Shown: positions 1 through 64,000, counted from the first letter of the stretch. The stretch: 64,000 nt of DNA from Microvirga sp. (GCA_036742625.1 DAINQO010000003.1:2478-66477); one strand, 5' to 3'. Made by a program: numbers and translations. Notes: generated by a model not told the origin, from the sequence alone.

Positions 1-249
1 CGCCTGCCCGGTCTGCACCGCGCGCTTGATCTCCGGCGCCTTGAACAGCGAGGCGTTGGCGTGGACGGCGATCTGGAGCTTGCCGCCGGTGGCGTCGGCG
101 ACGTCCTTCGTGAACAGGACAAGGTTCTCGGTATGGGGATTGTCGGCCGGATAAGCGTTCGGCAGATTCCACTTGGTCTGCGCCGCAGCCGGCGCTGCAA
201 GCGCGAGCGCACCGGTCAGGGCAAGCGCGAGGCGGGTGATGGGTTTCAT
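1..249 (-). CDS. dctP: TRAP transporter substrate-binding subunit (DctP family), N-terminal 83 codons only; the rest runs off the window
   Basis: Not in the ORF track because it is truncated. Reverse complement of 1-249 reads MKPITRLALALTGALALAAPAAAQTKWNLPNAYPADNPHTENLVLFTKDVADATGGKLQIAVHANASLFKAPEIKRAVQTGQA, i.e. a signal peptide plus a DctP-like start. GGGAGAA (revcomp of 259-265) lies upstream of the ATG. It follows dctQ-dctM on the same strand. Confidence 0.75.
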   Translation of the reverse strand, partial: MKPITRLALALTGALALAAPAAAQTKWNLPNAYPADNPHTENLVLFTKDVADATGGKLQIAVHANASLFKAPEIKRAVQTGQA

Positions 250-287
250 AGGTCGAAGTTCTCCCTGGGTTCGTTCGTGGCCTGACA

Positions 288-1595
288 CTAATCGGGAAAA
301 GCGAGCTTGGGGAGCACCATCACGATCCAGGGCCAGACCGTGATGATGGCGACCGCCGCGACGAGGAGGAAGAAGAACGGCAGCGCCGCAAGCGCGACGG
401 TGTTTGAATCCTTGCCGCTCATGGTCTGCAGCACGAAGAGATTGAAGCCGACCGGCGGCGAGACCTCAGCCATCTCGACGACGAGCACGAGGAATATGCC
501 GAACCAGACGAGGTCGAAGCCAGCCTGCTTGATCATCGGAATGACGACCGCGGTCGTCAGCACGATCATCGAGATGCCGTCGAGCGCCGTGCCGAGGATG
601 ATGTACATCACGGTGAGCGCCGCGATCAGCGCGTAGGGCGAGAGGTGCAGCGCGTCGACCCAGGCGGCGAGCGCCAGCGGGATGCCGGTGTAGGCCATCG
701 AGGTCGACATGAACGACGCGCCGGCAAGGATCAGCATGATCATGCAGGTGATGCGCGTCGTGCCCATGACGCTGTGCCAGAACGCGTCCCAGGTCAGCGT
801 TCCGGACCACCACGCGATGGCGAACGAGCCGAGCACGCCCCAGGCGGCGCATTCGGTCGCGGTCGCCCAGCCGAGGAGCAGGGTCACGAAGACGAGCAGG
901 ATGAGGAGCGTGCACGGGATGAGGTTCGCCGACTCGCGGAGCTTCTCGCGCAGGGTCATCGGCGGCTCGGGCGGCGGCTGCTTTCCCGGGTTCAGCAGCG
1001 CCCAGACGATGATGTAGCCGGAGTAGAGCGCCATCACGAGAAGGCCCGGCAGGAAGCCGGCGAGGAAGATCTGGATGATCGAGACGTTCGCCGCGACGGC
1101 GTAGACCACCATGGTGATCGAAGGCGGGATGAGGATGCCGAGCGTGCCGGCGCCGGCGAGCGAGCCGAGGCTCACGGTGTCGTCGTAGCCGCGCTTCTTC
1201 AGCTCCGGCAGGGCGATCTTGGCGACGGTCGCGCAGGTCGCGGCCGACGAGCCGGAGACCGAGCCGAAGATGCCGCAGGCGAGCACGTTCACGTGCATGA
1301 GGCGGCCGGGCAGCCAGTTGAGCCAGGGCGACAGACCGCGGAACATCTCCTCCGAGAGCCTGGTGCGGAAGAGGATCTCGCCCATCCAGATGAACAGCGG
1401 CAGCGCGGCGAGCGTCCAGGAGGCCGAGTTGCCCCAGATCGTCGTCGCGAGCACCGATCCGGCCGGGATGTTGCCGCCGACGAACTGCATGCCGACCCAG
1501 CCGCAGGCCATCAGGCTGATCGCAATCCAGACGCCGCCGGCGAGGAGCCCCGTGAGCAGGAGCAGGATCAGCACCGAGATCTGGATCATGTCCAT
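288..1595 (-). CDS. dctM: TRAP transporter large permease subunit (DctM family)
   Basis: 435-aa polytopic membrane ORF with typical DctM sequence (…GNSASWTLAALPLFIWMGEILF…). A 4-nt gap separates it from the upstream small permease. Confidence 0.9.
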   Translation of the reverse strand: MDMIQISVLILLLLTGLLAGGVWIAISLMACGWVGMQFVGGNIPAGSVLATTIWGNSASWTLAALPLFIWMGEILFRTRLSEEMFRGLSPWLNWLPGRLMHVNVLACGIFGSVSGSSAATCATVAKIALPELKKRGYDDTVSLGSLAGAGTLGILIPPSITMVVYAVAANVSIIQIFLAGFLPGLLVMALYSGYIIVWALLNPGKQPPPEPPMTLREKLRESANLIPCTLLILLVFVTLLLGWATATECAAWGVLGSFAIAWWSGTLTWDAFWHSVMGTTRITCMIMLILAGASFMSTSMAYTGIPLALAAWVDALHLSPYALIAALTVMYIILGTALDGISMIVLTTAVVIPMIKQAGFDLVWFGIFLVLVVEMAEVSPPVGFNLFVLQTMSGKDSNTVALAALPFFFLLVAAVAIITVWPWIVMVLPKLAFPD

Positions 1596-1598
1596 CGG

Positions 1599-2144
1599 TC
1601 AGACCCCGCTCTCGATCGCGCGCTCGATGACTTCCTCGGCGCTCGCGGGCGGCGGTTTCTCGTAGCGCGGCTCGCCGCCTTGGACGACGTGGACGAACTC
1701 GTCGACGAAGGCGACGAACAGGATGACGAGGCCGCCCGAATAGCCGAGCTGCGGGATCCACAACGGCATCGCGACGACGCCCTGCGCCATGTCGTTGAAG
1801 CGCCAGGAATCATAGGTCAGCTGCACCGCATGCCAGGCGAAGAAGCCGACGAAGCCGACCCCGAGGACGAGCGAGAACATCTCGAAATACCAGCGCGAGC
1901 GGCCGCGGAAATGATCGATCAGAAGCCCGACCCGGATCATGTCGCCGGACTTGAACGTGTGCGCGAGGCCGAGGAAGGCCATCGCGGCCATGCACCAGGA
2001 GGCGAAATCGTCGCCGGCCGGGATGTTCAGGCTGATCTCGCGCCCGATCGACAGCGCCATCATCAGGAGGAAGATGACGACGAGGAACATACCCGCCGCA
2101 TAGCCGGCCCAAAGATAGAGCCCGTCGAGAAAGCGTCGGATCAT
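1599..2144 (-). CDS. dctQ: TRAP transporter small permease subunit (DctQ family)
   Basis: Track ORF 1599..2258 trimmed to the internal ATG at 2144 (MIRRFLDGLYLWAGYAAGMFLVVIFLL…). About 180 aa with 4 TM segments, immediately upstream of dctM. Confidence 0.8.
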   Translation of the reverse strand: MIRRFLDGLYLWAGYAAGMFLVVIFLLMMALSIGREISLNIPAGDDFASWCMAAMAFLGLAHTFKSGDMIRVGLLIDHFRGRSRWYFEMFSLVLGVGFVGFFAWHAVQLTYDSWRFNDMAQGVVAMPLWIPQLGYSGGLVILFVAFVDEFVHVVQGGEPRYEKPPPASAEEVIERAIESGV

Positions 2145-2278
2145 GCGGCCCCCTTGCCGTTCGGACGACCTTAAGGTCAGCCGCCGGAAGCGCAAGCAAG
2201 CCTTGTGCGAGAGACGCCGCCCGGCCCGACGCGCTATGATCCGACGCTCCGCGACCACGCTTCGCCTCGGGAAACGCC

Positions 2279-2692
2279 ATGCTGACCGCTCACGCCGACA
2301 TCGACGTGACCGCGGCGGAGCCCGCCATCGCGTTCTACTGCGACGGCCTCGGGCTTAGCGTGAAGCGGCGCCTGAGCCGGACCTGGATCGAGCTCGAAGG
2401 CGCCAACCTGCCGATCTTCCTTCTCGCCGAGCGCCCGCCCTACGCCGATCTCGGGTCGAGGCAGGTGCCGCGCAGCTTCGAGCGCCATTGGACGCCGGTC
2501 CATCTCGACTTCATCGTCGCCGATCTCGACGCCGCGGTGGCGCGGCTCGTCGCCTTGGGCGGCTCGCTCGACCGCGCCATCGCTGCCCGCGACTACGGCC
2601 GCATCGCCTACATGGCAGACCCGTTCGGCAACGGCTTCGATCTGATCGAGTTCTCCGGCGCGGGCTACGACGGTATCGCGCGCCGAACCTGA
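2279..2692 (+). CDS. VOC / glyoxalase-bleomycin-resistance family protein
   Basis: 137-aa ORF with glyoxalase-fold hallmarks (AIAFYCDGLGL…, …MADPFGNGFDLIEF). Divergent from dctQ. Confidence 0.7.
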   Translation: MLTAHADIDVTAAEPAIAFYCDGLGLSVKRRLSRTWIELEGANLPIFLLAERPPYADLGSRQVPRSFERHWTPVHLDFIVADLDAAVARLVALGGSLDRAIAARDYGRIAYMADPFGNGFDLIEFSGAGYDGIARRT

Positions 2693-2854
2693 GGCACTGC
2701 GGCCTGCGACCTCCTACCCAACGCCGGGCTCCCGCCGCAGGTGGACGGGCGGGGGCAAGGCGGCGTTCGCGAGACCGATGTCTCCGATCCCTGCCGAAAT
2801 GGCGCTATACGCAGGGGGGCGCGGCGCGAGGGCGCGCCACCGAGGAGCGCATCG

Positions 2855-3646
2855 ATGTCCGCAATGCTTGCCCGCATCCTCAAAGACCCGCGTACCGAGC
2901 GCGTGGTGCTCGGCCTCATCATCTTCAACGCGGTGACGCTAGGCCTCGAGACGAGCCCGAGCGTGATGGCGCGGCACGGGGCGCTGCTCCATGCTCTCGA
3001 CCGGGCGGTCCTGACGGTGTTCGTCGTCGAACTCACGGCGCGGATTTACGTCTTCCGCTGGCACTTCTTCCGCGACCCATGGAGCTTGTTCGACCTGATC
3101 GTGGTCGGCATCGCGCTCGTCCCGGCGACGGGCTCGCTCTCGGTGCTGCGGTCGCTGCGCATCCTGAGGGTGCTGCGCCTCGTCACGGCGGTGCCGTCGC
3201 TGAAGCGGGTGGTCGGCGGGCTCGTCACGGCGCTGCCCGGGATGGGCTCGATCCTGCTCCTGCTTCTCCTCATCTTCTACGTCTTCTCGGTCATGGCCGC
3301 GAAGCTGTTCGGCGCGACGAGCCCGGAGCTGTTCGGACATTTCGGCGCCGCCGCCTACACCCTGTTCCAGGTCATGACCTTCGACGACTGGTCGGCCGGA
3401 ATCGTGAAACCGCTGATGGCGGAGCATCCCTGGGCCTGGCTGTTCTTCGTCGTCTTCATCCTGCTCTCGACCTTCATGGTCCTGAACCTGTTCATCGGCG
3501 TCGTGGTGAGCGCCCTCGACGAGGAGACCGCCAGGGACGCGCCGAAGCTGACGCACCCGGCGGGAAGCGAGGAGCGCGTCCTTGCCGAGCTCGCCGCGCT
3601 CAGAGCCGACATCGCGGCGCTGCGCGAGGAGAAGGCGCAGGCTTGA
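2855..3646 (+). CDS. Voltage-gated ion channel, bacterial NaChBac/BacNaV family (6TM, single domain)
   Basis: Track ORF 2741..3646 trimmed to ATG 2855 (MSAMLARILKD…). S4 carries Arg every third residue (SVLRSLRILRVLRLV). Pore is YTLFQVMTFDDWSAGIVKPLM. C-terminal heptad-like tail is LAELAALRADIAALREEKAQA. Confidence 0.85.
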   Translation: MSAMLARILKDPRTERVVLGLIIFNAVTLGLETSPSVMARHGALLHALDRAVLTVFVVELTARIYVFRWHFFRDPWSLFDLIVVGIALVPATGSLSVLRSLRILRVLRLVTAVPSLKRVVGGLVTALPGMGSILLLLLLIFYVFSVMAAKLFGATSPELFGHFGAAAYTLFQVMTFDDWSAGIVKPLMAEHPWAWLFFVVFILLSTFMVLNLFIGVVVSALDEETARDAPKLTHPAGSEERVLAELAALRADIAALREEKAQA

Positions 3647-3753
3647 GGGGCGGCGAGGCTCCCGAGCCGCGAGCGCACGCTCGACAGCCCTCGCGGCCGC
3701 GCCGCACCCGAGCTGCGACCTCCTGTCCTGGCGGATCGGCACTCTTCGTGCTA

Positions 3754-3768
3754 GAACAAAACAGGAAC
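3754..3768 (+). promoter_or_regulatory. Candidate alphaproteobacterial LexA (SOS) box, GAAC-N7-GAAC
   Basis: GAACaaaacagGAAC at 3754-3768, ending 17 nt upstream of the ATG (3786) of the radical-SAM gene. It matches the direct-repeat GAAC-N7-GAAC / GTTC-N7-GTTC operator described for Rhizobium, Rhodobacter and Caulobacter LexA. Confidence 0.6.
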
Positions 3769-3785
3769 TCAGGCGTTCATGGCTT

Positions 3786-4994
3786 ATGGACGAGAAGCTG
3801 GCGACGAAGCTGCGCATCCTGGCGGACGCCGCGAAATACGACGCCTCCTGCGCCTCCTCCGGGGCGCCGAAGCGCGCCGCCGGCAGGGACGGGCTCGGCT
3901 CGACCTCGAACGGCATCTGCCATGCCTACACGCCGGACGGGCGTTGCGTGTCGCTGCTCAAGATCCTGCTCACCAACTACTGCCTCTACGATTGCGCCTA
4001 CTGCATCAACCGGCGCTCCTCGAACGTGCCGCGGGCACGCTTTGCCGTGCAGGAGGTCGTCGACCTGACGATCGCCTTCTACAAGCGCAACTACATCGAG
4101 GGGCTGTTCCTCTCCTCGGGCATCGTCCGCGACGCCGACCACACGATGGAACAGCTTCTGCTCGTCGCGAAGACGCTCCGCCGCGAGCACGGCTTTGAAG
4201 GCTACATCCACCTCAAGACCATCCCCGAGGCGAGCCCGTGGCTCATCGAGCAGGCGGGCTTGTGGGCCGACCGGCTCTCGATCAATCTCGAGCTGCCGAC
4301 GGATGCGAGCCTGCGGCGCCTGGCGCCGGAGAAGGATGCCGGCTCGATCGGACGCGCCATGGGCCGGATGCGCGAGCGCATCGACGAAGCGCGCGCCGAA
4401 GGCCGGCGCTTCTCGCCCGCCGGGCAGTCGACGCAGCTCGTCGTCGGGGCCGACGAGGCAAGCGACGAGACGGTGCTGCGCAAGAGCGCCTCGCTCTATC
4501 GCGACTACGATCTCAAGCGCATCTACTATTCGGGCTTCAGCCCGATCCCGGACGCAAGCCGGGCCCTCCCCGCGACGGCGCCGCCGCTCCGGCGCGAGCA
4601 CCGGCTCTACCAAGCCGATTGGCTGATGCGGAACTACGCCTTCGCCATCGATGAGGTCGCGGCGGCGACCGATGGCGGCATGCTGCCGCTCGACATCGAC
4701 CCGAAGCTCGCCTGGGCGCTCAAGCATCGCGACCGTTTCCCGGTCGACGTCAACACCGCCGAGCGCGAGATGCTGCTGCGCGTTCCGGGCCTCGGCACCC
4801 GCGCCGTCGAGCGCATCGTCGCGGCGCGCCGGCATTGCCGGTTGCGCCTCGACGACGTCGCCCGCGTCACCGCGAGCCTCAAGCGCGCGCGCCCGTTCCT
4901 GATCGCGGCGGACCACCGCCCGATCGGGCTCACGGACCGGGCCGACCTGCGCCAGCGCCTCGCCGTGCCGCCGAAGCAGCTGAGCCTGTTCTGA
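3786..4994 (+). CDS. Putative DNA modification/repair radical SAM protein (the UDG-linked rSAM family)
   Basis: Track ORF 3582..4994 trimmed to ATG 3786 (MDEKLATKLRILADAAKYDASC…). Cx3Cx2C cluster CLYDCAYC at 3981-4004. C-terminal helix-hairpin-helix (LLRVPGLGTRAVERIVAAR). Its stop overlaps the next start (TGATG at 4992-4996). Confidence 0.85.
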   Translation: MDEKLATKLRILADAAKYDASCASSGAPKRAAGRDGLGSTSNGICHAYTPDGRCVSLLKILLTNYCLYDCAYCINRRSSNVPRARFAVQEVVDLTIAFYKRNYIEGLFLSSGIVRDADHTMEQLLLVAKTLRREHGFEGYIHLKTIPEASPWLIEQAGLWADRLSINLELPTDASLRRLAPEKDAGSIGRAMGRMRERIDEARAEGRRFSPAGQSTQLVVGADEASDETVLRKSASLYRDYDLKRIYYSGFSPIPDASRALPATAPPLRREHRLYQADWLMRNYAFAIDEVAAATDGGMLPLDIDPKLAWALKHRDRFPVDVNTAEREMLLRVPGLGTRAVERIVAARRHCRLRLDDVARVTASLKRARPFLIAADHRPIGLTDRADLRQRLAVPPKQLSLF

Positions 4995-6454
4995 TGCGCA
5001 CGATCCATCTCGCCGAAGGCGCCGATCTCGACGGCTTCCGCCATGCCGTGCGGGCGCTCGTCGCAGAGGGCGTTCCGCCGGACGAGGTCGCGTGGTCGCT
5101 GGCGAGCGCCGCGGGCCTCTTCGCTGCCGTCGCCCCGGGGCTCGCCGACGGCGAGAACCCGGAACCCACGAGCCCAGCGCCGCTCCGCCTCCCCCGCGCC
5201 GTCGCGACCCTCATCGAGAGCATCGTCTGCCACCGCGATCCGGAGCGCTACGCGCTTCTGTACCGGCTCGTCTGGCGCGTGCTGCACGGCGAGCGCGCCT
5301 TGCGCGAGGTCGCCTCCGACCCGTTCGTCCACCGCCTGGAGCTCATGGCGAAGGCGGTGCGGCGCGACATCCACAAGATGCATGCCTTCGTGCGCTTCCG
5401 GCGCACCGCCGGCGAGCCGGAGCGCTATGTCACCTTCTTCGAGCCCGAGCATTTCATCCTTGAGGCCGCGGCGCCGTTCTTCGTCGAGCGCTTTCGGGCG
5501 CTTGACTGGTCGATCCTGACCCCGATCGGCTCGGCGCACTGGAACGGCGAGCGCTTGGCCTTCGGCCTGCCCGGCTGCCGCGCCGACGCGCCGGGGGAGG
5601 ACGCGTTCGAAGCCGGCTGGCGCGGCTATTACGAGAGCACCTTCAACCCGGCCCGGGTGAACCCCGATCTCATGCGGGCGCACATGCCGAAGAAGTACTG
5701 GCAGAACCTGCCCGAGACCGCGGCGATTCCGGGCCTCGTCCGAAGTGCCGCCTCGCGCGTTTCCTCGATGCTGGAGCAGGAGCCGACGATGCCGACGAAA
5801 CGCACCCCGGAGAAGGCGCTCGAGGCGATGCGCGACCGCGAGATCAAGTCGCTGGCGCAGCTCAACAGGCTCCTGAAAGGCTCGGAGCCGCTGGTGAAGG
5901 GAGCGACCCAGGCGGTCCCCGGCGAGGGCCCGGAGGACGCCGAGATCGTGTTCGTCGGCGAGCAGCCGGGCGACCAGGAGGATCTGCAGGGCCGGCCCTT
6001 CGTCGGCCCGGCCGGCAAGGTCTTCGACCGCGCGCTCGGCGACGCCGGGCTCGACCGCGACCGGGTCTATGTCACGAACGCCGTCAAGCACTTCAAGTTC
6101 GAGCAGCGGGGCAAGCGCCGCATCCACGGCAAGCCGACCGCCGGCGAGGTCAAGCACTATCGCTGGTGGCTCGAGAAGGAGCTCGAGCTCATCCGGCCGA
6201 AGCTCGTGGTGGCGCTCGGCGGCACCGCCGTCCTCGCCATGACCGGCAAGTCGATCCCAATCATCCGCGCCCGCGGCCCGGCACATTTCCCCGACGGCTA
6301 TGACGGCTACATCACCGTCCACCCGTCCTACCTCTTGCGCCTGCCCGACGAGGACGCGAAGGCGCAGGCCTACCGCGCCTTCGTCGCCGATATGGCGCGC
6401 GTGCGCGAGATCGCCGCCGATCACCCGCGCGGACGGGTCGCGGCGGCGGAATGA
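4994..6454 (+). CDS. Fusion protein: DUF4130-like 'probable DNA metabolism' domain + UdgX-type family-4-like uracil-DNA glycosylase domain
   Basis: Track ORF 4835..6454 trimmed to ATG 4994 (MRTIHLAEGADLDGF…), translationally coupled to the rSAM gene. C-terminal domain motifs: GEQPG (5957-5971), PFVGPAG, KRRIH (6113-6127), HPSYLLR (6320-6340). Confidence 0.85.
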   Translation: MRTIHLAEGADLDGFRHAVRALVAEGVPPDEVAWSLASAAGLFAAVAPGLADGENPEPTSPAPLRLPRAVATLIESIVCHRDPERYALLYRLVWRVLHGERALREVASDPFVHRLELMAKAVRRDIHKMHAFVRFRRTAGEPERYVTFFEPEHFILEAAAPFFVERFRALDWSILTPIGSAHWNGERLAFGLPGCRADAPGEDAFEAGWRGYYESTFNPARVNPDLMRAHMPKKYWQNLPETAAIPGLVRSAASRVSSMLEQEPTMPTKRTPEKALEAMRDREIKSLAQLNRLLKGSEPLVKGATQAVPGEGPEDAEIVFVGEQPGDQEDLQGRPFVGPAGKVFDRALGDAGLDRDRVYVTNAVKHFKFEQRGKRRIHGKPTAGEVKHYRWWLEKELELIRPKLVVALGGTAVLAMTGKSIPIIRARGPAHFPDGYDGYITVHPSYLLRLPDEDAKAQAYRAFVADMARVREIAADHPRGRVAAAE

Positions 6455-6532
6455 GCTGGGCCAAGCCCCTTGTGCGACGCGCAAGAGCTTCTTAGGGTAG
6501 TTTTACCATAAGCATACGGCCGCTGTTCCGTG

Positions 6533-6916
6533 ATGAGTTCACGAAGGCCCGTCGAATGGATGGGCTCCAGCCTTAAAGACATCCGGGGCTTTCCCGAGGA
6601 GGTCAAAGATGTGCTCGGCTTTGCGATCGGCCTCGCCCAGGAGGGCGGCAAGCACCCGAATGCGAAGCCGCTCGCCGGGGACAAGGCTTTCAAATCCCGA
6701 GGTGTGCTCGAAGTCGTGGCTGACTTCGACGGGAGCACGTACCGCGCAGTGTACACTGTCCGTTTCGCCGCCGCGATTTATGTCCTGGACGAGTTCCAGA
6801 AGAAGTCCAAGAAGGGCATCGCCACGCCGCGGGCCGACATGGAGCGCATCAAAATGCGATTGAGCACCGCGCAAGCGCACTATGACGCAAGCCACGGAGC
6901 AGAGAAGGCAAGATAA
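6533..6916 (+). CDS. Type II toxin, RelE/ParE superfamily (phage Gp49-like / HigB-like)
   Basis: About 127 aa (GTG 6530 or ATG 6533): …WMGSSLKDIRGFPEEVKDVLGFAIGLAQEGGKHPNAKPL…YRAVYTVRFAAAIYVLDEFQKKSKKG. Toxin-first order, 3-nt gap to an XRE antitoxin. Region is visibly less GC-rich than its flanks. Confidence 0.7.
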   Translation: MSSRRPVEWMGSSLKDIRGFPEEVKDVLGFAIGLAQEGGKHPNAKPLAGDKAFKSRGVLEVVADFDGSTYRAVYTVRFAAAIYVLDEFQKKSKKGIATPRADMERIKMRLSTAQAHYDASHGAEKAR

Positions 6917-6919
6917 GAC

Positions 6920-7249
6920 ATGGCCCAGGACGATCTCACGATTACGCGGGGGAGCGATAATGTCTTCGCCGACATCGGCGTAGCCGACGCGGAGGAGCAC
7001 GCGATCAAGGCGCGGGTCGTGATGCTCATCGGGCATTTGATGCAGCAAAAAGGCCTTTCGCAGACTGCGGCTGCGGCGAGGATCAAGATCTCGCAACCAG
7101 ATCTATCCAAGCTGCTGAGAGGACAGTTCCGCGGGTTCTCGCTCGAGCGCCTGCTCGGCTATGCCAGGGCGCTCGGCGCTGACATCGAAATCAAGGCGAA
7201 GGCGGCGAGAGGCGAGCGGGCGGGGCGCATGCGCTTCGTCGAGGCTTGA
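6920..7249 (+). CDS. XRE-family helix-turn-helix antitoxin (HigA-like)
   Basis: 109 aa. HTH segment KGLSQTAAAARIKISQPDLSKLLRG. Directly downstream of the Gp49-like toxin. Confidence 0.75.
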   Translation: MAQDDLTITRGSDNVFADIGVADAEEHAIKARVVMLIGHLMQQKGLSQTAAAARIKISQPDLSKLLRGQFRGFSLERLLGYARALGADIEIKAKAARGERAGRMRFVEA

Positions 7250-7437
7250 ATGTCCCGGCACGCCGAGCGTGAGATCGATGTGAGCGCCATCCCGACCATC
7301 AAGGCAGCCTGACCCGAAGCGCGCCCGGCGCCAATCCTTAACCACCCCTTAAACCGCCGCATTTAGCGTGCCCGTCGGCGCCTTCGTGAAAGGCCGGGCG
7401 AACCGGCGCTTGAGCCAAGGCGCGTGGGGACTTTTCG

Positions 7438-9540
7438 ATGGCGGAGGGCCGCGGTCGGCGCGAACCGGTGTTCGATGCGCGCGACGCGTCGGCGCTCAAC
7501 CTGCGCCTGTGGCGTGAGGACCGGGCCGGGGGAGAGATGCCGAAAGCGCGCAGCGCCGGGCCGGCCAGGAAAGAGCGCGGCGGCAAGCCGCCGCGTAAGC
7601 GCCGCTCGATCCTCAGCCGCCTCGTCTATGGCGCGGTGGTCGCCGGCATCTGGGGCGTGATCGCCGTCTCCGGCATCATCGCCTACCACGCCGCACAGCT
7701 GCCGCCGATCGATCAGCTCGCGGTGCCGAAGCGGCCGCCGAACATCGCGATCCTCGCCGCCGACGGCACGCTGCTCGCGAACCGCGGCGAGACCGGCGGG
7801 CGCACCGTCGCGATCAAGGAGCTGCCGCCCTACCTGCCGAAGGCGTTCGTCGCGATCGAGGACCGGCGCTTCTACGACCATCTCGGCGTCGATCCGGTCG
7901 GCATCGCCCGGGCGCTGATGCGCAACCTCACCTCGCGCGGCGTCGCCCAGGGCGGCTCGACGCTGACCCAGCAGCTCGCCAAGAACCTGTTCCTGACCCA
8001 GGAGCGCACCGCCTCGCGCAAGATCCAGGAGGCGATCCTCGCCTTCTGGCTCGAGCGCAATTACGCCAAGGACCAGCTCCTCGAGCTCTACCTCAACCGG
8101 GTCTATTTCGGCGCCGGCGCGTACGGCGTCGAGGCGGCGGCGCAGCGCTATTTCTCGAAGCCGGCCCGCGAGGTGACGCTCGCCGAGGCGGCGGTGCTCG
8201 CCGGCCTCGTGCAGGCGCCGTCGCGCCTCGCCCCGAGCCGCAACCCCGAGGCCGCCAAGGCGCGTGGCGCCCTCGTTCTGGCCGCGATGGCCGATCTCGG
8301 CTTCGTCAGCCAGGCGCAGCTCAGGACGGCGCTTGCCAATCCGGCGAAGGCGGTGCGGCCGCAAGGGGCCGGAACCGCGAACTACGCCGCCGACTGGGTC
8401 ATGGACGTGCTCGACGACTTCGTCGGCGCGGTCGACACCGACATCGTCGTCACGACGACGATCGAGCCGACGCTGCAGGGCGCCGCCGAGCGCGCCCTCG
8501 TCGACGAGCTTGCCGCCAAGGGCCAGCGCTACAATGTCGGCCAGGGTGCGGTCGTGGCGATGCGCCCGGACGGCGCCGTGAAGGCCCTCGTCGGCGGCCG
8601 GAACTACGCCGAGAGCCAGTTCAACCGGGCGACCGCGGCGAAGCGCCAGCCGGGCTCCGCCTTCAAGCCCTTCGTCTACCTCGCCGCGATCGAGCGCGGG
8701 CTGACGCCCGACACCGTGCGCGAGGACGCGCCGGTGTCGATTCGCGGCTGGGCGCCGGAGAACTATACCCGCGACTACCGCGGCCCGGTGACCCTGCGCG
8801 ATGCGCTGGCGCTGTCGCTCAACACGGTCGCGGTGCGGCTCGGGATGGAGGTCGGCCCCAAGGCGGTGGTGCAGACGGCGCAACGCCTCGGCATATCCTC
8901 GCCGCTCCAGGCCAACGCCTCGATCGCGCTCGGCACCTCGGAAGTGACGCCGCTCGAGCTCGTCGGCGCCTATGCGGCCTTCGCCAATGGCGGGCGCGGC
9001 GTCATCCCTTACGTGATCGCCCAGGCGAAGACCGGCGCCGGCAAGGTGCTCTACCGGCGCCAGGAGGGCGGGCTCGGCCAGGTCGTCGAGCCGGGCGCGG
9101 TCGCCGCCATGAATGCGATGATGCGCGAGACCTTCGCGACCGGCACCGCCCGGGCCGGCGCGATCCCGGGCTGGGATCTCGCCGGCAAGACCGGCACGAG
9201 CCAGGATTTCCGCGACGCCTGGTTCGTCGGCTACAGCGCGACGCTTGTCGCCGGCGTCTGGCTCGGCAACGACGACGGCGAGCCGACGAAGCGCGTCTCC
9301 GGCGGCAACCTGCCGGTCGAGACCTGGGCCCGTTTCATGAAGACCGCGCTTGCCGGCCAGCGCCCCGGGCCGTTGCCCGGCGGCTCAGGGGCATCCGGAG
9401 GCCGCCCATCCGACCCGCCGACGGCGAGCCTGCGCCCCGGCCCGCTGGCCGCGCTCCCGCCGCGCCAGCCCGCCGACAGCGGCTGGACGCCGCCGTCGCG
9501 CGAGGACCGCGGACTGTTGAGCCGGCTCCTCGGAAACTAG
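7438..9540 (+). CDS. Class A penicillin-binding protein (PBP1A family transglycosylase/transpeptidase)
   Basis: 700-aa ORF. GT51 motifs EDRRFYDHLGVD and GGSTLTQQL. Transpeptidase motifs SAFKPF (SxxK), SLN and KTGTS. N-terminal TM anchor and Pro-rich C-terminal tail. The start could instead be the internal MPKARS. Confidence 0.9.
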   Translation: MAEGRGRREPVFDARDASALNLRLWREDRAGGEMPKARSAGPARKERGGKPPRKRRSILSRLVYGAVVAGIWGVIAVSGIIAYHAAQLPPIDQLAVPKRPPNIAILAADGTLLANRGETGGRTVAIKELPPYLPKAFVAIEDRRFYDHLGVDPVGIARALMRNLTSRGVAQGGSTLTQQLAKNLFLTQERTASRKIQEAILAFWLERNYAKDQLLELYLNRVYFGAGAYGVEAAAQRYFSKPAREVTLAEAAVLAGLVQAPSRLAPSRNPEAAKARGALVLAAMADLGFVSQAQLRTALANPAKAVRPQGAGTANYAADWVMDVLDDFVGAVDTDIVVTTTIEPTLQGAAERALVDELAAKGQRYNVGQGAVVAMRPDGAVKALVGGRNYAESQFNRATAAKRQPGSAFKPFVYLAAIERGLTPDTVREDAPVSIRGWAPENYTRDYRGPVTLRDALALSLNTVAVRLGMEVGPKAVVQTAQRLGISSPLQANASIALGTSEVTPLELVGAYAAFANGGRGVIPYVIAQAKTGAGKVLYRRQEGGLGQVVEPGAVAAMNAMMRETFATGTARAGAIPGWDLAGKTGTSQDFRDAWFVGYSATLVAGVWLGNDDGEPTKRVSGGNLPVETWARFMKTALAGQRPGPLPGGSGASGGRPSDPPTASLRPGPLAALPPRQPADSGWTPPSREDRGLLSRLLGN

Positions 9541-9646
9541 GCCGGCGGCGCGACGCCGGTCATGGCCTGAGGCACGCGCCTCGGGCCATGCTTGAGAGCG
9601 CCCGATCCGGCGTGCATAGTGAATTGTCGGACCAGATCGGGAGGAA

Positions 9647-10981
9647 ATGATGCGCACGCTCGTCTCGCTGGCGTTCGTCGGCATGCTCGGTTCCGCGGCC
9701 TTCGCGCAAGGGGCCGAGAAGTGGGTCACCAGCTGGGCCGCCTCGCCGCAAGGGCCCTACCCGATCGGCAATCCGTCGGTGCAGCCGAACCAGAGCTTCC
9801 ATTTTCCGGCCGCAGCGACCGGTGCGCGGGATCAGTCATTCCGGCTGATCGTCCGCCCGGACATCTGGAGCCGCCAGGTTCGCCTGCGGCTTTCGAACGC
9901 CTTCGGAACGAAGCCCGTCACCTTCGACGGCGCCTTCGTCGGGCTGCAGCTCGGCGCCGCGGCGGTGATGCCGGGCACGAACCAGCCGGTGCGCTTCGGC
10001 GGCCAGGACAGCGTCACCGTAAAACCCGGCGAGTGGGTGTGGAGCGATCCCGTGACGCTGCCCTTCGTGCGCGAGCCGGCCGAGCTGTCCGGCCGCAAGC
10101 TCGCGGTCAGCTTCCACGTCGCCGGCGAGAGCGGGCCGATGACCTGGCACGCCAAGGCCCTGCAGACGTCCTACGTCACGGCGCCGGGCGCCGGCGCGAA
10201 GGGCGCCGTCGAAGAGGAGGCGGCGTTCCCGTTCCCGACCGCATCCTGGTTCTTCCTCGACGCCGTCGACGCGATGGCCGCAGCCGATGCGCAGGCGATC
10301 GTCGCCTTCGGCGATTCGATCACCGACGGCACCGCCTCGACCATGAATGGGGACGACCGCTGGCCGGACGTCCTCGCGCGACGGCTGCGCGCCGCCTACG
10401 GCAACCGCGTCGCGGTGGTGAACGCCGGCATCGGCGGCAACCAGGTCGCCGGCCCGCCCGAATACTCGCCCGAGAAGCCGTTCCCCGGCGGGCCGTCGGC
10501 CGCGGCGCGGCTCGATCGCGACGTCATCGGCCTTTCCGGCATCACGACCTTCATCTGGCTCGAGGGCATCAACGACTTCAGCCGGAACGGCAACGCCGCC
10601 GTCGAGGCGGTCGAGGCCGGCATGCGGGACGGCGTGGCGCGGCTGCGCGCGAAGATACCCGGCATCCGCGTCCTCGGCGCGACCGTCGTGACCGCGCTCG
10701 CCAGCACGAGCGCCGCCCACGGCTTCCCGGAGCAGGACGAGAAGCGCAAGCGCCTCAATGAGTTCATCCGCACGTCCGGCGTGTTCGACGCGGTGCTCGA
10801 CTTCGACCGGGCGACCCTCGACCCGCAGACCGGCGGCCTCAAGCCCGAGTTCGTGCCCGACAGCACCGCCGGCGGCCCCGGCGACAAGCTGCACCCGAAC
10901 CGCGTCGGTTATCTCGCCATCGCGACGTCGATCGACCTCAAGACGCTCCTCGGCAAGGAGCTTCAGCCGGCGACGCGGTAG
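9647..10981 (+). CDS. Secreted SGNH/GDSL-family hydrolase
   Basis: 444 aa. Signal peptide MMRTLVSLAFVGMLGSAAFAQG. GDS block IVAFGDSITDG. C-terminal DKLHPN block. GGGAGGA Shine-Dalgarno upstream. Confidence 0.8.
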   Translation: MMRTLVSLAFVGMLGSAAFAQGAEKWVTSWAASPQGPYPIGNPSVQPNQSFHFPAAATGARDQSFRLIVRPDIWSRQVRLRLSNAFGTKPVTFDGAFVGLQLGAAAVMPGTNQPVRFGGQDSVTVKPGEWVWSDPVTLPFVREPAELSGRKLAVSFHVAGESGPMTWHAKALQTSYVTAPGAGAKGAVEEEAAFPFPTASWFFLDAVDAMAAADAQAIVAFGDSITDGTASTMNGDDRWPDVLARRLRAAYGNRVAVVNAGIGGNQVAGPPEYSPEKPFPGGPSAAARLDRDVIGLSGITTFIWLEGINDFSRNGNAAVEAVEAGMRDGVARLRAKIPGIRVLGATVVTALASTSAAHGFPEQDEKRKRLNEFIRTSGVFDAVLDFDRATLDPQTGGLKPEFVPDSTAGGPGDKLHPNRVGYLAIATSIDLKTLLGKELQPATR

Positions 10982-11021
10982 CGCTGCTCTTGAGGCGGGC
11001 CCGGCTGCCCGCGCGCGCCGC

Positions 11022-11762
11022 CTACCCGAACTTGTGCAGCTCGCTGCCGTGGCGCTTGAGCCAGCGCTCGGCCTCCTCGGTGCGCTCGCACAGGCCGTGG
11101 ACGATGCGCCAGAAGCGGTGCGAGTGGTTCATCTCCTTGAGGTGGGCGACCTCGTGCGCGGCGAGGTAGTCGAGCACGAAGGGCGGGGCGAGGATCAGCC
11201 GCCAGGAGAAGCTCAGGCAGCCCTTGGCCGAGCACGAGCCCCAGCGGCTCGTCGTATCGCGCACCGTCAGCCGCCGCGCCGGGACGCCGAGCGCCGCGGT
11301 GTGGCGGATCACCGCCTCGGCGAGGTCGCGGCGGGCCTCCCGCTCCAGGAACTCCCGCACCCAGCGGGCGACATGGGCCGGCTCGCCGGTGACGGCGATG
11401 ACCGGCTCGCCATAGGGGTCGAGGGTCGCGCTGGTGACGCCGCGGATCGCCGACCAGTGCACGATCCGGTGCGGCACGCCGCGGAACGGCAGCCTGGTGC
11501 CATGGGCGAGCCGGACCCGCCGCGGCACCTTGGCGATCCGGGTCGCGATCCAGTCGCCATGCGCGTCGGCGAAGCGCCTTGCGGTGTCGAGGTCGGTGCG
11601 CTGCGGCAGGGTCAGGACGATGTCGCCGGTCGCGCTCGACACCCGAAGCGTGATCCGCCGGGCGGTGTTGCGCCGCCTCAAGGCGACGCGGAACCGCTTC
11701 CCGGCGTGGTTCACGTCGAGGTGGGGCGGGTCCGGAGGCCGGCGGAAAAGGGCGAATCCCAT
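11022..11762 (-). CDS. M48-family metallopeptidase, DUF45/YgjP-like
   Basis: 246 aa with HExxH (AAHEVAHLKEMNHSHRFW) and the typical DUF45 layout (…SRWGSCS…). Confidence 0.8.
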   Translation of the reverse strand: MGFALFRRPPDPPHLDVNHAGKRFRVALRRRNTARRITLRVSSATGDIVLTLPQRTDLDTARRFADAHGDWIATRIAKVPRRVRLAHGTRLPFRGVPHRIVHWSAIRGVTSATLDPYGEPVIAVTGEPAHVARWVREFLEREARRDLAEAVIRHTAALGVPARRLTVRDTTSRWGSCSAKGCLSFSWRLILAPPFVLDYLAAHEVAHLKEMNHSHRFWRIVHGLCERTEEAERWLKRHGSELHKFG

Positions 11763-11802
11763 CGCCCGCGATCTTGCAGCTAGGCTTCAGCCTTGTCAGC
11801 CG

Positions 11803-11834
11803 CGCGCAATGTCATCTTGCGCGATTTTGTTTTT
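11803..11834 (+). terminator. Intrinsic-terminator-like hairpin with a T-tract on the + strand only
   Basis: cgcgcaa-tgtcatc-ttgcgcg (stem 11803-11809 / 11817-11823) followed by attttgttttt. Both flanking genes are on the minus strand. Confidence 0.4.
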
Positions 11835-11866
11835 CTGCTTAGCCGCGCCCCGCCAGCGATGAGCGG

Positions 11867-13165
11867 CTAGCCCACGACCTTGCGCAGGCGCGGCGGCGCC
11901 CGCCGGCCGGCGTTCACGCCCATCTCCTCGTTGAGGATGAAATCGGCTATCCGCGGCGCGGTCTCGGAGCGGAAGCGGGAGCCGTTGAAGACGCCGTAAT
12001 GGCCGACATTGAGCTGGAGATGGTAGACCTTCTTCTCGACGGCCAGGTTCGGGGTCAGCTGCAGCGCCGCGAGCGTCTGGCCGACGCCGGAGATGTCGTC
12101 CTTCTCGCCTTCGATCGCCATGATGGCGCAACGGCGGATGGCCTTGAGATCGATGGGCTTGTCGCGGTGCATCATGGTGCCGTTAGGAAGCTCATGATCG
12201 ACGAAGACCTTCTCGACGGTCTGAAGGTAATATTCGGCGGTCAGGTCCATGACCGCCAGGTATTCGTCGTAGAACTCCCGATGCTTCTCCGCTGAATCGC
12301 CGTCGCCGCGCACGAGATGCTTGAACATGTCGTAATGGGCGGTGAGGTGCCGGTCCATGTTCATCGCCATGAAGCCGGAAAGCTGGAGGAAGCCGGGATA
12401 GACATCGCGCCAGAAGCCGGGATAGGACGCCGGCACCTTGACGATGCAGTTGCGGCGGAACCAGTCGACGCCGCGCTCCTGGGCGACCTTGTTGACCGCC
12501 GTCGGCGAGCGCCGGGTGTCGATCGGGCCGCCCATGAGGATCATCGAGCGCGGCGTCAGCGGGTCGTCCTCGGCCTCCATGCGGGCGATCGCCGCCATCA
12601 CCGGCACCGAGGGTTGGCACACCGCCATGACGTGGAGGTCGGGGCCGAGCGCCCGGAACATCGAGATCAGGTAGTCGATGTAGTCGTCGAGGTCGAAGCC
12701 GCCCTCCGACAGCGGCACCATGCGGGCGTCGGCCCAATCGGCGATCATGACCTGGTGGGTCGGAAGGAAGGCCTCGACGGTGCCGCGCAAGAGCGTCGCG
12801 AAATGCCCCGACATCGGCGCGACCATCAGGATCTTGGGCTGCGGCCGGTGCGCGAAATTGAGCGCCCGGTCGAAGGCGATCACCCGCCCGAAAGGACGCT
12901 CCCACACGACGCGCTCGGTGACGGGGACGCGCTGGCCGTTGACGCTCGTCTGGTTGAGTCCGAAGGCCGGCTTGCCGTAGCGGCGGGTCGTGCGCTCGAA
13001 GAGCTCACAGGCCGCCGAAACGGTGCGGCCGTAGGGCGTGTGGGTCAGGGGATTGGCGGGATTGTTGAAGATCAGGCGCCCGACGTCCGAGGCGGCGCGG
13101 GCCGGCGACAACATCAGATGCGCGGCTTCGTACCAGTAGTACGCGAGGTCCATCTGCACCCCCAT
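11867..13165 (-). CDS. phaZ: Intracellular polyhydroxyalkanoate (PHB) depolymerase
   Basis: Track ORF 11867..13558 trimmed to ATG 13165 (MGVQMDLAYYWYEAAHLMLSPARA…; alternative ATG 13153). Sequence is typical of the intracellular PhaZ family. Confidence 0.85.
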   Translation of the reverse strand: MGVQMDLAYYWYEAAHLMLSPARAASDVGRLIFNNPANPLTHTPYGRTVSAACELFERTTRRYGKPAFGLNQTSVNGQRVPVTERVVWERPFGRVIAFDRALNFAHRPQPKILMVAPMSGHFATLLRGTVEAFLPTHQVMIADWADARMVPLSEGGFDLDDYIDYLISMFRALGPDLHVMAVCQPSVPVMAAIARMEAEDDPLTPRSMILMGGPIDTRRSPTAVNKVAQERGVDWFRRNCIVKVPASYPGFWRDVYPGFLQLSGFMAMNMDRHLTAHYDMFKHLVRGDGDSAEKHREFYDEYLAVMDLTAEYYLQTVEKVFVDHELPNGTMMHRDKPIDLKAIRRCAIMAIEGEKDDISGVGQTLAALQLTPNLAVEKKVYHLQLNVGHYGVFNGSRFRSETAPRIADFILNEEMGVNAGRRAPPRLRKVVG

Positions 13166-13443
13166 GGTCGGGGCCCTTGTTCCCTCGCTCGCGCGAGCCG
13201 GGCCTGCCACTAACCGTGTGCCCAACTGTATGGTTCCAGGTCGGGAATTCAACGCCTGCAACCCTTTACGGAGTCTTAAGGTTGTGGAGTGTGCCCAATT
13301 TGACGCGCTTTTCCGAGGCTTTTTGCCCGTTTCCTGGGCGCTCGCCTCTCTGCAGCGACGAATTGCCGTGCAACGATTGCCAAGCTGGTCAGTTTTCCTG
13401 AGATCGCCCCGCGAGAGCGCCTCGCCCGAAAGCTTCTGAGCCC

Positions 13444-14814
13444 ATGTGGCGTCTCTTCCGCATCCGCAAGGACCGGGTCTTCTTCCTCGCATCGCTCGGG
13501 CTTGCGGTCCTGGCCGGCGTCTTCGCGCTCGGCTACTGGTACTTCGTCTCGCCGACAACGCTGGCGGTCGCGGTCGGGCCGCGCGGCGGGGTCGAGGAGC
13601 GGCTGATGCGGGCCTTCGCCCAGGCGCTCGTCGACCAGAAGCGCGACGTGCGGCTCCGGGTCTTGCCGTTCGACGACGTCAGGAAGAGCGCCGAAGCGCT
13701 TCAGGGCGCGAGGGCGGATCTTGCCGTCGTGCGCCCGGACGTGCTGCTGCCGAACAACGGCGGCACGGTTGCGATCCTGCGCGACGAGGCGCTGATCTTC
13801 GCAGCCCCGAAGGCGGCCAAGATCGACGACCTCGGCGACCTCGCGGGCAAGCGGCTCGGGGTGGTGAGCCACCACGAAGCCGACCTGCCGGCGATAGCCA
13901 AGGTGCTCAAGCACTACGAGCTTGCCGCGCCGAACCTCACCCTCGTGCCGCTCGCCCGGGACGAGGTCGAGGAGAGTTTCGCCCAGAAGCGCATCGACGC
14001 CCTTGGCTTCATCGCCGCCCCGGCGAGCGCCGAGGCGGGCGGGCTCATGCGCGTCGTGGCGAAGGTCTCGGGCGGCAAGGTCGCGGTCGTCGGCGTCGAC
14101 GAGGCGGAGGCGCTGGCGCAGAAAAGGCCGGCGCTTTCGACGTTCACGATCGCCCCCGGCAGCCTCGGCGGCCGGCCGAAGACGCCCGAGGAGGACGTGA
14201 AGACGCTCGCCGTCTCCTATCGGCTGATGGCCAGGATGGACGCCGACCGGGTGGTGATCGCCAAGGTCGCCCAGCATCTGTTCCAGCTGCGGCCGCGCGT
14301 CGCCCAGACGGAGCCGGCGATCGACCTGATGAAGGCGCCCGAGACCGAGACCTCGACGAGCGCCGCCCTGCCGAACCACCAGGGCGCGATCGACTACTAT
14401 TTCCGCGAGCAGCGCAGCTTCATGGACCGCTACGGCGACTGGATCTGGATCGCGCTCTTCGCCGGCGGCGGCCTCAGCTCCGCCTTCGCCTGGATCGGCC
14501 AGCTCTTCGCGCGCAAGCGCCGCGAGCTCGTCGACCAGGTGCTCGACCGCGTGCTCTGCATCCTGTCGGAGGCGCGCGGCGCGAAGACGGTCGCCGAGGT
14601 CGACGACCTCGCCATGGAGATCGACGGTCTCGTCACCCATGCGGTGCGCCACGCCCGCAAGCGCACCACCGGCACGAAGACCATGGGGGCGCTGATGCTG
14701 GCAATCGATTCCGCCCGCGCCGCCATCGCCGACCGCCGCCGCGACATCCTCGACGACGCGGCCGCGCCGAGCGCGCCGCGGCTGGCGCCGGCGCCCCGGT
14801 CCGGTACCGGGTGA
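13444..14814 (+). CDS. TAXI-family TRAP-type solute-binding-like protein with N- and C-terminal membrane anchors
   Basis: 456 aa. N-terminal TM (FFLASLGLAVLAGVFALGYWYFV). TAXI-like binding domain (…LAVVRPDVLLPNNGGTVAILRDEALIF…ALPNHQGAIDYY). A second TM (WIWIALFAGGGLSSAFAWIGQLF) and a roughly 90-aa helical tail. Confidence 0.7.
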   Translation: MWRLFRIRKDRVFFLASLGLAVLAGVFALGYWYFVSPTTLAVAVGPRGGVEERLMRAFAQALVDQKRDVRLRVLPFDDVRKSAEALQGARADLAVVRPDVLLPNNGGTVAILRDEALIFAAPKAAKIDDLGDLAGKRLGVVSHHEADLPAIAKVLKHYELAAPNLTLVPLARDEVEESFAQKRIDALGFIAAPASAEAGGLMRVVAKVSGGKVAVVGVDEAEALAQKRPALSTFTIAPGSLGGRPKTPEEDVKTLAVSYRLMARMDADRVVIAKVAQHLFQLRPRVAQTEPAIDLMKAPETETSTSAALPNHQGAIDYYFREQRSFMDRYGDWIWIALFAGGGLSSAFAWIGQLFARKRRELVDQVLDRVLCILSEARGAKTVAEVDDLAMEIDGLVTHAVRHARKRTTGTKTMGALMLAIDSARAAIADRRRDILDDAAAPSAPRLAPAPRSGTG

Positions 14815-14826
14815 GATCGCAATCGC

Positions 14827-14850
14827 CGTGGCTTCGGGGCCACGCTTTTT
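14827..14850 (+). terminator. Rho-independent terminator of the TAXI-like gene
   Basis: cgtggc-ttcggg-gccacg followed by cTTTTT, 13 nt after the stop codon. Confidence 0.6.
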
Positions 14851-15035
14851 AACCCTCTCACGGCTTCGTCAGGCGCAACACAATTTCGCCGCATCACGGC
14901 CAAGGCGCAGCCCCACTGGGTTTCGAAAACCAGGGTGTTACCCCGACGGCCCGGCTTCTCGGTTCACCGGTTAGTCAGCCCCCCAGCCCCCCGGGGTTTC
15001 GGGACAGCCGGGCCACCCTCTCTTCGACGGGTGAC

Positions 15036-15059
15036 AAAGGCCGCCGCAAGGCGGCCTTT
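15036..15059. terminator. Bidirectional terminator-like hairpin
   Basis: aaaGGCCGCCgcaaGGCGGCCttt: perfect 7-bp GC stem (10 bp if the flanking A/T triplets pair), short T-tract on either strand. It lies about 50 nt downstream of the minus-strand AhpD-like gene. Confidence 0.5.
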
Positions 15060-15107
15060 CCCGTGTCTTCACGCCGTTCCCGCGGCCGTATTCTCACAAT
15101 CCAAGGC

Positions 15108-15731
15108 CTACCGGGCCTGCCCGTGGTATTCCCGGTTCGGGCGCATATCGACGGCCGACGCCATCCGGTTCGACATGCTGAAGAACGACGCGACGGCGGC
15201 GACGTCCCAGACGTCGCGGTCCGAGAACCCGGCCTCGCGCAGCCGCGCCCGGTCCGGCTCCTCGACCGACCAGGGCGCATCCGTGAGCTTCACGGCGAAG
15301 TCGAGCATGGCGCGGTGGCGGGGCGGGAGCTCCGCGGCGCGGTAGTTCTGCACCAGCATCTCGGCCAGCACCGGGTCGCCCGAGAGCTGGCGCACGGCGG
15401 CGCCGTGGGCGGTGAGGCAGTAGTAGCAGCGGTTCTGGCTCGACACCACGACGGCGATCATCTCGCGCTCGAGCTTCGACAGCCCGGAGGGCGCCAGCAT
15501 GAGGTCGTTGTAGAACGCCGCGAAGGCCTCGAGCTTCTGGTTGTCGTGCGCATAGGCGCGCAGCACGTTCGGCACGAAGCCGATCTTCTCGTCGCATTTC
15601 GCGAAATAGGCCTGCATCTCGCCGGACAGCACGCCCTCCTTGAGGGCGAGCGCCGTGACCCGCCCGTCGACCTCCTGCGCCGCCGGCTTCACCCCGACCT
15701 CAGGCTTGCGCACCCGCTCTTTCGCCTTCAT
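15108..15731 (-). CDS. Peroxidase-related enzyme, AhpD-like / carboxymuconolactone decarboxylase family
   Basis: Track ORF 15108..15791 trimmed to ATG 15731 (MKAKERVRKPEV…). CxxC motif in SSQNRCYYCLTAHG. Confidence 0.8.
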   Translation of the reverse strand: MKAKERVRKPEVGVKPAAQEVDGRVTALALKEGVLSGEMQAYFAKCDEKIGFVPNVLRAYAHDNQKLEAFAAFYNDLMLAPSGLSKLEREMIAVVVSSQNRCYYCLTAHGAAVRQLSGDPVLAEMLVQNYRAAELPPRHRAMLDFAVKLTDAPWSVEEPDRARLREAGFSDRDVWDVAAVASFFSMSNRMASAVDMRPNREYHGQAR

Positions 15732-15820
15732 CGCCGTCCCCTCTGTCCTAAAGCCGGCGGCGAGCTTAGAACAAAGACGCCGGACGATCACGGACGAAGG
15801 GTCGCGGCAGGGAGGCTCTC

Positions 15821-18800
15821 ATGCCGGCAAAAGCAAAGGCGAAGGCGCCGGAGCGCGACCTGTTCGACGAGGCCGGCGCGCTCGTCGCGAGCGCCGGGCG
15901 GGACGTGCCGCGGGAGTTCGTCCGCACGCTCTTCGGGCGGGTGCCGGAGGAGGACCTCGCGCCCTACTCGCCGCAAGCCCTCGCCGACCTTGCCGCGACC
16001 GCCTACGAGCACTTAAGCGCGCCGCGCCGGAACGACGGCGCCGATCTGCGCCTCATCGACCGCGAGGTCGAGCGCGGCGGCGGGCGGCGCGACATCACGG
16101 CGATCGAGGTCGTGAACGAGAACATGCCGTTCCTGCTCGATTCGACGCTCGCCGAGCTCGTCGAGCAGGGCTACGAGCCGCGGCTCGTGGCGCATCCGAT
16201 CCTCGGCGTCGAACGCGACGAGAGCGGCGCCCTGGCGCGCCTCGTCGGCGAGGCGACCGCGGCGGCCCCGGTCGGCGCCCGGCGCGAGAGCTTCATCCAG
16301 ATCCACCTCGACCGCGTCGACGACGAGGCGGCGCGAGGGCGCCTCGTCGAGGGCCTGACCAAGGTCTATGCCGACGTCGCCGTCTCGGTGCGCGACTGGC
16401 CCGGCATGCGGACCCGCATCGCCGAGGCGATCTACTCCTATCGCGCCAATCCGCCGCCGCTGCCGGCCGACGAGGTCTCGGAGGCGGTCGCCTTCCTGGA
16501 CTGGCTCGCCGACGACAACTTCACCTTCCTCGGCATGCGCGAGTACCGCCTGCCCAAGGGCGACGCCGCCGCCGATCCGGTCGAGGCTTCCGGCCTCGGC
16601 CTGTTGCGCGACCCGAGCGTGAAGGTGCTGCGGCGCGGCGGCGAGCTCCTCACCATGAGCCCGGAGATCCGCGCGTTCCTCGCCCGCCCGAAGGCGCTCA
16701 TCAGCACCAAGGCGAACGTCAAGTCGCGCGTGCACCGCCGCGTCCATCTCGACTACATCGGCGTCAAGCTGTTCTCGGCCGAAGGGCGCCTGCAGGGCGA
16801 GCTGCGGATCATCGGCCTGTTCACCGCGAACGCCTATACGAGCTCGCTCAACGAGGTGCCGTATCTGCGCCACAAGGTCGCCAAGGTGACGACGCGCGCC
16901 GGCTTCGACCCGGCGAGCTACGCCGGCCGCGCGCTCCTCAACGTGCTCGAGAACTATCCGCGCGACGAGCTGTTCCAGATCGACGAGGAGACGCTCTACC
17001 GCTTCGCGATCGAGATCATGAACCTGTCCGAGCGGCCGCGCATCCGCGCGCTCGCGCGCCCGGACGAGTTCGACCGCTTCGTCTCGGTGCTCGTTTTCGT
17101 GCCGAAGGACCGCTACGACACCGCCGTGCGCCGGCGCATCGGGGAGTACCTCGCCCGCGCCTACAAGGGCCGCATGTCGGCGGCCTATCCGAGCTACCCC
17201 GAGGGGCCGCTCGCCCGCACCCACTACATCATCGGCCGCGACGAGGGCGCGACGCCGCAGATCCCGCAGGAGGAGCTCGAGGCCGGCATTGCCGCGATCG
17301 TGCGCACCTGGGCCGACACGCTTGCGGCAGCCCTTGCCGAGACGATCGGCGGCTCGCAGGCGCGGGCGCTCGCGGCGCGCTACGCCGGCGCCTTCTCGGC
17401 CGCCTATCGGGAAGCCTTCGCGGCCGAGCAATCGATCGCCGACATCACGATCCTCGAGCGCCTCTCGGACGAGCGCCCGCGGGCCGTCAACCTCTACCGC
17501 CGCGACGGCGATCCCGACACGCGCGTCAACCTCAAGGTGTTCTCGCGCGGCGCCTCGCTGCCGCTGTCCGAACGCGTGCCGCTGCTCGAGAATCTCGGCT
17601 TCAAGGTCGTCAACGAGCGCACCTATCGGGTCGACCCGCCGGGCGGCGACGACGCCGGCCGGATCTGGCTCCACGACATGGCGCTCGAGCGCGCCGCCGG
17701 CGGCGCCCTCGACATCGGCGCGATCGAAGGCCCGATCGAGGCGACGATCCTGGCGCTCTTCCGCGGGCTCGCCGAGTCGGACGCCTTCAACAAGCTCGTG
17801 CTCGAGGCCGAGCTCGGCTGGCGCGACGTCGCCATGGTGCGCGCCTTCGGGCGCTACCTGCGCCAGATCCGTCTCGCCTTCGGTCAGGATTACCTCGCCG
17901 CGACGCTCGCCCGCCACGGCGCCATCGCGCGCAAGATCGTCGAGCTGTTCTACGCCCGCTTCGATCCGCGCGGCGCCGACCAACGCGCCGAGGCGGAAGC
18001 GCGCCTGCGGGCTGAGATCGAGGGCATGCTGCAGGCGGTCGAGAGCCTGGAGGACGACCGCATCCTGAGGCGCTTCGTCAACCTCGTCGAGGCGGCGGTG
18101 CGCACCAACTTCTTCCAGATCGACGAGAACGGCCTGCCGCGCCAGACCATCGCCTTCAAGTTCGAATGCGGCCGCGTCGACGGCCTGCCGCTGCCGAAGC
18201 CGCTCTACGAGATCTTCCTTTACTCGCCGCGCGTCGAGGGGCTGCATCTGCGCTTCGGCAAGGTCGCCCGCGGCGGCATCCGCTGGTCGGACCGGCCGCA
18301 GGATTTCCGCACCGAGGTGCTCGGGCTCGTGAAGGCGCAGCAGGTCAAGAACGCCGTCATCGTGCCGGTCGGCGCCAAGGGCGGCTTCTTCCCGAAGCGC
18401 CTGCCGCCGGCAAGCGACCGCCAGGCCTGGCTCGCGGAAGGAACCGAGAGCTACCGCATCTTCATCCGCACGCTCCTCGAGCTCACCGACAACATCGTCG
18501 CCGACAAGATCGTGCCGCCGCCCGACACCGTGCGCCACGACGCCGACGATCCCTATCTCGTCGTCGCGGCCGACAAGGGCACGGCGACCTTCTCCGACAT
18601 CGCCAACGCGATCTCGATCGAGAAGGGCCACTGGCTCGGCGACGCCTTCGCGTCCGGCGGCAGCCAGGGCTACGACCACAAGAAGATGGGCATCACGGCG
18701 AAGGGCGCCTGGGAAGCCGTCCGCCGCCACTTCCGCGAGATCGACGTCGACATCCAGTCGCAGGCCGTCACCGTCGCCGGCGTCGGCGACATGTCCGGCG

Positions 18801-20653
18801 ACGTGTTCGGCAACGGCATGCTCTTGTCGAAATGCCTGAAGCTCGTCGCCGCCTTCGACCACCGCGACATCTTCATCGACCCGGCGCCCGAGCCGGCGTC
18901 GTCGTTCGCCGAGCGGCAGCGCCTGTTCGATCTGCCGCGCTCGAGCTGGCAGGACTACGACAAGTCCAAGATCTCGAAGGGCGGCGGCATCTTCCCGCGC
19001 GCCGCGAAGTCGATCCGGCTGTCGAGCGAGGCGCAGGCCGCGATCGGCTTGAAGAAGGCCCAGGCGTCGCCCGCCGAGGTGATGAACGCGATCCTCAAGG
19101 CCGAGGTCGGCCTGCTCTGGTTCGGCGGCATCGGCACCTACATCCGCGCCGCGACCGAGACCGACGACGAGGTCGGCGACCGCGCGAACGACGCCATCCG
19201 CATCACCGGCCGCGAGGTCCGCGCCCGCGTGATCGGCGAGGGCGCGAACCTCGGCGCGACGCAGCGCGGACGTATCGAGGCGGCGCGCGCCGGCGTCCGC
19301 CTCAACACCGACGCCATCGACAACTCGGCCGGCGTCAACACCTCGGACGTCGAGGTCAACATCAAGATCGCGGTCGCAACCCCGGTGCGCGAGGGGCGCC
19401 TCGCCGAGGACGCCCGCAACGCGCTGCTCGCCGAGATGACCGACGAGGTCGGGCGCCTCGTCCTGCGCAACAACTACCTGCAGACGCTCGCGATCTCGCT
19501 CTCCGAGCGGCGCGGCGCTGGCGACCTCGGCTTCGCCCAGCGGCTGATGCAGACGCTCGAGCGCCAGGGCCGGCTCGACCGCTCGGTCGAGTACCTGCCG
19601 GACGACCTGGCGCTGACCGAGCGCATGGCCCGCAGCGAGGCGCTGACGCGGCCCGAGATCGCCGTGCTCCTCGCCTACGCCAAGCTCACGCTCTACGACG
19701 CGCTGCTCGATTCCGGCGTCCCTGACGATCCCTATCTCGGGCGCGAGCTCGAGCGCTATTTCCCGCTGGAGCTGCGCCAGCGCTTCCCGGACGCCATCGC
19801 GAGCCATCGCCTGCGCCGCGAGATCATCGCGACGCAGCTCTCGAACGCGATCGTCAATCGCGGCGGGCCGACGATCATCACGCGCCTCGTCGACCAGACC
19901 GGCGCCGACGCGCCGACGATCGCCGCCGCCTATGCGGCGACCCGCGACTCGTTCGGGCTGACCGATCTCAACATGGCGATCGATGCGCTCGACGGCACGG
20001 TTCCGGGCGCCGCGCAGCTGCGGCTTTACGGCGAGCTGCAGGATCTGCTGATGAGCCGGCTCGTCTGGTTCATCCGCAACGTCGACCTCGTCGGCGCGCT
20101 CGAGGCGGTGGTCGGCACCTATCGGACCGGCATCGCCGAGGTCGAGAAAAGCCTCCCCGAGACACTCTCGCTCGCGGCGCAGCAGGCCTGGGGGGCGCGC
20201 GCCGAGGCGCTGACCGCGCAGGGCGTGCCGCAGGAGCTTGCCCGCCGCCTCGCGGCGCTGCCCGACCTCGTCGCCGCTCCCGACATCGTCTTCGTCGCCG
20301 AGAAGACCGGGCGGCCGGTCGCCGAGGTCGCGGCGAGGCATTTCGCCGTCGAGGCGATGTTCCGGCTCGGCAGCCTCATCGGCGCGGCGCGCGAGGTCAT
20401 CGTGAAGGATTATTTCGACCGCCTGGCGCTCGACCGCGCCATCGACGGCATCGCGGCGGCGCACCGCCGCCTCACCGCCGAGGCGGTGGCGCAGGGCGGC
20501 GCCGGCCCGGCCGGCGTCGAGGCCTGGAGCGCCGCCCGCGGCGCCGAGGCCGAGCGCATCCGCGCCGCCGTCGAGACCATCGCGGCCTCGGGCCTGACGC
20601 TGTCGAAGCTCACCGTCGCGGCGAGCCTCCTCGGAGATCTGGCGCGGGCCTGA
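15821..20653 (+). CDS. NAD-specific glutamate dehydrogenase, large (about 180 kDa) bacterial type
   Basis: 1610-aa ORF with the characteristic catalytic core (…RGGIRWSDRPQDFRTEVLGLVKAQQVKNAVIVPVGAKGGF…ADKGTATFSD…). GGGAGG Shine-Dalgarno before the ATG. Confidence 0.95.
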   Translation: MPAKAKAKAPERDLFDEAGALVASAGRDVPREFVRTLFGRVPEEDLAPYSPQALADLAATAYEHLSAPRRNDGADLRLIDREVERGGGRRDITAIEVVNENMPFLLDSTLAELVEQGYEPRLVAHPILGVERDESGALARLVGEATAAAPVGARRESFIQIHLDRVDDEAARGRLVEGLTKVYADVAVSVRDWPGMRTRIAEAIYSYRANPPPLPADEVSEAVAFLDWLADDNFTFLGMREYRLPKGDAAADPVEASGLGLLRDPSVKVLRRGGELLTMSPEIRAFLARPKALISTKANVKSRVHRRVHLDYIGVKLFSAEGRLQGELRIIGLFTANAYTSSLNEVPYLRHKVAKVTTRAGFDPASYAGRALLNVLENYPRDELFQIDEETLYRFAIEIMNLSERPRIRALARPDEFDRFVSVLVFVPKDRYDTAVRRRIGEYLARAYKGRMSAAYPSYPEGPLARTHYIIGRDEGATPQIPQEELEAGIAAIVRTWADTLAAALAETIGGSQARALAARYAGAFSAAYREAFAAEQSIADITILERLSDERPRAVNLYRRDGDPDTRVNLKVFSRGASLPLSERVPLLENLGFKVVNERTYRVDPPGGDDAGRIWLHDMALERAAGGALDIGAIEGPIEATILALFRGLAESDAFNKLVLEAELGWRDVAMVRAFGRYLRQIRLAFGQDYLAATLARHGAIARKIVELFYARFDPRGADQRAEAEARLRAEIEGMLQAVESLEDDRILRRFVNLVEAAVRTNFFQIDENGLPRQTIAFKFECGRVDGLPLPKPLYEIFLYSPRVEGLHLRFGKVARGGIRWSDRPQDFRTEVLGLVKAQQVKNAVIVPVGAKGGFFPKRLPPASDRQAWLAEGTESYRIFIRTLLELTDNIVADKIVPPPDTVRHDADDPYLVVAADKGTATFSDIANAISIEKGHWLGDAFASGGSQGYDHKKMGITAKGAWEAVRRHFREIDVDIQSQAVTVAGVGDMSGDVFGNGMLLSKCLKLVAAFDHRDIFIDPAPEPASSFAERQRLFDLPRSSWQDYDKSKISKGGGIFPRAAKSIRLSSEAQAAIGLKKAQASPAEVMNAILKAEVGLLWFGGIGTYIRAATETDDEVGDRANDAIRITGREVRARVIGEGANLGATQRGRIEAARAGVRLNTDAIDNSAGVNTSDVEVNIKIAVATPVREGRLAEDARNALLAEMTDEVGRLVLRNNYLQTLAISLSERRGAGDLGFAQRLMQTLERQGRLDRSVEYLPDDLALTERMARSEALTRPEIAVLLAYAKLTLYDALLDSGVPDDPYLGRELERYFPLELRQRFPDAIASHRLRREIIATQLSNAIVNRGGPTIITRLVDQTGADAPTIAAAYAATRDSFGLTDLNMAIDALDGTVPGAAQLRLYGELQDLLMSRLVWFIRNVDLVGALEAVVGTYRTGIAEVEKSLPETLSLAAQQAWGARAEALTAQGVPQELARRLAALPDLVAAPDIVFVAEKTGRPVAEVAARHFAVEAMFRLGSLIGAAREVIVKDYFDRLALDRAIDGIAAAHRRLTAEAVAQGGAGPAGVEAWSAARGAEAERIRAAVETIAASGLTLSKLTVAASLLGDLARA

Positions 20654-20659
20654 TGGGCG

Positions 20660-21883
20660 TCAGCGGCGCAGCATCCGCACGACCGCGTCGCAGAACACTT
20701 GCGCGCCGAGCACGATGTCCTCGTCGGCGGTGTTCTCGGTCCAGTGATGGCTGATGCCGCCGATCGAGGGCACGAACAGCATCGCGGCCGGCATCACGCG
20801 GGCGAGGTACTGGGCGTCGTGGCCGGCGCCGCTCGGCATGCGCAGCGCCTTGCCCGGGCAGCGCGCCTCGGCCGCCGCCGCGATCGCGGCCTGGAGGCTC
20901 TCGTCCATGAGCGCCGGCGTCGACTGGCTCATGATCTCGATCGCGATCGGGCAGCGCCCGTCGCGGTTCGCGTCCTCGACGAGGCGTTGCAGCTCGGCCT
21001 GGAGGCGATCGAGCACGGCCGGGTCGGCGTTGCGGAACTGGAGCAGCGCCTCGGCCCGGCCCGGGATGATGCTCGGCGCGCCGGGATCGAGCGTGATGCG
21101 GCCGCAGGTCCAGACCGTGCGCGGTCCGGCAAGCCCGGGGAAGCGCCGGTCGATCTCGGCGAGCAGGCGCACGAGGGCGAGCCCGGCGTCGCGGCGGCGC
21201 GCCATGCTGGTCGTGCCGGCGTGGTTCTGCTCGCCCGTCGCCGTGAGGCGGTACTGCCAGATCGCGACGATTGCCGTGACGATGCCGATCTTGAGGTCGC
21301 CGCTCTCGAGCGTGTCGCCCTGCTCGATATGGGCCTCGACATAGCCGGCGTGGCGGCCGGCCTCGAACTGCAGGCGCGGCCGGCCGGAAAGCCCGGCCTT
21401 GTCGAGCGCCTCGCGCAGCGGCGTGCCGTCGTAGCGGTTCCGCGCCTTGTCGATCTCCTCCTCGGAGAGCAGGCCCACGAACGAGCGCGAGCCGAGGAAC
21501 GAGCCGAAATGCCCCTCCTCGTCGCACCAGGCCGCGACGTCGACGCCGAGATCGGCGGTCGCCGGGTCTTCGGCAAGCGCGCGGGCGGTCTCGAGGCCGT
21601 AGACGACGCCGAGCGGGCCGTCGAGCCAGCCGGCATGGTTCTGGCTCTCGAGATGCGAGCCGGTGAGCATCTTTGGCCCCGGCGCGCGGCTCGATCCGAA
21701 CACGCTGCCGATACTGTCGATCTTGGCGTCGAGCCCGGCCTCGGCGAGGCGGTCGGCGAACCAGTGCCGCGCCTCGACGTCCTCGCGCGAGAAGGTCGGG
21801 CGGTGGACCCCGGTCTTGTAGGCGCCGAACTTCGCGAGCTCGCGGAGGTCGCCGAGGAGGCGGCCGGGATCGATCTCCGGCAT
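20660..21883 (-). CDS. M20-family Zn-dependent amidohydrolase (allantoate amidohydrolase / N-carbamoyl-L-amino-acid hydrolase type)
   Basis: Track ORF 20660..22063 trimmed to ATG 21883 (MPEIDPGRLLGDLRELAKFGAYKTGVHRPTFS…). The upstream 60 codons of the track ORF read through a repeat element. Confidence 0.85.
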   Translation of the reverse strand: MPEIDPGRLLGDLRELAKFGAYKTGVHRPTFSREDVEARHWFADRLAEAGLDAKIDSIGSVFGSSRAPGPKMLTGSHLESQNHAGWLDGPLGVVYGLETARALAEDPATADLGVDVAAWCDEEGHFGSFLGSRSFVGLLSEEEIDKARNRYDGTPLREALDKAGLSGRPRLQFEAGRHAGYVEAHIEQGDTLESGDLKIGIVTAIVAIWQYRLTATGEQNHAGTTSMARRRDAGLALVRLLAEIDRRFPGLAGPRTVWTCGRITLDPGAPSIIPGRAEALLQFRNADPAVLDRLQAELQRLVEDANRDGRCPIAIEIMSQSTPALMDESLQAAIAAAAEARCPGKALRMPSGAGHDAQYLARVMPAAMLFVPSIGGISHHWTENTADEDIVLGAQVFCDAVVRMLRR

Positions 21884-21922
21884 TGTTTCACCATTCCCTA
21901 AGTGGAGGGCCACCCCAAACGT

Positions 21923-22075
21923 CCTCATCCTGAGGCGCGAAGCCCGCAGGGCTGAGCCTCGAAGGACGCACTCTGCCGACGCAGCGTCGACGGTGTGCGT
22001 GCTTCGAGGCTCGCCGGAGCCTGTCCTCGGGCCGGCCAAAGGCCGGACCCGGGGGGCTCGCACCTCAGCATGAGG
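21923..22075. repeat. Palindromic REP/MITE-like element, family A, copy 1
   Basis: Arms cctcatcctgagg…gcctcgaaggacgcac / gtgcgtgcttcgaggc…cacctcagcatgagg. The right arm carries a nested hairpin (cgggccggcc-aaa-ggccggaccc). Near-identical arms recur at 51258-51407 and 57204-57319. Confidence 0.85.
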
Positions 22076-22110
22076 GCATGGGGGTTTGTGGCACCTTCAT
22101 GGGGTAGACG

Positions 22111-22836
22111 TTAAGCCGCCTTCTTCGGAGCGGCCATTTTCGAAGTCTTCCCGCCGAAGGCGGCGAGGCTCTCGAACATGCCGCGCCCGTCGACGCCGCC
22201 GACGAGCGGATCGACGAGGTTCTCCGGATGCGGCATCAGGCCGAGCACGTTGAGGCGCTCGGAGTAGACGCCGGCGATCGCATTCATCGAGCCGTTGCGG
22301 TTGGCGTCCGCCGTGACCTCGCCTCGCGCATCGCAGTAGCGGAAGGCGACGCGGCCCTCGCCCTCGAGGCGCCGCGTCGTCTCGGGGTCGGCGAAGTAGT
22401 TGCCCTCGCCATGCGCGACGCAGACCTGGATCGCCTGGCCGCTCGCGTAGCGGCTGGTGAAGGCGGTGTCGGCGCGCTCGACCTTGAGGTGCTGCCAGTG
22501 GCAGATGAAGCGCAGATTGGCGTTGCGCATCAGGACGCCGGGCAGGAGGCCGGATTCGCACAGGATCTGGAAGCCGTTGCAGATGCCGAGCACGAGAGCG
22601 CCCTTTCCGGCGTGCGCCCGCACCGCGTCCATGATCTGGGCCCGCCCGGCGATCGCGCCGCAGCGCAGGTAGTCGCCATAGGCGAAGCCGCCCGGCAGCA
22701 CGACGAGGTCGGCGCCGCGCGGCAGCTTGCTCTCGGCGTGCCAGACCGTCGCGACCCTGGCGCCGGCCTGGCGCAGCGCCCGCGCGACGTCGCCGTCGCG
22801 GTTCGAGCCGGGGAAGACGACGACGGCGGCTTTCAT
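22111..22836 (-). CDS. purQ: Phosphoribosylformylglycinamidine synthase subunit PurQ (glutaminase)
   Basis: 241 aa: MKAAVVVFPGSNRDGD…LVLPGGFAYGDYLRCGAI…LGICNGFQIL…HGEGNYF. Canonical PurQ. Confidence 0.95.
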   Translation of the reverse strand: MKAAVVVFPGSNRDGDVARALRQAGARVATVWHAESKLPRGADLVVLPGGFAYGDYLRCGAIAGRAQIMDAVRAHAGKGALVLGICNGFQILCESGLLPGVLMRNANLRFICHWQHLKVERADTAFTSRYASGQAIQVCVAHGEGNYFADPETTRRLEGEGRVAFRYCDARGEVTADANRNGSMNAIAGVYSERLNVLGLMPHPENLVDPLVGGVDGRGMFESLAAFGGKTSKMAAPKKAA

Positions 22837-22892
22837 GGGCAGGCCTCAGCGGGGTTCCGAGACGCGCCCGATAGCACCCTGGCGTCCGCCCG

Positions 22893-23462
22893 TCACGAAC
22901 CCGGCGGGCGGTCGTCGATGTCGAAGCCGGCGATGAACTCGTCGGCGTAGCGCTGCGCCAGCTCGCGCGAGTGCGACATGGCGTAGACGTCGATGAGCGT
23001 GTTGCCGGCAAAGAGGTACACGCGCCGGTCGGACATCGGGCGGCCCTCGCCCGTCTTCCTCACGTCGACGGTGACGGCCGGGAAGTCGCGGATCGTCGTC
23101 GTCTTGGTGCCGAGGACGTCGAGCTTCGTGTAGCCCTTCGAGTCGGTCTCCAGCGTCAGGCTCGCGGCCTCGACCCGCGACGGCAGGGTCTCCCGGGCGA
23201 GCTTCTCGAGGGCGGCGGGGTCGGGCGTGCGGGTCGGGCTGCGGCCGGTGCGCACCCTGACGCCGGCCTTCTCGGGACAGGCGAGCGGCCGGCAGATATA
23301 GATGACGGTGCGCTCGTCCGCCTTGCGGCTCGCCCAGCGGGTGGTGTCCGGCGGCTTGACCGTTGTCCTGGTGCCGGCGCCCCCGGCCGCGAAATCAGCC
23401 GTCGTCTGGCAGCCGCCGAGCGCGAGCGCGCCGGCTAGCGCGGCGCCGATCCAAGGCTTCAT
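22893..23462 (-). CDS. Hypothetical lipoprotein (W-x14-Cx4C family, member 2)
   Basis: 189 aa. Lipobox LALGGC. Motif RWASRKADERTVIYICRPLAC. G/C-biased third positions. Sits between purS and purQ. Confidence 0.6.
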   Translation of the reverse strand: MKPWIGAALAGALALGGCQTTADFAAGGAGTRTTVKPPDTTRWASRKADERTVIYICRPLACPEKAGVRVRTGRSPTRTPDPAALEKLARETLPSRVEAASLTLETDSKGYTKLDVLGTKTTTIRDFPAVTVDVRKTGEGRPMSDRRVYLFAGNTLIDVYAMSHSRELAQRYADEFIAGFDIDDRPPGS

Positions 23463-23606
23463 CGATGTCCCCCAACCCGCAAAGTGTTCTTGTCGGGTCG
23501 CGGTGCGCCGCGATCCCGTGATTCTCGGGTTTCCTAGAGCACGGAAATGCCGAATTGGGAGTGGCGTCGGCGCAACGGTTGCCGGCCGTTTGCGGCGAAG
23601 CCGTCG

Positions 23607-24104
23607 TCAGTTGATCAGGGTGATGTCGAGGAGGCGGGGCAGGAAGCCTTCGAAGTTGTTGTGCGTCCACGCCTTCCCGGGCGAATCGCTGACGAGCGAG
23701 TAGCTGTTCTCAGGGCCGATCAGGCGCGCCTCGATCGAGAAGGTGGTGTTGCCGCTCGCCCAGTCGATCTCGCGGCCGACCTGCATGACGCGCACGCCCT
23801 CGACGGTGCGCTCGCGGACGTCGACGAGGCGCACGTCGCGGATGTTGCTTCGGGCCTTGTTGTGCTCGTTAAGGCCGCGGTGGTGGGCCTCGAAGTCGGC
23901 GAGCGTCAGGGTCGGCCGGTGCGGCTGCCGCTTGTAGCTCACCACCGACCCGGCGGCGCAGATGCGGCTCGCGCAGCGGAAATAGGTGATGCCGTCGCGA
24001 GCCTCCGAGCGCCAGCCCTCGATGGCGAGGACGACCTTGGTCTCCTGCCCGACGGCGACATCCGCCACGAGGACGGCGGCGAGGAGCGCGAGGACGGCTT
24101 TCAT
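23607..24104 (-). CDS. Hypothetical secreted protein (W-x13-Cx4C family, member 1)
   Basis: 165 aa. Signal peptide MKAVLALLAAVLVADVAVGQ. Motif GWRSEARDGITYFRCASRIC. 21 nt downstream of purS. Confidence 0.6.
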   Translation of the reverse strand: MKAVLALLAAVLVADVAVGQETKVVLAIEGWRSEARDGITYFRCASRICAAGSVVSYKRQPHRPTLTLADFEAHHRGLNEHNKARSNIRDVRLVDVRERTVEGVRVMQVGREIDWASGNTTFSIEARLIGPENSYSLVSDSPGKAWTHNNFEGFLPRLLDITLIN

Positions 24105-24125
24105 GGCGAGTCTCCGGGCCGCCCC

Positions 24126-24365
24126 TCAGGACAGCTCGACGCGATAGTTCTCGATCACCGTGTTGGCGAGGAGCCGTTCGCAGGCGTTCTTCAACGCGCT
24201 CTCGGCCTTGCCCTTGTCGGCGGTGTCGAGCTCGACGTCGAAGACCTTGCCCTGGCGCACGCTCGCGACGCCCTCGACGCCGAGCGACTTGAGCGCTCCC
24301 TCGATCGCCTTCCCCTGCGGGTCGAGGACGCCGGATTTGAGGGTGACGGTGACGCGCGCTTTCAT
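24126..24365 (-). CDS. purS: Phosphoribosylformylglycinamidine synthase subunit PurS
   Basis: C-terminal 79 codons of track ORF 24126..25127: MKARVTVTLKSGVLDPQGKAIEGALKSLGVEGVASVRQGKVFDVELD… Canonical PurS. Confidence 0.9.
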   Translation of the reverse strand: MKARVTVTLKSGVLDPQGKAIEGALKSLGVEGVASVRQGKVFDVELDTADKGKAESALKNACERLLANTVIENYRVELS

Positions 24366-24460
24366 GCCGGATCTCGCAGGGGAGTGCTCGGGGCCGGGTA
24401 GCATGCGGCGCGCGCGAGTTCCACCCTGGCTCGGTCCACCCTGGCTCGACGGGAAGCTGG

Positions 24461-25021
24461 TCACTTCAGCTTTGAGGCGACGTCCCGCGCCGTCATGCGC
24501 ACGCCCTCCCGGCTCTCGCCGATGACGATCGCGATGCGCAGCCCGTCCCGGCCCTCGGCGCCGAGCACGACGGCATGCGCGGCGCGCGTGCCGTCCTCGC
24601 GGGCGAGCGTCGCGGAAAAGCCCGCGGCGCGGCCCTCGCGGAGCTTCTCCACTGTCGCGACGGTGCGGATGCCCTTGCGCCGCGGGTTCGTGTCGGCAGC
24701 ATCGCGAGCGGCGAGGAAGCGCACCAGCCGCTCGGGCTCGCGCAGCACGGCCTCGAGCGTGCGCGCCTCCTCGCCGGTGGCGTGGAAGATACCGACGGCG
24801 ACGCGCGGCGCGCACTCCGCCGCAAAGCAGCCGGCGATGCCCTCGGCCTTGACGCCGCGTTCGGCGATCCAGCCGCGCAGCGGCAGCGCGACGTAGGCGC
24901 CGCCGGAGGGAAGCCCCTCGGTGTGGCTCGGCAGGTAGATGCAGCCGGAAAGCGCCGCGGCGGCAAGGCCAAGCGCTGCCGCAACGAGAGTCGTGGAAAC
25001 GAAGGACCGGCGTCGCGGCAA
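24461..25021 (-). CDS. Hypothetical lipoprotein (W-x14-Cx4C family, member 3)
   Basis: 186 aa. Lipobox ALSGC. Motif GWIAERGVKAEGIAGCFAAEC. Immediately upstream of purS on the same strand. Confidence 0.6.
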   Translation of the reverse strand: MPRRRSFVSTTLVAAALGLAAAALSGCIYLPSHTEGLPSGGAYVALPLRGWIAERGVKAEGIAGCFAAECAPRVAVGIFHATGEEARTLEAVLREPERLVRFLAARDAADTNPRRKGIRTVATVEKLREGRAAGFSATLAREDGTRAAHAVVLGAEGRDGLRIAIVIGESREGVRMTARDVASKLK

Positions 25022-25147
25022 AAGCTTCTCCCCGCGCCCGGTCTCGCCCGCGCCGCGCCGCCTGTCCAGCCGCCATTCCCGGCTTGTGCTCAGGCCCGCA
25101 GCCGTGGCCTAATCGCGTGAAGAGCAATACCGGAGGAGGATGCGGTC

Positions 25148-26755
25148 ATGACAGCGACACGGCGTCGGGTACTCGCCGGCGGCGGCGCCGCCATCGGCCT
25201 CGCGGCGGCGCCCGCCATCGTTCGGGCGCAGACGCCGCCGGCGCGGGCGCGAACGATCCGCGCCGTGATGCACGCCGATCTTCGCGTCCTCGACCCGATT
25301 TGGACGACCGCGAACATCACCGCCTATCACGGCGCCATGATCTACGACACGCTCTTCGCCATGGACGCGGACTTCAACCCGCAGCCGCAGATGGTCGGCA
25401 AATGGGGCGTCTCGGACGACAAGCTGAGCTACACCTTCGAGCTCCGCGACGGGCTCAAGTTCTCGGACGGCTCGGCCGTGACGGCGGCGGATTGCATCGC
25501 CTCGCTCAGGCGCTGGGCGGCCCGCGACGGCGCCGGCCAGCACCTCTTCCGCCGCGTCAAGGACACGCCGGCGAGCGACGACAGGACGTTCAAGATCGTG
25601 CTGTCCGAGCCCTACGGGCTCCTGATCGGGGCGCTCGCCAAGCTCTCGACCTCAAACTGCTGGATGATGCGCAAAAGGGAGGCCGAGAGCGATCCGAACC
25701 AGCAGATCCGCGAGACCGTCGGCTCCGGCCCCTTCCTCTACAACAAGGACGAGACCCGGCCCGGCAACCGCTACGTCTACGACAAGAATCCGAACTACGT
25801 GCCGCGCCCCGAGCCCGCCTCGGGGCTTGCCGGCGGCAAGGTGGTGAAGATCGACCGCGCCATCTTCGAGAACATCGGCGACGAGCAGACTTCGCTCGCG
25901 GCGCTGCAGAACGGCGAGATCGACTTCTTCGAGGTGCCGCCGCAGGACCTCGTGCCCGAGCTCGAGAAGGACCCGAACCTCACCGTCCGGGTGCTGAACA
26001 AGACCGGCCATATCGGCTTCATGCGCATGAACTTCCTGCATCCGCCGTTCGACAACGTCGAGGCGAGGCGCGGCATGCAGCACCTCGTCAACCAGGCCGA
26101 CGTCATGCGGGCGATCTTCGGCGAGTCGAAGTACTGGCAGAAATGCGGCGCCTATTTCGCCTGCGGCACGCCGATGGAGAACGACGCCAACACCGAGTGG
26201 TTCAAAGCCGGGCCGAACCTCGCCAAGGCGAAGGAGCTCTTCAAGAAATCCGGCTATGACGGCCGCCCGGTGGTGATCCTCCAGGCGACCGATCACTACT
26301 TCGCCAATCCGGCCGGCCTGTTCATGGCGCAATGGCTGCGCGAGGCGGGCGTCACCGTCGACCTCGCGGCGAGCGACTGGGGCGCGGTGCTCAACCGCCG
26401 CGCCGTCAAGAAGCCGCCGGCCGAGGGCGGCTGGAACATCTTCTCGACGACGGCGACCGGCGAGGCGTTCTCGAACCCGATCAACTTCTCAGGGCACGCC
26501 GCGAACGGCGACAAGGCCTGGTTCGGCTGGCCGACGAACGACCGCCAGGAGAAGCTGCGCGACGAGTGGGCCGCGGCCGAGGGGCTCGACGACAGGAAGC
26601 GCATCGCCCGCGAGCTGCAGGCGAACGCCTGGGATTACGTCCACCACCTCTATCTCGGCCAGTTCTTCCGCGGCTCCGCCTGGCGCAAGACCGTCACCGG
26701 CGTCATCGGCATGCCCGAGATCGTGCCCTTCTGGAACATGGAGAAGGCGGGGTGA
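25148..26755 (+). CDS. ABC transporter substrate-binding protein, family 5 (peptide/nickel/opine type)
   Basis: 535 aa. Tat-like signal MTATRRRVLAGGGAAIGLAAAPAIVRAQ. GGAGGAGGA Shine-Dalgarno. Followed by two permeases and two ATPases. Confidence 0.9.
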   Translation: MTATRRRVLAGGGAAIGLAAAPAIVRAQTPPARARTIRAVMHADLRVLDPIWTTANITAYHGAMIYDTLFAMDADFNPQPQMVGKWGVSDDKLSYTFELRDGLKFSDGSAVTAADCIASLRRWAARDGAGQHLFRRVKDTPASDDRTFKIVLSEPYGLLIGALAKLSTSNCWMMRKREAESDPNQQIRETVGSGPFLYNKDETRPGNRYVYDKNPNYVPRPEPASGLAGGKVVKIDRAIFENIGDEQTSLAALQNGEIDFFEVPPQDLVPELEKDPNLTVRVLNKTGHIGFMRMNFLHPPFDNVEARRGMQHLVNQADVMRAIFGESKYWQKCGAYFACGTPMENDANTEWFKAGPNLAKAKELFKKSGYDGRPVVILQATDHYFANPAGLFMAQWLREAGVTVDLAASDWGAVLNRRAVKKPPAEGGWNIFSTTATGEAFSNPINFSGHAANGDKAWFGWPTNDRQEKLRDEWAAAEGLDDRKRIARELQANAWDYVHHLYLGQFFRGSAWRKTVTGVIGMPEIVPFWNMEKAG

Positions 26756-26771
26756 GGCGCCTGCGTCAGCG

Positions 26772-26879
26772 CCCCTCCCCTGCAAGGGGAGGGGGTGGGG
26801 GTGGGGGAGAGTCCTGCCTCGAACTCTCCCCCACCCGGTCCTCGCTGCGCTCGGCCCACCCTCCCCTTTCAGGGGAGGG
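26772..26879. repeat. Cluster of three short GC hairpins (family D, ctcccc/ggggag type) with a G-run tract
   Basis: Hairpins at 26772-26794 (cccctcccc-tgcaa-ggggagggg), 26803-26832 and 26859-26879. G-tract GGGGaGGGGGtGGGGGtGGGGG at 26786-26807. Fills the gap between the binding-protein and permease genes. Confidence 0.85.
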
Positions 26880-26888
26880 CCGACGCTG

Positions 26889-27830
26889 ATGCTCGGCTAC
26901 ATCGCCCGGCGGCTTGCCTCGACCGTCGTCGTCATGGCGATCGTCGGCGTGTTCGTGTTCATGCTGCTGCATCTCTCGCCCGGCGATCCGGCGGCGATCA
27001 TCGCCGGCGACAACGCGAGCCCCGAGCAGATCGCCGGCATCCGCCAGCGCCTCGGCCTCGACGATCCGCTGCCGGTGCAGTTCCTGCGCTGGTCCGCCGC
27101 CGTGGTGCAGGGCGATCTCGGCATCTCGATCTTCTCGAACGAGCCGGTGATGAAGCTCGTCGGCCAGCGCATCGAGCCGACGCTGTCGCTCGCGCTGACG
27201 ACCCTCGTCGTCGCCGTGACGCTTGCGGTCAGCTTCGGCGTGCTCGCGGCCTGGCGGCAGGGAAGCTGGATCGACCGCTCGCTCATGGTCGTGTCGGTGC
27301 TCGGCTTTTCGGTGCCGGTGTTCGTCGTCGGCTACATGCTGATCTATCTCTTCGCGATCACGCTGCGCTGGCTGCCGGTGCAGGGCTACGCCCCGATCGC
27401 CGACGGCTTCGGGCCCTGGATCGAGCGTCTCGTCCTGCCCTCGATCGCGCTCGGCCTCGCCTATGTGGCGCTGATCGCGCGCATCACCCGCACCGCCATG
27501 CTCGACGTCTTGGCCGAGGACTACATCCGCACCGCGAAGGCGAAGGGCGTCGCGACGCGGCCGATGCTCTTGAAGCACGCGCTCAAGAACGCCGGCGTGC
27601 CGATCGTGACGGTGATCGGCATCGGCGTCGCGCTCCTCATCGGCGGCGTCGTCATCACCGAGACGGTGTTCAACATCCCCGGCGTCGGCCGCCTCGTCGT
27701 CGACGCGATCTCGAAGCGCGACTACCCGATCATCCAGGGCGTGATCCTCTTGTTCTCGGGCGTCTACGTCGTCGTCAACCTCATGGTCGACCTCACCTAC
27801 ACCTTCCTCGATCCGAGGATCCGCTATTGA
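26889..27830 (+). CDS. ABC transporter permease (DppB/OppB type)
   Basis: 313 aa, typical DppB-like sequence (MLGYIARRLASTVVVMAIV…DYIRTAKAKG…). Confidence 0.9.
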   Translation: MLGYIARRLASTVVVMAIVGVFVFMLLHLSPGDPAAIIAGDNASPEQIAGIRQRLGLDDPLPVQFLRWSAAVVQGDLGISIFSNEPVMKLVGQRIEPTLSLALTTLVVAVTLAVSFGVLAAWRQGSWIDRSLMVVSVLGFSVPVFVVGYMLIYLFAITLRWLPVQGYAPIADGFGPWIERLVLPSIALGLAYVALIARITRTAMLDVLAEDYIRTAKAKGVATRPMLLKHALKNAGVPIVTVIGIGVALLIGGVVITETVFNIPGVGRLVVDAISKRDYPIIQGVILLFSGVYVVVNLMVDLTYTFLDPRIRY

Positions 27831-28714
27831 TGGCGACCGCCGTCACCGGTGCGGTGGCTGGGGCGCACGCGCCGGCGCGCCGGCGCGCCTCGTTTGCCCG
27901 CTTCATCCGCCGCAACCCGACGCTGTTTGCCGGCGGCGTGATCCTCAGCCTGATCGCGCTCCTCGCCGTCGCGGCGCCGCTCGTCGCCGGCGACGCGCTC
28001 ACCATGCGGCCGGCGGAGCGGCTGCGCGTGCCCTCGGCGGTGAACTGGCTCGGCACCGACAATCTCGGCCGCGACGTCTATTCGCGCACCGTCTACGGGG
28101 CGCGCGTTTCGCTCTTCGTCGGACTGTCCGTCGCGGCGTTCTCGGTCGTGCTCGGCCTCGCGATCGGGCTCCTCTCGGGCTATTTCCGCCGCGTCGACGC
28201 CGTCGTCATGCGGCTCATGGACGGGCTCATGGCGATCCCGGCGATCCTGCTTGCGATCGCGCTCGTGGCGCTGACCCGGGCGAGCGTCATGACGGTCATC
28301 GTCGCGATCACCATCCCGGAGGTGCCGCGCGTCGTCCGCCTCGTGCGCTCGGTCGTGCTCTCGGTGCGCGAGGCGCCCTATGTCGAGGCGGCGATCGCCG
28401 GCGGCACGCCGGTGTGGAAGATCCTCCTGCGCCACATCGTGCCGACGACGGTGCCGCCGCTGATCGTGCAGGCGACCTATATCTGCGCCTCGGCGATCCT
28501 GATCGAGGCGGCGCTGTCCTTTCTCGGCGCCGGCACCCCGCCCGAGATTCCGACCTGGGGCAACATGATCGCCCAGTCGCGGCTGTTCCTGTCGCGCGCG
28601 CCGTGGACGATCTTCGCCCCCGGCATCGCGCTCGCCGTCGTCGTGCTGGCGGTGAACCTCCTCGGCGACGGCCTGCGCGACCGGCTCGACCCGCGCCTCG
28701 CGAGGAGGATGTGA
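27830..28714 (+). CDS. ABC transporter permease (DppC/OppC type)
   Basis: In-frame part of track ORF 26795..28714 starting at ATG 27830 (MATAVTGAVAG…), overlapping the upstream stop (TGATG). Typical DppC-like core (…LGTDNLGRDVYSRTVYGARVSL…). Confidence 0.88.
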   Translation: MATAVTGAVAGAHAPARRRASFARFIRRNPTLFAGGVILSLIALLAVAAPLVAGDALTMRPAERLRVPSAVNWLGTDNLGRDVYSRTVYGARVSLFVGLSVAAFSVVLGLAIGLLSGYFRRVDAVVMRLMDGLMAIPAILLAIALVALTRASVMTVIVAITIPEVPRVVRLVRSVVLSVREAPYVEAAIAGGTPVWKILLRHIVPTTVPPLIVQATYICASAILIEAALSFLGAGTPPEIPTWGNMIAQSRLFLSRAPWTIFAPGIALAVVVLAVNLLGDGLRDRLDPRLARRM

Positions 28715-28731
28715 TGAGGCACCGATGTGAT

Positions 28732-28882
28732 CCCTCTCCCGGAGGGAGAGGGGCAGGGGTGAGGGGTCCGCTCTCGCCGCGTCGAGGGAGCCGTCGACAC
28801 TGCGGCGGCGCCTTCCTCTCCACCGTGCTTTCTGTGGCAAGCGCGGGCCCTCACCCCTGCCCCTCTCCCATTCGGGAGAGGG
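28732..28882. repeat. MITE-like palindromic element (family D, long form) with about 34-nt terminal inverted repeats
   Basis: Left arm ccctctcccggagggagaggggcaggggtgaggg. The reverse complement of the right arm, ccctctcccgaatgggagaggggcaggggtgaggg, is nearly identical. Occupies almost the whole 172-bp permease-ATPase gap. Confidence 0.85.
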
Positions 28883-28886
28883 GTCC

Positions 28887-29957
28887 ATGACTCCCCTCCT
28901 TGCCGTCCGCGACCTCGCCACCTCCTTCTTCACCGAGGACGGGACGACGCGGGCCGTCGACGGCGTGTCGTTCGACGTCGGCGCCGGCGAGACGCTCGGG
29001 ATCGTCGGCGAATCCGGCTGCGGCAAGAGCGTGACGGCGCTGTCGATCATGCGCCTGCTGCCGCCGCGCCTCGGCCGCACCGTCCGCGGCAGCGTCGCCT
29101 TCGAGGGCCGCGACCTCCTCGGCCTCGACGAGAGCGAAATGCGGGCGATCCGCGGCAACCGCATCGCCATGATCTTCCAGGAGCCGATGACGAGCCTCAA
29201 CCCGGTGCTCACCATCGGCCACCAGATCGCCGAATCGGTGCGCATCCACGAGGGCGCCTCGCCGGCCGAGGCGCGGGCGCGCGCCGTCTCGATGCTGAAC
29301 CTCGTGCGCATCCCGGACGGCGAGCGACGGCTCGACGACTACCCGCACCAGTTCTCCGGCGGCATGCGCCAGCGGGTCATGATCGCCATGGCGCTCGCCT
29401 GCAACCCGCGCCTCCTCATCGCCGACGAGCCGACGACGGCGCTCGACGTGACGATCCAGGCGCAGATCCTCAAGCTGATGCTCGAGCTCAAGGAGCGCAC
29501 CGGCGCGGCCGTGATCCTCATCACCCACGATCTCGGCGTCGTCGCCGAGACCTGCCAGCGCGTCATCGTGATGTATGCCGGACGCAAGATCGAGGAGGCG
29601 CCGATCCTCGAGCTGTTCGACCGCCCGGCCCACCCCTACACCCGCGGCCTGATGGCCTCGATCCCGCGCTACGGCGGCGGGCGCGCCCGCAAGCGGCGCC
29701 TGGCCGAGATTCCCGGCATCGTGCCGAGCCTGCGCGAGCCGATCGTGGGCTGCGCCTTCGCGCCGCGCTGTCCCTATGCGGCGGAGCGTTGTCGCGTCGA
29801 GGCGCCGCCGCTGCGCCAGGTGGCAGGCGGCCACGTCGCAGCGTGCCATTTCGCCGAGGAGGTGATGGCCGAGGGGGTATTGGCGCCCGCCTCTCCCGGA
29901 GGGAGAGGCCGAGTCGGCGACAGCCGACCGGGTGAGGACTTACGGTCTCTCGGATGA
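28887..29957 (+). CDS. ABC transporter ATP-binding protein (DppD/OppD type)
   Basis: 356 aa. Walker A GESGCGKS, signature FSGGMRQR, Walker [13 protein letters not shown]. The last roughly 22 codons read into a palindromic repeat. Confidence 0.9.
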
Positions 29958-30017
29958 CAGCGCTCCCCTCACCCGGTCGCGGCATCGCCGCGACTCGACC
30001 TCTCCCTCCGGGAGAGG
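29890..30017. repeat. Palindromic element (family D) made of two arms of about 48 nt; its centre carries the ATGA stop/start junction of the two ATPase genes
   Basis: The reverse complement of the left arm cctctcccggagggagaggccgagtcggcgacagccgaccgggtgagg closely matches the right arm cctcacccggtcgcggcatcgccgcgactcgacctctccctccgggagagg. The ATGA at 29954-29957 lies in the loop. Confidence 0.85.
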
Positions 30018-30985
30018 CGGGACCCGTCCTCGAGGTCGCAAACCTCAAGAAGCACTTCCCGGTGCAGCGCGGGTTCCTGCGCCGCACCGTCGCGCAGGTG
30101 AAGGCGGTGGACGGGGTGAGCTTTGCGATCGGCCCCGGCGAGACGCTCTGCCTCGTCGGCGAATCGGGCTGCGGCAAGTCGACGGTCGGCAAGCTCGTGC
30201 TGCGCCTCATCGAGCCGACGGCGGGCTCGATCCGGCTGCAAGGCGAGGAGGTCACGACGCTCTCGGCGCACGAGATGCGCCCGTTCCGGCGGCGCATCCA
30301 GATGGTGTTCCAGGACCCCTACGCCTCCCTCAACCCGCGCCTCAAGGCCGGGCAGATCGTCGGCGAGCCGCTCGAGAACTACTCCGAGGCGAGCGGATCG
30401 GCGCAGGAAGAGACGATCGCGGCGCTGTTCGAGAAGGTCGGCCTGCGCGCCGACGCGATGCGGCGCTACCCGTTCGAGTTCTCCGGCGGCCAGCGCCAGC
30501 GCCTCGGCATCGCCCGCGCGCTGGCGCTGAACCCCGCCGTGATCGTCGCCGACGAGCCGGTGTCGGCGCTCGACGTCTCGGTGCAGGCGCAGGTGTTGAA
30601 CCTGCTCATGGACCTGCAGGAGGAGCTCGGCCTCGCCTACCTGTTCGTCTCGCACGACCTTGGCGTCGTCGAGCATATCGGCCACCGCATCGCGGTGATG
30701 TATCTCGGCCAGATCGTCGAGCTCGCGGACAAGGATGCGCTCTTCGCCGATCCGCAGCACCCCTACACGCAGGCGCTGATCGCGGCGGCGCCGCTGCCCG
30801 ATCCGCGCGCCAAGCGCGAGCGCATCGTGCTCGAAGGCGACGTGCCCTCGCCGATGAAGCCGCCCGCAGGCTGCCGCTTCCACACCCGCTGCCCCTTCGT
30901 GTTCGACCGCTGCCGCGTCGAGGAGCCGGCGCTGAAACCCTCAAGCGCGGATGGGCGGCTCCTCGCCTGTCATCTGCGCGATTGA
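29954..30985 (+). CDS. ABC transporter ATP-binding protein (DppF/OppF type)
   Basis: 343 aa. Walker A GESGCGKS, signature FSGGQRQR, Walker [13 protein letters not shown]. The only in-frame start before the conserved [10 protein letters not shown] is the ATG inside the repeat. Confidence 0.88.
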
Positions 30986-31020
30986 AGGCGCTCCGCGACG
31001 ATACGGCCGTGCCGTCGGGA

Positions 31021-31356
31021 TCAGTTCAGCGCGCAGAAGCCGCCGACGATCTGCCCGCCTTCGCACCACGGCCGCAGCGGAGCGGGCTCGACCGCAGCGG
31101 CAGTCGCTGCCGCCGGCGAGACCACGCGTGGCGGTGCCGCGCCGCCGCCTCTTTCCGGGCTGGGCTCGCTCGAGCGGCGCGACAGCGGAATGACGACGCC
31201 GACGCCGGCGCCAACCCTCGGCGGCGAAGGCCGGGTGGCATGCGAGGCGCTCTTGGTCGAGCCGCGCAGGCCGATCGAGAAGCCGCGCCCGCCGCGCGCC
31301 TCGGCGAGCGCCGGGACCAAAAGGACGATCAACGCCACGATCGCGCGCCTCACCAT
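31021..31356 (-). CDS. Small secreted hypothetical protein with a C-terminal Cys loop
   Basis: 111 aa. Signal peptide MVRRAIVALIVLLVPALAEA. Low-complexity Pro/Ala/Gly middle. C-terminus PWCEGGQIVGGFCALN. G/C-rich third positions. GGGGGA Shine-Dalgarno upstream. Confidence 0.5.
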   Translation of the reverse strand: MVRRAIVALIVLLVPALAEARGGRGFSIGLRGSTKSASHATRPSPPRVGAGVGVVIPLSRRSSEPSPERGGGAAPPRVVSPAAATAAAVEPAPLRPWCEGGQIVGGFCALN

Positions 31357-31473
31357 GGTTTCATCCCCCGGTCGCTACCCGCAAGATCATTCCGTGGCGA
31401 CATTTAAGGTCCCGTGAACGCGCCGGGAGGCCAGGTAGCGGCGTTCGCCGGACGCTGCCGCGACGTCAGACCT

Positions 31474-32460
31474 TCATCGCCCGTAGATCCGGTCGAGCAC
31501 GCGGGCGACGTCGACGAGTTGCTCGGCTGCGGCATCGAAGCGCTCGCCCGCGGCAAGCCGCGTTGCGAAGTCGGCGGCGGCGCGGCCGCCCCAGGCGTCC
31601 GGCGGCCCGCTCAGCGTCTCTCGGGCGGTGCCGCGGTAACGCTCGGCCTTGAAGTCGTAGAACGAGCCGCCGACGTTCGCGAGCCGCGCCCCGCCTTCGG
31701 TTCCGTAGAATGCCGCCGAGATGATCGCGTCGCGCCCGGCCTGCAGGCGCCACGAGCAACCGAGCTGCACCACCGTTCCGGTCGCGAGATCGAGGGTCGC
31801 GAGCCCGTAGTCCTCGACCGCGTCGACGCGTCGGCCGAGCGGCTCGCCGCCGGCCAAGAGGCGCGCCGAGACGCCCGCCACCTCCGGCCAATCGAGCGTC
31901 CACAGCGCGAGGTCGACGAGGTGCACGCCGAGATCCATGACGCAGCCGCCGCCGGCGAGCGCCGGGTCGTAGAACCACGGCTTGTCCGGCCCGTAGGCGT
32001 TGTGAAAGACGAGATCGACCGCATAGACCCGCCCGAGTCCGCCGGCGCGGACGATCTCGCGGATGCGGCGCATCCCCTCGGTGAAGCGATAGGAGAGGTC
32101 GACGCACAACAGCCGGTCGGCGGCTCGCGCCGCATCGACGGCGGCGCCCACCTCCGCGGCGGTTCGCCCGAGCGGCTTCTGGCAGAAGACCGCGGCGCCG
32201 CATTCGAGCGCCCGGATCGACTGCGCGGCGTGGAGCGCGCTCGGCGTTGCGATCACAACCGCGTCGAGCCCGAGATCGAGGAGTTCGTCCAGGGTCGAGG
32301 TGAGCCTCGCGCCCGGCGCAAGGGTCGCCGCCGCGGCCGCCATCTCGGCCGAAGCGTCGGCGATCCCCGCGACCTCGACGGCGCCGGTCGCGAGGATCGC
32401 TTCCATGCGGTGGCGGCCGATCCAGCCGACGCCCAGAAAGCCGACGCGGGGACGCGGCAT
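31474..32460 (-). CDS. Gfo/Idh/MocA-family NAD(P)-dependent oxidoreductase
   Basis: 328 aa. Rossmann start VGFLGVGWIGRHR. The start overlaps the stop of the upstream dehydrogenase by one base. Confidence 0.85.
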   Translation of the reverse strand: MPRPRVGFLGVGWIGRHRMEAILATGAVEVAGIADASAEMAAAAATLAPGARLTSTLDELLDLGLDAVVIATPSALHAAQSIRALECGAAVFCQKPLGRTAAEVGAAVDAARAADRLLCVDLSYRFTEGMRRIREIVRAGGLGRVYAVDLVFHNAYGPDKPWFYDPALAGGGCVMDLGVHLVDLALWTLDWPEVAGVSARLLAGGEPLGRRVDAVEDYGLATLDLATGTVVQLGCSWRLQAGRDAIISAAFYGTEGGARLANVGGSFYDFKAERYRGTARETLSGPPDAWGGRAAADFATRLAAGERFDAAAEQLVDVARVLDRIYGR

Positions 32461-33440
32461 CAGGCCGTCACCAGGGCTTTGAGGAAGCCGTCCGGCCGGT
32501 CGCGGGTGGCGTCGAGGGCCTCGCCGAGCCGTTCGAGCGGATAGACATGCGTGTAGAGCGGGCGCGGGTCGAGGCGGCCGGAGGTCACGGCGGCGACGGC
32601 GGCGCGGATGCCCGCCATGTAGACCTTCGGGTCGCGCTCATGGGCGTTGATCACGTCGAGGCCGCGCCAGTTCCAGAGCTGCATGTTGACCTGCCGCGGC
32701 CCGTCCGGGTGGTAGCCGGCAATGATGAGGCGACCGCGCTCGCGCGTCAGCTCGGCCGAAAGATCGAGCGGCCATTGCTTGCCGACCGCCTCGATGACGC
32801 GGTCGCAGAACGCACCGCCGGTGATCTCCTTGACGGCGCCGATGATGCCCTCGTGGTCGGCCATCGGGATCGTCTCGGCAGCGCCCATCGCGCGCGCGAC
32901 CTCAAGCGAGAACGGGCGCCGCGACACCGCGATGACCCGCGCCCCGACCTCGCTCGCGAGCCGCGTCAGGATCGCGCCGAGGAAGCCGATGCCGACGATC
33001 GCGACGGTCTGCCCCGGCGCGATCTCGCTGCGCCGGAAGATGTTCATGGCGCAGCCGAGCGGCTCGCCCGGAAATGGCTGTCCGGCGAGCGCATCGGGCA
33101 GCGGCACGACGGCGGCGGCGTCGGCGACGTCGTACTCGGCGTAGGCGTGGTAGGACAGCGCCGCGACAGGTTGCCCGGCCTGAAGGCCCTCGACGCCGGC
33201 GCCGACGGCGTCGATGACGCCCCAGCCCTCGTGCCCGAGCGCGCCGGGCTCGGTCGGGAAGCGCATCCATTCGGGCCCGGCCCAGGGCGTCAGGTTCGAG
33301 GCGCAGACGCCCGAGCCCGCAAGGCGCAGCCGAACCTGCCCCGGCCCCGGCTCGGGCCGGGCGACGTCGTCGACCCGAACCTTGCCCGGCCCGGTGACGA
33401 CCGCGGCCCGCATGGTTCTGCTCGCGGCAGCGCCGCTCAT
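32460..33440 (-). CDS. Zinc-binding alcohol dehydrogenase family (MDR) protein
   Basis: 326 aa. GHEGWGVIDAVGAGV zinc-ligand block and GIGFLGAILTRLA nucleotide-binding motif. Confidence 0.85.
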   Translation of the reverse strand: MSGAAASRTMRAAVVTGPGKVRVDDVARPEPGPGQVRLRLAGSGVCASNLTPWAGPEWMRFPTEPGALGHEGWGVIDAVGAGVEGLQAGQPVAALSYHAYAEYDVADAAAVVPLPDALAGQPFPGEPLGCAMNIFRRSEIAPGQTVAIVGIGFLGAILTRLASEVGARVIAVSRRPFSLEVARAMGAAETIPMADHEGIIGAVKEITGGAFCDRVIEAVGKQWPLDLSAELTRERGRLIIAGYHPDGPRQVNMQLWNWRGLDVINAHERDPKVYMAGIRAAVAAVTSGRLDPRPLYTHVYPLERLGEALDATRDRPDGFLKALVTA

Positions 33441-33522
33441 CGCTCGATTCCTCGGGAGGTGATGGACCTGTCGCGCCCGTCCTTAGCGGCCCGGGCGCCG
33501 TTTCACCACCCGCGCGGCGGGT

Positions 33523-34068
33523 CTACCGTTCCGCTTCCGCCTTGAGGTTCGCGAGGCCGGTCTCGAAATCCTTGCCGACCATGCGGTCCATGCTGACGAA
33601 CAGGCTCATCACCTTGCCGATGAAGAGGTTCGGGCCGTGCATCGCCCAGGTCACGTCGGTCGTTTCGCCGCGCGGCGTGAGCGTGAACTCGGCGGTGTTG
33701 TGGGCCTCGAAGGGCTTGAGGAAATCGAGCTTGATCGCCACCCGCGACGGCGGCGGCGCGTCGATGATCTCCATGCGCCCCTTGCCGACCTTGCTGTTGC
33801 CTTCCCACGCGTAGACGGCGCCCTGTCCGCTCGCCGGACCGCTGTAGCTTCGCTTCAGCGCCGGATCCATCTTCTCCCAGGGCGACCAGGCGCTCCAGGC
33901 GCGGAAGTCGGCGATAAGCGGAAAGATCTTCTCCGGCGGCGCCGTGATGCTCGTCGCGCGAGTGATGCGGAACGTTGCGGGCTTCATAGCCGCGAGGATC
34001 AGGATCGCAGCGACGACGACGAGCAGAATCACGACGATGACGGCGACGGTCTTCATCGAGCTCTCCAT
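33523..34068 (-). CDS. SRPBCC-family (polyketide cyclase/START-like) protein with an N-terminal membrane anchor
   Basis: C-terminal 181 codons of track ORF 33523..34527, from MESSMKTVAVIVVILLVVVAAILILAAMKP…. Confidence 0.7.
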   Translation of the reverse strand: MESSMKTVAVIVVILLVVVAAILILAAMKPATFRITRATSITAPPEKIFPLIADFRAWSAWSPWEKMDPALKRSYSGPASGQGAVYAWEGNSKVGKGRMEIIDAPPPSRVAIKLDFLKPFEAHNTAEFTLTPRGETTDVTWAMHGPNLFIGKVMSLFVSMDRMVGKDFETGLANLKAEAER

Positions 34069-34091
34069 CACATGAATTCGCGGCGCCGCGC

Positions 34092-34601
34092 TCAGGCGTT
34101 CGCCAGATATTGGGCGAGCCCGTCGAGGGTGCCGGTCCAGCCCTGCCGCATCGAGCCGTGCCCGGCCTCGAAGGTCTTGCGCTCCGCCTCGGTCGGGTTC
34201 AGCGGCACCCACTTGATGGTGAGCTTGGTACCGCGGCCTTCCTCGGTGAAGGTGAAGGTCGAGAGCATCTCGAGCGGCCAATCGGCATGGCCTGGGTGGC
34301 GCGTGACGCCGCCCGCTTCGTCGGAGAAGGAATTGACGAGCACGATCCGCTCCGGCGCGGCGATCTCGCGGTAGACGAACCTGCCCCACATCGGCGTGCC
34401 GTCGGGCGCCCGCATGCCGTAGTGATAGGTGCCGCCCGGGCGAAGATCCATCTTGGAGGCGATCACCGAGAAGCCTTTCGGCCCCCACCACTGACGCATG
34501 CGCTCGGGGTCGGTGAACGCCTTCCACACGAGCTCGCGCGGCGCATCGAACACGCGCGTGATGACGAACTCGGCTGTGGCGGGGCTGCTCGTTTGGTCCA
34601 C
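34092..34601 (-). CDS. SRPBCC / Aha1-domain (activator of Hsp90 ATPase homologue-like) protein
   Basis: 169 aa: EFVITRVFDAPRELVWKAFTDPERMRQWWGPKGF… Typical of the Aha1_N-less bacterial family. Confidence 0.8.
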   Translation of the reverse strand: MDQTSSPATAEFVITRVFDAPRELVWKAFTDPERMRQWWGPKGFSVIASKMDLRPGGTYHYGMRAPDGTPMWGRFVYREIAAPERIVLVNSFSDEAGGVTRHPGHADWPLEMLSTFTFTEEGRGTKLTIKWVPLNPTEAERKTFEAGHGSMRQGWTGTLDGLAQYLANA

Positions 34602-34647
34602 TGGTCTTCTCCTTCTTGGCGGGACCCGGCGGTCCCGGACCGGGCGC

Positions 34648-35061
34648 TCAGGCCGGCTGCTCGCAATTGATCATCCACGGCGTGCCGAAGCGGTCGACGA
34701 GCATGCCGAACCGGATTGCCCAGAAGGTCTGCTGGATCGGCATCTTCACCGTCCCGCCTTGCGCGAGCGCCTCGAAGATGCGCTCGGCTTCCGCCGCGCT
34801 GTCGACGTTGAGGCTGACCGAGAAGCCCTTCATCGCGCCGTCCGCCCGGTCCGGCGGGGCGTCCGAGGCCATGAGCACCTGGTCGCCGAGGCTGAGCCGC
34901 GCATGCATGATCTTGTCGCCCCATTCCGGCGCGACGTGCGCCTCGGCCGGCGAGCCCTTGTGGGCCATCATCATCTCGATCTTGCCGCCGAGGAGCTTGG
35001 CGTAGACGTTAAACGCCTCCTCGCAATTGCCGTTGAAGAACAGGTACGGGTTCAGTCGCAT
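34648..35061 (-). CDS. VOC-family protein (PhnB/YjdN-like)
   Basis: 137 aa: MRLNPYLFFNGNCEEAFNVYAKLLGG…FWAIRFGMLVDRFGTPWMIN. Confidence 0.8.
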   Translation of the reverse strand: MRLNPYLFFNGNCEEAFNVYAKLLGGKIEMMMAHKGSPAEAHVAPEWGDKIMHARLSLGDQVLMASDAPPDRADGAMKGFSVSLNVDSAAEAERIFEALAQGGTVKMPIQQTFWAIRFGMLVDRFGTPWMINCEQPA

Positions 35062-35098
35062 CGCGGGCTCCTTTGGCTGCGTGGTCTTTCAGGGTCGG

Positions 35099-35599
35099 CT
35101 AAATTGAGGGCGCGCCGGCCAGCGCCTGCTCGTCGCGCGAGGCTCGCCTGAGAGCCTCGATGTCGATCTTCACCATCTGCATCATGGCCTTCATGACGCG
35201 GCTCGCCTTCGCCGGGTCCTGATGGGTCAGGAGCTCGGGCAGGACCGTCGGGATGATCTGCCAGGTGAGGCCGAACTTGTCGGTCAGCCAGCCACAGCCT
35301 TGCGTCGTGCCGCCGTCGGAAAGCTTCGCCCAGAATTCGTCCACCTCGGCCTGCGTCTCGCAGTTCACGACAAAGGACGTCGCCGGCGAGAAGGTGAATT
35401 GCGGGCCGCCGTTCAGCGCCACGAATTTCTGCCCATCAAGCTCGAACGCGACGGTCATGACCGTGCCCTTCGGCGCCGGGCCGGCGTCGCCGTAGCGGCT
35501 CACGCTCAGGATCTTGGCGTTCTTGAAGATCGAGACATAGAAATTCGCCGCCTCTTCGGCCTTGCCGTCGAACCACAGGAACGGGGTGATCTTCTGCAT
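35099..35599 (-). CDS. VOC-family protein (3-demethylubiquinone-9 3-methyltransferase-domain type)
   Basis: 166 aa: MQKITPFLWFDGKAEEAANFYVSIF…CGWLTDKFGLTWQI. Confidence 0.8.
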   Translation of the reverse strand: MQKITPFLWFDGKAEEAANFYVSIFKNAKILSVSRYGDAGPAPKGTVMTVAFELDGQKFVALNGGPQFTFSPATSFVVNCETQAEVDEFWAKLSDGGTTQGCGWLTDKFGLTWQIIPTVLPELLTHQDPAKASRVMKAMMQMVKIDIEALRRASRDEQALAGAPSI

Positions 35600-35635
35600 G
35601 GCTGGCTCCCGTGTTGCTCGCTCGGCGAAACCCGA

Positions 35636-36004
35636 TCAGCGGCGTTTGCCGTCTCTCTTGCGCTTGCCGGCACGCTCCGGCGTCGCCTGCAGCTCTTGCA
35701 GGTACGCGTCGAGGCGGTCGAGGCTCTCGTCCCAGTATCGGCGGTAGCGCCCGAGCCAGTCGTCGACCTCGCGAAGCGGGCCGGGCTCGAGGCGGCACGG
35801 CCGCCACTGCGCTTCGCGGCCGCGCACGATCAACCCCGCGCGCTCGAGCACCTTGAGGTGCTTCGAGACGGCGGTGAGGCTCATCGCGAAGGGCTCGGCG
35901 AGGGTCGTCACCGAGGTCTCGCCAAGCGCAAGCCGCGCGAGCAGGGCGCGACGCGTCGGGTCGGCGAGCGCCGCAAGCGTGGTGCTGAGGTGATCGGCCG
36001 CCAT
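35636..36004 (-). CDS. ArsR/SmtB-family transcriptional regulator
   Basis: 122 aa: ALADPTRRALLARLALGETSVTTLAEPFAMSLTAVSKHLKVLERAGLI. First gene of the VOC/SRPBCC operon. Confidence 0.85.
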   Translation of the reverse strand: MAADHLSTTLAALADPTRRALLARLALGETSVTTLAEPFAMSLTAVSKHLKVLERAGLIVRGREAQWRPCRLEPGPLREVDDWLGRYRRYWDESLDRLDAYLQELQATPERAGKRKRDGKRR

Positions 36005-36065
36005 CCCTTATTGAACTGCCTGGTTGATTAACCTAGCGGTTCAATAGCCGGACGCTCCGCTCGCG

Positions 36066-36728
36066 TCAAGCGGCGGCATCCTTCTGCGGGAAGAGCCCGA
36101 AATAGGGCTTCGCCTCCGCGACCGCCCGCGCGAAGGACGGACGATCCATCAGGCGTGCGAAGTAGCGGGCGAGGTTCGGGTGCGCGTCGCCAAACGGCAG
36201 CACGAGCCGCGCATAGAACAGGGCCGGCGCGGCGGCGCAGTCGGCCGCGGTGAAGGTCTCGCCCGCGGCCCACATCTGCCTCGCCATCTCGGCGCCGATC
36301 ATGGCGTAGGCGGTTTGAAGCCGCGCCTTTGCCTGCGCGACGCCGAAGGCGTCCCGCTTGCCCGCCGGCCGAAGCCGGTCGCCGACGATCTTCTGCATCG
36401 GCTCATGCACGTAGAGGTCATAGAAGCGGTCGGCGAGGCGGGTCTTGAGCGCGAGCTCCGGGTCCGCCGGCACGAGCGGCGCCGGGCCCGGATAGTGCTG
36501 GTCGAGGTACTCGATGATGACGCTCGACTCCGGGATGAGCCGATCCCTCGCTTCGTCGCGCAGCACCGGGAATTTGCCGATCGGCCAGAGCCGCAGGAGC
36601 GCCGCCCGGGACGCCTCGTCGGAGAGGTCGACGATCCGCGGCTCGAAAGGCGTGCCGTTCTCGTACAAGGCGATGAGCGCCTTCTGGCAAAAGGACGAGA
36701 GGGGATGGAAATAGAGGACGAGGGTCAT
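36066..36728 (-). CDS. Glutathione S-transferase
   Basis: Track ORF 36066..36974 trimmed to ATG 36728 (MTLVLYFHPLSSFCQKALIALYENG…PVLRDE…ESSVIIEYL). Confidence 0.85.
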   Translation of the reverse strand: MTLVLYFHPLSSFCQKALIALYENGTPFEPRIVDLSDEASRAALLRLWPIGKFPVLRDEARDRLIPESSVIIEYLDQHYPGPAPLVPADPELALKTRLADRFYDLYVHEPMQKIVGDRLRPAGKRDAFGVAQAKARLQTAYAMIGAEMARQMWAAGETFTAADCAAAPALFYARLVLPFGDAHPNLARYFARLMDRPSFARAVAEAKPYFGLFPQKDAAA

Positions 36729-36751
36729 GGCAGCCTTTGGGGTTGCGCGGG

Positions 36752-37855
36752 CTACCGCGCCGGGGCCGCGTTCGCGGAAGGCTTCAGGTGCATGCGGCAG
36801 AGCGTCATCAGGCGCCGGGCCTGCTGGGCCTCCTTGCCGCTCGGCTTCAGCGCCAGGAAGCGGTCCCAGAACGGCAGCGCGGCGGAATGATCCTCGCGCC
36901 GGGTCAAGACGAGGGCGAGGTTGAAGAGCGCGTCCGCGTAGTCGGGCCGGGCCTCGACCGCCCGGCCGTAGCACGCCGCCGCCCCCTTCATATCCTCGGC
37001 GCTCTCCTTCAGGAGACCGAGGTTGAGCCAGGCCTCCGCGAAGCCCGGATCACGCATCACGGCCTGCTGGTAGGCGAGCGCCGCATCCGTCGCCCGACCC
37101 TGGGCGTCGAGCACGTTGCCGAGATTGAAGGGCAGGACCGGGTCGCTGCGATCCATCTTCGCGGCGATGCGATAGAGCCGCTCCGCCTCGGCGAGGTCGC
37201 CGGCGCATTCGAGCTCCTCGGCGCGCTCGAACAGCGCGTCGACGCTCGCGAAGCTTTCTCCGAGCGGCAGCGTGAACTGGCCGTCGAGCCGCCCGAGGCG
37301 GCCGGCGACCTCCTGCAGCATCTCGCCCCAGGGCGCCTCGTGAAGCCTCGTGTCGGACAGGCTCCGTCCGCTGCGGCGCAGCGCGATCGCGGCCTCGACC
37401 ACGACGCCGAGCGGGTGCCCGGCGCCGAGGAGCCGGCCGACCTCGCGCGCCGCGAGGAGGTCGCGATAGCCGTAAGCGTCGTCCGACGGCTCGAGCACGT
37501 CATAGAGCGCGAGACAGCGCACGACGTCGGGCGACAGCCGGGCCTGGCGCGCGACGTCTGTGGCGGCCAGCGTCCAGTGCTCGCTCGGCAGCGGCGGGGC
37601 GAGGCCGATGAGGCGCCGCAGCGACAGCTCGCTCACGACGCGGCAGCCGGCCGGCACCGTTGCCGGCAGCCCGACCTCCGCTCCCCGGCTCAGACGCTCG
37701 GGCGCCGTGCTGTGGGCGAGGCAGACGACGGTCGCCTTGCGGCTCCCGGCGCGGACGAGGCGGCCGCCGGCCGCCGTCACGAGCCCGGCGAGGCGCGGGC
37801 GCGTCACTCCATGCAGCCGCCCGACGACGCAAAGGCAGAAGCTTTCGGAGCTCAT
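36752..37855 (-). CDS. Multidomain hypothetical protein: BRCT-like N-terminus, MerR-like HTH segment, C-terminal TPR repeats
   Basis: Track ORF 36752..37972 trimmed to ATG 37855 (MSSESFCLCVVGRLHGVTRPRLAGLVTAAGGRLV…). TPR consensus is visible (AEAERLYRIAAKMDRSDPVLPFNLGNVL…AEAWLNLGLL…ADALFNLALVL). The BRCT and HTH calls are by eye only. Confidence 0.6.
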   Translation of the reverse strand: MSSESFCLCVVGRLHGVTRPRLAGLVTAAGGRLVRAGSRKATVVCLAHSTAPERLSRGAEVGLPATVPAGCRVVSELSLRRLIGLAPPLPSEHWTLAATDVARQARLSPDVVRCLALYDVLEPSDDAYGYRDLLAAREVGRLLGAGHPLGVVVEAAIALRRSGRSLSDTRLHEAPWGEMLQEVAGRLGRLDGQFTLPLGESFASVDALFERAEELECAGDLAEAERLYRIAAKMDRSDPVLPFNLGNVLDAQGRATDAALAYQQAVMRDPGFAEAWLNLGLLKESAEDMKGAAACYGRAVEARPDYADALFNLALVLTRREDHSAALPFWDRFLALKPSGKEAQQARRLMTLCRMHLKPSANAAPAR

Positions 37856-38038
37856 CGCAACGTTCGAATCGGCGGCCCGCGAGGAATGGCCCAGACGTAT
37901 TCGCCTCGACGCGCGGAGTCGACGGCCGGCCGTAGCCGGCCACAAAGGAAGTCGTTCACGAATCCCTGGCATGCTCCTTGACTCGAAGCGTGGCCGAAAC
38001 GACTGTCTCGGCCTCGCAATCGGGTTCAGGAGTATGCG

Positions 38039-38911
38039 ATGGCTGCCCGCGCCAACTGGAAGGGATACCTGAAGCTGTCCCTCGTCTCGTGCGCCGTGGC
38101 GCTCTATCCAGCGACGAGCACGTCATCGCGGGTCCGCTTCAACACCCTCAACCGGGCGACCGGAAACCGCGTCAAGCAGCAATACATCGACCCGGCGACC
38201 GGCGAGACGGTCGACGCCGAGGACCGCGTCAAGGGCTATGAGGTCGGCAAGAACGCCTACGTCTTCATCGAGGACGAGGAGCTCGATGCGATCAAGATCG
38301 AGAGCACGCACACGATCGACATCGAGAGCTTCGTCCCGGTCGAGCAGGTCGACAAGCGCTATCTCGAGGCGCCGTACTACATCGCGCCCGACGACAAGGT
38401 CGCGCAGGAGGCGTTCGCGGTCATCCGCGACGCCATGAAGGAGAAGGGCAAGGCCGGGATCGCGCGCGTCGTGATCTCCCGCCGCGAGCGGATGGTGCTG
38501 CTCGAGCCGCTCGGCAAGGGCATCATGGCGACGATGCTGCGCTACCCCTACGAGGTGCGGAGCGAGCAACCCTATTTCGAGGACATCCCGGAGCTCAATA
38601 TCCCAAAGGAGATGCGCGATCTCGCCGGCCATATCATCGAGACGAAATCGGCGGATTTCGAGCCGGCGAAGTTCGAAGACCGCTACGAGAACGCGATGAT
38701 CGAGCTCGTCAAATCGAAGGAGACCGGCAGGCCCGTCGCGGCGCCGGAGGCGCCGCGGCCGTCGAACGTCGTCAACCTCATGGACGCCCTGCGCAAGAGC
38801 ATTGCCGCCGAGCCGCCCGCCGCGAGCAAGAAGGCGGCCTCGAAGACGAGCGCCGAGCGGGCCCCGAAATCCGCCAAGAAGGCCCGCCCGGCAAGCCGCA
38901 AAGCCGGCTGA
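38039..38911 (+). CDS. ku: Ku protein (bacterial non-homologous end-joining DNA-end-binding protein)
   Basis: 290 aa: MAARANWKGYLKLSLVSCAVALYPATS…KGYEVGKNAYVFIEDEELDAIK…YYIAPDD… Lys-rich C-terminal tail. AGGAG Shine-Dalgarno. Confidence 0.92.
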   Translation: MAARANWKGYLKLSLVSCAVALYPATSTSSRVRFNTLNRATGNRVKQQYIDPATGETVDAEDRVKGYEVGKNAYVFIEDEELDAIKIESTHTIDIESFVPVEQVDKRYLEAPYYIAPDDKVAQEAFAVIRDAMKEKGKAGIARVVISRRERMVLLEPLGKGIMATMLRYPYEVRSEQPYFEDIPELNIPKEMRDLAGHIIETKSADFEPAKFEDRYENAMIELVKSKETGRPVAAPEAPRPSNVVNLMDALRKSIAAEPPAASKKAASKTSAERAPKSAKKARPASRKAG

Positions 38912-38923
38912 GACGGCCGGCTC

Positions 38924-39772
38924 TCAGCCCAGCTCGAAGCTGGTGATGCCGTAGATCCGGTCCAGCGGCAGCGCCGGGGCGGCGCCGCGATACATCCGCG
39001 CGGTTTCGAACGCCGGAGTCAGGCCATAGCGAGCGGCGAGGCCGAGGGCCGACTGGTTCGGCTCCGGCACATCGAGGAACACGAGGCCGCCGCCGGCGGT
39101 GCTCGCCAGCGCCCGGAACAGCACATCGGCGTCGCCTTCGCTCGCGGCGAAGAGCGGCCCGATCTTGCGGCCGGTCCGGCCGTCGCGAATGACGCCGCAG
39201 CCTTGGACCCGACCGTTCTCGACGAGCGCCAGCGCCGAGCGCCGGTCCGGGCGCAGCCAGCACCGAAGGAAGCTCTCGCGCGCCGCCGGGAAGAACCGGC
39301 GGTCGAAAGCCAGCACCGCCGGAACGAGGTCATCGTCGACGGCGACGAGCCGCGCATCTGAAGGGGCCTCGACCCGCACATCGCCGCCGAAGCGGATATT
39401 GCGGTGCGCCAAGACGAAGCCGGAGCGCGCGTAGTTCGCCTGTTGCGCGACGACACCGTCGAGCCCGACCGTTCGGCCTTCGAGGCGCGCCATCCCGGCC
39501 TGCCACAGCCGAAGGCCGTAGCCGCGTCCCCGAAAGGGCGGCCTGACGATGTAGAAGCCGAGGAACGCGAACGCCGCCTCGTAGCGCACGACCGAGATGC
39601 TGGCGACGGGCGCGCCGTCGCGGAACGCCATCAGGAAACCCTGCGGGTCGGCGGCGTGGAAGCATTGGGCGTCGGCAACGCCCGGGTTCCATCCTTCCTC
39701 GGCCGCCCATTCGATGGCGAGGTCGAGCTCGGCGCGGGACATGGGGCGGATGTCGAGATCCGGCGGCATCAA
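38924..39772 (-). CDS. GNAT-family N-acetyltransferase (two-domain, YitI-like)
   Basis: 282 aa. Acetyl-CoA site FYIVRPPFRGRGYGLRLW. The start is either TTG 39772 or ATG 39769. Confidence 0.8.
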   Translation of the reverse strand: MMPPDLDIRPMSRAELDLAIEWAAEEGWNPGVADAQCFHAADPQGFLMAFRDGAPVASISVVRYEAAFAFLGFYIVRPPFRGRGYGLRLWQAGMARLEGRTVGLDGVVAQQANYARSGFVLAHRNIRFGGDVRVEAPSDARLVAVDDDLVPAVLAFDRRFFPAARESFLRCWLRPDRRSALALVENGRVQGCGVIRDGRTGRKIGPLFAASEGDADVLFRALASTAGGGLVFLDVPEPNQSALGLAARYGLTPAFETARMYRGAAPALPLDRIYGITSFELG

Positions 39773-39909
39773 CGGCGGTCGGCGAGATGCTTGCGGAAGA
39801 ACGCCAGCACGTGGGTGTTGAAGGCCACGCCGGCGCCGCCCTGCCCGGATGCCCAGAGCTGGATCGCCACGGCTTTCAGATCGTCCGCCCCGACCTCGTC
39901 TTGGCGCAT
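39769..39909 (-). CDS. 46-codon ORF bridging the HIBADH-like and GNAT genes exactly (possible small protein or gene relic)
   Basis: MRQDEVGADDLKAVAIQLWASGQGGAGVAFNTHVLAFFRKHLADRR. Its ATG shares a base with the upstream TGA, and its TGA shares a base with the ATG at 39769 (TGATG at both ends). 41 of 46 third positions are G/C. Confidence 0.35.
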   Translation of the reverse strand: MRQDEVGADDLKAVAIQLWASGQGGAGVAFNTHVLAFFRKHLADRR

Positions 39910-40793
39910 CACCGGCCCCTCAGGTGGCGCGCGATCTCGGTGTGGTCGGCCGACGGGCCGAGCGCCGCCGCGGCCTCGTCCCACAAGGCGGCGCAGCGCT
40001 CGGCGAGGCGCGCCTCGATCCCGATCGCGGCGGCAAGGCGCTCGGCGGTGCGGATGTCCTTCGCCATGAGGCCGAGCGAGAATCCGGAGGCGTAGCTCTC
40101 GGAGAGGACGAGCTGCTTGACCTTGGTCTCGGTCGAGTTGTTGCGGCCGGTCGAGGCGTTGAGCACGTCGGTCATCACCGCGGGGTCGAGGCCGAAGGCT
40201 TCCCCGACGCGCAGCGCCTCGATCGCGGCGACGAAGCCGGCGCCCGAGACGTAGTTGTTGAGCGCCTTCATGGCGTGGCCGGAGCCGAGCGGGCCGGTGC
40301 GGAAGACGACCCTTCCCATCGGCGAAAGGACCGGCTCGACGGCATCGATCGCCGCCGCCTCGCCGCCCGCCATGATCGCGAGCGAGCCGTCGACCGCGCG
40401 CTTGACGCCGCCCGAGACCGGCGCGTCGATGAGACGGATGGCGGCAGCCGCGAGCTCGGCGCCGAGGGCGCGCGTGCCGACCGGATCGGACGAGCTCATG
40501 TCGATGACGATCGCGCCCGGCGCGAGGTGCGGGCGCATCGCCGCCACGACGGCGGCGACGGCCTTGCCGTCCGGGAGCATGGTGATGACGACGGGCATGC
40601 CCGCCACCGCCGCCTCGACGTCCGCGACGCTCGTCGCGCCGGCGATCGCGGCGAAGCGCTCGCGTGCCGCCGACGCCGCGTCGCAGCCCGTCACCTTGTA
40701 TCCGGCCTCGATGAGGCGCGCCGCCATCGGCACGCCCATGTTGCCGAGGCCGATGAAGGCGACGGCGGCGGGCGGCCGGATCGGCGGCGTCAT
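39909..40793 (-). CDS. NAD(P)-dependent oxidoreductase, 3-hydroxyisobutyrate dehydrogenase family
   Basis: C-terminal 294 codons of track ORF 39909..41183, from MTPPIRPPAAVAFIGLGNMGVPMAARL…. Confidence 0.85.
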   Translation of the reverse strand: MTPPIRPPAAVAFIGLGNMGVPMAARLIEAGYKVTGCDAASAARERFAAIAGATSVADVEAAVAGMPVVITMLPDGKAVAAVVAAMRPHLAPGAIVIDMSSSDPVGTRALGAELAAAAIRLIDAPVSGGVKRAVDGSLAIMAGGEAAAIDAVEPVLSPMGRVVFRTGPLGSGHAMKALNNYVSGAGFVAAIEALRVGEAFGLDPAVMTDVLNASTGRNNSTETKVKQLVLSESYASGFSLGLMAKDIRTAERLAAAIGIEARLAERCAALWDEAAAALGPSADHTEIARHLRGR

Positions 40794-41176
40794 GCGCCCT
40801 CCCCATCCATCTCCTTGAACGCCTCGCGGGCGACGCGGAAGCTGTCGATCGCCGCCGGCACGCCGCAATAAACTGCGGCCTGCAGGAACACTTCGGCGAT
40901 CTCCGCCTTCGAGACGCCGTTGCGGATCGCGCCCTTGACGTGGAGCTTGAGCTCGTGCGGACGGTTCAGCGCCGTGATCATGGCGAGGTTGAGGAAGCTG
41001 CGGGTGCGGCGGTCGAGGCCCGGCCGCCCCCAGATCTTGCCCCAGCAATATTCGGTGACGAGCTCCTGCATGGGGCGGTTGAAATCGTCGGCGGCGGCGA
41101 TCGCGCCGTCGACGTAGTCGCGGCCGAGCACCGCGCGGCGGATCTCCAGGCCCGTCTCGAACAGATCCTCGCTCAT
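40790..41176 (-). CDS. Carboxymuconolactone decarboxylase family protein (PcaC-like)
   Basis: C-terminal 128 codons of track ORF 40790..42367: MSEDLFETGLEIRRAVLG…RTRSFLNLAMITALNRPHELKLHVKGAIRNG… 4-nt overlap with the next gene. Confidence 0.85.
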   Translation of the reverse strand: MSEDLFETGLEIRRAVLGRDYVDGAIAAADDFNRPMQELVTEYCWGKIWGRPGLDRRTRSFLNLAMITALNRPHELKLHVKGAIRNGVSKAEIAEVFLQAAVYCGVPAAIDSFRVAREAFKEMDGEGA

Positions 41177-41302
41177 AAGACACGTTCTCCTCGATAGCGT
41201 TCCGGGCGGCAGCTTAGGCTGCCCGGCGCGAGACGCCAGCCGCGTTTGCGCGCCGCAGGGAGCGCGAGCTATGGTCCCGGCGCTTTGAGCAAGAGAGCCG
41301 AC

Positions 41303-42415
41303 ATGCGCAAGACGGCGGCCGCAGCGGCGAGCGAAGCCGATCAGAGCTTCCTGACGCTGCACGAGATCGTCAAGGCGGCCTACCGAAAAGCCGACCGCAA
41401 CATCTGGGACTATATCGTCGGCGGCACCGAGACCGAGACGACGGTGAGGCGCAACCGGCTCGCCATCGACCGCATCGCGTTCCGCCCGCGCGTGCTCCGC
41501 GACGTCTCGACGCTCGACGCCTCCGGCCGCTTCTTCGACCGCGCGATCAGGCTGCCGGTCGTGCTCGCGCCCGTCGGCGGCCTCGAGTCGATCGGACAAG
41601 AGGGCGAGGTCCAGGTGGCGCGGGCGGCGTCGCGGTTTGGGGTGCCGTTCTTCCTGAGCTCGGTCACCAAGATCCCGCTCGAGACGGTCGCGGCGGCGGC
41701 GAGCGGCCCGAAGGTCTTCCAGCTCTACGTGCGCGGCGACGACGCCTTCGTCGACGACCATGTCCGGCGCGCGCTCGACGCCGGCTACGACGCCTTTTGC
41801 CTGACCGTCGATACGGCGATCTACAGCCGCCGCGAGCGCGATATCGCCAAGCGCTTCGCCAAGCCCTGGCGCGAGCGCGCCGGCGGCATGGAATTCCAGG
41901 CGGCGCTCAACTGGAATCACGTGAAGCGCTTCAGGGACAAGCACGACGTGCCGCTGATCCTGAAAGGGATCGCCACCGCCGAGGACGCGGCGCTCGCCTG
42001 CGAGCACGGCGTCACCGCGGTCTATGTCTCGAACCATGGCGGCCGGCAGCTCGATCATGGCCGCGGCGCGCTCGATTTCCTGCCGGAGATCGTCGCCGCG
42101 GTCGCCGGGCGGGCGCGGATCATCGTCGACGGCGGTTTCTGCCGCGGCAGCGACATCGTCAAGGCGATCGCGCTCGGCGCCGATCTCGTCGGCATCGGGC
42201 GCCTCTACTGCTACGGGCTCGCGGCGGCGGGGGAGGAAGGCGTCGCCCGGGTGCTGGAGCTTCTCGAGGCGGAAGTCTTCGCCTGCCTCGGCCTTCTCGG
42301 CGCCGCCGGCTTTGCCGATCTCGACGGTTCCTATGTCTGCCCGGCGGAGCCAGTCGTCACGCCGCACGTCCTCAGCGCCTTTCCGCTGATCGACATTCCG
42401 GACGGCGGCTATTGA
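41303..42415 (+). CDS. FMN-dependent alpha-hydroxy acid dehydrogenase/oxidase (LldD/mandelate dehydrogenase family)
   Basis: Track ORF 41246..42415 trimmed to ATG 41303. Motifs …AFCLTVDTAIYSRRERD… and …VYVSNHGGRQLD…. Confidence 0.85.
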   Translation: MRKTAAAAASEADQSFLTLHEIVKAAYRKADRNIWDYIVGGTETETTVRRNRLAIDRIAFRPRVLRDVSTLDASGRFFDRAIRLPVVLAPVGGLESIGQEGEVQVARAASRFGVPFFLSSVTKIPLETVAAAASGPKVFQLYVRGDDAFVDDHVRRALDAGYDAFCLTVDTAIYSRRERDIAKRFAKPWRERAGGMEFQAALNWNHVKRFRDKHDVPLILKGIATAEDAALACEHGVTAVYVSNHGGRQLDHGRGALDFLPEIVAAVAGRARIIVDGGFCRGSDIVKAIALGADLVGIGRLYCYGLAAAGEEGVARVLELLEAEVFACLGLLGAAGFADLDGSYVCPAEPVVTPHVLSAFPLIDIPDGGY

Positions 42416-42428
42416 CCGCCACGCCGCG

Positions 42429-43898
42429 TCAGAAGATCAGCCCCGGGCTCGTCGCCTCGTCGAGCGGCCAGATCGGCCGGTCGACCCTGGTGTAGGGAAT
42501 CTTGCGGTAATCCCGGGTGAGCGGGCCGCCGGACTCGACATAGATCACCTTCTTGGCGATCGGCCCGTACGCCCCCATGAAATGGTTCGTCGACTTCACC
42601 ACCACGAGCCGCCGTGAGCGCGGATCGATGCCGAGATTGGTGAAGAGCTCGAGGCCGAGCGCCTGCGTGCGCTTGGTGATCAGCACCGCCTCGACGCCGC
42701 CGACGCGCACCGCGGCGCAGTCGCCGAGCGGCACCCGCGTCGGGCCGAAGCTCTGCCAGCAGTCGCGGGCAAGCCCCACGACCTCGACAAGGGCATCGAC
42801 CGGCAGCCCGGAGGACGGCGCGGTCTTGCCGCCGAAGCGCAGCGGGAATGTCGTACCCATCCCGGCGTCGAAGCACAGGCGGACCGCGATCGGATCCCAG
42901 ATCGGGCCGAGCGCGGCCTCCTCGACCCTGCGCTCGATCAGGTGACGCAGGATCGCGGTGTTGTCGGACGGCGCGCCGCCGCCGGCGTTGTCCGCCGGCT
43001 CGGCGAGCACCACCGGCCGGCCATCGAACGCCAAGGCTGCGGCGACGCCGTCTTCGACCCCGAAGAATTCCGGCATGGTCTTGCCGCGCATCGAGACGAG
43101 CTCCTCCCCGAGCTGGTTCGCGAGCGCGTCGGCCTTCGCCTTGTCGTTGTCGGTCACGACGAGCACGCGGCTCGTAAGCTCCGGCACGTCGGCATACGGG
43201 AAGCAGTGCACGATCGAGATCGAGAGAATGCCGTCGCGGCCCTCCATCGCCTTGATGCGGTCGACGAAGGCGCGCATCAGCGGCAGCGTCGTCGGATAGC
43301 TGCTGATCTGCCGGCAGTCGTAGAGCGACATCACCGGCTTGATCTTGCCCCGCAGCGTGCCCAGCACGAGCTCGAGCAGGTCCTCGGCGCGCTCGACGAC
43401 GTCGGTGTGCGGAAACTCCTTGTAGCAGACGATGACGTCGGCGAGCCGCACGCGCTTCAAGGTCATGTGGCAGTGCGGGTCGAGCTCGACGCCGATCGTG
43501 CAGCCCGGCCCGACGATCGCGCGCACGCGCTCGATGATGTCGCCTTCGACGTCGTCGTAGCCGTGCGCGATCATCGCGCCGTGCAGGCCGAGGAGCACGC
43601 CGTCGAGCGGCATCGCGGCTTGGAGCTGCGCCAGGATCTCGTCACGCATGAGCTCGTAATCGCGGCCGTTGGTGGTGCCGGCGGGGCTTGCCGCAAAGCA
43701 GCTGCCCTCGATGAGGGTGAAGCCCTCGGCCGCGGCGCTCCGGCGCGCCACGAACAGCGGCGCCGTGCACATCCGCGGCGCATCGTCGGGATGCTCGCCC
43801 GGCCGCAGGAAGACCGCCTCCTCATAGGCCGCAAGACTCGTCGGAAGCGGCGAGAAGGTGTTGGTCTCGGTCGCGAGGGTGGCGGAGAAAAGCCGCAT
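42429..43898 (-). CDS. M81-family metallopeptidase (MlrC / microcystinase C-like)
   Basis: Track ORF 42429..44045 trimmed to ATG 43898 (MRLFSATLATETNTFSPLPT…GVLLGLHGAM…). 20 nt downstream of soxG on the same strand. Confidence 0.85.
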   Translation of the reverse strand: MRLFSATLATETNTFSPLPTSLAAYEEAVFLRPGEHPDDAPRMCTAPLFVARRSAAAEGFTLIEGSCFAASPAGTTNGRDYELMRDEILAQLQAAMPLDGVLLGLHGAMIAHGYDDVEGDIIERVRAIVGPGCTIGVELDPHCHMTLKRVRLADVIVCYKEFPHTDVVERAEDLLELVLGTLRGKIKPVMSLYDCRQISSYPTTLPLMRAFVDRIKAMEGRDGILSISIVHCFPYADVPELTSRVLVVTDNDKAKADALANQLGEELVSMRGKTMPEFFGVEDGVAAALAFDGRPVVLAEPADNAGGGAPSDNTAILRHLIERRVEEAALGPIWDPIAVRLCFDAGMGTTFPLRFGGKTAPSSGLPVDALVEVVGLARDCWQSFGPTRVPLGDCAAVRVGGVEAVLITKRTQALGLELFTNLGIDPRSRRLVVVKSTNHFMGAYGPIAKKVIYVESGGPLTRDYRKIPYTRVDRPIWPLDEATSPGLIF

Positions 43899-43918
43899 GC
43901 GGAACTCCTTTGCGAATG

Positions 43919-44542
43919 TCAGGGTGCCTCGCCGGCGACGGCAAGCCCGAACTCCGCCGCGGAGGCGGAGAGCCATGTCCAGAAGCTCTTCGCCATGCTG
44001 CGCGGAACCGCAAGCTCGTAGATCGGCGCGTCGTCGAGCTGCCACAGCTGCACGCCGACATGCGCGATCGCGGTCACGGCCGTGTCGCCGGGCCCGAAAG
44101 CGCGCGGATGCAGGTCGAGCGGGCAGCCCTTCGCCAGCGCCGCACGGGCGCGCGGCCCGCCGATGCGCAGCACCGCCCGGCCGTCGCTCTGGTCCGCGAC
44201 CGACGCCAGGCCGGCGAGCTCCTCGGCAAGGCGGCGGGCGATGCCCCAGTCATGGGAAACCGCGAGCCACTGCTCCGGCCCGGCCCAGACGAGGGACAAG
44301 GCGCCGCCGCTCGCGACGACCGGGCGGGCCGGCAGGTCGATGCCATAGGAGGTCGACAGCAGCCGCGCGAGCTCCGCAAGCGCGCCGTTCCGCGCGATCA
44401 CAGTTGCGAGCCCGAGATGGTCGCGGGGGCTCGCCGTCACGCCGGGCGGCCCGACCGCGCAGCCGGTGCGCCCGGCCGGCAGGAGGCCGGCCCAGGCGCT
44501 TTGCCGCGGCCACCCGGCCGTCGATGCGGGCGGCTCAGCCAC
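43919..44542 (-). CDS. soxG: Heterotetrameric sarcosine oxidase, gamma subunit
   Basis: 207 aa. Position after soxA, with typical sequence (…VLRIGGPRARAALAKGCPLDLHPRAF…). Confidence 0.85.
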   Translation of the reverse strand: MAEPPASTAGWPRQSAWAGLLPAGRTGCAVGPPGVTASPRDHLGLATVIARNGALAELARLLSTSYGIDLPARPVVASGGALSLVWAGPEQWLAVSHDWGIARRLAEELAGLASVADQSDGRAVLRIGGPRARAALAKGCPLDLHPRAFGPGDTAVTAIAHVGVQLWQLDDAPIYELAVPRSMAKSFWTWLSASAAEFGLAVAGEAP

Positions 44543-47525
44543 GGAACCGCTCTCCCGCCGCGTCGACGAAGGACGGGCTGCAAATCTCGACCGCGACGTC
44601 GCCGCCGCGCACAGGGTCGAACGCCCGCACGCGCTCGCCCACCCGTTCCGGCCCGCGGCGGAGAAGGCCGAGGCCGATCCAATACCCGAGCGTCGGCGAG
44701 AACGCGACCGAGGTCATGTGGCCCTCGTCGTATTCGGCCGCCGCCGGCGCGCCGAGCGGCACGAAATGGGCGCCGGCGCGCAGCCGCTCGGCGCGGTCGA
44801 CCGGCTTGAAGCCCGCCAGCATCGGACGGTCGGGGTCGAGAAGCGCCGGGCGCTCGGCCATCGCACGGCCGATGAAGTCCTTCTTCGTCGACATCATGCG
44901 TTGAAGGCCGAGGTCGCGCGCCGTGGTCTGGCCGTTGAGCTCGGCTCCGGCGACGTGCCCCTTCTCGATCCGCAGCACCGACAGCGCCTCGGTGCCGTAG
45001 GGCGCGATGCCGAACGGGGCGCCCGCCGCCATGAGGGCGCGGATCGCGGCCTCGCCATAGGCCGCCGGCACCGCGAGCTCATAGGCGAGCTCGCCCGAGA
45101 ACGAGATCCGGAACAGCCGCGCCGGGATGCCGCCGCCGACGCTGACGGCACCGGCCGCGAGGTGCGGGAAGGCGTCGTTCGAGAGGTCGTGCGCCGAATC
45201 GACGACGGCCCGCAGCACGTCGCGCGAGCGCGGGCCGGCGATCGAGAACTGCGCCCATTGTTCGCTGACCGAGACCATCGCGAGGTCGAGCTCGGGCCAC
45301 AGAACCTGATGACAGAACTCGAGATGCTGCATCACTTTCGCGGCGTTCGCGGTCGTCGTGGTCATGAGGAAATGCGCCTCGCCGAGGCGCGAGGTGGTGC
45401 CGTCGTCCATGACGAAGCCGTCCTCGCGCAGCATCAGCCCGTAGCGGGCGCGCCCGACGGCGAGCGATTTCCAGCCGTTGACGTAGACGCGCTCCAGGAA
45501 CTCGGCCGCGTCGGCGCCCTGGATATCGATCTTGCCGAGCGTCGACACGTCGCAGACGCCGACGGCGGCGCGCACCGTCGCGACCTCGCGGTTCACGGTC
45601 GAAAGCCAGTCGCGCTCGCCCGCGTGGGGAAAATACTGCGCCCGCAGCCAGGCGCCGGCTTCGACGAAGACCGCGACCTGCTCGTCCGCCCATGCGTGAG
45701 CCGGGGTGAGGCGCGTCGGCCGGAACTCCCTGCCGCGATGATGCCCGGCGAGCGCGCCGATCGCCACCGGCGTGTAGGGCGGACGAAAGACCGTCGTGCC
45801 GACCTCCGGGATCGTCGTTCCGGTGAGCGCCGCCATCATCGCGAGGCCCGGCAGGTTCGAGGTCTTGCCCTGGTCGGTCGCCATGCCGAGGGTGGTGTAG
45901 CGCTTCAGGTGCTCGACCGGGCGGAAGCCCTCGCGATGGGCGAGCGTCACGTCGGCCGCGGTGACGTCGTTCTGGAGGTCGACGAACGCCTTGCCGGGTT
46001 TGACCGGCGCCTTCCAGAGCGGCGCCGATGTGCTCTGCTCCGGCGCCGCCGAAAGCGCGGGCGCCGGCGGCGCCTCGAAGCCGCAGGCGGCCGCCGCCTC
46101 GCCGCCGAGGCGCGCCCCGTCCGCAAGCGCGTCGGCGAGCGTGAGCCGGCCCGAGGCCGCGCCGGCGACCGCCATGCCGGGCGGCAGCGCGCTCGGCACG
46201 AAAGCCGCGATCGTCTCGTCCCAGGCCGGCTTGCCGCCGAGATGGCAGGTGAGGTGGACGGTCGGGTTCCAGCCGTTGGACATGGCGAGGAGGTCGCAGG
46301 CGATGCGCTCGACGCGTCCGGCCGCGTCGCGCACCGCGACGGCCGCGAGCGACCGGAAGCCCCGCGTTCCGACGACTTCGGCGCCGAGCATGACGCGCGC
46401 GCCCTTTGCCTGCGCCGCCACGGCCTCGTCGACGGCGGCGCGGGACTCGACCACGGCCGCAACCTCGACGCCGGCGCGGGCGAGATGGGTGACCGTGCGC
46501 CAAGCGTCGTCGCCGCTCGTGCAGACGACCGCGCGGCGCCCCGGCGCGACGGCGAAGCGGTTGAGATAGGTGCGAACGGCGCCGGCGAGCATCACCCCGG
46601 GACGGTCGTTGCCGGCGAACACCATCGGCCGCTCGATCGCGCCCGCGGCCACGACCGTGCGCTTCGCGACGATGCGCCAGGCGCGCTGGCGCGGCTCATG
46701 CTCGGGCGGCGCCGCGAGATGGTCCGAGACGCGCTCGACCGCGCCGTAGGTGCCGTGGTCATAGGCGCCGAACACGCTCGTGCGGCGCATGACCCGCACC
46801 TCCGGCAGGCTCTCGAGCTCGGCGACGGCGCGCGCTGCCCAGGCGTGTCCCTCAACGCCCTCGATCTCCTGCCGCTCCGAGAGGAGGCGGCCACCGAGCG
46901 CGAAATCTTCCTCGCACAGGATGACGCGAGCGCCGGCGCGACCGGCCGCGAGCGCCGCCGACAGCCCGGCCGGGCCTGAGCCGATCACCAGCACGTCGCA
47001 GAAGGCGAAGGCTTTCTCGTAATGATCCGGGTCGTCGGCGGCGGCGGCGCGGCCGAGCCCGGCGGCGCGGCGGATCAGCGGCTCGTAGAGCTTCTCCCAC
47101 AGGGAAGGCGGCCACATGAAGGTCTTGTAGTAGAAGCCGGCCTTGATGAACGGCGCGAACCAGGAATTGACGGCTGAGAGGTCGAAGGCGAGCGAGGGCC
47201 AGCGGTTCTGGCTTAGCGCCTCGAGGCCGTCATAGAGCTCGATCCCGGTCGCGCGCGTGTTCGGCTCGCGCCGGGCGCCGGCGCGCAGCTCGACGAGCGC
47301 GTTCGGCTCCTCGGGACCGGCCGAGAGGATGCCGCGCGGGCGGTGATACTTGAAAGAGCGCCCGACGAGGCGCACGCCGTTGGCAAGAAGCGCCGAGGCG
47401 AGCGTATCGCCGGCGAAGCCGGTCATGACGCGGCCGTCGAAGGAAAAGCGCAGCGGCCGCGCGCGATCGACGAGCCCGTCAGAGGTGAGCCGGTGCGTTT
47501 TCTCGGGCGGGTCGGCGCCCATCAC
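44535..47525 (-). CDS. soxA: Heterotetrameric sarcosine oxidase, alpha subunit
   Basis: 996 aa: …FSFDGRVMTGFAGDTLASALLANGVRLVGRSFKYHRPRGI… C-terminal GcvT-like folate domain. Confidence 0.95.
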   Translation of the reverse strand: MMGADPPEKTHRLTSDGLVDRARPLRFSFDGRVMTGFAGDTLASALLANGVRLVGRSFKYHRPRGILSAGPEEPNALVELRAGARREPNTRATGIELYDGLEALSQNRWPSLAFDLSAVNSWFAPFIKAGFYYKTFMWPPSLWEKLYEPLIRRAAGLGRAAAADDPDHYEKAFAFCDVLVIGSGPAGLSAALAAGRAGARVILCEEDFALGGRLLSERQEIEGVEGHAWAARAVAELESLPEVRVMRRTSVFGAYDHGTYGAVERVSDHLAAPPEHEPRQRAWRIVAKRTVVAAGAIERPMVFAGNDRPGVMLAGAVRTYLNRFAVAPGRRAVVCTSGDDAWRTVTHLARAGVEVAAVVESRAAVDEAVAAQAKGARVMLGAEVVGTRGFRSLAAVAVRDAAGRVERIACDLLAMSNGWNPTVHLTCHLGGKPAWDETIAAFVPSALPPGMAVAGAASGRLTLADALADGARLGGEAAAACGFEAPPAPALSAAPEQSTSAPLWKAPVKPGKAFVDLQNDVTAADVTLAHREGFRPVEHLKRYTTLGMATDQGKTSNLPGLAMMAALTGTTIPEVGTTVFRPPYTPVAIGALAGHHRGREFRPTRLTPAHAWADEQVAVFVEAGAWLRAQYFPHAGERDWLSTVNREVATVRAAVGVCDVSTLGKIDIQGADAAEFLERVYVNGWKSLAVGRARYGLMLREDGFVMDDGTTSRLGEAHFLMTTTTANAAKVMQHLEFCHQVLWPELDLAMVSVSEQWAQFSIAGPRSRDVLRAVVDSAHDLSNDAFPHLAAGAVSVGGGIPARLFRISFSGELAYELAVPAAYGEAAIRALMAAGAPFGIAPYGTEALSVLRIEKGHVAGAELNGQTTARDLGLQRMMSTKKDFIGRAMAERPALLDPDRPMLAGFKPVDRAERLRAGAHFVPLGAPAAAEYDEGHMTSVAFSPTLGYWIGLGLLRRGPERVGERVRAFDPVRGGDVAVEICSPSFVDAAGERFRG

Positions 47526-47818
47526 CCGGCCTTCGCAGTAGTGCGCGATCTTCGGGCCAGCCTCGTGTTCCGCGCCGGCTCGGCGCGCTCGATCGCGTGC
47601 GTGCGCGTGTCGCGCGTCACGATAAGCCAGGCATGGCAGCCGGCGGCGTGATACCAGAGCTCGCGATGCGGGCCGGCCGGGTTGTCGCGCCGATAGACGT
47701 AATCGTGCATCGCCTCCGCGGAAGCCTGCGCTTCGTCACGGCGCATGAGCGAGGCGTCGCCGAGATACGAGAACTCCTGGACGTCGCGCTCGCCGCAGTG
47801 GGGGCAGGGGATCCGCAT
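47522..47818 (-). CDS. soxD: Heterotetrameric sarcosine oxidase, delta subunit
   Basis: C-terminal 98 codons of track ORF 47522..49012: MRIPCPHCGERDVQEFSYLGDA…WYHAAGCHAWL. Confidence 0.9.
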   Translation of the reverse strand: MRIPCPHCGERDVQEFSYLGDASLMRRDEAQASAEAMHDYVYRRDNPAGPHRELWYHAAGCHAWLIVTRDTRTHAIERAEPARNTRLARRSRTTAKAG

Positions 47819-47826
47819 CGCGCGCT

Positions 47827-49077
47827 TCAGTGCAGGTTCGGCTGGGCGCCCGCGCCCTTCTCGTCGATGACGGCGCCGGTCGCGAAGCGGTCGAGCCGAA
47901 AAGACCCGGCGACGGGATGCGGCGCACCCGTGGCGATGAGATGCGCGAAGCACCAGCCCGATGCCGGCGTCGCCTTGAAGCCGCCGTAGCACCAGCCGGC
48001 ATTGAGATAGAGGCCGTCGACGGGCGTGCGGTCGATGATGGGCGAGCCGTCCATCGACATGTCCATGAGCCCGCCCCAGTGGCGCAGCACGCGCAAGCGT
48101 CCGAGCCCGGGCCAGACCGCCATGGCGCATTCCATCACGTCCTCGATGATGGGGAGGTTGCCGCGCCAGGCGTAGGAGTTGTAGCCGTCGATGTCGCCGC
48201 CGAAGACGAGCCCGCCCTTGTCGGACTGGCTGATGTAGAAATGGCCGGCCCCGAAGGTCACGACGGTGTCGATCACGGGCTTCACCGCCTCCGAGACGAA
48301 GGCCTGCAGGACGTGGCTCTCGATCGGCAGCCGCATGCCGGCGAGCGCCGCGACGCGCGAGGAGTTGCCGGCGACCGCCATGCCGACCTTGCCGGCCCGG
48401 ATCGGCCCGCGCGTCGTCTCGACGCCGACGACGCGCCCGCCGTCGATCGAAAGCCCGGTCACCTCGCAGTTCTGGATGAGATCGACGCCGCGCCGGTCGG
48501 CGGCGCGGGCATAGCCCCAGGCGACGGCGTCGTGCCGCACCGTGCCGCCGCGGCGCTGCAGGAGCCCGCCGCGGATCGGGAAGCGGCCGTTGTCGAAATC
48601 GAGGAAGGGCGCCATCGCCCGCACCTCGTCGCGGTCGAGAAGCTCGGCGTCGACGCCGTGCAGGCGCATGGCATTGCCGCGCCGGGCGAAGGCGTCGCGC
48701 TGGGCGTCCGAGTGATAGAGGTTGAGGACGCCGCGCTGGCTCACCATGGCGTTGTAGTTGATGTCCTGCTCGAGCCCCTCCCACAGCTTCATCGACCACT
48801 CGTAGAACGGCACGTTGCCGGGCAGGAGGTAGTTCGAGCGGACGATGGTGGTGTTGCGCCCGACATTGCCGGAGCCGAGATAGCCCTTCTCCAGCACCGC
48901 GACATTGGCGATGCCGTGCTCCTTCGCCAGGTAATAGGCGGTCGCGAGCCCATGCCCGCCGCCGCCGATGATGACGGCGTCGTAGGACGGCTTCGGCGCC
49001 GGATCGCGCCACACCGGCGCCCAGTGCCGGTTTCCCCGCAGCGCCTCCCGGACGATGGCGAACGCCGAATAGCGCAT
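47827..49077 (-). CDS. soxB: Heterotetrameric sarcosine oxidase, beta subunit
   Basis: 416 aa: …SYDAVIIGGGGHGLATAYYLAKEHGI…GSGNVGRNTTIVRSNY…. Confidence 0.95.
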   Translation of the reverse strand: MRYSAFAIVREALRGNRHWAPVWRDPAPKPSYDAVIIGGGGHGLATAYYLAKEHGIANVAVLEKGYLGSGNVGRNTTIVRSNYLLPGNVPFYEWSMKLWEGLEQDINYNAMVSQRGVLNLYHSDAQRDAFARRGNAMRLHGVDAELLDRDEVRAMAPFLDFDNGRFPIRGGLLQRRGGTVRHDAVAWGYARAADRRGVDLIQNCEVTGLSIDGGRVVGVETTRGPIRAGKVGMAVAGNSSRVAALAGMRLPIESHVLQAFVSEAVKPVIDTVVTFGAGHFYISQSDKGGLVFGGDIDGYNSYAWRGNLPIIEDVMECAMAVWPGLGRLRVLRHWGGLMDMSMDGSPIIDRTPVDGLYLNAGWCYGGFKATPASGWCFAHLIATGAPHPVAGSFRLDRFATGAVIDEKGAGAQPNLH

Positions 49078-49142
49078 GGGAGTGGTCGGCTCACCGAGGT
49101 TGCGGCACCGGCCTTGACCGGCGCGCCGAGCGTGTCGAGGCT

Positions 49143-49241
49143 AGAGCGGGATGACTTCTCTTCGAGTCGCCATCCCGCTCTACCTGTTTGTTTGAGCATG
49201 ATCTTTTCCGAAAACCGGTCGCCACTTTTCGGGATCATGCT
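49143..49241. repeat. Double-hairpin REP-like element (family C)
   Basis: Two hairpins: agagcgggatg…catcccgctct (49143-49181) and agcatgatc…ccgaaaa…ttttcgg…gatcatgct (49195-49241). Lies in the divergent soxB/regulator region. Confidence 0.8.
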
Positions 49242-49337
49242 TTAGCAGTCGCCGAACGAGGATCGGATTTCACGCCCCGGAGCGACACGCGCTTGCCAGC
49301 CGACGACATCACCCGCCGCCGCGCGGTTCAGAAGGCG

Positions 49338-50408
49338 GTGCCGACGATCGGCATCCTGCTGGTGCCGGGCTTTTCGCTGATGGCCTATGCCTCCGCCGTC
49401 GAGCCGCTGCGCGCCGCGAACCGGCTCGCCTACCGGGAGCTCTATGGCTGGCGGCACTTCTCGATCGACGGCGAGCCCGTGCAGGCTTCGAACGGCGCCA
49501 CGATTCTCTGCGAGCACCGTATCGGCGACAAGGTGAAGCTCGACCTCCTCCTCGTCTGCGCCGGCGGCAACCCGGCGCTGTTCGAGGACGAGGCGACGCT
49601 GACCTGGCTCCGCGCGCTAGCGCGGGCCGGGGTCAGGATCGGTGGCGTCTCGGGCGGACCTTACCTCCTCGCCCGCGCCGGGCTTCTCGCCGGCTACCGC
49701 TTCACCCTCCATTGGGAGCACATTCCGGCGCTCGCCGAGGAGTTCCCGGACCTTGCCGTCTCGAACACCTTGTATGAGATCGACCGCGAGCGGCTGACCT
49801 GCGCCGGCGGCATCGCGGCGCTCGACATGATGCATGCGCTGATCGAGGCCGACCACGGCCACCGCCTCGCTTCCGCGGTAAGCGACTGGTTCCTGCATTC
49901 GCAGGTGCGGCTCGGCAGCGGGCCGCAGCGAATGACCCTGCGCGAGCGCTTCGGCGTGACGCATCCGCGCCTCCTGCGGGTGCTCGAGCGCATGGAGGGC
50001 GCGATCGAGGAGCCCGCCTCGCGCACGGCGCTCGCCGATCTCGCCGGCATCTCGCCGCGCCAGCTCGAGCGGCTCTTCCAGGCCCATCTCGGCTTGACGA
50101 TCGGCGAGCATTACCTGCGCGTGCGGCTCGACCGGGCGCAGGCGCTCCTGCGCCAGACGACGATGCCGGTGCTCGACGTCGCGGTCGCCTGCGGCTTCGT
50201 CAGCGCGAGCCATTTCTCGCGCAGCTACCGGGCGCGCTTCGGCTTTTCGCCGCGCGCCGAGCGGTTGGGACGCGCCGCGGGCTCGGTCGCGCTCTCGGCG
50301 AGAGCCGCGCCAAGTCACAAGGGTGTCGCCTGCGGGCAAAAACCCCGGCATGATGCCGGCGATGATCCGGCGCCAGGCAAGAAGGCCGGCAGGGGAGGTT
50401 CACGATGA
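49338..50408 (+). CDS. GlxA-family (DJ-1/PfpI domain + AraC HTH) transcriptional regulator, GbdR/SouR-like
   Basis: Track ORF 49188..50408. Its first 50 codons read through the REP element, so I propose GTG 49338 (VPTIGILLVPGFSLMAYASAVEPLRAAN…) as the start. C-terminal AraC HTH (…VACGFVSASHFSRSYRARFGFSP). The start is uncertain. Confidence 0.8.
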   Translation: MPTIGILLVPGFSLMAYASAVEPLRAANRLAYRELYGWRHFSIDGEPVQASNGATILCEHRIGDKVKLDLLLVCAGGNPALFEDEATLTWLRALARAGVRIGGVSGGPYLLARAGLLAGYRFTLHWEHIPALAEEFPDLAVSNTLYEIDRERLTCAGGIAALDMMHALIEADHGHRLASAVSDWFLHSQVRLGSGPQRMTLRERFGVTHPRLLRVLERMEGAIEEPASRTALADLAGISPRQLERLFQAHLGLTIGEHYLRVRLDRAQALLRQTTMPVLDVAVACGFVSASHFSRSYRARFGFSPRAERLGRAAGSVALSARAAPSHKGVACGQKPRHDAGDDPAPGKKAGRGGSR

Positions 50409-51226
50409 AACGCGCGATCACGATGCTGGCCGGGCTTGCGGCGCTCGCCGCCGCGCTGCCGGCGGCGGCGCAGGACACCGTCGCCAAGGTGAAGCAGGCC
50501 GGCGTCATCGTCGTCGGCGTGAAGCAGGACTACAAGCCCTGGGGCTATCTCGACCCGACCGGCAAGATCGTCGGCTTCGAGATCGATCTCGCGAACGATG
50601 TCGCCCAGCGTCTCGGCGTCAAGACCGAGCTCGTGCCGGTCACCGCGGTGACCCGGATGGAGTTCCTGAAGAACGGCCGCCTCGATCTGGTCATCGCGAC
50701 CATGGGCGACACCCCGGAGCGGCGCAAGGTCATCGGCATGGTCGAGCCGAACTACTACGCCGGCGCCACGAACGTCATGGCGCCGAAATCGGCGGCGCTC
50801 AAGGAATGGAGCGACCTCAAGGGCAAGAAGGTCTGCGCCGTGCAAGGCGCCTACTACAACCGCCGCGTCTCGCAGCTCTATGGGCCCGAGCTCGTGGTCT
50901 TCCCGGCGGTCCCTGAGGCGTTCAGCGCGCTCCAGGCCGGCAACTGCGTCGCCTTCCTCTTCGACGACACGCTGTTCATCTCGACGCTGTCGGCCGGCGA
51001 CCCGAAATGGGCGAACTTCGAGATGCCGCTGAAGAGCGAGGACCCGCAGCCCTGGGCGATCGGCATCCGCCTCGAGGACATGGAAGGGCCTCTCGGCAAG
51101 CTCATGAAGGAGATCAGCACCGAGTGGCACCGCAAGGGCACGCTGATCGAGCTCGAGAAGAAGTGGGGCATGAAGCCGAGCCCGTTCCTGCAGGAGATGC
51201 ACGACAAGCTGAAGGGCTCGAGCTGA
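50405..51226 (+). CDS. Amino-acid ABC transporter substrate-binding protein (family 3)
   Basis: 273 aa. Signal peptide MKRAITMLAGLAALAAALPAAAQ. …GFEIDLANDVAQRLGVK…. Confidence 0.85.
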   Translation: MKRAITMLAGLAALAAALPAAAQDTVAKVKQAGVIVVGVKQDYKPWGYLDPTGKIVGFEIDLANDVAQRLGVKTELVPVTAVTRMEFLKNGRLDLVIATMGDTPERRKVIGMVEPNYYAGATNVMAPKSAALKEWSDLKGKKVCAVQGAYYNRRVSQLYGPELVVFPAVPEAFSALQAGNCVAFLFDDTLFISTLSAGDPKWANFEMPLKSEDPQPWAIGIRLEDMEGPLGKLMKEISTEWHRKGTLIELEKKWGMKPSPFLQEMHDKLKGSS

Positions 51227-51257
51227 GACAGTTCGCTCGTAACCACGCCCCAAACCT

Positions 51258-51407
51258 CCTCATGCTGAGGTGCGAGCCGAAGGCGAGCCTCGAAGCACGC
51301 ACCGGCGGCGGGGCGCGGTCGAGGCAGCGTACGTCCTTCGAGGCTCGCGGAGCCTGTCCTCGGGCCGGCCGAAGGCCGGACCCGGGGGCTCGCACCTCAG
51401 GATGAGG
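51258..51407. repeat. Palindromic REP/MITE-like element, family A, copy 2
   Basis: cctcatgctgagg…gcctcgaagcacgcac / …ccttcgaggctcg…nested cgggccggcc-gaa-ggccggaccc…cacctcaggatgagg. Lies between the binding-protein and permease genes. Confidence 0.85.
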
Positions 51408-51421
51408 ACGGCGGAGGGCGG

Positions 51422-52159
51422 GTGTCGATGGCCGTTGCCGAGTTCTTCCGCTGGCTCAACGACGCCCACGGGCTGAACTTCTCGATCTTCTACGACGCCT
51501 ACGACCGCGATCGCTTCCTCCTCGGTCTGTGGACGACCCTCTACATCTCGGTGTTCTGCATCGTCCTGAGCATCATCATCGGCATGTTCGGCGCCTGGCT
51601 GCAGGGGGTGCGCTCGGGCGTCATCCGCGCCGTGGTGCAGGGCTATGTCCAGCTCTTCCGCAACACGCCGCCGCTAGTCCAGCTGCTGTTTTTCTACTTC
51701 GGCGTCGGCACCGCCCTCGGCTCGTTCACCGGCGGCGGCTCGTTTCTCTCCGGCGTCGGCTGGGCGATCGTCTCCTTCTCGCTGTTTGCCGGCGCCTTCA
51801 ACGTCGAGATCTTCCGCTCCGGAATCGAGGCCGTGCCGGCGACGACGCGCGAAGCTGCGGAGGCGCTCGGCTATTCGCGGCTTGCCACGTATCGGCACGT
51901 CGTGATGCCGCTCGCGCTTCGCATCGCGCTGCCGGCGCTCGGCAACAACCTCGTCAACCTCGTCAAGACGACGACGCTCGCCTACGCGATCGCAGTACCG
52001 GAGCTGCTCTACGCCTCGGCCCAGATCTGGTCCGAGGTCCTGAACGTGCGCGAGATGATGAACGTGCTTCTCGTCTCCTACATCCTCTACGTCGCGGCGC
52101 TGGTGTTTGCGCTCGGCCGCCTCGAGCGCGCGCTGCGCATCCCGGGCTACACGCCGTGA
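51422..52159 (+). CDS. Amino-acid ABC transporter permease (His/Glu/Gln/Arg/opine family)
   Basis: 245 aa (GTG 51422 or ATG 51428). …FRNTPPLVQLLFFYFG…EAAEALGYS…. Confidence 0.85.
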   Translation: MSMAVAEFFRWLNDAHGLNFSIFYDAYDRDRFLLGLWTTLYISVFCIVLSIIIGMFGAWLQGVRSGVIRAVVQGYVQLFRNTPPLVQLLFFYFGVGTALGSFTGGGSFLSGVGWAIVSFSLFAGAFNVEIFRSGIEAVPATTREAAEALGYSRLATYRHVVMPLALRIALPALGNNLVNLVKTTTLAYAIAVPELLYASAQIWSEVLNVREMMNVLLVSYILYVAALVFALGRLERALRIPGYTP

Positions 52160-52839
52160 TCGAGACCCTCGCCACGATGGCAAAGTGGGCGCCGCTGATC
52201 CTGTCGGGCTTCCTCTTCAACCTCCTCGTCAGCGTGCTCGCGATGGCGCTCGGGACGATCATGGGAACGGCGCTCGGGCTGGCGCAGGTCTCGCTTTCGC
52301 CCGCCCTGCGCCGGCTCGCCTGGGCGATCACCCAGTTCTTCCGCAACGCGCCGTGGCTCGTGCTCCTGTTCTACGCCATGCTGCTCCTGCCCTTCGAGGT
52401 GCAGCTCCTCGGCCTCCGCGTGGCGCTGCCCGGGTGGCTCAAATCGGTCATCGGGCTGTCGCTGCCGGTGATGGCGAACGTCGCCGAGATCGTGCGCGGC
52501 GGCGTGCAGTCGATCCCGCTCGGGCAATGGGAATCGGCCGAGGCGCTCGCCTTCAGCCGCCGCCAGACGCTGTGGCGGATCATCCTGCCGCAGGCCGCAA
52601 AGCGCATGATCCCGCCGTGGATGAACCTCTATGCCATCCTGACCATGGCGACGAGCCTGATCTCGATCGTCGGCGTGCAGGACGGCGTCAGCCTGACCCG
52701 CGCGGCGCTCGTCGCGGAGGGACGCACCGAGCTCTTCATGCCGATGTACCTGATGCTGCTCCTGATGTTCTTTTCCTATTGCTACCCGATCGCCCGCCTC
52801 ACCGCGACGCTCGAGCGCCGCTTCGCCGTGAAGGGCTGA
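52156..52839 (+). CDS. Amino-acid ABC transporter permease, second subunit
   Basis: In-frame part of track ORF 51529..52839, from GTG 52156 (GTGA overlap with the upstream stop) or ATG 52177. …FFRNAPWLVLLFYAML…ESAEALAFS…. Confidence 0.8.
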   Translation: MIETLATMAKWAPLILSGFLFNLLVSVLAMALGTIMGTALGLAQVSLSPALRRLAWAITQFFRNAPWLVLLFYAMLLLPFEVQLLGLRVALPGWLKSVIGLSLPVMANVAEIVRGGVQSIPLGQWESAEALAFSRRQTLWRIILPQAAKRMIPPWMNLYAILTMATSLISIVGVQDGVSLTRAALVAEGRTELFMPMYLMLLLMFFSYCYPIARLTATLERRFAVKG

Positions 52840-52934
52840 GCGCGCGGCAAATTTCTGTCGCTCCAAGGCAAGAGAGCGCCGGCGACATCTTCGACAACTG
52901 GCGCGCCGTCGCGATTTCGAGGAAGCCCCTGCCG

Positions 52935-55349
52935 ATGAAGACCCATGCCCGCGTCGTGGTCATCGGAGGGGGCGTCGTCGGCGCGAGCGTGCTCTATCAC
53001 CTGACGAAGGCCGGCTGGCGCGATGTCGTGCTGATCGAGCGCTCGGAGCTCACCTCCGGCTCGACCTGGCACGCGGCCGGCGGCATGCACACGGTCAACG
53101 GCGATCCGAACGTCGCCAAGCTCCAGGCCTACACCATCAACCTGTACAAGGAGATCGAGGCGATCTCCGGCCAGTCCTGCGGCATCCACATCACCGCCGG
53201 GCTGATGCTCGCCTGCACGCCCGAGCGGCACGATTTTTTGAAGATGATGGTATCGCGGGCGAAGTACCTCGGCCTCGACATGGAGATGGTCTCGGTCGAG
53301 GAGGCGGCGCGGCTATTCCCGCTCATGGACAAGCGCCACTTTGTCGGCGCGCTCTACAACACGCTCGAAGGCCATGTCGACCCGTCCGGCGTCACCCACG
53401 CGTACGCCAAGGCGGCGCGCATCCAGGGCGCCGAGGTCTACCGGCACACCCGCGTCGTCGAGACGAAGCCGCGGCCCGACGGCTCCTGGGACGTCGTCAC
53501 CGACAAGGGCACGATCGTCGCCGAGCATATCGTCAATGCCGGCGGGTTGTGGGCGCGCGAGGTCGGCCGCATGGCCGGGCTCGAGCTGCCGGTGCTCGCG
53601 ATGGAGCACCAGTACCTGATCACCGAGGACGTGCCCGAGGTTGCGGCCTCCGAAAAGGAGATGCTGCACATCATCGATTTCGACGGCGAGATCTACATGC
53701 GCCAGGAGGGCCGCGGCGGCATGCTGATCGGCACCTACGAGCGCGCCGGCGTGCCGTGGTCGGAGCGGCAGACGCCCTGGGAATTCGGCCACGAGCTGCT
53801 CGAGAACGACCTCGAGCGCATCGCGCCGAGCCTCGAGGTCGGCTTCGAGCATTTCCCGGCGCTCGGGCGCGCCGGCATCCGGCGCGTCGTCAACGGCCCC
53901 TTCACCTTCACGCCGGACGGCAACCCGCTCGTCGGGCCGGTGCGCGGCCTCAAGAACTACTGGGTCGCCTGCGGCGTCATGGCCGGCTTGTCCCAGGGCG
54001 GCGGCGTCGGCCTGTCGCTGTCGAACTGGATGATCGAGGGCGATCCGGGCGCCGACATCTGGGGCATGGACATCGCCCGCTACGGCGACTGGACCACCAT
54101 GGCCTATACGAACGCCAAGGTGCGCGAGAACTACTCGCGGAGATTCCGCGTCCGCTTCCCCGGCGAGGAGCTGCCGGCCGGGCGCCCGCTGAGGACGACC
54201 CCTCTCTACGAGACGCTCGGTCGGGAAGGCGCCCTGTTCGGGGCGGCCTACGGGCTCGAATACCCGCTGTGGTATGCGGCCGATGGCGAAGAGCGGGGCG
54301 AGCACTGGAGCTTCCGCCGCAACAACGCCTTCGCGGCGGTCGCGCCCGAGTGCCGGGCTGTGCGCGAGGGCGTCGGGCTGATGGAGATCTCGACCTACGC
54401 CAAATACGACGTCACCGGTCCGAAGGCCGAGGAATTCCTCGACCGCATCCTCGCGAACCGCCTTCCGAAGGAGGGCCGCATCACCCTTTCGCCGATGCTC
54501 GGCGAGAACGGCCGGCTACTCGGCGATTTCACGGTGGCGCGGCTCTCGGACGGGCGCTTCTTCGTCATCGGCTCCGGCATCGCCGAGGCCTACCACATGC
54601 GCTGGTTCGAGCGCTTTTTGCCGGAGGGCGCCGCGATCCGGGCCTACGGCACAGACCTCGTCGGGCTCTCGATCGCGGGACCCCGGGCGCGCGAGGTCCT
54701 GGCCGAGGTCGTGCACGAGGATGTCTCGCACGCCGCCTTCCCGCTTCTCGCCATCCGCCGCATGGAGGTCGGGCTCGTGCCGGCGCTCGTCGGCCGGATC
54801 AGCTTCACCGGCGATCTCGGCTACGAGATCTGGGTCAAGCCGGAGCATCAGCGCGCGCTGTACCGGACCCTCGTCGACGCCGGCGCGGCGTTCGGCCTGA
54901 AACACTTCGGCTCGCGCGCCTTGCATTCGCTGCGCCTTGCCAAGGGCTACGGCACCTGGGCGCGCGAGTACCGCCCGATCTACACCGCGACCGAGGCCGG
55001 CCTCGACCGCTTCGTCGCGCTGAACAAGGGCGCGTTCGTCGGCTCCGAGGCGGCGCTGCGCGAGCGCGAGAGCGGCGGCACCTACCGGCTCGTGAGCTTC
55101 GAGGTCGATGCGGCGGACGCCGACGCCTCCGGCGACGAGCCGATCCTGCACCAGGGCAAGACCGTCGGCTGGGTCACCTCCGGCGGCTACGCCCACACCC
55201 ACGGCGTCTCGCTTGCGATGGGCTACGTCCGCAACGAGGTCGCCCCGGCGCTCGACGGTTTCTCGATCGAGATCATGGGCGAGGGCCGGCGCGCGCGCCG
55301 GCTCGAAGAGCCGGTGTTCGACCCCGATGGGATGCGGATGCGCTCTTGA
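52935..55349 (+). CDS. Dimethylglycine dehydrogenase-type enzyme (FAD oxidoreductase + GcvT-like folate-binding domain)
   Basis: Track ORF 52107..55349 trimmed to ATG 52935 (MKTHARVVVIGGGVVGASVLYHLTKAGW…GSTWHAAGG…). 804 aa. C-terminal aminomethyltransferase-like domain. Confidence 0.9.
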   Translation: MKTHARVVVIGGGVVGASVLYHLTKAGWRDVVLIERSELTSGSTWHAAGGMHTVNGDPNVAKLQAYTINLYKEIEAISGQSCGIHITAGLMLACTPERHDFLKMMVSRAKYLGLDMEMVSVEEAARLFPLMDKRHFVGALYNTLEGHVDPSGVTHAYAKAARIQGAEVYRHTRVVETKPRPDGSWDVVTDKGTIVAEHIVNAGGLWAREVGRMAGLELPVLAMEHQYLITEDVPEVAASEKEMLHIIDFDGEIYMRQEGRGGMLIGTYERAGVPWSERQTPWEFGHELLENDLERIAPSLEVGFEHFPALGRAGIRRVVNGPFTFTPDGNPLVGPVRGLKNYWVACGVMAGLSQGGGVGLSLSNWMIEGDPGADIWGMDIARYGDWTTMAYTNAKVRENYSRRFRVRFPGEELPAGRPLRTTPLYETLGREGALFGAAYGLEYPLWYAADGEERGEHWSFRRNNAFAAVAPECRAVREGVGLMEISTYAKYDVTGPKAEEFLDRILANRLPKEGRITLSPMLGENGRLLGDFTVARLSDGRFFVIGSGIAEAYHMRWFERFLPEGAAIRAYGTDLVGLSIAGPRAREVLAEVVHEDVSHAAFPLLAIRRMEVGLVPALVGRISFTGDLGYEIWVKPEHQRALYRTLVDAGAAFGLKHFGSRALHSLRLAKGYGTWAREYRPIYTATEAGLDRFVALNKGAFVGSEAALRERESGGTYRLVSFEVDAADADASGDEPILHQGKTVGWVTSGGYAHTHGVSLAMGYVRNEVAPALDGFSIEIMGEGRRARRLEEPVFDPDGMRMRS

Positions 55350-55415
55350 TCGCTGCCGCAGGCGCGGCGCACGATATGGCAAACGAGAAGCCGCGATAGC
55401 GGCAGGAGGACGAGG

Positions 55416-56465
55416 ATGGCGAAGAAGGGTCTGCTCGAACGGCTCGCCGACGGGCCGGTGATCTGCGCCGAGGGGTATCTGTTCGAGCTCGAGCGCCGCG
55501 GCTATCTCCAGGCCGGCGCCTATGTCCCGGAAGTCGTGCTCGATTTCCCCGAGCAGGTCGAGAACCTGCACCGCGACTTCCTGCGCGCCGGCTCCGACGT
55601 CATCGAGGCCTTCACCTACTACGCGCACCGCGAGAAGCTGCGCCTCATCGGCCGCGAGGGCGACCTCGAGCCGATGAACCGGCAGGCGCTCGCTATCGCC
55701 AAGAAGGTCGCGGCCGAGGGCGACGCGCTCGTCGCCGGCAACATCTGCAACACCAACGTCTACAAGCCCGGCGACGCGGAGGCGGCGCGCCAGGTGCGCG
55801 CCATGTACGAGGAGCAGGTCGCCTGGGCGATGGAGGCCGGCGTCGACTTCATCATCGCCGAGACCATCTCCTGGCTGGGCGAGGCCGAGATCGCGCTCGA
55901 CGTGATCCGGCAGACGAAGCTGCCCTCGGTCGTCACCTTCGCGCTGCACAAGAAGGGCGAGATGCGCGACGGCTTTTCGCCGGCCGAAGCGGCGAAGCGC
56001 ATCGAGGCGCTCGGCGCCGACGTCGTGGGGCTTAATTGCATTCGTGGAATCCGCACCATGATGCCGCATGTCGATGCAATCCGGCGGGCGGTGAAGATCC
56101 ACGTCGCGGCGCTGCCGGTGCCGTACCGGACGAGCGAGGCCGAGCCGACCTTCGAGTCCTTGACCGAGAAGGATGCGCAGTGCGCGCACTGCATCCCGGA
56201 CGGGCGCTCCTTCCCGGTCGCGCTCGACCCGTTCCAGGTGACGCGCTACGAGATCGCCGCGTTCGGCCGCGACGCCGCCGCCGTGGACGTGCGCTATCTC
56301 GGCGTCTGCTGCGGGGCCGGGCCGCACCACATCCGGGCGCTCGCCGAGGCCCTCGGGCGGCGCCCGCCGGCGAGCCGCTTCTCGCCCGACATGTCGAAGC
56401 ATTACGCCTACGGCAATGATGCACGCCTGCGGCAGGAGAACCGCGAATACGCGAAAAACCTGTGA
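55416..56465 (+). CDS. Betaine-homocysteine S-methyltransferase-like protein (homocysteine S-methyltransferase domain)
   Basis: 349 aa: MAKKGLLERLADGPVICAEGYLFELERRGYLQAGAYVPEVVLDFPEQVENLHRDFLRAGSDV… C-terminal GVCCGAGPHHI Zn-Cys block. Resembles animal BHMT and rhizobial Bmt. Confidence 0.85.
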   Translation: MAKKGLLERLADGPVICAEGYLFELERRGYLQAGAYVPEVVLDFPEQVENLHRDFLRAGSDVIEAFTYYAHREKLRLIGREGDLEPMNRQALAIAKKVAAEGDALVAGNICNTNVYKPGDAEAARQVRAMYEEQVAWAMEAGVDFIIAETISWLGEAEIALDVIRQTKLPSVVTFALHKKGEMRDGFSPAEAAKRIEALGADVVGLNCIRGIRTMMPHVDAIRRAVKIHVAALPVPYRTSEAEPTFESLTEKDAQCAHCIPDGRSFPVALDPFQVTRYEIAAFGRDAAAVDVRYLGVCCGAGPHHIRALAEALGRRPPASRFSPDMSKHYAYGNDARLRQENREYAKNL

Positions 56466-56467
56466 CG

Positions 56468-56491
56468 CCTCTCCCCGCACGCGGGGAGAGG
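56468..56491 (+). repeat. Family-D hairpin directly after the BHMT-like stop codon (possible attenuator/terminator)
   Basis: cctctcccc-gcacgc-ggggagagg followed by tgttt. Confidence 0.6.
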
Positions 56492-56507
56492 TGTTTGGGG
56501 GGAGTTG

Positions 56508-57158
56508 ATGGAGACGTTCCGCTTCATCGCCGCGAACCTGCCCCTAATCGGGCGGATGACGCTCGAGCACATCTCGATCGTCGGCGTCGCGGTGACGATC
56601 GCGATCGTCACCGGCGTGCCGATCGGCATCCTCATCACGCAGAACAAGGCCGCGGCCGATCGCGTGCTCTACGTCGCCGCGATCATCATGACGATCCCCT
56701 CGATCGCGCTGTTCGGGCTTCTCATCCCGGTCCTGTCGCTGATCGGCCAGGGCATCGGCTATCTGCCGGCGGTGATCGCCCTGATCCTCTATTCGCAGCT
56801 GCCGATCATCCGCAACACCTACACGGCCATCATGAACATCGATCCGGCGCTGCGCGAGGCGGCGCGCGGCATGGGCATGACGCCGCTCGAGCGGCTGCGC
56901 CGGGTCGAGATCCCGCTCGCGCTGCCGGTCATCATCAACGGGGTGCGCAACGCGGTCGTGCTCGGCATCGCGATCGGCGCCATCGCGACCTACATCGGCG
57001 CCGGTGGCCTCGGCACCTTCATCTCCCGCGGCATCACCCAGACCGACATCCGCCAGCTCCTCACCGGCGCGATCGCCGTCAGCCTCTTGGCGATCGTCGC
57101 CGATTTCGCGCTGATCGGCGTGCGCCGCTTCCTCACCTCGCCGGGGCTCAGGATTTGA
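56508..57158 (+). CDS. Glycine betaine/choline-type ABC transporter permease (OpuCB/OpuBB-like)
   Basis: About 216 aa (TTG 56505 or ATG 56508). …LYSQLPIIRNTYTAIMNIDPALREAARGMGMT…. Confidence 0.85.
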   Translation: METFRFIAANLPLIGRMTLEHISIVGVAVTIAIVTGVPIGILITQNKAAADRVLYVAAIIMTIPSIALFGLLIPVLSLIGQGIGYLPAVIALILYSQLPIIRNTYTAIMNIDPALREAARGMGMTPLERLRRVEIPLALPVIINGVRNAVVLGIAIGAIATYIGAGGLGTFISRGITQTDIRQLLTGAIAVSLLAIVADFALIGVRRFLTSPGLRI

Positions 57159-57203
57159 TGGCCAGGCTATGAAGCTTGCTTTTCCGGGCCTGCCTCCCAA
57201 GCC

Positions 57204-57319
57204 CCTCATCCTGAGGTGCCCGCGAAGCGGGCCTCGAAGGACGCACCCCTGCCGGTGCCGCGTCAACTGTGTGCGTGCTTCGAGGCTCGTCGCTTCGCTC
57301 CTCGCACCTCAGCATGAGG
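57204..57319. repeat. Palindromic REP/MITE-like element, family A, copy 3 (short form without the nested hairpin)
   Basis: cctcatcctgaggtgcccgcgaagcgggcctcgaaggacgcac…gtgcgtgcttcgaggctcg…cacctcagcatgagg. Lies between the permease and ATPase genes. Confidence 0.85.
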
Positions 57320-57354
57320 AGGTTGGTGATGGCCGGTGATCCGGGAGGTTGGCC

Positions 57355-58461
57355 ATGATCCGCCTCGACCGCGTCAGCAAGGTCTTCGGACAGACGACCG
57401 CGGTCGACGCCGTCACCATGGAGGTCAACGCGGGCGAGGTCTGCGTGCTGCTCGGGCCGTCCGGCTGCGGCAAGACCACGACGATGAAGATGATCAACCG
57501 CCTGATCCCGCCCTCCTCGGGCAAGATCTTCCTCGACGGCCGCGACACCGACGGCATCGACGAGGTCACGCTCAGGCGCTCGATCGGCTACGTCATCCAG
57601 CAGATTGGGCTGTTCCCGAACATGACGGTCGAGGACAACATCTGCGTCGTCCCGGACCTCCTCAAATGGGAGCGGCGCAAGTCGCGCGCCCGCGCCGCCG
57701 AGCTCCTGGAGATGGTCAATCTCGACCCCAAGATCTTTCTCAAGCGCTACCCGAAGGAGCTCTCGGGCGGGCAGCAGCAGCGCATCGGCGTCGTGCGCGC
57801 GCTCGCGGCCGACCCGCCGGTCTTGCTCATGGACGAGCCCTTCGGCGCCATCGACCCGATCAACCGCGAGGTGATCCAGGACGAGTTCATGAAGCTGCAG
57901 GCGGCGCTCAGGAAAACCGTCGTCTTCGTCAGCCACGACATCGACGAGGCGGTGAAGATGGGCTCGCGCATCGCCATCTTCCGCGACGGCCGGCTCATCC
58001 AGTACGACACGCCGAACAACGTGCTGGCGCAGCCGATCGACGCGTTCGTGGCCGATTTCGTCGGCTCGGACCGCACCCTGAAGCGGCTGCGTCTGATCAC
58101 GGTCACGGAAGCGATGATGCCGGATCCGCCCCGCGTGCGCGGCGAGGACACGCTCGACACCGCCGTCAAGCTGATGGAGGAGCACGGCCACATCTCGATC
58201 GTGATGGTCGGCCCGCGCGGGCGCGCCCGCGGCGTCGTGCGGCTCGACGCCGCCCAGGGCAAGAGGGGCCTCGTCGCCGAGAACCACGAGCCGCTGCCCG
58301 GGATGGTCGACGTGAACGAGGACCTTCGCACGGCGGTGTCGCTCATGTTCACGCATGGCGTGACCTGGCTCGCCTGCATCGACGACGACGGCTTCTACAA
58401 GGGCTACATCACCCAGCGCGGCATCACCCAGTGCCTCGCCGCGACGTCGCGGAGCGTGTGA
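57355..58461 (+). CDS. Glycine betaine/choline-type ABC transporter ATP-binding protein with C-terminal CBS domains (OpuCA/ProV-like)
   Basis: Track ORF starts at TTG 57349. ATG 57355 follows a GGGAGG Shine-Dalgarno. Walker A GPSGCGKTT, signature LSGGQQQR, Walker B LLMDEPFGAID. Confidence 0.9.
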   Translation: MIRLDRVSKVFGQTTAVDAVTMEVNAGEVCVLLGPSGCGKTTTMKMINRLIPPSSGKIFLDGRDTDGIDEVTLRRSIGYVIQQIGLFPNMTVEDNICVVPDLLKWERRKSRARAAELLEMVNLDPKIFLKRYPKELSGGQQQRIGVVRALAADPPVLLMDEPFGAIDPINREVIQDEFMKLQAALRKTVVFVSHDIDEAVKMGSRIAIFRDGRLIQYDTPNNVLAQPIDAFVADFVGSDRTLKRLRLITVTEAMMPDPPRVRGEDTLDTAVKLMEEHGHISIVMVGPRGRARGVVRLDAAQGKRGLVAENHEPLPGMVDVNEDLRTAVSLMFTHGVTWLACIDDDGFYKGYITQRGITQCLAATSRSV

Positions 58462-59189
58462 GCGTGGCCGGGGCGCTCGAGCGCGCTTGGCGGATCGCGG
58501 TCCTCGCCGCCGTGTTCGCGCTCGGCGTCCAGATGCAGGCGCGCGGCGTCCTCGCCTCGATGGCGAAGTACTGGGGCGACATCGTCTATCTGTCGAAGCA
58601 GCACATGGAGATGGTGGCGATCTCGGGAGCGCTCGCGATCGCCGTCGGCGTGCCGCTCGGGATCTTCCTGACGCGCCAGGGGGTGCGCCGCTACGCCAGC
58701 GCCATCACCCAGGTGGTCAATCTCGGCACCACCGTGCCGACGCTCGCGATCCTCGCCATCGCCATGACGGTGCTCGGGCTCGGCCGGCCGCCGGTCATCT
58801 TCGGGCTATTCGTCCTGACCCTCCTGCCGATCGTGCTCAACACCGTCGCCGGCATCGAGAGCGTGCCGCCGCACCTGATCGAGGCGGCGCGCGGCATGGG
58901 CATGACCCGCTTCGAGATCCTCCTGAAGGTCGAGGTGCCGAACGCCGCCTTTGTCATCCTCGCCGGCATCCGCACCGCGCTCGCGATCAATGTCGGAACG
59001 GCGCCGCTCGCCTTCCTGATCGGCGGCGGCGGCCTCGGCGAGCTGATCTTCACCGGCATCGACGTGAGCGAGCCCGGCATGCTGCTCGCCGGCGCGATCC
59101 CGACCGCAATGCTCGCGGTGCTCACCGACTTTGCCGTCGGCACGGCGCAATATTGGTTCGTGCCGCGGGGCGTAAATCCGCTACGATGA
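58458..59189 (+). CDS. Glycine betaine/choline-type ABC transporter permease, second subunit
   Basis: In-frame part of track ORF 57336..59189. Candidate GTG starts at 58458 and 58464, at the upstream stop. …LLPIVLNTVAGIESVPPHLIEAARGMGMT… The start is uncertain. Confidence 0.8.
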   Translation: MSVAGALERAWRIAVLAAVFALGVQMQARGVLASMAKYWGDIVYLSKQHMEMVAISGALAIAVGVPLGIFLTRQGVRRYASAITQVVNLGTTVPTLAILAIAMTVLGLGRPPVIFGLFVLTLLPIVLNTVAGIESVPPHLIEAARGMGMTRFEILLKVEVPNAAFVILAGIRTALAINVGTAPLAFLIGGGGLGELIFTGIDVSEPGMLLAGAIPTAMLAVLTDFAVGTAQYWFVPRGVNPLR

Positions 59190-59212
59190 AGCATAAGCAC
59201 AGGGAGGGAACC

Positions 59213-60100
59213 ATGCTTCGCAAGGCTTTCGTCACGTTCCTCGCCGGGGCGGCGCTCGCGCTCGGCGCCTCCGCGGCGGCGGCCCAGAACGTCGTCGTCG
59301 GCGGCAAGAACTTCACCGAGCAGCAGATCATGGCCGAGATGACGAGCCAGCTGCTCAAGGCCAAGGGCTTCACGGTCGACAAGCGCGCCGGGCTCGGCAC
59401 GGCGCCGCTGCGCCAGGCGCAGGAAGCCGGCCAGATCGACGTCTATTGGGAATACACCGGCACCTCGCTCATCAACTTCAACAAGGTGACGGACAAGCTC
59501 GACGCCGGCGCGACCTATGCCAAGGTCAAGGAGCTCGACGCCGCGAAGGGCCTCGTCTGGCTCAATCCCTCGAAGGCGAACAACACCTACGCCCTTGCGA
59601 TGCGGGCCGAGGATGCCGCCAAGAAGGGGATCAAGAGCCTGTCCGACCTCGCCGCCAAGGAGAAGAGCGGACAGAAGCAGAAGTTCGGCTGCAACGCCGA
59701 GTTCTACGCCCGCGCCGACGGGCTGAAGCCGCTCCAGGAAGCCTACGGCTTCGAGTTTCCGCGCGAGGACGTGATCCGCATGGACACCGGCCTCGTCTAC
59801 CAGGCGCTGCGCGACGCGCAGGTCGACGTCGGCCTCGTCTTCGCGACCGACGGGCGCGTGCCGGCCTTCAACTTCGTCATCCTCCAGGACGACAAAGGGT
59901 TCTTCCCGAACTACGCCATGACGCCCGTGGTCCGGAAGGAGGTCCTGGACAAGAACCCGAAGCTCGCCGAGGTCCTGAACGCGCTGTCGGCAAAGCTCGA
60001 CGACGCCACCATGGCGAAGCTCAACGCCTCGGTCGACGTCGACAAGAAGAGCGTCGAGGAGGTCGCGGGCGGATTCCTGAAGGCACAGGGGCTGGTGTGA
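59213..60100 (+). CDS. Glycine betaine/choline-type ABC transporter substrate-binding protein (OpuCC/OpuBC-like)
   Basis: In-frame part of track ORF 58487..60100 from ATG 59213, preceded by AGGGAGGGA. Signal peptide MLRKAFVTFLAGAALALGASAAAAQ. …VVGGKNFTEQQIMAEM…WEYTGT…. Confidence 0.85.
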   Translation: MLRKAFVTFLAGAALALGASAAAAQNVVVGGKNFTEQQIMAEMTSQLLKAKGFTVDKRAGLGTAPLRQAQEAGQIDVYWEYTGTSLINFNKVTDKLDAGATYAKVKELDAAKGLVWLNPSKANNTYALAMRAEDAAKKGIKSLSDLAAKEKSGQKQKFGCNAEFYARADGLKPLQEAYGFEFPREDVIRMDTGLVYQALRDAQVDVGLVFATDGRVPAFNFVILQDDKGFFPNYAMTPVVRKEVLDKNPKLAEVLNALSAKLDDATMAKLNASVDVDKKSVEEVAGGFLKAQGLV

Positions 60101-60106
60101 CGCGCT

Positions 60107-60253
60107 GTCATTCCGGGGCAGGCCGCAGGGCCGAGCCCGGAACCCATAACCGCCGCTCCCGTCGGATGTGCGCCGTGGCCATGTCGCGGCTTCTTCGGCG
60201 CCGCTGGCGTTTATGGGTTCCGGGCTCGACGCTTTGCGTCGCCCCGGAATGAC
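60107..60253. repeat. Palindromic REP/MITE-like element, family B
   Basis: Outer arms gtcattccgggg / ccccggaatgac. Inner arms gagcccggaacccataa / ttatgggttccgggctc. Confidence 0.85.
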
Positions 60254-61115
60254 AACCCTGAGCGACATGACCCGCCTCATCGTCGGCGCGGCGCAGATCG
60301 AATGCCGGCCGGGCAACATCGCGGCGAACCTCGTCCTGCATCTCGAGGCGATCCGGGAGGCGCGGGCAGGTGGCGTCGACCTCCTCGTCTTCCCCGAGCT
60401 GTCGCTCACGGATTATCTCTCCGAGCCCGATCTGCCGCGTCTCGCCCGATCGCAGGATGCACCAGAGCTCCAGGCGCTGGCCGACGCGGCAGGCAGCATG
60501 CTCGTCTCGTTCGGCTTCATCGAGGACGCTGGTGCCGGGCGCTTCCACAACAGCCAGGCCCTGGTCGCGCAGGGCCGCGTGCTGCACGTCCATCGCAAGC
60601 TCAACCTGCCGACCTACGGCCGGCTCACCGAGGGGCGGCATTACGCCAAGGGCGAGCGCATCGGCCTAGCCCGGCATGGCGCGTGGTCGCTCGCCACCCT
60701 CATCTGCGCCGAGACCTGGAACCCGGCGCTGCCCTGGCTCGCGGCGCTGCGCGGTGCGAGCCTGCTGATCGTGCCGGTCGCGTCGTCGCTGCACGTCGTC
60801 GACGATCTCGACAACCGCACCGGCTGGACGGTGAACCTCTCCCATACGGCGCTGACCTACGGGCTGCCGCTCGTGATGGCGAACCATTGCGGCGCGCGCG
60901 GCGGTCTCGCCTTCTGGGGCGGCTCGCGCATCCTCGACGCCTTCGGGCGCGAGCTCGCGCCGGCGGGCGAGGGGCCGCAGGTGATCTTCGCCGAGATCGC
61001 GCTCGACGACGTGCGCCGCGCCCGCGACCGCCTGCCGACGATGCGCGACGCCGATCCGCGCGCCGTGCGGGCCGAGCTCGATCGCTTCCTTGCCGAGCCG
61101 GAGGTCGCGCCGTGA
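60249..61115 (+). CDS. Carbon-nitrogen hydrolase (nitrilase-superfamily amidase)
   Basis: Track ORF 60168..61115. The upstream part reads through repeat B. ATG 60249 lies in the repeat arm; the alternative is ATG 60267. E-K-C triad context: LLVFPELS, VHRKLNLP, LICAETW. Confidence 0.8.
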   Translation: MTTLSDMTRLIVGAAQIECRPGNIAANLVLHLEAIREARAGGVDLLVFPELSLTDYLSEPDLPRLARSQDAPELQALADAAGSMLVSFGFIEDAGAGRFHNSQALVAQGRVLHVHRKLNLPTYGRLTEGRHYAKGERIGLARHGAWSLATLICAETWNPALPWLAALRGASLLIVPVASSLHVVDDLDNRTGWTVNLSHTALTYGLPLVMANHCGARGGLAFWGGSRILDAFGRELAPAGEGPQVIFAEIALDDVRRARDRLPTMRDADPRAVRAELDRFLAEPEVAP

Positions 61116-62489
61116 CGCCGCTCGCCTTCATTCACGGTCTTGGCTTCGACGATTTGCCGCGGCCGGTCGTCGCGCAGGCGAAGCGCTGCGTGCTCGACCT
61201 CGTCGGCGTCGCGGCGAGCGGCGTCGAGACCGACCTCTCGCGCATCGTCCGGGACCATGCCGTCCGCCACATGGGCACGAGCGCGGCCGGCGCGCGCATC
61301 CTCCTCGACGGCCGGCGCGCGAGCCCCGCCGGCGCCGCCTTCGCCGGCGCCTCGACGATCGACGCCTTCGACGCCCATGACGGCCACCCGCTCACCAAGG
61401 GTCACGCCGGCGTCGCCGTGCTGCCGGCGCTGCTTGCTGTGGCGGATGCGGAAGGCGGCGGCGACGGACGCGATCTCCTCGCGGCGCTTGTCCTCGGCTA
61501 CGAGGTCGCGATCCGGGCCGGCATCGCGCTCCACGCCAGCGTGCCGGACTACCACACCTCGGGCGCCTGGAATGCGCTCGGCTGCGCCGCGGTCGCGGCC
61601 CGGCTGCTCGGCCTCTCGGCGGACGCCACCCGCCATGCCCTCGGCATCGCCGAATATCACGGGCCGCGCAGCCAGATGATGCGCTGCATCGACCACCCGA
61701 CCATGGTCAAGGACGGCTCCGGCTGGGGCGCCTTCGCGGGCGTGACGGCCGCTTATCTCGCCGCCGACGGGTTCACCGGCGCGCCGGCAATCACGATCGA
61801 GGCTGGCGGGGCGGCGGAGCTGTGGTCGGATCTCGGCCGGCGCTGGCGCATTCTCGAGCTCTATTTCAAGCCGCAGCCGGTCTGCCGCTGGGCGCAGCCG
61901 GCGATCGAGGCCGCGCTGGCGCTGACCGCGCCGGCGCTGACCGGAGGCGCGCGCCTCGATCCCGAGCGCATCAGGTCGGTCGCGGTCGAGACGTTCGACG
62001 CCGCGGCGCGCCTCGGCACCAGGCCGCCGGCAACGACCGAGGAGGCGCAATACGGGCTCGGCTTCCCGCTCGCCGCCGCGCTCGTGCGGGGACATCTCGG
62101 TCCCGGGGACATCGCCGGCGAGGGCCTGCGCGATAAGAGGGTCCTGCGCCTGCTCGAGCGCATCACGGTCGCGGAGCGGCCGGAGTTCACGCGCCGTTTT
62201 CCCGCCGAGCGCATCGCGTCGGTGCGCATCGCCCTCGACGACGGCCGGGGTGCTCGAATCGGCTCCGACCGCGGCGCGCGGCGATGCCGACGCGCCGCTT
62301 GGCGATGACGAGCTCAGGGCGAAATTCGAGCTGCTCGCCGCCGCGGTGCCGCGGAGCAGGCGGGCGGCGATCGCCGCCGCGGTCGAGGCGCTCGACCGAG
62401 GCGCCCGGCTCGAGAGCGACCTCCTGCCGCTCCTCCTTGCCGCGCCGCGGTGGGCGGACGAGCGGCGCCAGGCGGCCGGCGCCGCCTGA
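61112..62489 (+). pseudogene. MmgE/PrpD-family protein interrupted by a 1-nt frameshift near 62247-62250
   Basis: GTG 61112 (GTGA overlap with the upstream stop) gives about 378 codons of PrpD-like sequence ending …VRIALDDGR. That frame then turns Arg-rich and stops at 62308. The expected C-terminus (VLESAPTAARGDADAPLGDDELRAKFELLAAAV…) continues in the frame of track ORF 62250..62489. Deleting one G of the run at 62247-62250 restores a single ORF of about 457 aa. Confidence 0.6.
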
Positions 62490-62514
62490 AGATTTCCCGC
62501 CCGAGGAGCCCGCG

Positions 62515-63177
62515 ATGCCGACCGAAGTGTTCCGCCCGCCCGAGCCGCCGCCCCTCCCCGACGCCGTCCTGTCGGGCTGGGCCTCGATCCCGACGACGAT
62601 CGCCTCCGACGTTTCCCGGGGCCGGCTCCTGCTCGACCCGCGCATCCGCCCCTTGCGGCCGCTGCACGGCGGCCCGCGCCTCGTCGGCCCGGCGGTCACC
62701 GCCTGGTGCGAGCCCGGCGACATCGGCGCCGCACTTCATGCGGTCGCTCTCGCGCGCGCCGGCGACGTGATCGTCATCGACGCCGGCGGCTGCCTGCAGA
62801 GCGCCGTCGTCGGCGAGCATCTCTGCGGCGCGGCGCGGCGCAACGGCGCCGCCGGGATGATCGTCAACGGCGCCGTGCGCGACATCGGCCCGATCGCCGC
62901 CTGGCCCGACTTCCCGGTCTTCACGCTCGGCAACACCGCCCGCGGCCCGGTCTCGATCGAGCGCGGCACGGTCGGCGCCGCGATCGTCTGCGGCGGCATC
63001 CGGGTCGAGCCGCACGACCTCATCCTCGCCGACGACGACGGCGTCGTCGCGATCCCGCGCGCCGAGGCCGCCGCCTGGCTCGAGGCGGCGCAAGCGAAGG
63101 TGGGGGTCGAGGAGGAATGGGACCGCCGGCTGTCGGCCGGCGAGACGACGCTGCAGGTGTTCGGCCCGCCGGCGTGA
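62515..63177 (+). CDS. RraA-family protein (RraA / 4-hydroxy-4-methyl-2-oxoglutarate aldolase-like)
   Basis: Track ORF 62284..63177 trimmed to ATG 62515 after GAGGAG (MPTEVFRPPEPPPLPD…). …GDVIVIDAGG…VVGEHLCGAARRNGAAGMIVNGAVRD…. Confidence 0.8.
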   Translation: MPTEVFRPPEPPPLPDAVLSGWASIPTTIASDVSRGRLLLDPRIRPLRPLHGGPRLVGPAVTAWCEPGDIGAALHAVALARAGDVIVIDAGGCLQSAVVGEHLCGAARRNGAAGMIVNGAVRDIGPIAAWPDFPVFTLGNTARGPVSIERGTVGAAIVCGGIRVEPHDLILADDDGVVAIPRAEAAAWLEAAQAKVGVEEEWDRRLSAGETTLQVFGPPA

Positions 63178-63181
63178 GCCG

Positions 63182-64000
<819 letters not shown>

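Follow-up and report, generated by a model that had tools for sequence, protein, structure and literature searches.

What does the two-gene operon behind a GAAC-N7-GAAC repeat in Microvirga sp. do, and is it a system that has escaped description? The window, that is, the whole stretch of DNA analysed, covers 64,000 nucleotides (GCA_036742625.1 DAINQO010000003.1:2478-66477). A preliminary description had proposed a LexA-repressed module that joins radical chemistry to a covalently trapping glycosylase domain. The features on which it was built were all found at their coordinates in the sequence and its translations, and are given here together with further sites. Three potentially refuting tests open to sequence analysis, on the positions of the glycosylase motifs, the gene adjacency and the upstream box, did not go against this reading, which is supported.

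3647–3785, + strand: intergenic promoter region of 139 nt, from an ion-channel gene (2741–3646) to the radical-SAM gene (ORF list, Pfam)
3754–3768, + strand: GAAC AAAACAG GAAC direct repeat, predicted LexA operator (sequence, pattern search)
3786–4994, + strand: gene 1, radical-SAM protein, 402 aa, with an ATG in frame at 3786
3849–3947, + strand: candidate second metal or auxiliary-cluster site C22, C45, H46, C54, gene 1 N terminus (alignments)
3981–4004, + strand: CLYDCAYC, the CxxxCxxC motif (C66, C70, C73) of the radical-SAM [4Fe-4S] cluster (translation)
4743–4832, + strand: helix-hairpin-helix, gene 1 C-terminal, residues 320–349 (Pfam HHH_3)
4992–4996, + strand: TGATG stop/start overlap of genes 1 and 2 (sequence)
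4994–6454, + strand: gene 2, 486 aa, fusion of a DUF4130/TIGR03915 domain and a UdgX-family UDG domain (NCBIfam, Pfam)
5024–5719, + strand: TIGR03915/DUF4130 domain, gene 2 residues 11–242 (NCBIfam, Pfam)
5726–6403, + strand: UdgX-family UDG domain, gene 2 residues 245–470 (TIGR03914)
5885–5887, + strand: E298, where other family members have the second Cys of the CxxC Fe-S ligands (65-protein alignment)
5957–5971, + strand: motif A GEQPG, UDG domain, G322–G326
6113–6127, + strand: R-loop KRRIH, UDG domain, K374–H378
6158–6160, + strand: Y389, aligned with Cys ligand C120 of M. smegmatis UdgX (alignment to 6ajo)
6320–6340, + strand: motif B HPSYLLR, UDG domain, H443–R449

The predicted LexA operator

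The repeat at 3754–3768 is perfect, ends 17 nt before the radical-SAM ATG at 3786, as previously described, and has the form of the alphaproteobacterial LexA motif (PMC3323433); the nearest proteins are encoded in genomes of Microvirga, Beijerinckiaceae and Methylobacterium. Taken by itself, the number of such boxes in the window is not significant, with three observed on both strands compared with 1.33 expected, and at least three reached in 18 out of 100 shuffles. The other two copies are clearly non-functional and neither is at a promoter: one (9895–9909) lies within a GDSL-lipase ORF, and the other (258–272) sits at the dctM–dctP junction of a TRAP-transporter operon, overlapping the dctP ribosome-binding site. 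In the 139-nt intergenic region (3647–3785), about 0.003 perfect boxes would be expected. The box lies in an A+T-rich stretch, although the window as a whole has 69.9% G+C, and a simple scan of the same region found no sigma-70 consensus promoter. No lexA or recA gene lies in the window, and neither these nor uvrA supply an internal control box.

The position of the repeat was more informative than its frequency. When we surveyed the region from −120 to +5 of the radical-SAM start in orthologous loci, as the preliminary description had suggested, a perfect GAAC-N7-GAAC or GTTC-N7-GTTC was present in 62 out of 80, compared with a background of 14 in 671,520 nt (0.0026 per equivalent stretch). 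In an alignment of ten sequences with a mean column identity of 43%, the two half-sites alone formed an invariant block ahead of the start codon; the spacers between them differ among loci and the flanks are divergent. Because the same placement is conserved in orthologous loci, the box at 3754–3768 is very unlikely to be a chance occurrence, and we predict that it is an alphaproteobacterial LexA operator.

Orthologous loci in other lineages and arrangements add to this picture. Two of them, one from the betaproteobacterium Rhizobacter and one from an unclassified proteobacterial MAG, carry E. coli-type CTGT-N8-ACAG boxes instead, and no recognisable box was found upstream of the orthologous operons of Xanthomonadales, Opitutus and Longimicrobium. 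In 11 loci of the Bradyrhizobium group, the operon has a promoter region in common with imuA-imuB-dnaE2, and in one Jiella locus the second gene has been split off with a box of its own. PMC8565304 cites reports of SOS regulation of the corresponding COG1573-COG4277 operon for Alphaproteobacteria and Verrucomicrobia, with a prediction for Bacteroidetes, and PMC12392091 lists both the radical-SAM gene and the TIGR03915 gene in the damage response of the LexA-less Moraxellaceae.

A radical-SAM protein and a DUF4130–UDG fusion

The HMM searches of both proteins gave matches well above the cut-offs for TIGR03916, TIGR03915 and TIGR03914. Gene 1 matched the radical-SAM model TIGR03916 over residues 6–393 of 402 (539.6 bits; cut-off 343.5), as well as Pfam Radical_SAM, and near-identical proteins in NCBI MAGs bear the same name as the NCBIfam model. 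The CxxxCxxC motif (C66-x3-C70-x2-C73) is invariant both in 81 sequences of 61–76% identity and in 54 closer ones. The same holds for C22, C45, H46 and C54, which might form a second metal or auxiliary-cluster site. The AF2 model of gene 1 has a mean pLDDT of 67, with low confidence around C22–C54 and values of 84–95 in the helix-hairpin-helix region. This C-terminal element, noted previously, is present at residues 320–349, where HHH_3 just missed its gathering score of 27 (25.2 bits, E 1.8e-5); the top PDB sequence matches of the region were ComEA-related and RuvA chains, with the ComEA-related chain 2duy at E 0.004. Searches for relatives of known structure returned no informative match to gene 1, only generic radical-SAM cores (E >= 1.6e-3; TM about 0.3 by Foldseek on the pLDDT-67 model), and the substrate of the enzyme is therefore a guess. 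A literature search found no biochemical data on any member of this radical-SAM family.

Gene 2, the AF2 model of which has a mean pLDDT of 79, begins with a domain matched by TIGR03915 (204.2 bits; cut-off 112.25) and Pfam DUF4130 (PF13566; 130.2 bits, cut-off 27). This N-terminal part measures about 245 aa rather than the roughly 320 aa given in the preliminary description, as TIGR03915 covers residues 11–242 and the UdgX-family model starts at 245. Across 65 diverse fused proteins, its invariant polar residues are R20, H127, R134, E150, H153, R166, D203, N218, R221 and E241.

The remainder of gene 2 matched the UdgX family model TIGR03914 at 302.1 bits (cut-off 189.95) and scored 119.6 with the family-4 UDG model TIGR00758, under its cut-off of 125.3; NCBI names close homologues 'UdgX family uracil-DNA binding protein'. 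The best PDB match of this domain is M. smegmatis UdgX (E 3e-41), and 30 UdgX entries rank first in Foldseek (TM 0.81–0.88). In the HMMER alignment to 6ajo, the motifs are in register at the UdgX structural positions, as had been surmised from sequence: G322–G326 (GEQPG) falls on G51–G55, with E323/Q324 on E52/Q53; K374–H378 on K105–H109, with H378 on H109; and H443 on H178. HPSYLLR matches the motif B pattern HPS(S/A)(L/V)(L/V)R with Tyr in the S/A place. E323, Q324, D327, N362, H366, R376, H378, H443 and R449 are invariant in the 65 fused proteins, and the R-loop His was kept in 69 out of 69. The UDG domain retains each catalytic position of M. smegmatis UdgX, and its motifs suggest that it could trap DNA covalently.

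The domain departs from UdgX in its iron–sulfur ligands. UdgX was described in its discovery papers as a 4Fe-4S UDG, with ligands that we take from our alignment as C24, C27, H95 and C120 of the M. smegmatis protein. Three of the four are missing here, His (H366) alone being retained, and gene 2 residues 245–486 contain no Cys. The E298 position is Cys in 59 of 65 fused homologues and E, A, G or P in the clade of this locus; that of Y389 is Cys in 59 and Tyr in 6, and UdgX EVVACRPWL aligns with gene 2 EVKHYRWWL. Because the equivalents of C24, C27 and C120 are not Cys, the domain would hold no [4Fe-4S] cluster, and we class it as a putative cluster-free variant of the UdgX family rather than an orthodox UdgX. 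About 90% of fused relatives have kept the ligands. Their loss is a new point of this analysis and the sole unusual trait of this copy. As M. smegmatis UdgX mutated at the Cys ligand C27 is inactive (PMC4787834), the absence of these ligands means that UdgX-like activity of the domain is not to be assumed.

The two proteins are strictly paired. The radical-SAM gene adjoins a TIGR03915 (DUF4130) gene in 76 out of 80 loci, and wherever a UDG match was obtained (69 loci), that domain is fused to DUF4130, so that the adjacency pointed out in the preliminary description is conserved among relatives. The gap between the paired genes is −8 to +106 nt in 66 of 75 orthologous pairs, over half overlapping or abutting (−8 to +3 nt), chiefly by the same one-base overlap. 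The TGATG at 4992–4996, in which the stop of gene 1 overlaps the start of gene 2, follows this usual pattern and indicates translational coupling. We propose complex formation on the basis of the conserved stop/start overlap, the 76/80 adjacency and a reported AlphaFold 3 complex of the radical-SAM and DUF4130 proteins with strict confidence and a narrow channel (bioRxiv 10.64898/2026.08.19.745780). Radical-SAM genes with a stand-alone DUF4130 gene and no UDG domain also exist (L008, L035, L075 and L079), an observation in favour of the radical-SAM/DUF4130 pair as the core and the UDG domain as the accessory; L075 and L079 retain a LexA-type box.

Possible functions of the operon

Taking these sequence features together, we consider it likely that the locus is a LexA-repressed, DNA-damage-inducible operon, the two products of which would form a complex with UdgX-type abasic-site capping. 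DNA damage would trigger RecA-stimulated cleavage of LexA and derepress the operon, and both proteins would assemble stoichiometrically on DNA, probably ssDNA at gaps or stalled forks. There, the UdgX domain would flip out and excise uracil produced by deamination of ssDNA cytosines or put in as dUMP by SOS polymerases. His378 would then capture C1' of the abasic sugar, so that the abasic site would be capped and spared breakage.

Two more speculative readings give the radical-SAM protein a defined part. According to the first, which is conceivable but which we would not expect to hold, the radical-SAM and DUF4130 core would use a 5'-deoxyadenosyl radical on DNA in the DUF4130 channel, with a damaged pyrimidine or the lesion sugar as the target. 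It would process ssDNA lesions beyond the reach of excision repair in a template-independent manner, and the UdgX domain in the fusion would serve as an accessory module that recognises and tethers the lesion, not as the core activity. The second, which is highly doubtful, treats the 'suicide' crosslink of UdgX as a programmed intermediate: uracil would be excised in SOS ssDNA gaps, the radical-SAM/DUF4130 machine would be anchored covalently at the abasic site, and the 5'-deoxyadenosyl radical would then release or convert the His-C1' adduct or a neighbouring lesion. If true, this would constitute a pathway in which radical chemistry deals with ssDNA abasic sites independently of a template, supply both the missing physiological role of UdgX and its turnover mechanism, and make the cluster-free domain of this locus a naturally simplified anchor.

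Among the alternatives to capping by a complex, ordinary SOS-induced base excision repair fares best, although we judge it unlikely. A turnover UDG would remove uracil left by SOS synthesis, with the radical-SAM/DUF4130 part as a loosely coupled helper. The COG1573-COG4277 operon has indeed been cast as a 'UDG-based base excision repair system' (PMC8565304), single H109 substitutions turn UdgX into a turnover glycosylase (PMC4787834, PMC10359453), and the divergence of this lineage from the characterised enzyme is evident from its lost Fe-S ligands. Yet the loop His, the Gln of GEQPG and the R-loop Arg are invariant in the fused proteins (His in 69/69), and the domain passes the UdgX model (302 versus 190) and falls below the family-4 cut-off (119.6 versus 125.3). 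A helper role would also not account for a partner gene that is so strictly paired with, and translationally coupled to, a radical-SAM gene.

Direct reversal of the kind performed by spore photoproduct lyase is a decidedly improbable alternative, in which the radical-SAM enzyme would split a UV pyrimidine adduct and the DUF4130-UDG protein would merely recognise or flip the lesion. Aravind and colleagues grouped the DUF4130 partner with 'SplB-like radical SAM photolyases' (PMC3765255), SOS control and UV exposure are consistent with such a reaction, and the helix-hairpin-helix motif of the radical-SAM protein indicates DNA binding. Arguing against it, no spore photoproduct lyase chain appeared for gene 1 in phmmer and profile searches of PDB sequences (E <= 10) or among the best 50 Foldseek matches, a fold result that is weak given the model pLDDT of 67, and SplB is COG1533, listed apart from COG4277 (PMC8565304). 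The UDG domain retains the full UdgX catalytic set, an argument that it cuts and does not only bind.

Very unlikely, in our view, is a base-modification or mutagenesis system, in which the radical-SAM/DUF4130 part would modify thymine or uracil and the product would be the substrate of the UDG domain. [quoted passage not shown] It is countered by the neighbourhoods, in which no methyltransferase, glycosyltransferase or other modification gene lies beside the pair in the 80 loci and no other neighbour recurs in more than 11; by the PADLOC anti-phage defence models, none of which matched either protein at E <= 0.01; and by the high uracil specificity of M. smegmatis UdgX (PMC4787834, PMC10359453). 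Finally, it is extremely improbable that the GAAC-N7-GAAC repeat arose by chance and that LexA does not control the operon in this organism, for although the window count, the two non-functional copies and the negative promoter scan would fit, the box keeps its position in 62/80 loci despite divergent flanks, non-alphaproteobacterial orthologues carry other LexA motifs appropriate to their lineages, and SOS regulation of orthologues has been reported (PMC8565304).

Comparison with known systems

The characterised protein closest to the UDG domain is M. smegmatis UdgX (PDB 6AIL, 6AJO and others; 43–44% identity, TM 0.81–0.88), with GEQPGD, NAVKHFKF, KRRIH and HPS..LR in register and equivalents of E52, Q53, D56, D59, N91, H109, H178 and R184 all present. 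The R-loop of gene 2 is two residues shorter. A covalent mechanism through H109 has been described for UdgX, together with the proposal that it protects abasic sites (PMC10359453). Mycobacterial udgX is a stand-alone gene without DUF4130 or radical-SAM neighbours and with no Cheo box in the 150 nt upstream examined, whereas gene 2 is fused, paired and placed behind a LexA box; the properties of the stand-alone form may therefore not transfer to the fused one. Family 4 UDGs (Thermus UDGA 1UI0, Thermotoga TM0511) have the same fold (TM about 0.83, 33% identity), but gene 2 has Gln rather than Ala/Gly in motif A and an extra His-bearing loop, and lacks the Fe-S ligands.

SRAP/YedK/HMCES proteins offer a functional analogy only, being damage-response proteins in which a covalent bond shields the abasic site in ssDNA, as may be the case here. 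They share neither fold nor chemistry with UdgX: the SRAP/YedK adduct is a Cys thiazolidine at an abasic site that already exists, and in UdgX a His-C1' bond is coupled to base excision. SRAP and the DUF4130-UDG group have been discussed in one SOS neighbourhood network (PMC3765255). SplB (COG1533) is likewise a radical-SAM enzyme that acts on DNA and belongs to several SOS regulons, but it forms a separate orthologous group without a DUF4130 or UDG partner.

Other bacteria are already on record as having both the gene pair and its SOS control. NCBIfam names the system through TIGR03914, TIGR03915 and TIGR03916, bearing out the mention in the preliminary description of a TIGRFAMs entry for the radical-SAM, DNA-metabolism and UDG domains; with these names and the reported SOS or damage regulation (PMC8565304, PMC12392091), the term 'undescribed system' used there was an overstatement. 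The 'radical SAM-linked UDG' set (the COG1573-COG4277 operon) has the same gene order, fusion, translational coupling and upstream LexA box. Its architecture is identical to that of the Microvirga operon, and what sets this lineage apart is a UDG domain without the Fe-S ligands.

A predicted LexA operator upstream of the radical-SAM gene

The preliminary description reported a direct repeat ending 17 nt before the start of the radical-SAM gene (gene 1), and reading of the sequence bore this out.

Predicted operator of the two-gene operon
3754–3768, + strand: GAAC-N7-GAAC box, GAACAAAACAGGAAC

The in-frame ATG of gene 1 lies at 3786, 17 nt 3′ of the box, and is the start common to the closest orthologues, which open with ATGGACGA. 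Within the window alone the box count is not significant: GAAC-N7-GAAC occurs three times on the two strands against 1.33 expected, and at least three times in 18 of 100 shuffles. For the 139-nt intergenic stretch, the expectation of a perfect box is approximately 0.003. One further copy lies inside a GDSL-lipase ORF; it is taken as a chance match and was rejected as a functional operator. Another, at 258–272 (− strand) in the dctM–dctP junction of a TRAP-transporter operon, overlaps the dctP Shine–Dalgarno sequence and is also best read as chance; the dctP-like gene beside it extends past the window start. The window holds no recA, uvrA or lexA signature, and hence no internal control for the LexA motif. 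A simple scan, which is uninformative for alphaproteobacterial promoters, found neither a sigma-70 consensus nor a plus-strand terminator. There is no obvious Shine–Dalgarno sequence in the 17-nt gap between box and ATG. An inverted repeat, GAAC-N6-GTTC (GAACTCAGGCGTTC), spans 3765–3778, with the 3′ half-site of the box as its left arm and its right end 8 nt before the ATG; it may be fortuitous or may serve as an additional binding site for a protein.

Comparative conservation is the decisive evidence that the predicted operator is more than a chance match. The radical-SAM protein was searched against a single genome for each species, which gave 80 loci at 61–76% identity. In 62 of the 80, a perfect GAAC-N7-GAAC or GTTC-N7-GTTC, the latter being the published alphaproteobacterial LexA motif (PMC3323433), stands at −120 to +5 relative to the orthologous start; the other 671,520 nt of the same loci contain 14 of these boxes, a background of 0.0026 for an equally long stretch. 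A one-mismatch version occupies the same position in three of the 18 loci that lack a perfect box. The two half-sites form the sole invariant block before the start codon in an upstream alignment of ten sequences with a mean column identity of 43%, and the spacer between them is free to vary. These comparisons show a predicted operator that is of the expected type and position and is conserved across orthologues.

Eleven Bradyrhizobium-group loci have the operon divergent from imuA–imuB–dnaE2, with a common intergenic region.

Box shared with imuA–imuB–dnaE2
L056, L059, L061–L063, L068, L070, L072, L073, L077 and L080, about 3820–3990 of each locus: single GTTCATGATATGTTC in the shared 160-nt intergenic region

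In Jiella sp. M17.18 (locus L023), an insertion of approximately 1.7 kb separates the radical-SAM gene from the DUF4130–UdgX gene, and a GTTC-N7-GTTC of its own (GTTCATCTTACGTTC) precedes the latter by approximately 115 nt, at 6841–6855; this suggests that both genes are under selection to stay LexA-controlled. Perfect E. coli-type CTGT-N8-ACAG sites occur at −45 and −17 in two loci from outside the Alphaproteobacteria, one of Rhizobacter and one of an unclassified proteobacterial MAG. Induction by damage is predicted through no fewer than two distinct LexA motifs among the loci analysed here, and the literature adds more motifs and a non-LexA activator. None of the known LexA motifs was recognized upstream of the orthologous operons of Xanthomonadales (L015, L016, L032, L043, L049 and L051), Opitutus (L076) or Longimicrobium (L035).

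Other upstream elements were seen in individual lineages. A GGCACCAT(R)GG-like element lies beside the start codon in three Xanthomonadales loci (L016, L032 and L051) and, in looser form, in the unclassified proteobacterial MAG (L069). Two Rhodospirillales/Acetobacteraceae MAGs (L027 and L028) have a palindrome, GAACAAACGTTC, 13 nt before the radical-SAM start codon; it is of the Gram-positive type GAAC-N4-GTTC, replaces the direct repeat of relatives and may mean that LexA of this lineage recognizes another sequence. In many loci (for example, L009–L012, L044, L066 and L071), the box ends 1–2 nt before the annotated ATG, typically as GAACATATCATGAAC, which leaves no space for a Shine–Dalgarno sequence and suggests leaderless transcripts.

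The radical-SAM and DUF4130 gene pair

Translation of gene 1 confirmed its cysteine motif.

Motif of the radical-SAM protein
3981–4004: CLYDCAYC (CxxxCxxC), gene 1, 402 aa

The C-terminal helix-hairpin-helix (HhH) of the preliminary description was found at residues 320–349, just below the gathering score (Pfam HHH_3, E = 1.8 × 10−5), and the best PDB sequence matches of this region are ComEA and RuvA. Upstream of CxxxCxxC, residues C22, C45, H46 and C54 (window 3849–3947) are invariant in 81 sequences, which suggests a second metal or auxiliary-cluster site; the accessible part of a 2026 preprint on the family (10.64898/2026.08.19.745780) makes no mention of it. When the sequence and an 81-sequence profile were searched against the PDB, all matches were either to HhH proteins or to the loop that binds the cluster in HydG, HydE and ThiH (E > 0.004). 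The AlphaFold2 (AF2) model has a pLDDT of 67, with residues 18–80 below 50, and Foldseek matched it to generic cores only (PFL-activase, viperin, HemN, Elp3 and LIAS; E ≥ 1.6 × 10−3), so the structural searches do not narrow the radical-SAM substrate further.

The stop of gene 1 overlaps the start of gene 2 (TGATG, 4992–4996), as previously described, and the adjacency is conserved: 76 of 80 related loci have DUF4130 downstream of the radical-SAM gene. The intergene gap is −8 to +106 nt in 66 of 75 pairs, over half of which overlap or abut, mostly with the one-base overlap of the window; this points to translational coupling of the pair. Wherever a UDG domain was matched, in 69 loci, it is fused to DUF4130. 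Four loci (L008, L035, L075 and L079) have a stand-alone DUF4130 protein (approximately 275 aa) after the radical-SAM gene and no UDG domain in the locus, and two of these four keep the LexA box. The UDG domain is thus not obligatory for the pair, which identifies the radical-SAM and DUF4130 proteins as the conserved, predicted SOS-controlled core and UdgX as a frequent accessory. Clustering the flanking ORFs of the 80 loci revealed no third conserved gene, save for the lineage-specific imuA–imuB–dnaE2 of Bradyrhizobium.

The surroundings in the window are ordinary chromosomal genes (TRAP transporter, ion channel, Gp49/HTH toxin–antitoxin pair, PBP1A, lipase and PHB depolymerase). PADLOC defence-system models matched neither protein, and in PHROGs the sole phage match was to DNA polymerases of phages, through their UDG domain. 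The toxin–antitoxin pair (6530–7249) starts 76 nt downstream of the operon, with no terminator predicted between them.

Toxin–antitoxin pair downstream of the operon
6530–6916, same strand as the operon: Gp49-like (DUF891, RelE/ParE-type) toxin gene
6920–7249, same strand as the operon: HTH_37/XRE antitoxin gene

A UdgX-type domain without cysteine ligands for an iron–sulfur cluster

HMM searches placed both proteins in the expected families, as radical-SAM-linked UDG and DUF4130 models matched above their cut-offs. In the 486-aa gene 2 product, TIGR03915/DUF4130 covers residues 11–242 and TIGR03914, whose current name is ‘UdgX family uracil-DNA binding protein’, covers residues 245–470, both far over cut-off. 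The N-terminal domain is accordingly approximately 245 aa long, rather than the roughly 320 aa first described. The family-4 UDG model scored under its cut-off. Near-identical and close NCBI MAG proteins (Beijerinckiaceae, Microvirga) already bear these family names. All three motifs described for the UDG domain were recovered on translation.

Motifs of the UDG domain of gene 2
5957–5971: GEQPG
6113–6127: KRRIH
6320–6340: HPSYLLR

In a HMMER search of the PDB, Mycobacterium smegmatis UdgX ranked first (E = 3 × 10−41) and aligned in register, with GEQPG in place and the histidine of KRRIH, H378, on the H109 through which UdgX links covalently to the abasic site.

Residues of the gene 2 product aligned with M. 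smegmatis UdgX (HMMER)
G322–D327: G51–D56
N362: N91
K374–H378: K105–H109, loop of the gene 2 product shorter by two residues
H443–R449: H178–R184

All 69 proteins compared keep the loop histidine, and no substitution occurs at E323, Q324, D327, N362, H366, R376, H378, H443 or R449 in a set of 65 diverse fused proteins. The AF2 model (mean pLDDT 79) matched 30 UdgX entries first (TM 0.81–0.88, 43–44% identity) and then family-4 UDGs (33% identity). By alignment, the predicted UdgX catalytic set of the domain is complete.

In M. smegmatis, UdgX carries a 4Fe-4S cluster that it needs, and a C27 mutant is inactive (PMC4787834). By contrast, the domain in the lineage of the window lacks the cysteine ligands. 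The UdgX-type domain (5726–6403) contains no cysteine at all, and hence cannot bind a [4Fe-4S] cluster. Positions 298 (5885–5887) and 389 (6158–6160) are E and Y in the window and cysteine in 59 of 65 fused relatives (approximately 90%); they are non-cysteine throughout the clade of the window (Methylobacterium, Microvirga, Acidocella, Hyphomicrobium and one MAG), which in the 65-protein alignment comprises the window and five of the loci L001–L006. CxxC was found in none of 120 close homologues. Among the best 150 of 708 strong representative clusters, roughly 14–21 are free of the Fe–S cluster and 91 have the full ligand set. Despite the missing ligands, the UDG domain is still modelled confidently, with pLDDT above 90 save for the R-loop. 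We therefore regard it as a cluster-free variant whose activity is putative. Such a domain should purify easily under air and offers a test of whether crosslinking needs the Fe–S cluster.

Proposed function and relation to known systems

The observation is confirmed, and its interpretation as a LexA-repressed module that couples radical chemistry to a putatively covalently trapping glycosylase is supported. In the mechanism we propose, LexA would repress the operon and DNA damage would derepress it; the radical-SAM and gene 2 proteins would form a complex on DNA, and the UdgX domain would excise uracil and cap the abasic site through His378. More speculatively, the radical-SAM/DUF4130 core might direct radical chemistry at a single-stranded DNA lesion, a setting in which excision repair is without a template, with UdgX as a lesion-finding and tethering accessory. 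In the 2026 preprint, an AlphaFold 3 complex of DUF4130 and the radical-SAM protein reached strict confidence, and its narrow channel suggests single-stranded nucleic acid (10.64898/2026.08.19.745780).

Ordinary base-excision repair is a rival reading, and one carried by the name of the two-gene COG1573–COG4277 ‘UDG base excision repair’ operon (PMC8565304). DNA modification or mutagenesis is another: the association of DUF4130, radical-SAM and UDG was noted earlier, and thymine modification was guessed (PMC3765255). Direct reversal resembling that of spore photoproduct lyase (SPL) is a third; Foldseek with the pLDDT-67 model did not recover SPL. The last is a box that matches by chance, against which its conservation among orthologues speaks.

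The preliminary description named the system as the best candidate for an undescribed one, but it is a catalogued ‘known unknown’, and SOS control of the gene pair is already in the literature. According to PMC8565304, which cites Erill 2016 and da Rocha 2008, SOS regulation of COG1573–COG4277 had already been reported for Verrucomicrobia and Alphaproteobacteria; the primary papers on Caulobacter (PMC2238201) and Verrucomicrobia (PMC4951493) are represented here through that account. SOS regulation is also predicted in Bacteroidetes (PMC8565304), and in LexA-less Moraxellaceae radical-SAM and TIGR03915 damage-response genes are activated by DdaA (PMC12392091). The physiological role of UdgX is called ‘largely unknown’ in the enzymology papers, with abasic-site protection proposed (including PMC4787834 and PMC10359453). 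‘Radical’ is absent from the UdgX papers searched, these two included, as are ‘operon’, ‘fused’ and ‘fusion’ where searched, and our literature search returned no paper with both ‘UdgX’ and ‘radical SAM’. Conversely, the LexA-regulated ‘UDG base-excision’ operon is listed with its radical-SAM partner and its crosslinking type is not noted (PMC8565304). UdgX enzymology and SOS comparative genomics thus appear to be two literatures not yet joined.

The characterized mycobacterial UdgX differs in its setting from the window operon. In three Mycolicibacterium loci (L081–L083), udgX is a stand-alone gene, with no radical-SAM/DUF4130 gene within 6 kb, no DNA-repair partner nearby and, in contrast to the LexA-type box of the window operon, no Cheo box among the 150 nt that precede it. 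It is flanked by an alpha/beta-hydrolase gene and, on the opposite side, by a MarR-family regulator or Orn/Lys/Arg decarboxylase gene; a catalase gene lies just past the hydrolase gene in two of the three. Judged by gene content and upstream boxes, most UdgX relatives are DUF4130 fusions with a putatively DNA-binding radical-SAM partner and a predicted damage switch. This fused, SOS-controlled context provides a concrete, testable setting for UdgX function, and also for a widespread radical-SAM family that has been uncharacterized ever since its cataloguing. As a new member, the locus is typical of its class and no discovery in itself, the cluster-free UdgX domain being its sole distinctive feature. 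Its value is that it joins UdgX enzymology to the SOS-regulated radical-SAM/DUF4130 context and offers a convenient experimental variant.
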